A stretch of DNA of 64,000 nt from Macrostomum lignano (taxonomy: Eukaryota). How positions within the stretch are numbered: position 1 is the stretch's first letter; each line of letters begins with the position of its first letter. The DNA lies in contig NIVC01000290.1 of NCBI GenBank assembly GCA_002269645.1, forward strand, positions 1 to 64,000. The letters are read 5' to 3'. Positions 1 through 64,000 of this stretch are shown here, piece after piece. A model generated the notes under the pieces. That model searched no databases. It worked only from the letters and a program-made list of their open reading frames with translations, and was not told the origin of the DNA. The position numbers were made by a program, and so were the translations under genes.

Positions 1-2321
1 GCGACACCGTAGTGCACCTGGACAGGTGAGGGATTTAGAATTAGGAGTTTAGAAGACGAGAGTTTCGGGATTTCGTTACGGAGTTTTGCAGGTGAGAGTG
101 AGGGATTCGGGATCTCATTAGAAAGTTTTGCAGGTGAGGGATCTGGGATTTCATTAGGGAGTTTTGCAGGTGAGGGATCTGGGATCTCATTAGGGAGTTT
201 TGCAGGTGAGGGATCTGGGATTTCATTAGGGAGTTTTGCAGGTGAGGGATCTGGGATCTCATTAGGGAGTTTTGCAGGTGAGGGATCTGGGATTTCATTA
301 GGGAGTTTTGCAAGTGAGGGATCTGGGGTTTCATTAGTGAATTTTGCAGGTGACGGATCTGGGATCTCATTAGGGAGTTTTGCAGGTGAGGGATCTGGGA
401 CTTCATTAGGGAGTTTTGCTGGTGAGGGATCTGGGACTTCATTAGGGAGTTTGGAAAGTGGGGTGCGTGATTTAGGAGTTTCACAGATCAAGAGATTTTG
501 GATTTAGAGTTCAGCCGGTGAGCGATTTGGATTTTGAAAGACCTGTGCACGCTGCCTATGGGGCTGACCCTCATGTTCGAGAAACCCAAGTTCACGTGGC
601 CGGGCCGCAAAATCTAACCCGGGACTTTGGTGCAGGAGTCGGAATTGCTATCGACTAGATCCTATGTTTAACACTGCCAGCCTATGTCTGAATCAAATCT
701 CCCGCAGAGCCATGCAAATCCTGCGTGAGCGGCGCCAGCAGCAGCCGCCACTCCGCCGGTGCCGCCACGCCAGCCGCTGCTCGACAGTCGCCGCCTTGAC
801 GCGCAGATCAAAGCGGTGGTGCACCACCTCATCCCGCTGGTTAAGGCGCACGCGCACGAGACCGCCACTCCGCAGTTCCTCACCTGGCTGCGCGACCTGG
901 CACTGCGCCGGGTTCGCCTCATCATGGCAGCCCAGCAGTCAGCGGCCGCGGCCACGATGGCGCGGTCGGCTGACTCCGACGACGAGTTTGAGCGGCTGTT
1001 CTCTCGGCAGCTTACCAGCCTGGTGACCGACGCGCTGGCCAAGTGAGTCTGTCTGATTTCCCTGATTGGTCCAGAATAGCCTGCTATTCTCTGATTTGTC
1101 TAGAATATCCTGCAGTTCTCTGATTGGTCTAGAATAGCCTGCAGTTCTCTGATTGGTCTAGAATAGCCTGCAGTTCTCCGATTTGTCCAGAATAGCCAGC
1201 TGTTCTCTGATTGGTCCAGAATAGCCTGCAGTTCTCTGATTGTCCAGAATAGCCTGCTGTTCTCTGATTGGTCCAGAATAGCCTGCTGTTCTCTGATTGG
1301 TCCAGAATAGCCTGCTGTTCTCTGATTGGTCCAGACCCAAAACCCATCGGTTCCCCTTTGCCTTTCAGATACCAGGGCCGCCGTCTCACGGACTGCCTGG
1401 AGGACCTGCTGGTGGACCTCAGCGAGACCCTGTTCAACGAACTGGCCTTCCACCGCCTGATCGCCAGTCTGGATGAGGCCAACCGGCAGGGTGTCGATGG
1501 CAGCGGCGTCGACTACGAAGCGGAGGAAACTGGCGATGACGAGGAGGAGGAGGAGGAGGAAGAGGAAGACTATGATGAAGAGGAGGAAGTTGATGAAGAG
1601 GAGGCTGAGGATCAGCAGGACGAGGAGGCTGAAGGCGGCAACGTCGGCGTGGCGGTACAGCTGGCGGCCAGCGAGACACGCGAGATGACACTGATCGGCT
1701 CCGAAGAGGAGGAGGTCGAGGGCGGCTCCGTGGCCGCGGCCGGTGACGACAGCGACGGTGGTGGAGAGGATACGGAAGGGGTGAGGAGGACAAAGACTGG
1801 GCTGGGATAGAGGACAAAGACTGGCCTGGGATGCATCACAATGCACTTAAAATCTCTTGCTCCGCGATATTAGTAACTTGCTGGAAAAATTATCCCGCTA
1901 AGAACTTTGACTGTCAATTACTACTACAAGTAGGCATTGGCGGGTGTTGGCATCAAATAAGTGTCCTAAACTCTCCGATTCGCCGCCAGCTCACCGCGGT
2001 GGCCGCGGTAATCGACGCCGAGGAGAAGGACGCGCAGCGCCTAGCGAGAAGCGGCCTCAGGTCCAGGCTGCTCAGGCAGTCGAGGCTGAGACTGGCGACG
2101 GCGGCAGCGGCAGCGGCGATGGCGGAGAGTCGCCACCAGCTGCCGACTTGCGCTCCGAGATGCTGGAGACGCTGGTCGGGCCCGAGAACGGGGCTGGCCT
2201 AGTTGGCTCGGCCGCGGCCGACGCCGACCAGTACGAGGTGTCCTCGGCTGATGGCAAGAGCAACAACGGCTTCGTCACGGTCACGCTGAAGGACGCCACG
2301 GCTGAGGAGACTGAGTCCTGA
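1..2321 (+). CDS. PCM1: PCM1-like centriolar satellite protein, 3' part. Exons <1-25, 708-1042, 1369-1780, 1990-2321. Two apparent -1 frameshifts (~753, ~2040)
   Basis: Spliced translation DTVVHLDRAMQILRE...LDAQIKAVVHHLIPLVKAH...EFERLFSRQLTSLVTDALAKYQGRRLTDCLEDLLVDLSETLFNELAFHRLIASLD...VAVQLAASETREMTLIGSEEE matches the PCM1 C-terminal region as recalled from human (LDRQIKAIMKEVIPFLKEH...EFVKFFHKQLGSILQDSLAKFAGRKLKDCGEDLLVEISEVLFNELAFFKL...VSINLSKAETQALTNYGSGEDE). GT-AG sites at 26/707, 1043/1368, 1781/1989. The last exon's frame is less certain. Confidence 0.85.
78..480. repeat. 36-bp minisatellite (gggagttttgcaggtgagggatctgggatctcatta)n in PCM1 intron
   Basis: About 11 near-identical units read directly; each contains ttttgcag|gtgagg. 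Confidence 0.95.
1053..1335. repeat. ~30-bp minisatellite (ctgattggtccagaatagcctgcagttct)n in PCM1 intron
   Basis: Starts about 10 nt after the donor at 1043. Confidence 0.95.
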
Positions 2322-2404
2322 TTGGCTGCGCCCTGGCTTTGTTCTGATTGGCTGGCTTTTGACTTGACTACATTCTAAATTGTGTGATTCTGGTTGGCTA
2401 GACT

Positions 2405-2685
2405 TGATTTTGATTGGCTAGGCTTGATTCTGATTGGCTAGGCTTGATTCTGATTGGCTAGGCTTGATTCTGATTGGCTAGGCTTGATTCTGATTGACCA
2501 GGCTTGATTTTGATTGGCTAGGCTTGATTCTGATTGGCTAGGCTTGATTCTGATTGGCTAGGCTTGATTCTGATTGGCTAGGCTTGATTCTGATTGACCA
2601 GGCTTGATTCTGATTGGCTAGGCTTGATTCTGATTGGCTAGGCTTGATTCCGATTGGCTAGGCTTGATTCTGATTGGCTAGGCTT
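2405..2685. repeat. 20-bp minisatellite (tgattggctaggcttgattc)n downstream of the PCM1 stop
   Basis: Degenerate copies begin at the stop codon itself (TGAttggct, 2319). Confidence 0.95.
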
Positions 2686-3689
2686 TAGAATATAATTCTT
2701 AAGATAGAATCAACTCATTTTAGTATAGTGAATAAATGAATCGGCAGGTTTGAAATGATTTTGATTGGTTTATTGCTGAGTCTCTATTCTGATTGGCTGA
2801 CGCGGTGTTTAGATATTTAATATAGTCTTTTCTATTTTAACCGCTAATTACCTAGTGCTGTGCCAGCTCCCGTGACCCTGAGCCCGCTTTCCAACAATCT
2901 GTTTTATTCCTTAATTCCGTGACTGACTTTGTCCACCCGTTCTAATTTGGCAAACTGTTTCGCTCTTCAGTTCATTTAGTTAATGATTGTTTAGTTTGCT
3001 TCTACAGCCTTTGCTGTCTTTTGTGTTTTTTTGCTATCCGTTTTTCTCACTACTGGCTCGCACTGGTCTTTTTCTACTAGCAGCAGTGTGTTGCGACTGC
3101 CGCTGCATATCAACGTAGCACCTAGATGCGCAGGCCGTTGAACTAATATATTTAATCGCCTCGTATCCATATTTACTAATCATCACTGCTCCCTATTTTG
3201 ATGGAGCAAATTTATCCAGTGCACATTGTTGCACCTCGTTTTTTTGTAATTAAAAAACTGTAAATTTTACTCCGTCCGATGGCCCTGGATTGTCTGTCAC
3301 CTGCTCGACCACCTGATTTTTTCAATGTCTTTTTTATGTATTCGAGCATTCCTTTGCGGTTCTCGAGTTTGTGACTACATAATAAATCACATGCCCTGCT
3401 AGTTAAACCCTGATCCGTGCCTTTTGTTCTCTAAATATTTTTTATTTATTAAGTTTGTTAATTTTTTATTACTCTCATTTTTCAGTTTGCAGTCGGCGTA
3501 ACCCCCGTTTAGCTGTGCTGCACCTCTCCCTCTTTTGTACTGTCTGCAATTCAACTTGTATACATTATTATAAATGCATGACGTACTTTCCTTCACTAAA
3601 TGTAGCTGTGATGCCTTTCCGTGATGAAACTTAAATTAAAAATTCCACAGCAGCCTTAGTGGCAGAGAGAAACGCCTTAATTATCATGA

Positions 3690-4318
3690 ACCCTACCCCT
3701 ATTACATACGGCCCAACAAAACCCTACCCCTAATGTACACACGGCCCAACAAAACCCTACCCCTAGTGTACACACGGCCCAACAAAACCCCTACCCCTAG
3801 TGTACACACGGCCCAACAAAACTTCTACCCCCTATTACATACGGCCCAACAAAACCCCTACCCCCTAATGTACACACGGCCCAACAAAACCCCTACCCCT
3901 AGTGTACACACGGCCCAACAAAACCCCTACCCCCTAGTGTACACACGGCCCAACAAAACCCCTACCTCCTAGTGTACACACGGCCCAACAAAACCCCTAC
4001 CCCCTATTACATACGGCCCAACAAAACTCCTAAACCCCAACCCCCTAGTGTACACACGGCCCAACAAAACCCCTACCCCCTAGTGTACACACGGCCCAAC
4101 AAAACCCCTACCCCTAGTGTACACACGGCCCAACAAAACCCCTACCTCCTAGTGTACACACGGCCCAACAAAACCCCTACCCCCTATTACATACGGCCCA
4201 ACAAAACTCCTAAACCCCAACCCCCTAGTGTACACACGGCTCAACAAAACTCCTACCCCCTAGTGTACACACGGCCCAACAAAACCCCTACCCCCTAGTG
4301 TACACACGGCCCCACAAA
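3690..4318. repeat. 33-34-bp minisatellite (gtgtacacacggcccaacaaaacccctacccta)n
   Basis: Direct inspection. Confidence 0.95.
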
Positions 4319-4725
4319 AACCTCATTGCAATGTACATGTAAAAAAGTTTCTAAGCGCAGTCACATCAAATGAGTTTCTTCGAAAGCAGCGTGCTTATAT
4401 CTGAAAGATTATTCAATGCTGAAATGCTAACTGGTCCTTCTGCTTCACTATACTCACCCTTATTCAATAGCACTCTCCGCCACTGTGCCCTACAATTAAA
4501 ATTCCAAGTGCACTTGCACTGCTGAACCGCTGACATTTCTGTAAGTTTTTAGTTAGCTTAGCATTTTGTTAAATGCACCGTCTTAATTGTCTCCCTCAAT
4601 GCGTCAAGCTGGCTAAAACAAAAATAAATACGCCTTTCTCGTGTTTGATTTTATCCGACTCGGACTTTCTGATTTCTGAACAATTTTGGGGTCCATTTTC
4701 TGCTAAGGCCTGTAGATCCTCAGGC

Positions 4726-4955
4726 TGGGCCACTACTCTCCTAGCTTCTCAGTTGCTGGGCCACTGCTCTCCCTGATCCTCAGTTGCTGGGCCACTGCTC
4801 TCCCAGATCCTCAGTTGCTGGGCCACTGCTCTCCCAGATCCTCAGTTGCTGGGCCACCCTTCCAAATCCTCAGTTGCTGGGCCACTGCTCTTCCAAATCC
4901 TCAGTTGCTGGGCCACTGCTCTTCCAAATCCTCAGTTGCTGGGCCACTGCCTTCC
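4726..4955. repeat. ~31-bp minisatellite (atcctcagttgctgggccactgctctcccag)n just upstream of the Smad4 ATG
   Basis: Direct inspection. Confidence 0.9.
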
Positions 4956-4984
4956 CAGCTCCTCGGCTCTGTAAGCTCATACAA

Positions 4985-5437
4985 ATGGTTCGAAAGACAT
5001 CCTTCAGACCTCTGAAGGCAGCCGAAATGCCCGCCTTCCCTCAACTGCAGATTCCCAGTCAGCAGCAGCAGCAGCCACTGCTGTCCCTGGCCCCAGCTGC
5101 CAGCGCCGCGACCTCTCCAGTCTCCGCCGTTGGCGTCGCGTCGCCGGTGACGTCATCGGATGCCTGCCTGTCCATCGTGCACTCGCTGATGTGCCACCGG
5201 CAGGGCGGCCCGGATTCCGAGAGCTTCAGTCGGAAGGCGGTCGAGTCGCTGGTGAAGAAGCTCAAGGACAAGCGCGACGAGCTGGACGCGCTGATCCTGG
5301 CGGTGACCAGCAACGGCGCCCAGCCCGGCATCTGCGTCACCATCCCCAGGACTCTAGACGGCCGGCTGCAGGTCTGTCTGTCTGTCTGTCTGCCTGTCTG
5401 TCTGTCTGTCTGTTGTCTGTCTGTCTGTCTGTCTGCC

Positions 5438-5469
<32 letters not shown>

Positions 5470-8440
5470 CGACTGTCTGTCCATCCCTCAATCGCCACCC
5501 CTCTCCCCCCAGGTGGCTGGCCGCAAAGGCTTTCCTCACGTGGTGTACGCGCGCATCTGGCGCTGGCCGGACCTGCACAAGAACGAGCTGCGGCACACCC
5601 GCCAGTGCCAGTTCGCCTTCGACCTGAAGCAGGACGCGGTCTGCGTGAACCCGCACCACTACGAGCGCATCGCCTGCACCGGCCTGGAGCTGTCGTCGCT
5701 CAGCCTGGACGAGGACTCCGGGCCCACGGACGATCACGGCGGCATCGAGGGAATTTCACCGCCGCTGCCGCCGCTGTTGATGCCGCAGCAACAGTCGGCC
5801 GGGGCAGCCGCGGTGGCGAAGCAGACGGCGCTGCCGCCGATACCGCAGCAGCAGCTGCTGTTCTGGTGCAGCATCTCCTACTATGAGCAGACGGAGCGGG
5901 TATGACCATTGTTTACTTTAAATTGGGAATAGATCTGAAAGTAGAAAGCCCTCAACATTTCGGAACTACCCTCCCTCTTGTGTACACACCCCATGGGAAA
6001 TCCCCTCCCCTTGTGTACACACCCTATGGGAAATACCTCCCTCTTGTGTACACACCCCATGGGAAATACCTCCCTCTTGTGTACACACACCATGGGAAAT
6101 CCCCTCCCCCTTGTATTCACACCCCATGGGAATCCCCACCCCCCTGTGTACACACACCCGATGGAAAATCCCCTCCCCTGTGTACACACACCCCATGGTA
6201 AATCCCTCCCTCTTGTGTACACACCCCATGGGAAATCCCCTCCCCTTGTGTACACACCCCATGGGAAATCCCCTCCCCCTTGTGTACACACACCCGATGG
6301 GAAATCCCCTCCCCTTGTGTACACACCCCATGGGAAATCCCCTCCCTTGTGTACACACACCATGGGAAATCCCCTCCCCTTGTGTACACACCCCATGGGA
6401 AATCCCCTCCCCTTGTGTACACACACCATGGTAAATCCTCCCTCTTGTGTACACACCCCATGGTAAATCCCTCCCTCTTGTGTACACACCCCATGGGAAA
6501 TCCCCTCCCTTGTGTACACACCCCATGGGAAATCCCCTCCCTTGTGTACACACACCATGGGAAATCCCCTCCCTTGTGTACACACACCATGGGAAATCCC
6601 CTCCCCTTGTGTACACACACACCATGGGAAATCCCCTCCCTTGTGTACACACACCATGGGAAATCCCCTCCCCTTGTGTACACACACCATGGGAAATCCC
6701 CTCCCCTTGTGTACACACACCCCATGGGAAATCCCCTCCCCTGTGTACACACACCCCATGGTAAATCCCTCCCTCTTGTGTACACACCCCATGGGAAATC
6801 CCCTTTTGTGTACACACACCCCATGGGAAATCCCCACCCTCCTGTGTACACACACCCCATGGGAAATCCCCATCTTTACATAGCACGCAGATTTCATCGA
6901 ACGTTCTCAAATTGTCGGCGAATCACGCCCTTCAGATCGGCGACACATTCAAGGCGCCCTACCAGCAGGCCACGGTCACCATTGACGGCTACACGGACCC
7001 GTCCTCCAGCCACCGGTTCTGCCTCGGCCAGCTCAGCAACGTGCACCGCAGCGACGTGGCCGAGCGCGCCCGGCTGCACATCGGCAAAGGCGTCCAACTG
7101 AGCCTGGTTGGCGACGGAGACGTCTGGCTGCGGGTCCTCTCCGACCACGCCGTGTTCGTCAGCACCGCCTTCCTGGACCGGGAGGCCGGGCGGGCGTCTG
7201 GCGATCTGGTGCACAAGATTTATCCTGGGACTTACATTAAGGTTGGCGCTGGTTGACCAATAAATAAGAGTTGCGAACTGAATAAGTACATTTACTCGTA
7301 TTAAGTTATTTAGTGCATTGGACTGTGTGGTTTTGGTGCAGGTGTACTGCATTGTATTAGTGCATGTGCACTGTATGGTATTGGTGCATGTGCACTGTAT
7401 GGTATTGGTGCATCTGTACTGTGTGGTATTTGTGCATCTGTACTGTGTGGTTTTGGTGCATGTGTACTGTGTGGTATTTGTGCATCTGTACTGTGTGGTT
7501 TTGGTGCATGTGTATTGTGTGGTATTGGTGCATGTGTACTGTGTGGTTTTGGTACATCTGTACTGCATTGTATTAGTGCATGTGCACTGTATGGTATTGG
7601 TGCATGTGTACTGTGTGGTTTTGGTGCATCTGTACTGTGAGGTTTTGGTGCATCTGTACTGCATTGTATTAGTGCATGTGCACTGTGTGGTTTTCGTGCA
7701 TCTGTACTGTGTGGTATTGGTGCATGTGTACTGTGTGGTTTTCGTGCATGTGTACTGTGTGGTATTGGTGCATGTGTACTGTGTGGTTTTCGTGCATGTG
7801 TACTGTGTGGTATTGGTGCATGTGTACTGTGTGGTTTTCGTGCATGTGTACTGTGTGGTATTGGTGCATGTGTACTGTGTGGTTTTCGTGCATGTGTACT
7901 GTGTGGTATTGGTGCATGTGTACTGTGTGGTTTTCGTGCATGTGTACTGTGTGGTATTGGTGCATCTGTACCGTGTGATATTAGTGCATGTGTACTGTGT
8001 GGTTTTTGTGCATGTATACGGCTCTTCTACTATTAGTAGTGCCTAAAAATTTATTCAGCAAGTTGATGCTCGAACGCGCAGTTTACGCACGCCCACCTGT
8101 GGTCCCGACACCCCGTCAGGTTTTCGACATCCGCCAGTGCTACTCGGAGATGCGCACCCAGGCTCTCCAGGCCCATCGCGCCTCCCTGGCCACCGCCGCG
8201 GCAACCAGCACATCTTCGTCCTTCACTTCGCTGCCGGCCGGGCCGCGTCTCCAGGGCGCCGCTGTTGACGAGCTTCGCCGGCGGCTGTGCCAGCTGCGTC
8301 TGAGCTTCGTGAAGGGCTGGGGGCCCGACTACCCGCGCAAGACTATCCGGGAGGCGCCCTGCTGGATTGAAGTGCAGCTGCACCTGCCGCTCAAGCTGCT
8401 GGATGACCTGCTGCAGAGTCTGCCCGTCAGCGACTCCTGA
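4985..8440 (+). CDS. SMAD4: Smad4/Medea co-Smad. Exons 4985-5371, 5513-5899, 6936-7241, 8120-8440 (466 aa)
   Basis: MH1: [18 protein letters not shown]...RTLDGRLQ|[29 protein letters not shown]-like ELSSLSL. MH2: FWCSISYYE...DGYTDPS...[12 protein letters not shown]...[13 protein letters not shown]...DREAGR...[12 protein letters not shown]. All junctions are GT-AG and phase 0; the total length is divisible by 3. The start codon is inferred. Confidence 0.97.
5372..5480. repeat. (GTCT)n microsatellite forming the 5' part of Smad4 intron 1
   Basis: The first GT of the microsatellite is the splice donor. Confidence 0.95.
5968..6872. repeat. ~33-bp minisatellite (gtgtacacaccccatgggaaatcccctcccctt)n in Smad4 intron 2
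   Basis: Direct inspection. Confidence 0.95.
7320..8015. repeat. 24-bp minisatellite (gtgcatgtgtactgtgtggtattg)n in Smad4 intron 3, partly with a 48-bp higher-order period
   Basis: Alternating gtattg/ttttcg variants at 7680-7950. Confidence 0.95.
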
Positions 8441-8724
8441 TGGGTCAGCTGACTCTCACATTGTCAGGCTGGTGGGTTAGCTGACTCTCACATTGTCAGG
8501 CTGGTGGGTCAGCTGACTCTCGCATTGTCAGGCTGGTGGGTCAGCTGACTCTCACATTGTCAGGCTGGTGGGTCAGCTGACTCTCACATTGTCAGGCTGG
8601 TGGGTCAGCTGACTCTCGCATTGTCAGGCTGGTGGGTCAGCTGACTCTCGCATTGTCAGGCTGGTGGGTCAGCTGACTCTCACATTGTCAGGCTGGTGGG
8701 TCAGCTGACTCTCGCATTGTCAGG
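8441..8724. repeat. 32-bp minisatellite (gggtcagctgactctcacattgtcaggctggt)n immediately after the Smad4 stop
   Basis: Begins 1-2 nt after the TGA at 8438-8440. The unit resembles the last codons (gtcagcgactcctga). Confidence 0.95.
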
Positions 8725-9469
8725 GCTGAAGCTTGCATCAAGCGAGTATTACGTCTTCATTCTCTCCTTATTGTACAGTTGTTTTTGTGTATATAAACGC
8801 CAGCTGTACTACTCAGTCAGTAGTTGCTTGTCATATGTGGTAGCAATTTTTAGCAACACAACTTGTACAGCCTGTCTGCAGTCAGTCAACTGTCATCTAT
8901 GCCGCTTTTATCGACAAGATTTTTCTCATTTCTTAGCCGTTCTCAGGAGATGCTCTGTGTGCAATTTTTGTCCGCCTGTTGGTGTAGTTTGCTGACTCGT
9001 ATATTAGTAAATATAATTAGTACATATTATTTATGCATAAAATGCTATATTTAACCGTCTGTGTCCTGTTCTATCTAAAAATAAATATTGCTGCTGACTG
9101 TGCAGGAGTCCACAGAGATCGAAATTTAGAAGTCAAAAAATACTCTGCTTAATGCAGGATCTTCAGTGCAGAAAATTATTATTAATCTTATTGAGTCGAT
9201 AAGGTCACGATTGCCAAGTAATCGCTTTCCAGCCATCGCAATATCAGGGTGTGCCAGCGAACATGTGTGCGTGCTTTACGGGTGCAAGATTTTAGCAATA
9301 CTTTTGTGCTACTACATGTAGTTACAGTAGTGGTACATGTAAATCTGGAAATATCGTGTGCGAGTGTCAGGCATTGCAACTGAATAATACATTCTATTCT
9401 GGGCATTGGGAGTTTGTAAGCGTTGTTTCTTTGAATTGTATTGTGCAGTGTGGTGGCAATCCTGTCCGA

Positions 9470-10265
9470 CTGTCAGATCCCGGATCCCGCTCCCAGACTC
9501 TCAGATCCCGGATCCCGCTCCCAGACTGTCAGATTCTGGATCCCGCTCCCAGACTGTCAGATCCTGGATCCCGCTCCCAGAATATCAGATCCTGGATCCC
9601 GCTCCCAGACTGTCAGATCCCGGATCCCGCTCCCAGACTGTCAGATTCTGGATCCCGCTCCCAGACTGTCAGATCCTGGATCCCGCTCCCAGACTGTCAG
9701 ATCCTGGATCCCGCTCCCAGACTGTCAGATCCTGGATCCCGCTCCCAGACTGTCAGATCCTGGATCCCGCTCCCAGACTGTCAGATCCTGGATCCCGCTC
9801 CCAGACTGTCAGATCCTGGATCCCGCTCCCAGACTGTCAGATCCTGGATCCCGCTCCCAGACTGTCAGATCCCGGATCCCGCTCCCAGACTCTCAGATCC
9901 CGGATCCCGCTCCCAGACTGTCAGATTCTGGATCCCGCTCCCAGACTGTCAGATCCTGGATCCCGCTCCCAGACTGTCAGATCCTGGATCCCGCTCCCAG
10001 ACTCTCAGATCCCGGATCCCGCTCCCAGACTGTCAGATCCTGGATCCCGCTCCCAGACTGTCAGATCCTGGATCCCGCTCCCAGACTGTCAGATCGTGGA
10101 TCCCGCTCCCAGACTCTCAGATCCCGGATGCCGCTCCCAGACTGTCAGATTCCAATTCCAGATCCTATGCTGTCAGATCACAAATCCCGCTTCTAGACTC
10201 AGATCCCAAATCCCGCTCCCAGACTGTCAGATCCCAAATCCCGCTCCCGGACTGTCAGATCCCGA
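9470..10265. repeat. 28-bp minisatellite (actgtcagatcctggatcccgctcccag)n just downstream of DEG/ENaC-1
   Basis: Direct inspection. Confidence 0.95.
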
Positions 10266-10292
10266 ATTTCTTTCCGATCCCGGATCTCCCAC

Positions 10293-16769
<6,477 letters not shown>

Positions 16770-17898
16770 TATGAGGCTGAGAAGATGAGGCTTGGCTACT
16801 GCAGTATGTCAGGTGGCAGACAGAGCTTTTCTACTCACTTCGTCTCAACCGCCGCCTGTTCCTGCAAACTTTGCAATTTGTAGGTTTTTGGCACCCGTTG
16901 CCATTGGCAACGCTGATTGATTGACCAAAGGTTGCAAGGCTGGCATGTATGATTCCAGGCAGTTGTTTATTTGCCTTATTAGACTATAGGTAGGTAGCAA
17001 AAGTTTCATGGACAGGATAGATGAAGCTGTCCGGGAAAAGGGCAGAATTGCATTGTTCCCGAAGCGCATTGTCCGGAGCGTTGCAACTTCCAGGTGCTTT
17101 AGCGTGCCCGTGTGGGCTTTATAGTTGCTTGCCGTACTAATTAAGTTACCGATTCGCGTGTTTGGCCATTGCCTCAGTGACCACTTGAGCACCTGTACTG
17201 AGACAGGCAGCTTGATTCTCCTAGCACAACATCAATCCGTGTAACCCAGGGAGCAGGCAATGTCACCTGAACTGTTTATTCCAGTATCTGCTACAAACAC
17301 ATCCAGATGCTGCATATACTACTGCTGCACAAAATTCGCTGGAACTTCATCCAGCTTGCCAATTGTGCGAAGAGATGGCAATTTTGAATGCGACCTGAAA
17401 TACTTTGGGATATTGGGAATACACGAGTGACTGCACTGAGAGCACAGTTTTATTGCCCAACTGCCAATACAGCTGAGTGCGTCAATTTATTAACAATTGC
17501 ACTGAACTGCACGTTGCCATGGAGACGCTGCTGTCAAGCCGGAGGGCTTTGAGTTCACAATAAAGCGCTTCCAACCCCCGCAGCTGCGCACTTCCGGGGC
17601 AGTGAGGTGACGGACTGCGCCGGCGCGCGCTGCCTCAATTAGTGCGATAAGGGCGGCACGGATCCACCTTGGCGTCAGGCATCCGTTGCACTTTACCCAT
17701 CTGGAAAGTTTTTCTAGCAGTAGGTAGAGACAAAATATTTCTATCCTTAATTTCGCGCAGCCAATCGGTTGTAGCTAATGGCGGAATTACCATGGCAACC
17801 GCACACTAACCATTGAGAACTCCAGTAGATTAGAGATCTTCCTAGCCGGCAGAGGTGCAGTCCGTCAGATAGTTTATTTTCATTCACGGCTTGAAGCA

Positions 17899-19718
17899 AT
17901 GCAGGCAGTGCAGGACCAAGTCGTTGCGATGCCATCAACTACAATGACTGAGACCCCCAGCACCGGAGCGCTGGTGACGCAGGTCCTGGCCGCGGCTGCC
18001 AGCGAGACCACAGCCCACGGGCTCAGCAGGCTAGCGGGCCAGAGGCCGCTCTACATCAAGCTCTGCTGGCTGCTGGCCTTCCTGGCCTTGCTCGCTGTGT
18101 TCACCTTCAGCATGCACGGCTTCACAAGCAAGCTCGTCAGAGGCGAAGTTAGCACTTCCTACGAGGCGGAGGCTGTGGACTTCCAGTTTCCCGATGTGTA
18201 CTTCTGCAACAATGTCCAGGTGTCGGGCACCTACTCCATTACGCTCGCCAGCGAGGTCGTCGCCGAGATCAACGCCAAGATGACCGCCTCGTTCGCCACC
18301 TTCGATTCGGCGCTGCAACGGCTGCTCAAATCGTCGCTCACGAACGCCACCGAGTCTCAGATCGAGCAGATGAAGCTGCACAGACTGAAGTCCGCCATCC
18401 AGTCAATGCCGTACAGCTTGCTGGTGGACCATCTCGCTCACAAGGAACAGCAGACGGTACTGAAGAATGACAGCAAGTCGGGCGTCTCCCTCAGACCCTT
18501 CTACCACCGAATCACCTCAAGTGTCTCAAGGTCGAGCTGACCGAGCAGAGACTCGCTGAGCTGAGCAAGGTCAACTTGGAGATCAGCTTCCAGTTCATTC
18601 TGGATCCGTACTTCACCGACTTTTATGTCGCATTGAAGATCTGGACGTATTCGCAGGTAATGAGCGTGACCGTCGCGCTGTACAGAAACCTGACTGCATA
18701 CCAGGTCGACTGGGACCTGGACTCGCCCTACGAGATCGACAGGCCGATGGGAATGAGGCTGTACCTGGCTCCTCGAGGCGAGTACCCGAGCAGGTTCGTG
18801 ACCAACTTCCTGCTCGCTCCCGGCAGGTCCTACAGCATCGGGCTCAGCATGCAGAGCATCAAGAAGGAGCCCGAGGCGTACGGCGGACGCTGCCTGACGG
18901 AGGCTCCCGACGTGCAGTTCGTCAATCCGTACGACGGCTCGGCGTACGCGTTCGGCTACAGCAACAGCTTCTGCTACTTCTCAGAGTTCGCTCGGCAGCT
19001 GTCTGTGAACGGTAGCTGCAGTCCGTACGTGAACCCGCTGCCGTGGCAGTTCAGGCACCTGCGCTTCTGCCTGAATGCGAGCGGCCTGAACGAGTCTCAG
19101 ATCGAGTCGAACCTCCTGCAGGCGTTCACAGCTGACACGGCCGCGCTGAGCGACTTCCAGCAGCTGTGCCAGAGCAGGCAGCTGTGCGTGTCACGAAAGT
19201 ACGAGACCAGCACCTCCAGCGCGAACTGGCCCAACGAGAACGGGCAGATCCGGCTTGTCACGGACATCATGAAGCCCATCTTGGATGGCTCTCCCAATGT
19301 ATCGAGACCCGCTTGGAGTGCAATATATTCCAACATAATTTATTACCTTACAATAGGAGAGCCTGACATCTCTGCTGCAGAAGCTCTGGCCAGCAAGTTC
19401 TTCTCCCGCTCGGGCCTGGAGGTGACGCTGCGCAGTCAGCAGTCGCGCAGCTCGCAGATCCGGCTGTCGCCCGGCTACTCTCTGCAGACGTTCATCGCCG
19501 ACATGGGCGGCACTGCGGGCATCTACCTCGGCTGCAGCCTGCTGAGCCTGTGCGAGCTCGTCGAGCTGCTGTACAACCTGATCGCCAAGACCCGAGGGCA
19601 GCGAAGCTCCAGCAACATCGTCCGCGTGAGGCCCGCGCCACCGACGGCCAGCAGCTCGGGCACGCCGGACTGCAGCGAGGTGGAGCTGGGCGACAAGACG
19701 GCCGAAAAGGCAGCTTGA
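17899..19718 (+). CDS. DEG/ENaC channel subunit 2, intronless, with one apparent -1 frameshift at ~18507 (start at 17899 or 17929)
   Basis: ETTAHGLSRL (HG motif), TM1, FPDVYFCN. Adding one C gives FYHPNHLKCLKV and joins the two ORFs. WPN motif; TM2 DMGGTAGIYLGCSLLSLCE. Confidence 0.88.
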
Positions 19719-20257
19719 GGACTCGCCTCGGCTGACAATTCTTGGATTTGACAACCTGATCTCCAACTGTTTACGATCTTTTTCCGCGAGTATTGACTTT
19801 CCTGACGTTTATTTCATCTTTTCATTATTTCTTTATTTCATCGTAGAGCTCTCATCAGTCTCCTGTTTGCGAATATTTTATGCAGTTTAAGCTATCACTA
19901 TATCAAATATTTCTTGTTTTGAATAGTTCCTCTCTTTCCGTTGTCTATTCTTCTTTGAGTTTGGATGAGTTTTTATCAGCTTCTGTCAGTGTCTTTAAAG
20001 CTGCTGTAGCTAGGGCGAACCGTCTGGCAGCTTCAGTGCCTGAGCCCTTCGGTTCGTGCCGCGCAATCTGCTGAGCGAGCGAGTAGTGCTGAGCCATCTG
20101 GCGCGGGCGGGCAGCTATCTGCTCCGTTTTCCCGCTCCTTGCGATTTGGCTCTTCGTTTGCCCCTTGGGGTAAGGGACAGGCGCAGACTCTGTCCAACTC
20201 TGTTTGTGAATCGCATGTGAAGGTGCGAAAACTTCACCTCCCATTAGGCGACTGGGT

Positions 20258-20520
20258 CACTTAGGACTAGACTCGCTTAGGACTAGACTCGCTTAGGACT
20301 AGACTCGCTTGGGACTAGACTCGCTTAGGACTAGACTCGCTTGGGACTAGACTCGCTTAGGACTAGACTCGCTTGGGACTAGACTCGCTTAGGACTAGAC
20401 TCGCTTAGGACTAGACTCGCTTAGGACTAGACTCGCTTAGGACTAGACTCGCTTAGGACTAGACTCGCTTAGGACTAGACTCGCTTAGGACTAGACTCGC
20501 TTAGGACTAGACTCGCTTAG
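20258..20520. repeat. 16-bp minisatellite (cttaggactagactcg)n
   Basis: Direct inspection. Confidence 0.95.
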
Positions 20521-21197
20521 CAGTGGATCTCTTACCTTCTTGGTACAATGTACATCAGCGCAGAGGGCCAAGCTCTGGTGCAGACGTCTGCAGACTGTTT
20601 TTCTCTTAGGGCTCTCTTTGCCAGGGCAGTAGACGTTGTAGCGTGACTGCTTCTCTCTGTCCAGCGAGGTGTACCTCATTTGGATCCTGTACGCCTCGCA
20701 GAGGAAGGCATGGATGTTGCTGAGCAAACTCATTCCCCTTTGCCTGACCGAGTTTCAGCTACTGAGAGTAGCCAGCGTGGCAACCTACGAGTAATTCTCG
20801 GCGGGTGGAAGAGGCATGGACTTCGGTGCCAGTGTGGACTGTGAGTGTGAGGGTTGCACATCCCTTTAAAATAAGCGCAGCCTACAGTAAGCCAAGGCAG
20901 AGTGCCTGTAGGCAATTTGATGTAAGCCGCTGGCCTCTGAGTGCAATCAGGTATCTGACTCCTCATCCTCTCTGTTGCCGCATGAGACGGCTTTTCAGGG
21001 CACATTAACTCGGTTTCTGACTGGATCAACACCTGTCAAGACTCAGGCAAAAGAGCTTGAGCAGCGCAGGGAGTCTAGCGGGGCGCCTGGCTGCAGGTAC
21101 GTCGCTGGTCCGTGGCTGGCTCAGTGGCTTCGACCTCAGTCTTTACCCAGCATGTTACTAACCTCAGTAGTTTGTTCCGCAAAGGTTACAACGCGTC

Positions 21198-21610
21198 TCT
21201 GGGGAGATTAGTGTGCGTCTCAGGGGAGATTAGTGCGCATCTCAGGGAGATTAGTGTGCATCTCAGGGAGATTAGTGTGCATCTCAGGGGAGATTAGTGT
21301 GCATCTCAGGGAGATTAGTGTGCATCTCAGGGAGATTAGTGTGCATCTCAGGGGGATTAGTGTGCATCTCAGGGGGATTAGTGTGCATCTCAGGGGAGAT
21401 TAGTGTGCATCTCAGGGAGATTAGTGTGCATCTCAGGGAGATTAGTGTGCATCTCAGGGAGATTAGTGTGCATCTCAGGGGAGATTAGTGTGCATCTTAG
21501 GGGAGATTAGTGTGCATCTCAGGGAGATTAGTGTGCATCTCAGGGAGATTAGTGCGAGTCTCAAGGGAGATTAGTATGCATCTCAGGGAGATTAATGTGC
21601 GTCTCTGGGG
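21198..21610. repeat. 21-22-bp minisatellite (gggagattagtgtgcatctca)n
   Basis: Direct inspection. Confidence 0.95.
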
Positions 21611-22157
21611 AGATTGGTGAGCGTCCAGCTCTCTTTTGCCGGCGTGAAGGCGCCGAGAACCTGCATTGGAAATCTCATTACCAGATTATGCGAGAATAGA
21701 AACTAAGAAACCCCATCCCGCAGACGGATCTGCAGAGCCAGGACACACGTGAAGAGGTTGTTGTCCCTGAATAGAGACAAGATGCGTGGGACTGCATAAT
21801 CGAGCAGACTGTGGGAGACAATGGATGCTGGGAATTCAGTTTTAAGGGGGACTTGATGCTAAGCTAGGATTCCTCATTTCTTGAAGGGCTTGAGCTCTTC
21901 CTGATCCACGTGCAATACAAATGCCTTTGAATGGCTGAAGTTAGCCTAAACTGAAGCTGCGAGTAAAACAAGGACTTGAAATTTTCATAGAAACACTTCA
22001 ACCCAGTCTCGCCGTCGAGATCGATAGCTTGGGCGCGACAGGAAGGAGTTTCGCTCCGCATCGGTGAGCAGCCGCCAGCCTCCCGGCCAGCGCCAACCCC
22101 CAAGCCTTCATAACCCGTGCCTGGAGCCTCTCACTTGCTGCAGGTTTCTCACCCAGC

Positions 22158-24381
22158 ATGCTGCCAGGCTCTGTCGCAGTGCTGCTCCTCGGCTGCTGCA
22201 GCCTCGCAGCCGGTCAGGCAATTTTTCGATCGAGGATTCTGTGCAGCACCGACTGCTTCAACATCAGCGTGACGAGCCAGGCAGCGGCCTACTCTGCCAG
22301 CGTCTGCCACGGCCTCGGAATGCAGCAGCTGGGTCAGGACAGCCTCGAGCTGTTCGTTCAGCACCTCCCACAGCTAACAAGGTTGGAGTGACATTTGAAC
22401 GTGAACATTTACACCCACGCGATGAAGGATTAGAATTACTTTTGCTTCATAGTAATCTTAAGCTGAATTCCGCGTTTCAAATGAATTTGTCCGGGCACTC
22501 CTAGACACCCCCTCGTAGTTCCATTTGGCTCCGAGCGCAGGTTGAGCCAGAGAGGCCAAGTTGGGGCAGTGCGAGCCAGGGGAATCTGATACTAAAATCT
22601 CCCAAGTTTTTACCCCCAGCCAGGCCGGACTCCAATGATTTGCTTGCATCCGGCCTTTTCTCCCTAAATCCCTTCGGTGCAATTCTGACATTTCCTTTGT
22701 TTATCTCGGCGTTTTTTTGTGTCGCGATCGACTTTGACCAGACCGTCTGCGCTGTAAAATATTTCACTTGGCGGTCAGCTGCAGGGGCTTCTGGCCGCAA
22801 GCCGATGGGCGCTTTACTGCCGCTTGGAAGTGCGGCCAGAGGGCACGTGCGGTCTGCTAGTTGTTTAAGTACCATCTACCGGTACTTGCAGGGCAGTGTA
22901 CCTCAAAGCTATTCGGGATTTAGTTAAAGGCCCAGCGTTACTAAAAAGAGCATTAGCTGATTTACCAGGTAGAAACTTTGTAGAATGCATGACATCGAAT
23001 TGGGTTTTATCTAAGTCTCCAGCGTAGTTCTTCAACTTCAAAACTGATGAGCTAACTCAGACCTTATAATTTTGGAAGTGTCAAAGCTTCATCGGAGCCG
23101 TACAAGTGACTGTGATCGCATCGAACTCTTCCCCACTTCTCACCCTATGCTCCTTGAACCCCGCAGCGGCCTCAGCCAGTCCCTTGTACTGGACTGACGC
23201 CACGATGGCTCCGCGGGCGTCGCCGGCGGATCGCGTGTTCGTGTGGCGCAACCAGACCAGCCAGCTCTACGTCTCCCCGGCCGCCGTGCTGACCGGATCC
23301 AAGTCCTTCAGCGATCCGGACTCATCCCGACAGTGGCTGTGATAACCAAGAACACGAAAAACAGCAGAGACTGGCAAGTGAAGAAAGTGACCAAAGGCGA
23401 GGGGCTGCCCATCTGCATGTGCACCTGCCCAAATCCGGCAGCGGCCTGCTGCAACCAGGTGTCGGCGTACTTCTGCAGCAGCGCGAGCGGAACAAATTTC
23501 TGCTTCCGCGTGATAGTCGACACTGCGAGGCCGTACCTGGAGGTCGCGTCCTGGTGTGGCAGGATAGCAGGAGAGATCCCGCTGGACCTGAGCGAGGACG
23601 GATCGGTCGAAGCCTTCAGCAAGTAGGAGCTCTTTAGTTTTAAGCAGCTTGGCATGTCCCTTTGTCCCTTTTAAATAATTGCACCGATTCACATTCGATT
23701 CCAACTGGAATTTGCAGCGTGTTCGACTCGCTCATCGATCCGTGCCATCCTTGCGTGCTTGCCTATGAGGAGTCGCCCTATCGCTTCAACGGCGGCCACG
23801 GTGCCAAGCTACAGATCAAGACTATGAGCCTGGTGGACGGCTACCTGCAGAAGAAAGTCTCTGAGTCCAAATGGGGCATCGTTGCGGTCCGAGACTCGGC
23901 TACGCTCGCCTTCTCCGGCCTGCAGGAGGTGGACACCTCGGCTAGTAGTGCTCAATTTGTCTGCGCCATTCCGGCTGAGCCAGAAACGACAACCACAACG
24001 CTATTAGCAACAACGCCCTCAGTGACTGTAGAGTCCACAGCAGCCACCTTAACAACTTCAATATCCTCAACAACAGGAACTTTGACGACACCAGCTGCAA
24101 CAACATCTACAACACCTTCAATAAGATCTTTAACAGCACAAACAACTGCACAATCGACAGACAGGATGACAGCATCCACGGAAGAGTCCGTAACTACCCC
24201 AGGTACGCAGCCGGCTCCAGCCACTCAGAAGTCCCAAGAAGAATTGATCGCTAAGAATATTCAAACTTACGAGAGTTCAAAACAGAAAGCCATTGTCTAT
24301 CTCCTACCAGCTCTGTTTATGGTCCTAGCACTGCTTGTGATTTACTACTTCGGAAATCTGGCATTCACTCAAGGTGTCTGA
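22158..24381 (+). CDS. Type I membrane protein: signal peptide, C-type-lectin-like Cys modules, Thr-rich mucin stalk, C-terminal TM. Exons ~22158-22381, ~23070-23622 (frameshift ~23317), 23718-24381
   Basis: Signal peptide MLPGSVAVLLLGCCSLAAG. CTLD-like stretches (YFCSS..TNFCFRV...EVASWCGRIAGEIP; QFVCAIP). Poly-T/S stalk; TM AIVYLLPALFMVLALLVIYYF. Intron 23623-23717 is phase-consistent. The first intron's boundaries are uncertain. Confidence 0.65.
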
Positions 24382-25495
24382 GTCGCATTGCATGAAAAGT
24401 CCCAGAGGAACAATGACTCTTTCTGGAGCTGCTTAACACTAGTGTATGAAAATCTTTGAGATACTTCCAACTTTTTTGAAGCTCAGTAGATTTTCTGAAA
24501 CAATTATACCAGCTTTGCAGATCTGTCAATTCACTCAGCCATCTGGCTGGCGGTTTGAAATGCAGTTTGTCAAGCTGCCTGTTCATTGTCTGCCTGTCTG
24601 TCTCAATGCTATTCAGCACACAGCACTGTTCAATTGGCTATATAAGCGTATACTGACGGCTCAAGACTATCACTTGGCAGCCACTATTACGCTGGATCGA
24701 TATTCAGTCCAGGCAAGGGCAGGGCCGATCCTCACCAGTCTTGAAATGCTTGCGGTGCCGAACCAGACTTTTCGCTTGCGATCCCAGAGAGCTTATGCAA
24801 GTTTTTTTTAATCCTGCAGTACCACAGAAAGAAATCAAATTTTAACACAGAAATTGGACAAAAGCAGCGATGATTAACATGGCTGAGGCTGCGAATTGTG
24901 CAGCCAATCGATGCTAGAAAGCGGTTTTATTCTGTGGCATTTCCGACACTCAATTTGTAAACACAGCGCGCAGGAAGGCGCTTATTAAAAAAATTGTTTG
25001 CTGTTTAGAAGCCGGCTGCGGTCGATGCGCTGACATTTCTCTCAGGTCCGGGGCAGTAAAGTTGGCGCAGAAACTGGCTGTTAAATCGGGATTACACCGG
25101 AATCAACCTTCATAAGTCGGACAGAACCAACACGACTGAACTAGAAGAACCATCCTATGATTGATGCAGAGACCAAAGCAAGTTGTCAAATCAGTCCTAT
25201 AGATGAGACCTAAGAGTAAGCAGGATAAAGCATTTCAAAGCGCGAACTCGAAAGGGATTAAATCTCTTTGAAAAAATTCGAATGGGATACAAGATGAAGC
25301 TGGAAACTCGTGGGAGGGTGCGAGCTCTGGTCTAATAGCAAAGTAGGCGCTTTGAAACTATTCGTATCAATATAAATATCAGGCAGTTCAATCCTGGCCT
25401 GTTGTACGGACAGCTTAAGATAAGGCGCTTGCAGTTACATGCAGAATAAAAAAGCCAATGGCGAAGGTAAAAAGCTTGTTAATATGCCGGACAGT

Positions 25496-28400
25496 CTAGA
25501 AAACATTGGACTTCTTTCTTGGCTGCAGCAGCACCGCTGTCATCTGCTCCAGAACCTCCCGTTGTTGTCGCAGCTCCTCGCCCTGATCGTCCAGCCAGTT
25601 TGCTGCGGCCTCCTGGCGCCGAATTACCTCGGCCAGCTGCTGCTGCATAGCCGCGCCCTCCTGGCTGAAGTCCTCCGGTTCCAGACCGACACCGTCTAGC
25701 TTAGGTCGCAGCTTGCGCAGCGTCACGGACTGGTAGAACAGATAGAACAGGTATACAAAGTTCCGCTGGTTCTGCACCAGCACTTCGATCAAGGAGCGGC
25801 GACCGCTGCGGCGGCGGCAGCAGGAGAGGCGAGACAGAAGCCACATCAGAAAGTTGCGGGTCTCCAGCAGAATATTTAGCGGGGCTGGCAGGGCGGAGCG
25901 CTTGAAGAACTCCTGGTTGAGGTCGTATCGCTCAAACAGCCACAAAGACTTTGACTCTGAGTCCACCATGTCGATGGTTTTGCTAAACATGGCCACGATG
26001 ACGTTCAGAAGAAGAACCTGCACAATAACGATGTAGGCCACCATCAGTACGTACGGCACCAGCACGTTTCCGGGCGACTCCACGCACTTCTCCACTGAGT
26101 CCTCGGGCTCACCGTTTGTCTCATTTCTCTTGCACACGTTCTGCATATCGTCGAGGCCGTATTCGCCTGCATGGAAGGCAAAATGCAGTTTAACTTAATA
26201 TTAACACCAACTACCATTCAATTACAAACGCAAAATTTATCTGAATTTTTTTCGAAGGTTACAAGAAACGTCCTAAAGCCAATAATGAATGATTTAACTG
26301 ACATGTAGACAAACTGTAACAAAAATCCTGGTACCTAGTTCAGCATACCCTGCATGTGCATGTAGATACGTCATCGAAATTGATTCTGGCTGGCCCACTA
26401 AACTCACCGACGATCGTATAGAAGGTTCGATGGAACATTTCGATGAGGATATCATAGGCGGGAAGCTGGATAGCCTTCCCGTTACTGCCGATGTATTGAC
26501 CGTTCGGCCAGAGCAGGGCATGGAATGCGATGCCAAAGCCCAGCATGATGACGAAAAGGATGTATAAAAAGGGAATGAAGTCTTTCTTGATCATCAGCGA
26601 CAGCATCTTCAGTTTGACGCCCACCGACTCCAGCACAATCGAGATAAACAATATGCGTATCCAGAAGATCAGAGTGGTAACGACAATTAAGATGTAGCAC
26701 ATGTCCTGTGCAGCCTTGCCGTGGCCAATGACGTACGTGGACAGGCGAGATGCGGGGCTGAACTGCCTGGTGACGAAAGCCAGGAAGCCACATGATATGG
26801 CTACCAGGTCGATAGCGTTCCATCCGTCTGATATGTAGACTAGCAGCGTCTCCTCCTCGCAAGCTGCAATCATCTCTCGCAACTCTTCAACGAAGATTCC
26901 AAGCAGGGCAAAGTAGCAGAAAATCTCCGTGCTACTGGCGGTGCCTTGGAAGTCGTGCAGGATCATGGAGGACAGCAGGCTCACAAATACAAAGTAAAAT
27001 ATGGCGTGCAGGCGGAACTTCACGCAGGGAGTTCTGTAGAACAGCAGCATCTCCTTCATGTAGTCCACGGCACGCACCATCAGGCCATTGTGGCGGTGTG
27101 GCCTGTGGACTTCGTCCTCTTCGGTTGTCAGCTTGTTATTTTTACCAGAAACTGGCAGCAGTTGCACGAGCTCCTGTGCCTTCTCTTGAGCTTCCGTGTC
27201 GTTCTGTAAAATAGCAGCATGGCAGACAGTGTCAGTTGGGTCATTGAGAACCGTCTCGAGGAAGCTGCGCGTGCCGGGGCGCCGATAGCGTTTGATGAGG
27301 CGTGGCAGAAGCAGCATGAACGGAGGCAAGAAGCCGGACACAATGACCAGCTCGCGCGTGAGGACGCTGCTAAAATCGAAAAAGTCGCCGTACCAATTTT
27401 TGTCCGTAGCCAACTCCACGATGTCCAGCTTGATGAATTCGCTTGCGCAGCCTCGGGCCGAGAGATCCAGGATGTTATAGCCGGCATAGTTCGGCAATGG
27501 TAGGCTGACGTAGCTAATGGTAAGACTGTTGTTTGGCGAGTTGTCCACTTCCTTGACCTCTTTAATGACCTGGATGGCCATGCCCTCGCAGATTTCCGCT
27601 ACTCGACCGGCTTTGTCGACGAAGACGTCCTCGATGTCACGCCGATGGCTGAGTGAGCGCAGTACGGTCGTGGCGAGCAGAGCTAGCGGTACCAGATCGA
27701 ACTCCTCTTGGCGAAGCAGAGTCGGCACGAGTCTCAGGCGCCCAGTGAGGATGGCCCACATTACGAGCGATTGTAGCGGGTCTCGCATTGGTCGCTTATG
27801 GCAGCTACTGTCCGGGTTGTCGCTACAGCTGTCTTGCATGTCAAACATGAGGGGACGCTTGCTGAAGGACCAATAGGATGTGATTCTAGCCAGAAACTTG
27901 TTCATCTTGACAAAGTCGATTTTCACACCGCTCTCGTCGGTGCAGTTACGACGCAGCAGCTCGCGCACTCCAGCCTTCATTTTGCGCAGCGCCTTGGCAT
28001 AGAGATGGTCGATGCTTAACTCGATGTGGCGAGACAGAGATGACCAGAGGCTGCGATTTGCTACAAGGCGCTGCAAAAGTGGCTCATTCTGTGGGAACAG
28101 TACCAGCTGCACCACCTTCCAGGCGGCGCGACAAAGTATTCCTGAGCTCTCCAGATCCGCGCGAAGCCCAGCATTGAAAGCCTCCTGCAGCTCGCGAATC
28201 AAACGGTCGGCATCCACTTTTCTCTTGGTGATGACGGACTCCAGCATCTCCAGTTGCATGCACCGATCCGCTTCTCTGATCTGCGCGGCCAACTTTGAGC
28301 TGCAGAGACCGTCAATGTGCAGCAAGTGGTCCAGGTAAGCGCCACCTTCGCGGGAGCTGACAATCTGAGCCATGTTCTCTGCGTTGACAAAGTGACGCAG

Positions 28401-29075
28401 GTCGCGGATGATCTGCCGGCCGAGGCAATCAATGCCGGAAGTGTCGCCAGTCTCAGTCAGAAGGTCGATAGCTGTTTTTCCGTTGGCATCCATCACATTG
28501 AAGTCGGCCCCGTGCCGCAGCAGCAGCGCCAGCAGTTCCGGATTCTCGCACAGGGCGGCAATGTGGAGCGGCGTGTTGCCACTTGCATTTTGCTTGTTGA
28601 CGAACTCCGGGCCAGCCTTCACAACAAGTCGCGCCGCGTGACAGTCCTCAGCAAAGCAGGCCACGTGGAGCGCCAGATCACCGTAGGCATCCTCGAGGCT
28701 GCAGTCGGCATCGTGGCTCAGAAGCTCACGAACTATTTCCAGCTGCTTGGCTGCCACCGCCAGGTGCAGAGGCGTCTCCTTGGCCTGGTTGGTGGCGTTA
28801 ACGTCGGCGCCGCGGTCCAGCAGCAGGCGCAGACAAGCAAGTTTATCGCTACGCGCGCACACGTGCAGCACCGAGTCCCCGTTGCGCGTCCGAGCTCCGA
28901 TTTCAGCCCCAGCGTCCAGGAGCCGGCCCAGCGCGTCCAGAGAGCCTTCGGCGGCAGCAGCGTGAATCAGGCGACGACCGTTGGTGGCGTCGGCCAGGCC
29001 GTTTGGCGTTACTCCCGGTGATGCCATGAAGTCCGCCAGGGTGACCGTCGGCTCGTTCACTGCAAGATGGTCCAT
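25496..29075 (-). CDS. TRPM-type cation channel with N-terminal ankyrin repeats. Exons 29075-26408, 26166-25496 (1112 aa)
   Basis: Five full ankyrin repeats plus a partial sixth (ETPLHLAV, GNTPLHIAA). TRPM MHR4-like PLQSLVMWAILTGR...LALLAT; WYG; FYRTPCVKF; six TM segments; pore IVG|EY; LLLNVIVAMFS; TRP helix WLFERY...FKRSALPAPL; C-terminal coiled coil. Phase-1 GT-AG intron. Confidence 0.93.
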
Positions 29076-31258
29076 GGCTGCACTTTATCTCTGCGTGTCA
29101 GCCTGTGCTGCGGCTAAATCAGTTTTAATTTATAAACTAATTGCAGGTCTTCGAGTGTCTCTTCTGCTATTAGACTTCAGGCACTGGCTATCGGGCGTTT
29201 CCACCAGCGAACCCTCCAACTTGCCTGCCAATGGCCAGCCAGATCAGCCCGGGTTTCCTCCAAGTCCCGGGGATTGGCGGCCTTGCGTATGGCTGCCTGC
29301 ACTCCGCAATGCTCCTCTGTCCGGGAGCAGGCCAGCAGGCAAGGCACTGCCTGCAGAGGGAATCTGGAGGGGAAGGCAGCGACCAGTCGGGCCAGAGCTG
29401 AACGCGAAATCGATAGTGCAAAGACAAGGGGGCGCTGCGAAGCTGCCTGGCCAGGGCGCGCTAGTGTTAAAACTGTCCGTGAATGATGGAGCACGCAAGA
29501 GGCTGGTCCTGGGGATCCCGGGACCCCGCCGCACTCCCAGTCCCATCCATTCCCCCCAGGTGGGATGAAGGTGAAAAAACTTCGAGCTTCAAATTGCCCG
29601 AGGGCAAGAAGCTGTGCAGACGATGCAGCAGACAGCAAAAATCCTCTGCGCAATGGGGGGGAAACTCCCCTGTTTCTGGTTGCCTTGCCTCGTACCACAG
29701 CAGATGACAAAAGTGCCTCGGTTGACCTTTGCGAGATTTTATTGAGATTGAATTTTTGCTGGAAGATGGCGAATTCGAAATTCAGTTGTTCTAAAGACTC
29801 ACTGAAATATTAAACTAGATTGTCCCAATGCTATTAACAATTCGAATACAAATTACTTTAAGATGTCGACCAAGATTCTAAGAAAAGAACGCCTTGTTGG
29901 GGTCGCTCATAACAATGGCGAATCAAGGAGCCATTGGGAACCATGGTCCGTCTCAAATTAAATATGGCCAAAAAGTTGCGCCACTCATTTTTTCCTTGTT
30001 GCTGCCTCCATTATATTTGGTTTTAATCGCTTGGTGTAGCTTGACAAAGGTTAGAATACACTTTATATTGCCTGACAGTTTATTAGTCCAAACTGCCTAC
30101 TGACAGTAGATGACATAGTGTGTTATATAAGCTCCAGCGTCTCCGAAAATTATTAAAATTTCATAACAAGTGCAGTGTAATTTATGGGCCTACCACTTTT
30201 GACCATGGACTACTCAAGTAGAAGGACGGTCGGAACTGCGTTTCTTGTAACATTTTAGGAGGCAGGTTTTTTCCGAAAAAAATACACTACGGAGATGGAA
30301 AGTTTTCTGCACAAAAATTGTTAATGCTTTTGATAGGAAGCAGACCCAATGTTCATCTTTTGATATGTTGTGCCTCTCTTATAGCTCTATTGACATTTGT
30401 AAAGCTTTTCGTTTCAAAAAATTAGGATTCTTTGTTAATTTTGTATTCTAAGTACATTCCCTGTACCTAAAAATCATGAAAATGCATGGCACAACTCGAC
30501 TCTTGGCTTTATGAATCCATTTTATCATCTCTGGTAGGCATGTTTTTACAGTCAGCTGAGGCTAATAAAATGGATTCAGAAAACAAATGAGCCATGCCAT
30601 TTCAATGGTTTCTAGACACAGGACAGGTACAATTAATTGTACGTAGGATAATAAAAATCAGAATCAAAATTTTCCCAGAACGTGCATGCAGTTTCCCGTC
30701 CTGCTTGAGTAGCCCAATTGCTTTTGACTACCAGACTTTGACTGAAAAATTGACTGCCAACCCTAATCCTAGGCCCTAACTGTAACCCTAAACTAAACCC
30801 CAACCTAAATTCCAATGGAAAGGCTATGCCGCCCCTTCCACGATCATACTAAGCTGACGCCCTCTTTTCCGGCGACTGCTTTGAGTTCTGACAATTCTAT
30901 AAATATTTTTAGACGCTTAAAAACTACGTTACACTATCCAACCTTCCTACTGTCAGTAGGAAATCTTGGCTATCAAACTGTCAGACATAAAAATTCTGTT
31001 CCTATAAACTCTATTGACCAACACACGTGACACTGCAAAAGTGCAAAAACACTGGAGCCGCGGGGGTGTGCAGCTCCATACAGTCGGCTCCCTGCAGACG
31101 TGCACTTTTGCGAGTTGCAATCTCGCGAGCTGCAGCCCCCCCCCAAAGCAAACTTTAAACTTCAACGGCCCCGCAATAGAAAAAAATCGCGCACTTGCAG
31201 CAGTAAGGAGGGTATGTTAATACATGAAAACTTAGGCTATAAAGCTATAAGCTCTTAG

Positions 31259-31459
31259 CAGCGGTGAAGCCAAGGTGGGGCAAGGCGGGCAGTGCCCCCT
31301 CAATAGACTGGCAAACAAGAAACAATTATGGTGCCCCTTTGGCGCTAATGGTCCTGGTGCTGGCGCCCCTGGTGTTGGCGCCCCTGGTGTTGGCGCCCCT
31401 GGTGTTGGCGCCCCTGGTGCTGGCGCCCCTCCCAATAGAAAGTTTTAGCAACGCCACTG
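31259..31459. mobile_element. Possible degenerate hAT-type MITE
   Basis: Imperfect termini CAGCGGTGAAGC / CAGTGGCGTTGC (rc). The flanking 8-mers match at only 4 of 8 positions. Confidence 0.35.
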
Positions 31460-33239
31460 GCTCAAGTCATAGCATAGGGCATGTATTTTATATTATTTAG
31501 CATTTAAGCATCGCGGCTGCAAGTAAAAAAACGCTAGCCCTACTACTTATTTATGCAATATATGCGGGGGCAGGCTGGCACTTCGGGCCAAGGCCGGCCT
31601 CAAGTTCACTCTGTGGGTCACATGCCTGCCCAGCTGTACACTGTGTGGGTGGCCTGGTACGAGAGGCAGCTGTACACTCCGCCCCGCCTGTGCACGCGGT
31701 ACAGTGGATCGCCTGCAGAAAGCTGGGGAAACAGAAATTTCTAGAGTGGAGACGAGACAGCAGTGAGCAGTCCCTGCGAGCACCGCGGGCGATAGACAGA
31801 CAGGCCTTGCATAAACACTGAGCAGTCAGCAGACAGAATTTGCTTCTAAATGTTTTATCTTTGCAAACCCGATGGCAAGCTAATGTGTAGCCATATGTTA
31901 AACAAAGCAATGACTAATTGCATATGCATGTTGCATTTGAACAGATTTGAGTCAGCGCACTGAGTTATCCTTCCTGCTACAGCAAATGACACTCGTGGCA
32001 TTATGCTTCTGCGACCCATATTATTTCCCAGACTCCCAAGAATGTGAAGCAACTTCTTTCTGCACGCAAGCTCTGCTAGATTGGTTGGATCGAGATGTTG
32101 CAAAAGTTACCCAAGTCGAGATTTCCAGGAAGCTGAGGCGCCGCGTACAAAACTGCTGGATGGGGGGAGGGGCAGGGGGGGGGAAGTGTGTTGTACTTTT
32201 AGTTTCAGCCCAAGAAAACAACTGTGAACCCAGGGAGGGGTATGAATGAGGCCACAGGGTTTTATTCCAGCGGATAGCTTCCCGCTGTTTATAGCAAAAC
32301 TGTTGGGTCGAGTGTGGGGTGGGGTAGGACTGTTTACGCCAGTCCAGGGCCGCCTGAGTCAGAGCCCGTACAGGGGACAGGGACGCTGCTGTTGCTAAAA
32401 ATAGCGCAACGAAAAACAAGCCTCCAAAGCCTTGGGTTAAAAGTACAACCGGGCAATGTTTTGAGATGAAGAGTAAAAGTGAGCGTTGCAGTTTCTTTGC
32501 TGGGCCACAGGTGATAATTACTGATTACTTCATAATCATATTGAAGATTACTCCGTAATCTTAGCCATCGATCAAGAGCTGCTTGGCGTAGAGCAGCCCG
32601 ATTAAGAATTAAAGATTTACTCATTTGCCCAGGTCACGAGTTTCTGGCCGCTTCATTCAGTCTTTGCCCGACCCGCCTGCGCAAAGCGAACCAACGAAGA
32701 TTGCAGATCAGATAAGAAGGCAATGGCATCGCATCTGTCATTTCGTGTACTTTTCAATGTGAGCTCGAGAGTTCAACAGTTTAAGTTGCTTGTGTGTAAC
32801 TGTCATTATCGAGCTGAGCTTCAGTGAAATAAAAAGTGCTCAGTAATCAGTTCAAGTATATCGCAGCATGGCTTGCGACTGCAATAAAAACATGTTTTGA
32901 TTTTGACCCTCAGCAGCGCAATCGGGCTTGAGCCTCGACTTCTCAAGAAGCTAAAATTTTTTTTGCTGTTTATTATGCGATGCAGGGACGGGCTGGGTTA
33001 CCATTCTCTCCTGTGAGTCACTGTGAGCTCTGCTAGGCTCACTGCTCACTCCGTTTTTAATAATGAACTCACATTGTTTACAAACACCCAATTTTGCCTG
33101 CTGCAGATACAGAGAGACGCATTAGTTAATTCCAGTAAGGTTTGTTTGTCTTCCATCCAGATTGCTTAGGCTGTATTCGAACTTAGATGGCAGAGGATCA
33201 CTGACCTCCAGATGACGGGGGGCGGGGCGGAAGCGTCCA

Positions 33240-33915
33240 ACTGAAGAACAGGGGCAGGTCTCAGGAGCCGCCTGAAGAACAGGGGCAGGTCTCAGGAGCC
33301 GCCTGAAGAACAGGGGCAGGTCTCAGGAGCCGCCTGAAGAACAGGGGCAGGACTCAGGAGCCGCCTGAAGAACAGGGGCAGGTCTCAGGAGCCGCCTGAA
33401 GAACAGGGGCAGGACTCAGGAGCCGCCTGAAGAACAGGGGCAGGTCTCAGGAGCCACCTGAAGAACAGATGCAGGACTCAGGAGCCGCCTGAAGAACAGA
33501 TGCAGGACTCAGGAGCCACCTGAAGAACAGATGCAGGACTCAGGAGCCGCCTGAAGAACAGGGGCCAGGACTCAGGAGCCGCCTGAAGAACAGGGGCCAG
33601 GACTCAGGAGCCGCCTGAAGAACAGGGGCCAGGACTCAGGAGCCACCTGAAAAACAGGGGCCAGGACTCAGGAGCCACCTGAAGAACAGGGGCCAGGACT
33701 CAGGAGCCACCTGAAGAACAGGGGCAGGTCTCAGGAGCCGCCTGAAGAACAGGGGCAGGTCTCAGAAGCCACCTGAAGAACAGGGGCAGGACTCAGGAGC
33801 CGCCTGAAGAACAGGGGCAGGACTCAGGAGCCGCCTGAAGAACAGGGGCAGGTCTCAGGAGCCGTCTGAAGAACAGGGGCAGGTCTCAGAAGCCACCTGA
33901 AGAACAGGGGCAGGA
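33240..33915. repeat. 31-32-bp minisatellite (ctgaagaacaggggcaggtctcaggagccgc)n
   Basis: Direct inspection. Confidence 0.95.
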
Positions 33916-35569
33916 CAGGTTACCTTAAAGAACATGCAAGGGACAGCGGTGCCAGCGGCCAGCTAAAAATAACAGGGCCCATCTAAATAACAGGGGACAG
34001 TGGCCACATGATGAACAGGGAGAGCATGGAAACAGCGGAACTCATAAAATTAAAACTAGTTACTATGCTTAAGCAGACTGAACTCCTCACCAAATGCTAG
34101 CTAGAACTCACTAAAAGTCCTTGAATGGCCAGATTTAACAGATCTGTATGACCCGAAGCCCCTATCAGGTCGCACCCTGATACGGACCGGCCGGGCTGTC
34201 AAAGCATGTTTGCTCGATACAGAATAAGAAACTGTGACACCCAAACCGTGAATGATAACAGGTGTTTATGCAAGACAGCTATTTATAGCCACAGCAGGTG
34301 GCCTACGGATAAACAAAAGAAAGCAATGGAAAAACAAGCGGTTGAATTTAGAGCGCAAATGAAAAGCTGTGGCAGCCAGGGGGCCATTGCTTTGTTATTT
34401 ATCTTGAATAGCCAAAGCAGTCTACATAAATATCTAAATAGAAATTTATAAATATTAATTGTTGTGCATTTGTGCAGAAATCTACACGCCTCAAAAGCGC
34501 CGAGAAGAAACAAAATAGAGCAGAATTATCAACTAGAGTTAAACACGGGGTCAGATGGGGCCAGACTGTGGGGATTACAATGGAGCTGGATGAAATAAAC
34601 ACGGTGAGGTGACAGCAGGCGGCATGTCAGATTGGGCGCCCCCCTCCCGGTAATCACAAGCCAGCAGCAGTTCAACCAATCCACCAGTTTGCCTTGGCAA
34701 CGGGGGCAGTCGGTCCTGGATACGGGTGCAAATAGTCAGCTGAAAAAATCTAAGCAAAACAGAACTTCCCGATGAGGTCAGTGAGAACAATGACCTGCAG
34801 GCGAGTTTTACAGGTGAAATTGAAAAGACTTCATTAATTAGCAGTGAGCTGGTAACGAAATTTTTAAAACGCAACCGCCGCAAAATAAACAAAAATGACG
34901 CCGCAGAGAAGCCGGTAAACAAAACAGCCTGGGAAGGGGCGGGACAATTGGTGAATGCCTATCTGCTTGCTCAATGCTAGCTCTCTAAGGCGCAACAGTG
35001 TGATCTCTCAAGTTCTCGAAGCAATTATCTTCTTGGAGTTGCAGAAATTTTTGTTGTAAAGAAAAAAAATCTAGTACAATCACATCTTCTAATAAACTTC
35101 CTCTACGGCCAGGCAATTGGGGAGCATCGAAAATAAAGTATGATTTCTGAGGAAAAAACTGGGGAAAGCGGCGACTCTGCAATGCGGGAGCTCTGTGGGA
35201 AACTCTGCAACAGACAAAAATCACCAGGACTCAAAAAATGGCCTATGCTTGATGACGCTAATGGCTCAATGATCAATAATGTACAGCGGAGACGGCGGTA
35301 TAGGAGGCTGGGGTAGCCGGAAAAATACAAATTTCGGAGCAGATGAAGAATGAAGACGAAATTATTGTTTATAAAAACAGGTGCATGTTAAGGTGGCGGG
35401 TTGAAGGTCATGATGATATTGGTTACTGCAGAGACGGGCCAGATGACACAAGCAGTACAGGGCTTCATAGTTGCAACAGCCCAACCTAACCTACTAATGG
35501 ACTAATCAAGTCAGGTCATAACCGTAATAACTAAAAAATCCCACTCGACAACCACTGACCGAGCCGGCA

Positions 35570-38226
35570 TCACATCCAGCCATTGACTCCGCCGTCTGCG
35601 GGCAGCACGGGGTCCTCGCTATGGGACTTGGACTTGGGCAGCAGGTCCAGGCCGTCCAGGTCCAGGCCGAATAGGAACTGGCGCTGCTCGGACTGCGGCT
35701 GCTGTTTCTGCTGCTGCTGCCGGTGGTGCTGCGCCACCGAGTGCGCGTCCACCGAGTAGCGCCGGTCGGCCATCAGCTGCATCGGCGGCGGCGGCACCGA
35801 GGTTGGCGGAAGGCCGCCGAAGAGAACGCCGTCCCACACGGCTGGAGGCGGACCGCCCTCTTGCCAGAGCCGCTTCAACTCGGCCAGCGACTTCGCATCG
35901 GCGGAGGCGGCAGCGGCGGCGCCTTCATCAGCGGTCTGTTGGGAGAGCGCGGTTGCTATGGTGACGCTGGCCGGCGCGGAGCCGCGGCGCTGCGTGTCTT
36001 CGGCCTGTCTGCGCGCATGGAACTCGTGAACCAGCCGAGCGGCCTCTGGCGACGGCTCCAACTCGGGGTCCAGCCACAGGCCCTGGCAGCGCAGGCTGAC
36101 ATACTCGCAGATGAGCTGCTTGGCAAAGCGAACCCGCTCTCTGGTGCCGCAGATTGTGAAATGCGTCTGCGGCGACGGCAGGCCCGGGATCGATTCCTGC
36201 TTGCGCGGCGTGGCGATGTGCGTGTCAGACAGCTGCTGCACCCAGCGGATGGTCTGGCCAGAGGCGCCAACGATTAGGCCGACCTTGTCCTGCTCCACAT
36301 ACAGCCGGTCCTCGGTGCGGTTGGGCTCGATGCGGCTCAGGCGCTCCTGCTGCACCTTGCTGAAGTGCTCGCTCATCTGCAGGATGATGCGCTTGGCCTG
36401 CAGTGGTGCGGGATGGACACGTCAGAGTAGGTCAGCATGAAGGGTGGCAAAGCAACAGCTAATGGCTACTAAGCAATTCACTGCAACATACCTCGCCAAG
36501 TTTCTCAGGCATTCCAGTAATCTCAAACACTGGCAACTCGTCACGAGCTGGCGTCTTCACCCACACCTTGAGCTGCTCACGCAGGTGCCTGATTCTCTGG
36601 CCTAGAAGTGGCAAATAGAATAGGGTAGGATGAAAATGTAATTGATGAATGTTACATATCGATTCCAATGAATTAAAACATATTTTATTTCATTGGAATA
36701 AAAAAATGATGCATTGAAATTTAGATTTTTAAGTATGACTAGAGCTATCTTAGCAATAGACAGGGGCATAAGGAGGGGGGATAGGGGGATGCATCCCCCC
36801 AAAGAGCCTGACCAAAACTTTTTTGTTGCCCTTTGTTGCTATACATGCTACCATGTGACTGTCATAGCACTTACCTTGGTGTAACCCCCCATAAAAATTC
36901 ACCTTGGTGTATCCCCCTATAGTAAATTCCTGGCTATGCCTCTGGCAATAGATTATTATTTAGCTAGACAACGCTAGTAAATAATAAAATCAAAATTAGA
37001 CACATTTGCTTTAAAACTTATCAAACAAAAAGTTTACCATCAATTTAACTTCTTGCAATTTTTTGCAATATATAAATTGTTTTAAATAAGATATATTGGC
37101 ATATGTAAGTGTATATCATAACTTAGAAATTTTAAATATTTAGTATAGTATAATAAGCTTTTCTTAGTTAAAAAATCTATTTAGTTGCCTTTGTTAAACA
37201 GATATTTTATATTTTATCAAATCAATAATTCTAATAATCGATTAGGCTTTTAGAATAATAAATATATATATTACATAATTATAAAAAATATACCAGGTCT
37301 AAATATAGATAGTAGTGCAACTAGACTAAAGCATAGAGTATTAGAAGTAAATTCAATCATGTATTAAAAATATGGCTAAATCACAAATTTAAATATTTTA
37401 AAATTTAAATTATACTAATATTAATTAAACTATCAATATCATACATCTATATTTTTATAAATTATAACATAAGATCTATAAAATTTCAAGATAGAAAGTA
37501 CTTACCATTCTTGCCAACAATCTCAGCAACATGATCTGATGAGGGTACTTGGATTCTTTCCGTCATAGTTAGTTTTGGTTCTTTATTCTCTCCAATAGCA
37601 GAAGGGCTAATTGTAGCTGCCATTCTTTTTAAGAAATCTGATTGCATTTCTTCATCTTGCAATCCAAGTTTCATTTGCTCATCAAATCGTCTTGTTAGCT
37701 CAGACATGGCGCATTGGTCCTTACTCTGTTGAGTTGGCTGAACTTTCTGGTCTAGGATAGAAGCAGATTGAATACAGTCAGCATTTCTTCCAGTGGCAGA
37801 AAACGAGAGTTCATTATCTAAGCGATTAGACAACAGTGAACGCGGCTTCTGCTTTTGATCAAATGCTTCGCCAGTCTTGAAAGTGGGACTGCCATTAGAC
37901 AGCGAGCCCAATAACCACTGGCACTGATCTTTCCCAATGCCTGATCCATTGGTATTGTAGCACGACTTGAGCTCAGAAATAAACGCAGCTTGATCGGATC
38001 CACTTCCACTATTTGAGCGACGTGAAACCGACAATACGGAAGTTAAAGCGTCAGAATTTGACTCCGTCTTGGGCAAATCTGTTGTTTGCAATGCACTAAA
38101 AAAGTCGTCGGCCAACGAATATCTGCAATTCGACGACACAGGTGTGTTTGGTGAAAACGATGATAGACAACCATTGACAGAACCAGATGGGAACTTGAAT
38201 GTGCTCTCAAGCACGGACTCAGACAT
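35570..38226 (-). CDS. MEX3: MEX-3-like tandem KH RNA-binding protein. Exons 38226-37506, 36601-36492, 36397-35570 (~552 aa)
   Basis: MTERIQVPSSDHVAEIVGKNG|QRIRHLR...VKTPARDELPVFEITG matches MEX3 KH1 (VPSSEHVAEIVGRQG...KTPVRGEEPVF). KH2 is VGLIVGASGQTIRWVQQ. Splice phases 1 and 0 are consistent. No RING is visible. Confidence 0.88.
36761..36944. mobile_element. Non-autonomous hAT-type MITE (184 bp) in MEX-3 intron 1
   Basis: TIRs CAGGGGCATA / CAGAGGCATA (rc). Perfect 8-bp TSD GCAATAGA (36753-36760, 36945-36952). Confidence 0.85.
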
Positions 38227-39320
38227 AGCTGTCAGTTGAAACAAATGAAAAGCACTAGCATTAAAGGCAAAGCCTTTAAGATATGAATGAGTTACGAAAA
38301 CGCAAATCGTGCAAGACACGCATGTCTAGCGCGTGCAAAATGAATGCGTTATATTGAACAAAATATTCTTAGATAAACTGTTTTAACAAAATTTAGATAA
38401 ATTAGACTTTTTATAACGTAATAGCAAAAACGTTTTTCGCTCTAAAAAGCCTTTTTATTTTATCCTTACAATATTTTTATTTTCTTTTAAATAAATTAAA
38501 CTACTCTCGGAACAAAATGAACTGAATATTTTGTTAGAAACAGTTCTTCACAGTTTCATAGAAACATAGAAACAGTTTCAGTTTCACCTACACCTTACCT
38601 TAACCTACTGGCTACTTTAGACTCGAGAACTACTCCAAGTTGTTCAATGTTATTCAATCAATGATGCAAATGTTTACAAGTAAAATTCAAATCGCACTTT
38701 ACCATAAAGTTTTAGGTGATTTTATTTTGATCTTTTTAAATGTGAGCTAAAATAAATCTAGCCTAGGCTATAAATATAGGCTAGGCTAGATCTGATCTGT
38801 TATTTTAACCTTTGATTTAATTCAAATTTTACCTGCCTTTTTAGTGCTATTGTGCACTAGTGCTTTAGCTATGCATCAGCATTTGTCAAGGGCAGTGACT
38901 ACTCGTCCAGTATCGGATAAATAACATAACTATTATTTGTCTGGTATACCAGATAAATAATTAATAACAGTGAAGTTTTTCATCCGGCACAGTACGGACG
39001 TGGATATATAATAAAAACTTGCAAAATACAGGGAATACTAAAAAAAGTAGTATATAGTTCACTTTTAGGCTAGAAAGCAGAAAATATTTGTTATGATTAG
39101 ATAGTGCTGTTTCTCATGCTATCCAGTATTAACCAGATAAATAGGGAAACATGGCTATTATCCAGTAACCAGACAAATAACCAACCATATTGCTATTTGT
39201 CTGGTTACTGGACAAATAACAACTGCCTTAGATTTATTCTTCATTTAGAATTTTTGAGTTTGTTATTTTCAAGCTGCTATCTCAAATGGCTATCTAATTT
39301 GACTTTGTCTTTATTTTGAT

Positions 39321-41119
<1,799 letters not shown>

Positions 41120-41818
41120 TATTTTAATATCATAAATGAAACCATCAAAATGCCTTTTTTGAATGATCTCAGTAAAATATATATTTTTGTCAAATTTATA
41201 ATTATAGTTTTATAAACTTATAATATTAAAAGGATAAAGGCAAAAAAGACCAATTTGTTATCTTATGCTACAGTGTATGTATTTTGAAACATAAGCAATG
41301 TTGTTTAACTATATTGGTAACAAATTTATTATCAAATGAAAAATGCCTACATAGAAAAGTCAGTTATAGACTGTTGCTCAGAGTCATTCGTTGATTTTTT
41401 CAGGCTCAGCCTCAATTACTGATTCGCTGTGCTCTGCGTAGCAGCAGCCTCACATCCAGCAGGCCTCCGAGCAGCTCCAGACACTGGCTAGACCCCATCG
41501 GGGCTGGCCGCCAGTGCTGGACTGTCAGGCGTGGGGTGGAAGGTCCGTTGGCCACGGACACGAAAGCTGGAATTCCGGCCCCTCTGCTGGGGTTGACCCT
41601 GGTGGACCTGGTGGCAGGCTCACCGACATGCCCTCTGCACACTCACGCGGCGACGCGGTGGTGCAAGGCCCCTGTCCTATGGTGAGCGGGGCATTGACGG
41701 CTGGCTGTGCCATGTTGCAGTCAGACCGTTCCCGTAGGCCCATTGACCAGGTGACCCAGCGGGGCCGGCATCAACAACAACAACAACAGCTGCAGCAGCA
41801 GCTCCAGTTTCTCTTGCA

Positions 41819-43058
41819 ATGCTGATGCACCAGAGTGCATTACCACGCATTGCCCCTGTTGCTATGGCAACCATGCACCGCCGCTTTGGCATCTCGGCCG
41901 CCCTGCTGAAGGCCAAGAAGAAGACCCAGCAACAGAAGCAGGCAGCTTCTGCTCCCGCCGCTGCTGCCACCGAGATTGTCAGCAACCCGGAACTGCTGGA
42001 GCGGCTGGAGTTGGACAAGCTGACGGCCAGAGGGCAGGCCGAGCTGGCCAGCTTCAAGGAGCTGCTGTTCCGCAACCTGCGGCTGCAGATCACCGCGGAT
42101 GTCCTGCATGACATTGAGGTGGGCTGTTGAAATTTCGTTTCTTGGAAAATATTTTGAAGGCTGGCTTCGCGCGAAAAATATTGCATGTGAATATCCCTGT
42201 TCTTCACACGGCCTGATGCCAATTTTGTCAGGAAATTAATCCCTGTTCTTCACACGGCCTGATGCCAATTTTGTCAGGAAATTAATCCCTGTTCTTCACA
42301 CGGCCTGATGCCAATTTTGTCAGGAAATTAATCCCTGTTCTTCACACGGCCTGATGCCAATTTTAAATTTGAATTTGCGTCCCCGCACTGAAGCCGCGCG
42401 AGTTCCCCCTGCTTCCTGTAAATAAACAGTTGTCGCTGTTTTGAAAATGAAAACTGCAGCTCCCATATTCTACAGCGTATTTTTGCATAAAGTCAGTCTT
42501 CAGATTTTTTAAGAAGCGAGAGTTCTCTTCACTATTCAATCCGTCTTGCTACATCTCCGATAGAGGCTGAGGCAGTTAATCCGCCAACCCGATCGCCCCT
42601 CCCAGGTGAGCACCGGCAGCGGCCGGGTGCCTCTCGGCAGTCTGGCCGACGTCTATCAGAAGTCCTCGGACACTGTAGTCCTTGACCTGACAGCCAACCG
42701 GTCCGCAGTGCCGGCCGTCAGACAGGCCCTGGCGTTGAAGGGCTTCAACGGCCGGGAGCAGGCGGCCGACGCCGACTGCCTGACTGTGAGCCTCCCGCGC
42801 GTCACTGGCGAGCACCGGCGCCGTCTGGCGACCAACGGGCGCGAGCTGCTGCACCGCGCCAAGCTCGCCACCAAGCGGCTGCACGACAGCGCTACCAAGC
42901 GGCTGAAGGAGGCGGAACGGGTCGGGCACTACTCCAAAGATGACCTGCGCGCCTGCCAGCAGCTGCTGGTGGCTGAAATCAAGCGGGCCAACGCGCAGCT
43001 GGACTCCGCCTGGGCTGCCAAGGAGAAGGAGCTGCTCGGCACCGGCACCAGCGACTGA
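41819..43058 (+). CDS. MRRF: Mitochondrial ribosome recycling factor. Exons 41819-42118, 42606-43058 (~250 aa)
   Basis: Basic presequence-like N-terminus ending LLKAKKK; VPLGSLADV; LTVSLPRVTGEHRRRL; SKDD...LDSAWAAKEKELLG matches the RRF C-terminus. Phase-0 intron. The start is uncertain. Confidence 0.85.
42193..42365. repeat. 46-bp unit x~3.7 in the MRRF intron
   Basis: Unit starts at 42193, 42239, 42285, 42331; no spacers. Confidence 0.95.
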
Positions 43059-43099
43059 AGTTAAATGCTTTGTGACCGGCTCGGCCCGTTCACTGCCTG

Positions 43100-43650
43100 C
43101 TTCCCGACTGGTAGCTTCCCGATTGGTAGCTTCCCGACTGGTGGCTTCCCGATTGGTAGCTTCCCGACTGGTAGCTTCCCGATTGGTGGCTTCCCGATTG
43201 GTAGCTTCCCGACTGGTAGCTTCCCGACTGGTAGCTTCCCGATTGGTAGCTTCCCGACTGGTAGCTTCCCGATTGGTGGCTTCCCGATTGGTGGCTTCCC
43301 GATTGGTAGCTTCCCGATTGGTAGCTTCCCGAGTAGTACCTTCGGGACTGGTAGCTTTCTAATGACTGGTAGCTTCCTAATGACGGGTAGCTTCCCAATG
43401 ACTGGTCTCTTCCCAATGACTTGTAGCTTCCCAATGACTGGTCTCTTCCCAATGACTGGTCTCTTCCCAATGACTGGTCTCTTCCCAATGACTGGTCTCT
43501 TCCCAATGACTGGTCTCTTCCCAATGACTTGTAGCTTCCCAATGACTGGTCTCTTTCCAATGACTGGTCTCTTCCCAATGACTGGTCTCTTCCCAATGAC
43601 TGGTCTCTTCCCAATGACTTGTAGCTTCCCAATGACTGGTAGCTTCCTAT
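43100..43650. repeat. 15-bp (ggtagcttcccgact)n grading into an 18-bp (atgactggtctcttccca)n array after the MRRF stop
   Basis: Direct inspection; the two units are related. Confidence 0.95.
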
Positions 43651-44288
43651 TGACGAGCTCCGTGTTTGCCTAGTTGCTTGTCAGTCAATTATGTGCTTAA
43701 CAAGATGCCTACATGTAGTTACGTGTCTATCTTATCTTTTTCACTCATCTGCTTGTTACAGTAGAAATAAAAGAATACTTTGAATAACCGCTCTGAAGGC
43801 TGTTAGTAGTATGCCTCCGTTCGCGGTGCATTTTTTAGGACAGAAAATTCTATTGCGAAATGCTTACTGTTAATCGCTGAGTCTCTTGAGTAAAAAATTA
43901 ATCGTTAATTGATTGCGCCAAGGCTTCGAAAGAATTTTGTTTGAATTTTAGCAAACTTGGCACTAGCAAAAATCAATCTGGAGATTTCACGGGCAGCACA
44001 TCGCTATTTATATTTGAACAGAGCGGAATAGGCGAAGTCTGGAACAGAGCAAATGTGGGTACAGTAATGTGCAAAATGCATGAGCTCCTTTGCTAAGAGA
44101 TGAGTAGATAACTAAACAGATAAAACATTCAACCGTGCGGGTAGTACCTGTACTTCGAGTATACCAAATGGTAAAATGATTTAATTACATGCACAAAGCG
44201 CTTGGCTAAAAATATTCCGGGTCAGTTTTAATCAAACTCGAATTTCATGTAGCTGTGCTCGCTAAGCTCATTAGCTACTGACTGCATA

Positions 44289-45799
44289 CTACTGTTCAAC
44301 AGCATTGGCAGTAGTATGCAGCAGTTTCTGTTTGCTTTGCCGACGCTGCCGGTGCCCGATCGCTGAATCCGCGGCGCCGTAGTAGGCCTCGGCCACGTGA
44401 TCTCGCAGGCTGTCCAGAGCGCGAGCCGCCTCGGCCGGCCGCCAGACGGGCTCGGCGACTCCCTGGCCGCAGCCACCGCTGGCCGAGCCGCAGCGCCGGG
44501 TGTACAACTTCAGCCAGATCTGCCCAGTGTTCGTGGCGTCGTTCTTGTAGATCCAGAAAACCGCGTGGCCGGTGGCCTTCGAGCTGTTGCCGCAGGTCTG
44601 CAACGATTTACGAGCGTAAATTTAATTTGCTGTGTATACTACTCTTCAATTATTAGTAGTAGCTAATACATTGTGTGCGTAAATTCCTTATTTTGTCAGA
44701 GCTATGCTTAGAAATCGACTTGGAGAATTTTAATTGCGCAATGGCACGCAATATTGGAAGCTGTGGTGCTGAAAATTCGCTAAAATGCAGAACCACCCTC
44801 CACCCCCTTCGGTCATACATGCGCAACCTCTCCCTGATTTACACCGGCCGTGCGACTTAATTTTTGACCAAAAATGCGACAATTGACTATAGAGGAATTA
44901 ACGTAATTTTTGGTAAACGGCAAGAGTAACTATAATAACTGCATTACTAACCCTAAATGCCTTGATATCTAATTAGTATTTTTGCGACTTACCTTGGCTA
45001 GACCTCTCGCCAATCGGCCGGGTCGTGTATGCCCTTGGGTCTTTACGCTGGAGAATCCCCCCCCTCAACAAATTTCTGGTGGGCCGGACTGACTCGCAAA
45101 AGGCACTCTATAACGTTATGCCCGCTAGAAAGTGGGCGATTGAATGCGGTAAGATCTGAGCAAGTTGATCAGCGCGGGTTGTCAACTCACCCTGCAGACG
45201 AACTGCACATCAGCCGATTGGTCCTGCCTGTAGCGCCACACGTTCCTGGCCACGCCGCTGTTGTGCAGGTCCGGCGGCTCCGACACGATCTGCAGGTGCC
45301 AGGAGCCGCTGGAGAAGCTGCTGAATGCTGTCAGGAATTTGTCTCGCCAGGCTGCCAAATCTAACTGCGGCTGCTGCGGCATGACTGCCGGTGTGGCTGG
45401 GTAGGCTGCCTGCTGGAACTGTGGCGGGTGCTGCAGCACCGGCGAGTATTGCAGCTGGTACTGCGGCGGGTACTGCAGTGGCGAGTACTGCGGTGGCGAG
45501 TACTGCAGCTGGTAGTGCTGGGGCTGGTAGGGGCTCGGCTGCTGGTAGATTGCGGGTGGTGCGCTGCTGGCGCTGCCAGGCGGAGAGCTGCCAGGATAAG
45601 AGCCCGAGGCGTCGCTGTCGTAGCCTCTGTCAAATCGGCCGGACGAATTCGGCGATATCATCACCGGGGTGAACTGCAGGAAGCCTGCTGGGGCTCGGCT
45701 GGACTCAAATGATGCAGTTGATGGCGCCATCTGCTGACAGTTAACGAATAGCTGTTGTTGTGGCGGTAGGTGCGCTAGCATTTTGCCTGTATTGTGCAT
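44289..45799 (-). CDS. 3CxxC-type (RTP/ZAR1-like) zinc-binding domain protein with a Q/P/Y/S-rich N-terminus. Exons 45799-45191, 44597-44289 (305 aa)
   Basis: Phase-0 splice creates VQFVCR|TCGNS (F-x-CxxC), then HAVFWIY...GQIWLKLYTRRC(x6)C..VAEPVW...L......YY, which follows the zf-3CxxC pattern by eye. The third Cys pair is not in frame. Confidence 0.6.
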
Positions 45800-47504
45800 T
45801 GGAATTGAAACAGCTTTGAATGCGAAGTCAGATTATAAATTCTTGCTTGGACCTGCTTTGTTTAGATCGCGGCGTCTCCCACGTTCTCGTATTTATACTG
45901 GCTAGCAACTTGGAACGAAAGGAGGGGGAATCCATGGTATATCCAACGGCCGCCTGCCCCTTGCAAGCAACGTATTACCGACGCAATGGGAGATCCATGA
46001 CTCACAGCTAAAAATAGATCAGTCCGGCGCGGCCTCAACACGCTGAAAAGCCTTCCCCCCGAGGTTTTGTACGCGTGTTCTAAAAATAGCCCGGCTGAAC
46101 AGAATGAGGGCCAATGTACATTTATCATCATTTATCTGTCTAACCGCCGACGCGAATGCCACGCTGGCGGGGCCCAGTTAGTCAGCCATGAATGAATGTG
46201 ACGAAATAGTAATACGTGGCCCAACGAGTGAAATGCAACTGCATGCAGAGCTCACTGGCGCAATTTGAACTTTGCTTGATAAACGGCAATCAAAATCCAA
46301 ATTCCAAACTCCACACGGTGCAGCAGCCAAAAGTTTGTCTAATCTAATGTTCAATTTAATGTCATTATTCAGCTAGTTACGTGCCAAATGTGCCATTGTA
46401 AAAAATAGTTCCGTATTTTGTCCACATGTGACAGACAGACAGAGTGTCGTCATTTCCTTGTTTTCCACAGGCAGTACCGCAAATAGAAACGCAGAAAAAG
46501 CTTATTTTGCTTTGACATCAAATGAAAGTTCCGCGTGTTTCGTAAATTCCGAGTAATTTAACTTGCCTATAGCTGATTAGGAGTTTTTGGAACGGAGCCA
46601 AGTTTTAGGCTTTTAGCCAAGGGAATAGTTTAGCATCGCAAAGCGTTTTGTTTTCAAAATTGTCGATGCATTTTTTTTGGGGGGGGGGCTTCATAGGACC
46701 GAAATTTCACAACACCGAAAATTCTGCACGGTCCAATTGTTGTATTAAATTTTCTACGATGTGAACTTTCGGTCTTATAAAAGCGACCCAATTTCGGTAG
46801 TAGAGTATTCCAATATACAGTGTACCAATTACCTGCTGCCAACAATTTCAGTCAGTCAATCGGTCCAAATAGATTTCAGCAGATTAATTGAGGTCTGTAA
46901 GTAATTTGTCAAATTTCCTGACTATTTCTAAAGCAATATTATTTATTGTCGACCAAAAAACGCATGAAGCAGATGTGCTCCGCTCTACTAAGAGTAGGGC
47001 AAATCGGTTTTGACTAACTAAGTGCAGTTGTAAAATTGGAGATGTTGCTTCTCAATTACTCGCCACATGCAGCTGAATGTCAATGGGGAAATGTGCCGCA
47101 GCAGCAGTATTTTAACAAACTATAAGTTATTTTTTTAATCGTCTCGTTTCTATAGGAACTAATTTTTTGAGTTGCGAAAGGTTAAACTGTTTCAATTATG
47201 TCTTCAACACTACGACAAGATCGGTGCTGCGAAATAAAAGCATTAAATGTAAATGCGTACTAAAGATAGAATGTGCCTAAGTACATGCATGCCGTCAGTA
47301 CAGTCAGTTCATTTTGTGTTTTGTTCGGTCGTCCAGACTCCAAACCGCCAGCCCAGACCGCAGACGTACGGACAGGCGTCTGTCAGTAGCAGTAGCGGCG
47401 GCAACAGGAGGACCGACACGACTGACAGGAGGAGAGCTGCATGCATGACTCCGTCTGATCGAGGCGGAAGTGCACGACTTTTTTGAGGGCTTTACAGGGT
47501 TCGC

Positions 47505-48655
47505 TGAGTCACTGGGTGCTCTTTATTGGCTCACTGGGTGTTCCTTATTGGCTCACTGAGTGTTCCCTATTGGGTCACTGGGTGTTCCCTATTGGGTCAC
47601 TGAGTGTTCCCTATTGGCTCACTGGGTGTTCCTTATTGAGTCAATGGGTGTTCCTTATTGGGTCACTGCGTGTTCCTTATTGGGTCACTGCGTGTTCCTT
47701 ATTGGGTCACTGAGTGTTCCCTATTGGGTCACTGAGTGTTCCCTATTGGGTCACTGGGTGTTCCCTATTGGGTCACTGAGTGTTCCCTATTGGCTCACTG
47801 GGTGTTCCTTATTGAGTCAATGGGTGTTCCTTATTGGGTCACTGCGTGTTCCTTATTGGGTCACTGCGTGTTCCTTATTGGGTCACTGAGTGTTCCCTAT
47901 TGGCTCACTGGGTGTTCCTTATTGAGTCAATGGGTGTTCCTTATTGGGTCACTGCGTGTTCCTTATTGGGTCACTGCGTGTTCCTTATTGGGTCACTGAG
48001 TGTTCCCTATTGGGTCACTGAGTGTTCCCTATTGGCTCACTGGGTGTTCCTTATTGAGTCAATGGGTGTTCCTTATTGGGTCACTGCGTGTTCCTTATTG
48101 GGTCACTGCGTGTTCCTTATTGGGTCACTGAGTGTTCCCTATTGGCTCACTGGGTGTTCCTTATTGAGTCAATGGGTGTTCCTTATTGGGTCACTGCGTG
48201 TTCCTTATTGGGTCACTGCGTGTTCCTTATTGGGTCACTGGGTGTTGCTTATTGGGTCACTGGGTGTTCCTTATTGGGTCACTGGGTGTTCCTTATTGAG
48301 TCAATGGGTGTTCCTTATTGGGTCACTGCGTGTTCCTTATTGGGTCACTGGGTGTTCCTTATTGGGTCACTGGGTGTTCCTTATTGAGTCAATGGGTGTT
48401 CCTTATTGGGTCACTGCGTGTTCCCTATTGGGTCACTGGGTGTTCCCTATTGGGTCACTGGGTGTTCCCTATTGGGTCACTGGGTGTTCCCTATTGGGTC
48501 ACTGGGTGTTCCCTATTGAGTCACTGGGTATTTCTTATTGGGTCACTGGGTGTTCCCTATTGGGTCACTGGGTGTTCCCTATTGGGTCACTGGGTATTTC
48601 TTATTGGGTCACTGCGTGTTCCTTATTGGGTCACTGGGTTCCTTATTGGGTCATT
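47505..48655. repeat. 22-bp minisatellite (attgggtcactgggtgttccct)n with higher-order variant blocks
   Basis: Direct inspection. Confidence 0.95.
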
Positions 48656-49285
48656 CTTAGAAAAGCTTTCATACTCAGCAATTTGCCTGTCAGGCAAAGA
48701 ATTTTGTTCTGTTATTGTGAAAACTAAATCAATTCCAAGTTCCATTTTTTCGGAAAATGTCCTGATTTAATACTTTTACCAGTATGAGCACATTTGGTGC
48801 GGCAATATCCTCGGGTAAGCTGCAAGTAGTGTGTTGCGCTTAGAGAGCGCGTGACTGCTAAATTTATTTTCAGGCAAAGCAAAAATGCGAGCAGCCGGCT
48901 GTGAGGCGGGGCTGATGGCTCATGGAATTTGGGCAGGCGTGCGTGTCGGTGAACATCAAAGACTCCGCATCTGCAGAGGGCTGAAGTCACTCGCGTGCGG
49001 CAATTCCATTATTCGTTTAGGGGCCTAGAAAGAGATCACGTGACCTCCGCTAAAAAAACAATCGCTAATCAAAGCAGAGGCTAAAAGCTGCTATTTACTG
49101 CTAAAAAGTTGAGGCGATTTGGTTAAGAACTCACAACCTGCTGGGCCCGTCAGCTCTGCATGGCCTCCACGTGCCCGTCGCAAAATCAAGGCGACCCAGC
49201 GAGCAGGCCAGCCATTCCCCTGACCCTGAACAGGCGCTCACACAGGGTGTACAGTGACCCTGACTTTCTCATAGTTGGTCAACCG

Positions 49286-49660
49286 TGTACACACACTGTA
49301 CACTGTACACACTGTGCACTGTACACACACTGTGCACTGTACACACACTGTGCACTGTACACACACTGTGCACTGTACACACTGTGCACTGTACACACAC
49401 TGTGCACTGTACACACACTGTGCACTGTACACACTGTGCACTGTACACACACTGTGCACTGTACACACACTGTGCACTGTACAAACACTGTGCACTGTAC
49501 AAACACTGTGCACTGTACACACACTGTGCACTGTACACACACTGTGCACTGTACACACACTGTGCACTGTACACACACTGTGCACTGTACACACACTGTG
49601 CACTGTACAAACACTGTGCACTGTACACACACTGTGCACTGTACACATACTGTGCACTGA
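49286..49660. repeat. 16/18-bp minisatellite (acactgtgcactgtacac)n
   Basis: Direct inspection. Confidence 0.95.
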
Positions 49661-50021
49661 GCACACCAAACCAGTGGGCCGCGCACCCGGAATCGAACCT
49701 TGGGTAAATTCGATAGCTTGAGAATCGGCCCTTGATTTTGGTCCCGCAGGGATACAATTTGTCCTGTTTGCTTTCATCTCAGAAAGGTGCACAAAGTTGA
49801 TGATAAAAAAGAAGAAACGATTCGGACCGTGCGTATTTGGAAACATCTACATGTATGCCTGTTAATTTATACGGTTGGGAAAGTAGCGAAAATGGATAAC
49901 TCTGTGGTGCATGGGCTGTAGGTGTGAAATATTCATTGTGGCTGGGCTGGCCTGATTCTCGGAATTCCCGGCAGTCAGGGAATCCACTCAAGTCTATAAA
50001 TAGAAACGGAGCTTGGGATTT

Positions 50022-53000
50022 TCAGCTGCCCGCATTCTGCGGCCGCCTCCGCCGGCGTCGCCGCCTCCGCAGCAGCCGGGCGATGGCGTGCCGGAAGTCC
50101 TGATTGAAGACGGTGTACAGCACCGGGTTCAGCGCGCTGTTCGCGTAGCCCAGCCAGATGGCCAAGAACTGGACAGCCTCCAGCACCGCAGACGGCGGCT
50201 GGTCGCCGCCCGACGATTCGTTGCTGGTGACGCCGCGGACTAGGTACATCAGCGTGAAGGGCATCCAGCAGACGATAAACACCACGACGATGGCCAGCAT
50301 GCGCTGGGTAGCCCGCTGCTCCCGGAGGTCCGCTCGGCGAGGTCCCCGACGGTTAAGCGATAGCGGCTCGGCTGCCGTGGCGGCCTCGTGCGCCTCCTCC
50401 TCCAGCTGTGGCGCCACCGCCGCCGCCGCCGCCGCCGTGGGGTTCTCCAGAACGCAGGGCTCGTCGCCGGCCTCCGCGGCAGCTTCGCCATCGTCGTCAG
50501 CGACTGCTTCCTCGGTGGCGCTGCGGTTGTCGGCGATGGTTGGCGCCGGCAGCACCGTGGCCAGGTCGAGCTCGCGGTCGAACCAGACGCCGCTGGGCTG
50601 GTTCAGCTGCCGGTGCTGCTGCAGTCGGCGCTTGCGCAGGCAGCGAGCCCGCCGGCGCAGCAGGTGGAAGATCCGGGCGTACAGCACAACTAGGATGAGC
50701 AGCGGCAGGATGAAGCTGCCAGTTGCCGAGTAGATCACGTAGTTCGTCTCCTTAAACAGGTCGCAGGTGACGCGGCCGTCCCAGCTGGAGTTGGCGGCTC
50801 GCACCGGCACCAGAGAGCGGCCGAGCTTGGCCGCCGGGTCAACGAACTCGCGGCCGTCCCAGCCGATGAGTGGCGGCAGGCAGATGAGGCAGCTCAGCAG
50901 CCACACCAGAACCGAGTAGGCGACCGCCCGGCAGCGGTGCTGCTTCTCGCGGTACCACAGCGGGCAGACGGTGGCTGTAAACCGGTCGAAGGCGATGGCC
51001 ACGAGGCTCCACACGGAGGCGGTGCAGTAGAGCACATCCAGGCTGAGCCACAGGTTGCACAGCACCGGGCCGAACTGCCAGTGGCCTGCGGTGGGCAATG
51101 CGGAGTGACGTCACTTTCGGTGAGGAATGCGGAATGACGTCACTTTCGGTGAGGAATGCGGAATGACGTCACTTTCGATGAGGAATGCGGAATGACGTCA
51201 TCACTTTCGGTGAGGAATGCGGAGTGACGTCACTTTGGGTCAGGAATGCGGAATGACGCCACTGGGTGAGAAGTGCATAGCGTCGAGAAATACAAAGCAA
51301 TTCACATTGACGTCCATTGACGGTTAGGTTAGGAATTTTTGTGCCATGACTGCTGCCGAAGCATACATAGTGACATCACTACAGGTGAACTCCATCTCGC
51401 TCCTTTCCCTTTCGTTTATTCAACACCGTAGAGTTTCAGCTTAACAGTTGCAGTCCCGTGAATATGGCTGGCTGCCTCAGCTTGCGAAAATCTTCCTATT
51501 ATCTCTTTGCACTTTTATGGGACTATTCTTTGAGTAAACCACTTTGAGTAAAGCCGCTCATTTGCATTCCAGTTTCTGATTGGATTCTGCCATAGTTTGT
51601 GTTTTATCCCGTTTTATCCCAAATCTGCATTTCCTAAAAGTTGTGAAAGTGCGACGCTTTGGGTCTGCGCCTGCCCTCCTTTGATGCATATGCGATCCCC
51701 ACCCGGACACTGTCCCACCGACAGTTGCTCCCCCACCCGGACACTGTCCCACCGACAGTTGCTCCCCCACCCGGACACTTTCCCACCGGCACTGATCCCC
51801 ACCCGGACACTGTCCCACCGGCATTGATTTCCACCCGGACACTGTCCCACCGGCACTGATCCCCACCCGGACACTGTCCCACAGGCACTGATCCCCACCC
51901 GGACACTGTCCCACCGGCACTAATCCCCACCCGGACACTGTCCCACAGGCACTGATCCCCACCCGGACACTGTCCCACCGGCACTGATCCCCACCCGGAC
52001 ACTGCCCCACCGGCACTGATCCCCACCCGGACACTGTCCCACCGGCACTGATCCCCACCCGGACACTGTCCCACCGGCACTGATCCCCACCCGGACACTG
52101 TCCCAACGGCACTGATCCCCACCCGGACACTGTCCTTCCGGCACTGATCCCCACCCGGACACTGTCCCACAGGCACTGATCCCCACCCGGACACTGTCCC
52201 ACCGGCACTGATCCCCACCCGGACACTGTCCCACAGGCACTGATCCCCACCCGGACACTGTCCCACCGGCACTAATCCCCACCCGGACACTGTCCCACAG
52301 GCACTGATCCCCACCCGGACACTGTCCCACCGGCACTGATCCCCACCCGGACACTGCCCCACAGGCACTGATCCCCACCCGGACACTGTCCCACCGGCAC
52401 TGATCCCCACCCGGACACTGTCCCACCGGCACTGATCCCCACCCGGACACTGTCCCAACGGCACTGATCCCCACCCGGACACTGTCCTTCCGGCACTGAT
52501 CCCCACCCGGACACTGTCCCAACGGCACTGATCCCCACCCGGACACTGTCCTTCCGGCACTGATCCCCACCCGGACACTGTCCCACCGGCACTGATCCCC
52601 ACCCGGACACTGTCCCACAGGCACTGATCCCCACCCGGACACTGTCCCACCGGCACTGATCCCCACCCGGACACTGTCCCACCGGCACTGATCCCCACCC
52701 GGACACTGTCCCACAGGCACTGATCCCCACCCGGACACTGTCCCACCGGCACTGATCCCCACCCGGACACTGTCCCACCGACAGTTGCTCCCCCACCCGG
52801 ACACTGTCTCACCGGCACTGATCCCCACCCGGACACTGTCCCACCGGCACTGATCCCCACCCGGACACTGTCCCACCGGCACTGATCCCCACCCGGACAC
52901 TGCCCCACAGGCACTGATCCCCACCCGGACACTGTCCCACCGGCACTGATCCCCACCCGGACACTGTCCCACCGGCACTGATCCCCACCCGGACACTGTC

Positions 53001-56000
53001 CCAACGGCACTGATCCCCACCCGGACACTGTCCTTCCGGCACTGATCCCCACCCGGACACTGTCCCAACGGCACTGATCCCCACCCGGACACTGTCCTTC
53101 CGGCACTGATCCCCACCCGGACACTGTCCCACCGGCACTGATCCCCACCCGGACACTGTCCCACAGGCACTGATCCCCACCCGGACACTGTCCCACCGGC
53201 ACTGATCCCCACCCGGACACTGTCCCACCGGCACTGATCCCCACCCGGACACTGTCCCACAGGCACTGATCCCCACCCGGACACTGTCCCACCGGCACTG
53301 ATCCCCACCCGGACACTGTCCCACCGACAGTTGCTCCCCCACCCGGACACTGTCTCACCGGCACTGATCCCCACCCGGACACTGTCCCACCGGCACTGAT
53401 CCCCACCCGGACACTGTCCCACAGGCACTGATCCCCACCCGGACACTGTCCCACCGGCACTGATCCCCACCCGGACACTTTCCCACCGGCACTGATCCCC
53501 ACCCGGACACAATCATCCCCGCACAGAAAGGCGGCCCTTCAGGCCTTGCAGCGGCCGGACAGGAGCTGAAAAGCCCGCAGCAGCCTCTCCCGCCGCACAG
53601 GGCAGGTCAGCGGGCCGCCCCAGCTGAGCAGTCTCAGACCGCAATTGACTGTGACAGTTTTATTGCCCCACCCACCGCCTCGTCTGGCCAGCCTCATCTT
53701 CGCGGCTCCATCAACTTGGCCAGCATCCTCGCAGCTACGAATTTCAAGTCTTTCTGCATCTTCCCAGCATCCCACCGGCCTCATCCCCGGTTGCGGATTC
53801 GCACAGCTCTGGGGAGGACTTTAATCGCAAGAGCTGCTGCAGAAAAGATTGATGACCGCCGGGTCAGATCAGGCTGAGCTCGAGAGTCCTGAGAATTTGC
53901 ATTTTATTTAGAGATGAAAAATGAGCGAGATGGAAAGTTTTCAAATTTCGCAGGAAGCAGTGCTGGAAATGCTATTTTTGTCCCACGGCAGAATTATTTT
54001 TTGTTTGAGAGAAAATGTGACATAATTCGTATTGAAATCATCCGAATAAATAATAACCGAACATTCCCGAACGCTAAAATTACCCAAATCAAATAATTCC
54101 CCAAGCCAAAAATTCCTCTTCGAATGCTGTCCCCTTCGAATGCTGTCCCCTTCGAATGCTATCCCCTTCGAATGCTGTCCCCTTCGAATGCTGTCCCCTT
54201 CGAATGCTGTCCCCTTCGAATGCTATCCCCTTCGAATGCTGTCCCCTTCGAATGCTGTCCCCTTCGAATGCTATCCCCTTCGAATGCTGTCCCCTTCGAA
54301 TGCTGTTCCCTTCGAATGCTGTTCCCTTCGAATGCTGTCCCCTTCGAATGCTGTCCCCTTCGAATGCTGTTCCCTTCGAATGCTGTTCCCTTCGAATGCT
54401 GTCCCTTAAGTGCCGTCTGACATCCCGGCCAGGAATCCCAGCCACTCGCCCCCGGCCCAATTTGCATAAGTCCGTTGGGCAGCGCTCCCACGGGGAGCCG
54501 GGAGGTGAGGGCGGCAGCTGGGGGGGGGGCAATCAGGCGGGTCAGCGCGGGTCGGAGGGCCGCCAGCCGTGGGGAACACAAAATCTGCGGCCATCCGGCC
54601 AGCCCGGACACTTTCCCCGGCCACTTCTTTAACTCGGCCTTCTGTGGTCAAAATATCCCGAGCATTGGCGCGACCGCTTCCAACCAATTTGGGCCGCCTA
54701 TTTCTGGCCAGCCCTCTGAACAACTTCGAATTTGAGCAGCTCTGCTTTTGGGACATGTTTTACCGAAGTGGCGCTTCCGGTTCTCGGAGGGCTCCGCCAT
54801 CTCGGCTGAGCAAACTCACAGCAAGGATTAGCGGCGCTGGGATCAGACTGGGGATGAGCGAAATGGCCTCACAAACTTTTATTGCTCATCATCTACTCAG
54901 CTGCAGACTGGCAGCTGCGGACTCAGCTGATCGCTGCTCACGCCTGATCCGGACTTTGATGGGGCTCCTCAGGATCACTGAGTCCCCACCTCATCTCTGC
55001 TCAGCTTACTTTCTGTCTGGCTCACCCTCCTCTCCATCTACTCTCTGCCTGTCTCACCCTCCTCTCTATCTACTCTCTGCCTGTCTCACCCTCCTCTCCA
55101 TCTACTCTCTGCCTGTCTCACCCTCCTCTCTATCTACTCTCTGCCTGTCTCACCCTTTTCTCCATCTATTCTCTGCCTGTCTCACCCTCCTCTCCATCTA
55201 CTCTCTGCCTGTCTCCACCTCCTCTCCATCTACTCTCTACCTGTCTCACCCTCCTCTCCATCTACTCTCTACCTGTCTCATCCTCCTCTCCATCTACTCT
55301 AATTTCTGCCTGTCTCACCCTCCTCTCCATCTACTCTACTTTCTGCCTGTCTCACCCTCCTCTCCATCTACTCTCTACCTGTCTCACCCTCCTCTCCATC
55401 TACTCTCTACCTGTCTCATCCTCCTCTTCATCTAATCTCTGCCTGTCTCACCCTTTTCTCCATCTATTCTCTGCCTGTCTCACCCTCCTCTCCATCTACT
55501 CTCTGTCTGTCTCACCCACCCCGCGATCTACTCTCCGCTTGTCTCATATCTCACTCCCTTCAATATACTCTGTTCTAATCTTCTCGTCTCCTTCACCCAC
55601 CCTCTCCCTGTCTCACCCACTACTCCATCCACGCACACAATCCAGTCTGGTTCATTTCAGGTCAAACCGATTGCCGCAGGCGGTGTTTGCTCAGGCGGCT
55701 GCGCACTTCTTTGAGTGGGCGGAAATACGACTCAGGGAATGTTCTTGGTGTAAGGAACGAGATTCGAAGACGGCGCTGGGTCTTAGAGACATCGAAATGT
55801 TTTATAGTACAGTGCTACATTTGAATAATTTGTCAAAGTACGACAGCTGGGTGTGGAATTCACGATGGCCCTGAGCACTCACTCACTCACACACTCACTC
55901 ATTCACTCAGTCACTCATTCACTCACTCACTCATTCACTCACTCACCCATCACGGCATTCACAGAGGACAATGGCAGCACAGTGAGCGCCAGCAGGAAGT

Positions 56001-56187
56001 CGCTGATCGCCAGGTTGCCAATCAGCAGGTTGGGGGCGCTGCGCAGCTGCCGGTAGCTCAGCAGCGCCAGCAGCACGAGGCCGTTGCCAAGCAGAGTCCA
56101 GAGAGTCAGGCAGCTCAGCAGAGCGGACAGCAGCAGCTTGAGGGCCAGCGGCCAGGAGTCGTTGGGCACCGCAGAGTCCTCGGTCAT
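50022..56187 (-). CDS. Biogenic amine GPCR (tyramine/octopamine-receptor-like). Exons 56187-55947, 51085-50022 (434 aa; may extend 5')
   Basis: TM1 GN, TM2 NLAISD, GHWQFG..LC, TM3 LDVLYC (D3.32), DRF, TM5 YSATGSF, CWMPF, WLGYANSALNPVLY. Phase-1 GT-AG intron. Confidence 0.93.
51100..51262. repeat. 29-bp minisatellite carrying five perfect TGACGTCA (CRE) palindromes next to the GPCR acceptor
   Basis: TGACGTCA at 51106, 51135, 51164, 51193, 51225. Confidence 0.9.
51690..53510. repeat. 32-bp minisatellite (ccccacccggacactgtcccaccggcactgat)n, ~1.8 kb
   Basis: Direct inspection; repeated variant blocks suggest a higher-order duplication. Confidence 0.97.
54118..54408. repeat. 16-bp minisatellite (ttcgaatgctgtcccc)n
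   Basis: Direct inspection. Confidence 0.95.
55010..55520. repeat. ~32-bp pyrimidine-rich minisatellite (ctctctgcctgtctcaccctcctctccatcta)n
   Basis: Direct inspection. Confidence 0.9.
55873..55946. repeat. (GTGA)n-type microsatellite starting at the GPCR donor (sense strand)
   Basis: The plus strand reads (actc)n up to the donor at 55946. Confidence 0.9.
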
Positions 56188-56689
56188 CCTGCTGTACTGG
56201 ACTTTGGGCTCCGTCTCCGCAAGCAGATCGCCCGGCCACTGGTGCGGCCTGCTGCCCTTTTCAACGCTTCTAGAAGTCCGGTAGAGTTGTTGCTGCGGGG
56301 CGTTGCTGGGTGACGGACGCGCCCGAATACTAATAGCCGGCCTGTCTTGCCTGGCTGCCCGCAGCTCCGCTTTCCTCCGACACTGAATGGATTGCGGTTT
56401 CTACTAGGGTGCAGCAACTACACAAATTGCACAAGCTGTGCAGCAACTGTGAGCGAAGCAGGAAATACCGACGGAGGAGGGCGCGCTTCCATCTTCGTTC
56501 TGGCCGGGTCCGGCTTGAGAGCCTGCGGCGGAGAGCCGCCTGAAATTTGGCGGCAGGCGGGGTGGCCGCCCGAATTCCGGAGCCCCCATTGGGCGGAGCA
56601 GAAACTGGGGTGGCGCCTCTCACCGCCTCTGCACTGCTTTTCTGCCGGTGTGTCTGCATTTCTGTCCATAACAGCATGCCTTCCTGTGT

Positions 56690-58521
<1,832 letters not shown>

Positions 58522-58529
58522 TACAGGTG

Positions 58530-61500
58530 TCAGACGCTGATGAGGCTCTGCCTGGCCAGCGGGGCAATCGGGCTGCTGTCCCTCCGCACAACGCCGCGGG
58601 CGCCGCCAGCCACAGCTGGCCGGGACCAGAACCAGAGGGGTCGCTGCTGCTCTTCATCGGACGGCTCCCGCCGTTGCCGCTGCCGTGGCCGCTGATGCTC
58701 CTGACGGTTCACCTTCCACGTGACGGTGCTGCGCGATTGTCGACTGTCACCCGAAACCGTTCCGTCGGCCTCGTCGGTGGCAGCGGCGGCGTCCTCAGCG
58801 GCTGCGAAAGTGGCAGCGGCAGCAAGCTCGTCCTCCACGGACTGCAGATACTGGGCCAGGTTGTCCGACTCGTGGCCGGGGGACTTGCGAATCCACTCCA
58901 TTGACGGCTCCGTCAGCCCGTCTGGGAAGGCGCAGCGAAGGCCTTCGGCGCAGCGGGACGAAATCTGAAGTTGAAAAGGAGATTCCTCAAGGTGAAGGGG
59001 ATTCCCAGAGCTAAGGGGATTCCGCAAGAGGAAAGGAATCCTTAAGGGGAATGGGATTCTTGAAGGTGAAGGGATTCCCTAAGGTGAAAGGTATTCCTCA
59101 AGGTGAAGGGTATTCCTCAAGGTGAAGGGTATTCCCCAAGGTGAAGGGTATTCCTAAAGGTGAAAGGATTCCTCAATTAAGGTCTGGGGATTCCTCAAAG
59201 GGAGGGGATTCCTCAAGGTGAGGGGATTCCTCAAGGTGAAGGGATTCCTCAAACGGAAATCCCTACTGTTTAGTCAGATTCCCAAACTGACTTTACTGAA
59301 GTTGGAAGTACTGGGGAACTACCTGGAGAAATAAATAATAAAATTGATTGAATAATAATTAATGATTTTTTACGACCTTAAGAGTCCAGGAGAGCAGCTC
59401 ACCTCCAGGTTGTAGTCCAGAATCTCGGAGGTGTGAAAGTCCTCATCATCATCTCCGAACGGGTTCATAACGCACATGGCCACCTTCAGCCAGCCCATGA
59501 GGAACAGGAACTGTGGGATCGGTTCAGTACTTCATGGTTCCTCTCACCTATTTCACCTAACGGTCACTCCTCTCTCACCTGTTTCACCTGTCAGTCACTT
59601 CCTGTCACCTGTTTCACCTGGCTGTCACTTCCTGTCACCGGTTTCACCTGGCTGTCACTCCTCTCTCACCTGTTTCGCCTGTCAGTCACTTCCTGTCACC
59701 TGTTTCACCTGGCTGTCACTTTATTCAATCTATTTCATTTGGAGACCTCCTCCAACGAGTTTCACGTGAAGCCACTTTCCCCTGCCCCGGACATGCCAGA
59801 TTCCTCCAACTTCCTCTCCCTCACCTGAAACACGGTGAACACGGGAAAGTACATGTCGATGACCTCGCCTCGATTGTCGCTGCCGATGGATACCGGCGAC
59901 ACCGCGGTCGAGCTGTTGCTGAGGTGGCTCAGCAGATCGGCAGTCAGCTTCGGGTTGACGAACTGCTGGCTGAACAGCTGCAGAAGGAAGTAGCTGTACA
60001 CCGCGATGATCACCACCTGGCGAAGATCGTTAGTTATGGCGGTGGAAAGTTCCGGGATTTGGGAATTCGAGTCTGCATAGTCTTTTTAAACTGGTGCGAT
60101 ATTTCTACCTGACTTTTTCAAAGTTCTCTTTATTTTTTCACAGCTCCTCTCTCCCGCTCATCTCCCTCTCTACCACTTCGCTCCTCTCCCTCTCCCTCTC
60201 CTCTCCCTCTCCCTCTCCCTCTCCTCTTCTTCTTCCTCTCCTCTCCCTCTCCCTCTCCCTCTCCTCTTCCTCTTCCTCTCCTCTCCCTCTCCTCTTCCTC
60301 TCCTCTCCCTCTCCTCTTCCTCTTCCTCTCCTCTCCCTCTCCCTCTCCTCTCCCTCTCCTCTCCCCCTCCTCTCCCTCTCCTCTCCCTCTCCTCTCCCTC
60401 TCCTCTCCCTCTCCTCTCCTCTCCCTCTCCCTCTCCCTCTCCCTCTCCTCTCCCCTCCTTTCCCTCTCCTCTCCCTCTCCTCTCCTCTCCCTCTCCCTCT
60501 CCTCTCCCTCTCCTCTCCTCTCCCTCTCCCTCTCCTCTCCCTCTCCTTCTCCCTCTCCTCTTCCTCTCCCTCTCCTCTCCCTCTCCCTCTCCCTCTCCCT
60601 CTCGTTCTTCCTCACTCTCTCCCTCAATTCCCCATCGCGTCTCTCCCGTATCAGCCCCTTTGGCCCCGCCTTTCACCTGCGTGTACACCAGCGGTATCAT
60701 GACGTCATTGTAGATGATGAGCATCTGCATCATGCCGCGCACCTCCTCGATCTCCTCCATGAGCATCACCATGGAGCGCGGGTCGCAGAAGCCGTGCACC
60801 ATGGCCTTCTTGCACAGCAGGGCCGCCCACTGCAGCGGCAGCCAGTAGTCTGGCACGTAGCGCCTACCGTACCGCGCCTCGTAGTTCGCCTCGGCCCTGA
60901 CGAAGGCCGCGATTTCAGCCTCGGTGACCAGCTTCTTGAAGTGCAGCCGGACCCCCGGGCAGCGGTTGACTGTCTCCAGTAGGCTGCGGACTCCGCTGTG
61001 CTCCTGCAGTGGGGGTCAGGATGGGTGTCAGAATGGGTTTCAGGATGGGTGTCAGGATGGGTGTCAGGATGGGTGTCAGAATGGGTGTCAGGATGGGTGT
61101 CAGGATGGGTGTCAGAATGGGTGTCAGGATGGGTGTCAGAATGGGTTTCAGGATGGGTGTCAGGATGGGTGTCAGGATGGGTGTCAGAATATGGGTGTCA
61201 GGATTGTGTGTCAGAGTGGGTATCAGAATGGGTGTCAGGATGGGTGTCAGGATGGGTGTCAGGATGGGTGTCAGGATGGGTGTCAGGATGGGTGTCAGGA
61301 TGGGTGTCAGGGTGGGTGTCAGGATGGATGTCAGAATGATTTTCATCATGGCAAGTGCCAAATCGATTGTCAGTGCAAGCGTCAGCGACAGTTGCCGGCC
61401 CTCTGTCAGTGTTCAGCATAAGCTAATTGAAGAACAGCTGAGCAGCTCAGCCAATCCATCAGATACCTGAAGTAGGCAATTTTCCAGGAAACATCCGGCG

Positions 61501-63969
61501 AGATGCAGATTAGGCGAAGCAAAACTGACGCCTCGTTGGATTCGATGGAATGAGGGCTGCGTTGTGTGTAGGGGATGTAGTTACACGTGATGAAGGTTGA
61601 AGGCTGGATTATTAGACAGGTGAGCAGCTGATGAGGCGGCAATGAAGCCGTGTCTACATGTATCTGAGTCAGGAAGGAGGAGACTGCGATCGGGTGCCAA
61701 CAGACAGTGACTGGCGGGACTCAGAGAGGGAAGAGAACAGGGGGAGGGGGGAAAGGAGAGGGAAGGAGATGTAGAGAGAGGTGTGAGACGTAGATAGAGG
61801 AGTGAGATGTAGATAGAGGTGTGAGATGTAGATAGAGGTGTGAGATGTAGAGAGAGGTGTGAGATGTAGAGAGAGGTGTGGGATGTAGAAGAGAGGTGTG
61901 AGATGTAGAGAGAGGTGTGAGATGTAGAGAGAGGTGTGGGATGTAGAGAGAGGTGTGGGATGTAGAAGAGAGGTGTGAGATGTAGATAGAGGTGTGAGAT
62001 GTAGATAGAGGTGTGAGATGTAGAGAGAGGTGTGAGATGTAGAGAGAGGTGTGGGATGTAGAAGAGAGGTGTGAGATGTAGAGAGAGGTGTGGGATGTAG
62101 AGAGAGGTGTGAGATGTAGAGAGAGGTGTGAGATGTAGAGAGAGGTATGAGATGTAGAGAGAGGTGTGGGATGTAGAGAGAGGTGTGAGATGTAGAGAGA
62201 GGTGTGAGATGTAGAGAGAGGTGTGGGATGTAGAGAGAGGTGTGAGATGTAGAGAGAGGTGTGGGATGTAGAGAGAGGTGTGGGATGTAGAAGAGAGGTG
62301 TGAGATGTAGAAGAGAGGTGTGAGATGTAGAGAGAGGTGTGGGATGTAGAAGCGAGGTGTGAGATGTAGAGAGAGGTGTGGGATGTAGAAGAGAGGTGTG
62401 AGATGTAGAGAGAGGTGTGAGATGTAGAGAGAGGTGTGGGATGTAGAGAGAGGTGTGAGATGTAGAGAGAGGTGTGGGATGTAGAGAGAGGTGTGAGATG
62501 TAGAGAGAGGTGTGAGATGTAGAGAGAGGTGTGAGATGTAGAGAGAGGTGTGAGATGTAGAGAGAGGTGTGGGATGTAGAGAGAGGTGTGAGATGTAGAG
62601 AGAGGTGTGGGATGTAGAGAGAGGTGAGATGTAGAGAGAGGTGTGAGATGTAGAGAGAGGTGTGGGATGTAGAGAGAGGTGTGAGATGTAGAGAGAGGTG
62701 TGAGATGTAGAGAGAGGTATGAGATGTAGAGAGAGGTGTGGGATGTAGAGAGAGGTGTGAGATGTAGAGAGAGGTGTGAGATGTAGAGAGAGGTGTGGGA
62801 TGTAGAGAGAGGTGTGAGATGTAGAGAGAGGTGTGGGATGTAGAGAGAGGTGTGAGATGTAGAGAGAGGTGTGGGATGTAGAGAGAGGTGTGAGATGTAG
62901 AGAGAGGTGTGAGATCTAGAGAGAGATGTGAGATGTAGAGAGAGGTGAGATGTAGCGAGAGAGGTGAGATGTATAGAGAAGTAGTGAGGGAAAGAGGCGA
63001 AGAAGGAAAAGCTTCCTAAATGCAGGAAGATTTAGCTAAGTATGGGGTCTGGCATCAGTCTATTCTCACTGCCACATCCTTCCCAGGCAGCAGCAGGCAG
63101 CAGCTTCTCGCTTTTCCGCTTTGTTTCCTGGATCCCCCCCCCCCGAGACTAGTGGTTAAAAGTGCTGTGATAACAGAGCAGCCCGGCGGCCCCAATGCTC
63201 CCGCAATCGTGGGCTCCTCTGCTTGCCGGAACCCGCCGCGCCCCTGGCTAATTGCAGCCCCGGGGCCTGTCGGAGACTCTCGGGCCGCCTGACGCACGTG
63301 AGAGCCGGGAAAGGTGATAATAAACAGACAAGAAACGCGAGAGATTTCCTGCGTTTGTAGCTCTACAATGTGTGGGAAATCGGGCAGAAGTGTCTGAGCG
63401 GCAGGTGCTGGAAATGGTGCGGATGGCTGAGTTTGCGGCTCGAAGGCCATCCAACAAAAATGGAATCCCCAAATCGGTAACAGCACAAGGGGAATCCCCC
63501 AAATAGATAAACGCACAAGGGGAATCCCCCAAAACGGGAACCGCACAAGGGGAATCCCCCAAAACGGGAACCGCACAAGGGGAATCCCCCAAAACGGGAA
63601 CCGCACGGGGGAATCCCATAAAGGCGGTAGCTGCACGGGGGAATCCCCCAAAGACGGTAGCTGCACGGGGGAATCCCCCAAAGACGGTAGCTGCACGGGG
63701 GAATCCCCCAAAGACGGTAACTGCACGAAGGAATCTCGGACTCACCCGCACCGGTCTGCCGGCAGGGGCGAAGCGGTGCATGATCTGCTCGGAGATGGTG
63801 TGCATGATGAGGATCCAGCCCAGGTTCATGTACCGCATCATGCTCATACGCAGCTGGCGCACAGTCTCAAAGGTTTCCTTGGTGCCCGTGAGAATGCCGT
63901 AGGCGAAGAAGGCGATGCGGTTCATCCAGGGGATGTTGAGGTACATCTGCCACCACCGCCCGATCACGC
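58530..63969 (-). CDS. Bestrophin Ca-activated anion channel, 3' part. Exons 63969-63746, 61003-60677, 60016-59825, 59510-59403, 58964-58530 (5' exons lie beyond the window)
   Basis: RWWQMY..IPW; RYMNL; YWLPLQWA; IPLVYTQ|[10 protein letters not shown]; FPVFTVFQ|[23 protein letters not shown] (Ca clasp). The four internal junctions are phase-0 GT-AG. An extra exon near 63050-63300 cannot be excluded. Confidence 0.93.
60140..60625. repeat. Polypyrimidine/polypurine (CT-only) low-complexity tract in a bestrophin intron
   Basis: Direct inspection. Confidence 0.95.
61015..61335. repeat. ~12-bp minisatellite (aggatgggtgtc)n abutting a bestrophin acceptor
   Basis: Direct inspection. Confidence 0.95.
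61770..62980. repeat. ~19-bp minisatellite (gtgtgagatgtagagagag)n
   Basis: Direct inspection. Confidence 0.95.
63488..63730. repeat. 30-bp minisatellite (ggggaatcccccaaagacggtagctgcacg)n starting just after the bestrophin donor at 63745
   Basis: Direct inspection. Confidence 0.9.
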
Positions 63970-64000
63970 CTGCGGGCGAGATTTGAGGACGGTTAACTTT

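What the first reader, a model, noticed from the sequence alone, without database searches (positions are those of the whole stretch)
25496..29075. Ankyrin-TRPM chimeric channel
Seen: one uninterrupted 2.67-kb exon encodes 5-6 ankyrin repeats, then an MHR4-like segment (PLQSLVMWAIL), FYRTPCVKF and S1-S5. Exon 2 gives S6, a TRPM-style TRP helix (WLFERY...LPAP) and a coiled coil. There is no room for MHR1-3/SLOG and no NUDT9H or kinase. Established: animal TRPM/TRPS channels lack ankyrin repeats, which typify TRPA/N/V/C; flatworm TRPMs include the praziquantel target. Inference: domain shuffling produced a new TRP architecture with ankyrin-mediated sensing on a melastatin pore. Because the fusion lies within one ORF, it is not a gene-model artefact.
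Basis: partly seen in the sequence, partly recalled or inferred. Interest (0 to 1): 0.78.

Follow-up and report, generated by a model that had tools for sequence, protein, structure and literature searches.

The report
Ankyrin-headed TRPM-like channel of flatworms
This is a real, intact flatworm (Macrostomum lignano) ion-channel gene whose pore half is melastatin-type (TRPM-like) but whose usual nucleotide-binding head is replaced by six ankyrin repeats; it is one member of an old gene family found in free-living flatworms, flukes and a tapeworm, which I did not find described in the literature I could search.

Summary
On the minus strand, two exons (29075-26408 and 26166-25496, joined across a 241-nt GT-AG intron) encode a 1112-aa protein. 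Its parts, in order, are six ankyrin repeats, a family-specific helical linker, an MHR4-like domain, pre-S1, S1-S6, a TRPM-type TRP helix, a rib helix and a coiled coil. No SLOG/MHR1-3, NUDT9H or kinase is present in the protein, and no SLOG/MHR1-3 match occurs anywhere in the 64-kb window.

The non-ankyrin part matches only TRPM channels among the best solved structures (TRPM3, E 6e-32). It aligns to the canonical TRPM MHR4-to-pre-S1 region at 99.8% HHalign probability.

This is not a one-off chimera. It is one of at least 10 divergent Macrostomum paralogue lineages. Relatives with the same architecture occur in Opisthorchis, Dicrocoelium and Schistocephalus, and a Fasciolopsis sequence groups with them by its channel region (its ankyrin repeats were not checked). 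Together they form one clan (98% unrooted bootstrap).

These sequences already sit in public databases as uncharacterised or "TRPM7-like" proteins, but I found no paper describing them.

Whether the clan arose inside flatworm TRPMs or is an older ankyrin-bearing lineage is unresolved. "Ankyrin-mediated sensing" is untested.

The parts
25496..29075 (-). Whole coding region of the gene: two exons, 1112 codons plus stop
   Evidence: Splice confirmed by the identical junction in public model P0001.
26408..29075 (-). Exon 1 (2668 nt): Met1 to the first base of codon 890
   Evidence: In-frame TAA four codons upstream of the ATG.
28389..28985 (-). Ankyrin repeat domain, six repeats (aa ~31-229)
   Evidence: Pfam Ank_2 E 1e-37. 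33-residue register. AF2 helix pairs with pLDDT ~90.
28026..28388 (-). Family-specific helical linker (aa 230-350). It includes the conserved VLF(R/P)xD/NxxLL motif shared by Macrostomum and neodermatan members.
   Evidence: Alignment A3. No significant match to any solved-structure sequence, nor to TRPM SLOG/MHR3 profiles.
27243..28025 (-). MHR4-like domain (aa 351-611; PLQSLVMWAIL at 433-443)
   Evidence: HHalign to canonical TRPM 494-824: probability 99.8%, E 6e-29. Pfam PF25508 at 25.9 bits here and 28-46 bits in paralogues. phmmer alignment to TRPM3.
27087..27242 (-). Low-confidence acidic/polar loop (aa 612-663)
   Evidence: AF2 pLDDT ~30-40. Length-variable in alignment A2.
26631..27086 (-). 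[quoted passage not shown] Carries the TRPM-type Ca2+-site residues E731, E734, N753 and D756.
   Evidence: Site defined for TRPM4 as E828/Q831/N865/D868 (PMC13602211).
26408..26630 (-). S4-S5 linker, S5 and pore helix, up to the filter motif TIV-G (aa 816-890)
26167..26407 (-). Intron (241 nt, GTGAGT...CAG), phase 1, inside the selectivity-filter motif
25985..26166 (-). Filter residues G890-E891, pore loop with the conserved Cys pair C901/C917, and S6 (aa 890-950)
   Evidence: (invariant Cys columns).
25820..25984 (-). TRP helix (LWLFERYDLNQEF, aa 964-976), the LPAPLN motif and the post-TRP helix (aa 951-1005)
   Evidence: W965 and E975 are invariant in the family.
25721..25792 (-). Rib-like helix (aa 1015-1038)
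   Evidence: AF2. Conserved Q1035 and R1043.
25529..25663 (-). C-terminal 45-residue helix, the predicted tetramerising coiled coil (aa 1058-1102)
   Evidence: AF2 helix 1058-1102. No Pfam TRPM_tetra hit, so this rests on the predicted structure only.

Best explanation
The gene encodes one member of a flatworm-wide subfamily of TRPM-related cation channels. In this subfamily the melastatin head (SLOG/MHR1-2 and most of MHR3) is replaced by a canonical six-repeat ankyrin domain plus a family-specific helical linker. The MHR4 domain, pre-S1, S1-S6, TRP helix, rib helix and C-terminal coiled coil remain melastatin-type.

Shown:
- The gene structure and the intact ORF.
- The domain order.
- TRPM-type similarity from MHR4 to the TRP helix.
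- The absence of SLOG from the protein and from the window.
- Recurrence of the architecture in many Macrostomum paralogues, in flukes and in a tapeworm.
- Grouping of these proteins as a single clan.

Inferred:
- The protein assembles as a tetramer through the terminal coiled coil.
- It conducts cations, including divalents. The filter reads V-G-E, like the 'GE' filter of TRPM3 and unlike the 'FGQ' filter of the monovalent-selective TRPM4.
- It is tuned by cytosolic Ca2+ through the conserved sensor-domain site (E731, E734, N753, D756, plus the invariant TRP-helix Glu E975).
- Having lost SLOG and NUDT9H, it cannot be gated by ADP-ribose or nucleotides at those domains. Its cytosolic input would instead come through the ankyrin domain: partner proteins, cytoskeleton, or temperature/redox, as in TRPA/TRPN/TRPV/TRPC. 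This last step is the least supported.

Most likely history: a single replacement of the head in an early rhabditophoran flatworm TRPM, followed by strong expansion in Macrostomum.
For: - Gene model.
- Domains.
- TRPM affinity of the non-ankyrin part:
  - phmmer against the PDB: the best 60 hits are all TRPM; TRPM3 6e-32 over aa 432-1010, nvTRPM2 2.5e-31.
  - HHalign of family aa 351-700 against canonical TRPM MHR4/pre-S1: probability 99.8%.
  - Foldseek: TRPM2/3/4/5/8 fill the top 50 at TMq 0.31-0.41, with no TRPC.
  - Pore-to-TRP distance is 1.52 to TRPM against 1.84 to TRPC6, whose sequence was verified.
- No SLOG.
- The family: representative search; Pfam Ank + TRPM2-like + Ion_trans in P0004-P0009 and P0183, and Ank + Ion_trans in P0010, P0014, P0015 and P0018; names.
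- Trees: Macrostomum subclade 0.97-0.99, neodermatan subclade 0.95-0.98, whole clan 0.98 unrooted.
- The linker motif is shared across subclades.
- Transcript support elsewhere: an uninterrupted ORF on a Logan contig, and the whole-length Schistocephalus UniRef entry P0179, identical in length to the Logan sequence P0018.
- Conserved Ca2+-site, Cys-pair and TRP residues: with site definitions from PMC13602211.
- The nearest canonical group by distance is the flatworm TRPM clade: 1.37 and 1.50, against 1.55-1.82 for the others.
Against: - With TRPV1/TRPA1 as outgroups, my NJ tree places the clan outside all 87 other TRPM-like representatives, including choanoflagellate and Rhodelphis sequences. 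Supports are only 0.47-0.60. Taken at face value, this argues against an origin inside flatworm TRPMs.
- Support for 'clan + flatworm canonical TRPMs' is only 0.32 unrooted and 0.07 rooted.
- Only distance trees were possible. TRPS, TRPN and full-length TRPC references were not available.
- The query's Pfam TRPM2-like hit is just below the curated cut-off (25.9 against 27).
- No expression or functional data exist for this gene. Ion selectivity, Ca2+ dependence and the role of the ankyrin domain are inferred from residues only.
Confidence: 0.62

Rival explanations
1. The clan is a relic of an ancient ankyrin-bearing 'proto-melastatin' lineage. It branched before SLOG was added to the TRPM/TRPS ancestor and survives only, or mainly, in flatworms. 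Its ankyrin repeats would then be homologous to the degenerate ankyrin repeats hidden in TRPM MHR3.
For: - The rooted NJ tree puts the clan sister to all other TRPM-like sequences, including choanoflagellate (P0060) and Rhodelphis (P0071) ones.
- The domain order Ank - helical linker - MHR4 - TM - TRP - coiled coil parallels TRPC/TRPN.
- HHalign finds a weak match (probability 14%) of the family's ankyrin repeats to the cryptic-ankyrin part of MHR3.
- The literature infers that ankyrin repeats were lost before the TRPM-TRPS split (PMC7306681), so such a lineage would fit.
Against: - Node supports are 0.47-0.60, and fast-evolving flatworm sequences with very distant outgroups (d > 2) are a textbook case of long-branch attraction.
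- Every named member is a flatworm, so this history needs many independent losses.
- The closest canonical group by distance is the flatworm TRPM clade.
- The clan keeps derived TRPM features: the pore-loop Cys pair, the WNxxD/EExR(E/Q) site and the RYxLxxEF TRP helix.
Confidence: 0.2
2. The clan derives from TRPS (soromelastatin), the sister family of TRPM, rather than from TRPM itself. It would be the otherwise missing flatworm TRPS with a replaced head.
For: - No lophotrochozoan TRPS is known outside molluscs (PMC7306681).
- The clan falls outside the canonical TRPM groups in my tree.
- TRP box 1 is shared by TRPM and TRPS, so it does not discriminate between them.
Against: - No identified TRPS sequence was available to test this.
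- The best canonical hits that I could name are TRPM-type: flatworm TRPMs, TRPM-like 2, TRPM2 and TRPM3-like.
- The TRP helix segment RYDLNQEFFKRSALPAP closely follows the TRPM consensus.
Confidence: 0.08
3. It is a divergent member of an ankyrin-bearing TRP family (TRPC, TRPN or TRPA) whose channel half only superficially resembles TRPM.
For: - The architecture is ankyrin repeats + linker helices + TM + TRP + coiled coil, as in TRPC.
- NOMPC is the top Foldseek hit by E-value.
- The motif LP(A/P)P(L/F)N after the TRP helix also resembles the TRPC motif LPxPFN.
Against: - The NOMPC match has TMq 0.26 and is driven by ankyrin repeats.
- For the non-ankyrin part, none of the best 60 PDB sequence hits is TRPC, TRPN or TRPA.
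- There is no TRPC in the Foldseek top 50 and no Pfam TRP_2 hit.
- TRPC6 lies outside family + TRPM in the pore-TRP tree, and is as far from the family (1.84) as from TRPMs (1.79).
- An iterated profile (jackhmmer) started from this protein's S1-TRP region did not detect the truncated TRPA1 model P0189, the only TRPA1 sequence in that search, and detected TRPV1 only in part.
- The MHR4 homology has 99.8% probability.
Confidence: 0.04
4. It is an artefact or a dead gene: a misassembly joining an ankyrin gene to a TRPM fragment, or a pseudogenised copy.
For: - The M. lignano genome is repeat-rich and polyploid (55 tandem-array rows in this window).
- The public near-identical copy P0001 carries a 1-nt frameshift in exon 2.
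Against: - The junction lies inside one 2668-nt exon with no repeats.
- The same collinear architecture is seen in at least 10 independent paralogues and in three other named flatworm genera, including transcript-like contigs.
- The ORF is intact over 1112 codons, and every family-invariant residue is kept.
Confidence: 0.02

Closest known systems
Canonical TRPM channels (e.g. mouse/rabbit TRPM3, Nematostella TRPM2, human TRPM4)
   Same: - Collinear similarity from MHR4 through pre-S1, S1-S6 and the TRP helix.
- Pore-loop cysteine pair.
- W-N-x-x-D and E-x-x-(E/Q) Ca2+-site residues.
- RYxLxxEF...LPxP TRP segment.
- Rib helix and terminal coiled coil.
- Best Foldseek TM-scores.
   Different: - No SLOG/MHR1-2 and no recognisable MHR3.
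- Six canonical ankyrin repeats and a ~120-aa novel linker instead.
- No NUDT9H or kinase.
- The TRP box reads LWLFERY rather than WKFQRY.
- Only 17-27% identity.
- It forms a separate clan from all canonical representatives.
Flatworm canonical TRPMs (the clade of P0021 Schistosoma rodhaini and P0022/P0028 M. lignano; TRPM_PZQ is the studied flatworm TRPM)
   Same: - Same phylum.
- Nearest canonical group by distance and by phmmer rank.
- P0022 also carries a few N-terminal ankyrin repeats.
   Different: - These retain SLOG and a full TRPM2-like domain.
- The window gene is not a TRPM_PZQ orthologue, and nothing here bears on praziquantel sensitivity.
TRPC channels
   Same: - Overall layout: N-terminal ankyrin repeats, helical linker domain, TM, TRP helix, two C-terminal helices ending in a coiled coil.
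- An LPxP(F/L)N motif after the TRP helix.
   Different: - No EWKFAR box and no Pfam TRP_2 domain.
- No TRPC among the best sequence or fold matches.
- TRPC6 is more distant than TRPMs.
TRPN / NOMPC
   Same: Ankyrin repeats followed by a TRP channel. Top Foldseek E-value.
   Different: - 29 repeats in NOMPC against six here.
- TMq is only 0.26.
- The non-ankyrin part does not retrieve NOMPC among its best 60 PDB hits.
TRPS (soromelastatin, ced-11-like)
   Same: Sister family of TRPM with a divergent TRP domain. Like the clan, it lies outside the TRPM alpha/beta groups.
   Different: TRPS proteins have SLOG and Nudix domains and no ankyrin repeats (PMC7306681). I could not compare sequences directly.

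Membership tests
TRPM (melastatin) family | N-terminal SLOG domain (MHR1/2; Pfam LSDAT_euk) | tested here: not met
   No Pfam hit. No HHalign match to canonical N-termini before MHR4. No tblastn match in the window. The control proteins P0022 and P0025 do hit LSDAT_euk.
TRPM (melastatin) family | MHR4 / TRPM2-like domain preceding pre-S1 | tested here: met
   HHalign probability 99.8%, E 6e-29. PF25508 scores 25.9 bits in the query (cut-off 27) and 27.6-45.8 bits in paralogues P0004-P0009 and P0183.
TRPM (melastatin) family | Absence of canonical ankyrin repeats | tested here: not met
   Ank_2 E 1e-37. Six repeats in the AF2 model.
TRPM (melastatin) family | TRPM-type S1-S6 with TRP helix (WKFQRY...LPPP), pore-loop Cys pair and sensor-domain Ca2+-site residues | tested here: met
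   phmmer to TRPM3/2/4/5/8 at 1e-20 to 6e-32. LWLFERY...LPAP, C901/C917, E731/E734/N753/D756/E975. The TRP box is a derived variant.
TRPM (melastatin) family | C-terminal rib helix and tetramerising coiled coil | tested here: inconclusive
   AF2 helices 1015-1038 and 1058-1102. No PF16519 hit. Oligomeric state not modelled.
TRPM (melastatin) family | Phylogenetic placement inside the TRPM crown (alpha/beta/gamma clades) | tested here: inconclusive
   NJ trees only. The clan is separate (0.98 unrooted). Its rooted position is outside all canonical representatives at 0.47-0.60. Grouping with flatworm TRPMs gets 0.07-0.32.
TRPS (soromelastatin) | SLOG + Nudix domains, no ankyrin repeats, grouping with ced-11 | tested here: not met
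   The domain criteria fail. Grouping with ced-11-like sequences could not be tested because no identified TRPS sequence was obtainable.
TRPC | EWKFAR TRP box, TRP_2 domain (PF08344), grouping with TRPC | tested here: not met
   No PF08344 hit. The box reads LWLFERY. Verified human TRPC6 675-790 falls outside family + TRPM, at mean distance 1.84 against 1.52. No TRPC in the Foldseek top 50.
TRPN (NOMPC) | Long (~29) ankyrin spring and TRPN-type channel domain | tested here: not met
   Six repeats only. The NOMPC Foldseek hit has TMq 0.26. NOMPC is absent from the best 60 hits of the non-ankyrin query. No tree with a TRPN TM domain was possible.
Flatworm Ank-TRPM-like clan (defined here) | Ank repeats + shared linker motif + MHR4-like domain + TRPM-like TM, with monophyly of the TM region | tested here: met

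The most novel reading that the evidence does not exclude
The flatworm Ank-TRPM-like clan is a separate, ancient TRP family. It would be a surviving ankyrin-bearing lineage that split from the TRPM/TRPS stem before the SLOG head was acquired, showing what the melastatin ancestor looked like and tying MHR3's cryptic ankyrin repeats to a real ankyrin domain.
Probability: 0.15. Interest if true: 0.85.

Novelty: new variant of a known kind. Interest (0 to 1): 0.6.

Why it matters
TRPM and its sister family TRPS are described as the TRP families without ankyrin repeats, and reconstructions of their ancestor rest on that (PMC7306681). The TRPM surveys I read either do not mention flatworms or do not report ankyrin repeats.

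A conserved, multi-gene flatworm clan that couples a true ankyrin domain to a melastatin-type MHR4, pore and TRP helix shows one of two things. Either the melastatin head can be swapped wholesale while the channel core keeps working, or an ankyrin-bearing relative of TRPM survives. Both are directly testable with sequences now in hand.

There is also a practical side. Flatworm TRPMs include the praziquantel target, and this clan is present in liver flukes and a tapeworm, with no member found among the named non-flatworm sequences. It is therefore a candidate parasite-specific channel class for ordinary functional and pharmacological study.

Finally, it is a caution for annotation. Gene predictions split or fuse these genes (Schistocephalus, Opisthorchis) or name them 'TRPM7', which probably explains why they went unnoticed.

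Tried and rejected
1. Two word-index homologue searches, one with the non-ankyrin query and one with a 14-sequence alignment, returned only three M. lignano proteins. The exhaustive representative search was what revealed the family.
2. A chimeric bait meant to fetch named TRPC/TRPV/TRPA sequences returned only TRPV1 and TRPA1. TRPC6 could be obtained only as a verified 116-aa pore-TRP fragment through the PDB alignment. No TRPN or TRPS sequence was obtained.
3. The TRPA1 model P0189 lacks S1-S4 and was replaced by P0188. P0002 was cut by its long pore-loop insert and was dropped from the trees.
4. No ML or Bayesian tree software was available, so I ran only distance/NJ trees with 200 bootstraps. 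Deep nodes are unresolved.
5. A profile of the 205-432 linker against the PDB gave only spurious hits.
6. The intron position was compared with canonical M. lignano TRPM P0022. The two differ by about 10 residues, which is uninformative.
7. I looked for upstream SLOG exons and found none.
8. Literature searches for an ankyrin-bearing TRPM in flatworms found no description. One paper remarks in passing that TRPM architectures 'show fewer ankyrin repeat domains' in a supplementary figure that is not held.
9. The organism behind Logan run DRR639838 (P0014) could not be determined.
Full report
**What is in the sequence**

The minus strand between 29075 and 25496 carries the longest ORF of the window, 911 codons at 26340-29075. 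Reading the DNA shows a GTGAGT donor right after ...TATACGATCGTCG and a ...TTCCATGCAG acceptor 241 nt downstream.

Joining exon 1 (29075-26408, 2668 nt) to exon 2 (26166-25496) gives an in-frame CDS of 3339 nt and a protein of 1112 aa. An in-frame TAA lies four codons upstream of the ATG.

A public protein from a near-identical locus, P0001 (Macrostomum lignano BOX15_Mlig004154g2), uses the same junction. It ends in a frameshifted tail caused by a 1-nt deletion after ...MVDS. The window copy is intact and matches the C-terminus of paralogue P0002. The organism is therefore the free-living flatworm M. lignano.

**Domains**

Pfam results:
- Ankyrin repeats at E 1e-37.
- Ion_trans at aa 691-960, E 2e-14.
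- The TRPM2-like (MHR4) domain at aa 421-520, 25.9 bits against a cut-off of 27.
- No SLOG, NUDT9H or kinase.

The repeats fall in a clean 33-residue register.

An AlphaFold2 model built on a 16-sequence family alignment (pLDDT 75.4, pTM 0.70) shows:
- six helix-pair repeats (aa ~31-229);
- about a dozen linker helices (235-406);
- an MHR4-like helical domain (437-611);
- a disordered loop (612-663);
- pre-S1, S1-S4, the S4-S5 linker, S5, a pore helix (873-889) and S6 (920-950);
- the TRP helix (954-978) and a post-TRP helix;
- a rib-like helix (1015-1038) and a 45-residue terminal helix (1058-1102).

**What the channel half resembles**

- **Sequence against solved structures.** The non-ankyrin part (aa 251-1112) retrieves only TRPM channels among its best 60 distinct PDB sequences. 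The leaders are TRPM3 at 6e-32 over aa 432-1010 and Nematostella TRPM2 at 2.5e-31, followed by TRPM4, TRPM2, TRPM1, TRPM5, TRPM8 and TRPM7.
- **Profile against profile.** The family N-terminus compared with canonical TRPM N-termini aligns family aa 351-700 to the MHR4-to-pre-S1 region of canonical TRPMs at 99.8% probability (E 6e-29). Nothing matches SLOG or the bulk of MHR3.
- **Window scan.** tblastn of seven canonical TRPMs against the whole window finds no match to any residue N-terminal of their MHR4. The next ORFs upstream are unrelated.
- **Fold.** Foldseek of the model against the PDB lists NOMPC first by E-value but with TMq 0.26, an ankyrin-driven match. TRPM2/3/4/5/8 structures follow at TMq 0.31-0.41. 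No TRPC is in the top 50.
- **Pore-to-TRP distances.** Using a human TRPC6 fragment whose sequence I verified against the PDB, the family is closer to TRPMs (mean distance 1.52) than to TRPC6 (1.84). TRPC6 falls outside family + TRPM.
- **Conserved TRPM residues** (site definition in PMC13602211):
  - the pore-loop cysteine pair C901/C917;
  - the sensor-domain motifs E731-x-x-E734 and W752-N753-x-x-D756, which correspond to the TRPM4 Ca2+ site E828/Q831/N865/D868;
  - the invariant TRP-helix residues W965 and E975.
- **Filter.** It reads TIV-G-E-Y, a 'GE' type as in the TRPM3 sequence aligned, not the FGQ of TRPM4.

**It is a family, not a one-off**

The exhaustive search of 1.84 billion cluster representatives gave 15 hits below 1e-30.

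Pfam finds Ank + TRPM2-like + Ion_trans in P0004-P0009 and P0183, and Ank + Ion_trans in P0010, P0014, P0015 and P0018. My own ankyrin HMM flags the same set and a few more.

Source names give:
- many M. lignano loci, making at least 10 lineages under 50% identity, each with two to eight near-identical copies;
- Opisthorchis viverrini and O. felineus;
- Dicrocoelium dendriticum;
- Fasciolopsis buski, auto-named 'TRPM7' (grouped by its channel region; its ankyrin repeats were not checked);
- the tapeworm Schistocephalus solidus, where a whole-length 1413-aa UniRef entry is auto-named 'TRPM7' while the genome models split the gene in three.

One unnamed member lies on a Logan contig as a single uninterrupted 1072-codon ORF.

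The linker between the repeats and MHR4 shares motifs across the Macrostomum and neodermatan members, such as VLFREDAxML against ILLNDDxELL and the downstream LY motif. This argues for one origin of the whole architecture.

**Trees**

No ML software was available. I built NJ trees (scoredist distances, 200 bootstraps) on 310 trimmed columns of S1-TRP for 109 TRPM-like representatives plus TRPV1 and TRPA1.

- The ankyrin-bearing proteins form two well-supported subclades: Macrostomum at 0.97-0.99 and neodermatan plus unnamed at 0.95-0.98.
- Together they form a clan supported at 0.56 with the distant outgroups and at 0.98 without them.
- Rooted, the clan is sister to all 87 other representatives. 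These include lamprey TRPM2, hemichordate TRPM3-like and TRPM-like-2, a choanoflagellate sequence and a Rhodelphis sequence. The nodes have only 0.47-0.60 support.
- By mean distance, the closest canonical group to both subclades is the flatworm canonical TRPM clade (1.37 and 1.50, against 1.55-1.82). The grouping 'clan + flatworm TRPMs' gets 0.32 unrooted and 0.07 rooted.

The deep position is therefore unresolved, and long-branch attraction is a clear risk.

**A possibly related observation**

P0022 is an M. lignano TRPM of the canonical flatworm clade. It has three to four weak ankyrin repeats (Pfam Ank_2 32.9 bits) N-terminal to a bona fide SLOG domain. The repeats are encoded by exons lying 560-610 bp apart and directly upstream of the SLOG exon. 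If that model is right, flatworm TRPMs can carry ankyrin repeats in front of SLOG. That offers a stepwise path (Ank-SLOG-TRPM, then loss of SLOG) to the architecture seen here. It is gene-model evidence only.

**Literature**

[quoted passage not shown] Its text names no platyhelminths (PMC7306681).
- A 2026 survey of TRPM domain gains and losses mentions only the cryptic repeats of MHR3/4 and no flatworms (PMC13143021).
- Papers on flatworm TRPMs (TRPM_PZQ, schistosome TRPs, planarian TRPMs) do not mention ankyrin-bearing TRPMs.
- One comparative paper notes in passing that TRPM architectures 'show fewer ankyrin repeat domains' in a supplementary figure I could not read.

So the sequences are catalogued in databases, but I found no description of the family.

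**How it most likely works**

Shown: the gene, the architecture, the TRPM-type core and the family.

Inferred from conserved residues and from the known behaviour of TRPMs:
- a tetramer held by the terminal coiled coil;
- a cation pore likely to pass divalents (Glu in the filter);
- modulation by cytosolic Ca2+ at the sensor-domain site;
- no ADP-ribose or nucleotide input, because SLOG and NUDT9H are absent.

What the ankyrin domain senses or binds is unknown. By analogy with other TRPs it could dock partners or the cytoskeleton, or contribute to thermal or chemical gating. This is speculation.

**Verdict**

The finding is real, and for the field it is moderately surprising. It should be restated: not a new chimera in one gene, but a member of an old, expanded, flatworm-wide ankyrin-headed TRPM-like subfamily, which I did not find described in the literature. 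Its origin, either head replacement in a flatworm TRPM or an older ankyrin-bearing lineage, remains open.

Noticed in passing
L002:3001-22147 (protein P0022, M. lignano BOX15_Mlig003066g1): This TRPM of the canonical flatworm clade has three to four weak ankyrin repeats (aa ~95-215, Pfam Ank_2 32.9 bits) in front of a true SLOG domain. The repeat exons lie 560-610 bp apart and next to the SLOG exon. It may be an Ank-SLOG-TRPM intermediate architecture, but the evidence is a gene model only.
   Followed up: partly
window 25930-25960 (exon 2), compared with public protein P0001: The public model of a near-identical copy (BOX15_Mlig004154g2) reads ...MVDSSQSLCGCLS... This is explained by a 1-nt deletion relative to the window, giving a frameshifted, truncated C-terminus. 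It is either an assembly indel or a decaying homeologue. The window copy is intact.
   Followed up: partly
proteins P0010/P0173 (Opisthorchis viverrini) and P0176-P0178 against P0179 (Schistocephalus solidus): Gene predictions mishandle this family. The O. viverrini models contain two complete channel domains, which are tandem paralogues fused together. The S. solidus genome models split one gene into three pieces, while a 1413-aa UniRef entry holds the whole protein.
   Followed up: partly
window 1-64000, e.g. 39644-40742, 51694-53510, 47508-48653, 14637-15150: The window is packed with micro- and minisatellite arrays (55 TRF rows at score >= 200). Examples are (CTGT)x274, a 32-mer x56, a 22-mer x52 and (CTA)x172. 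Many of the long 'ORFs' in the window are just these repeats. The TRP gene interval is free of them.
   Followed up: no
window 23662-24381 (+): A 239-aa ORF with a long Thr/Ser/Ala-rich, mucin-like stretch and a C-terminal hydrophobic segment lies just downstream of the TRP gene on the other strand.
   Followed up: no
window 35570-36376 and 37486-38319 (-): Two ORFs contain KH-domain-like motifs (LIVGASGQTIRWVQ; VAEIVGKNGKYF). They are probably exons of the next gene upstream of the TRP gene and are unrelated to TRP channels.
   Followed up: no
family alignment A2/A3; protein P0002 pore loop: Paralogue P0002 has a ~50-residue Ala/Ser/Glu-rich insert between the two conserved pore-loop cysteines. 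The extracellular pore turret therefore varies strongly among Macrostomum paralogues.
   Followed up: no
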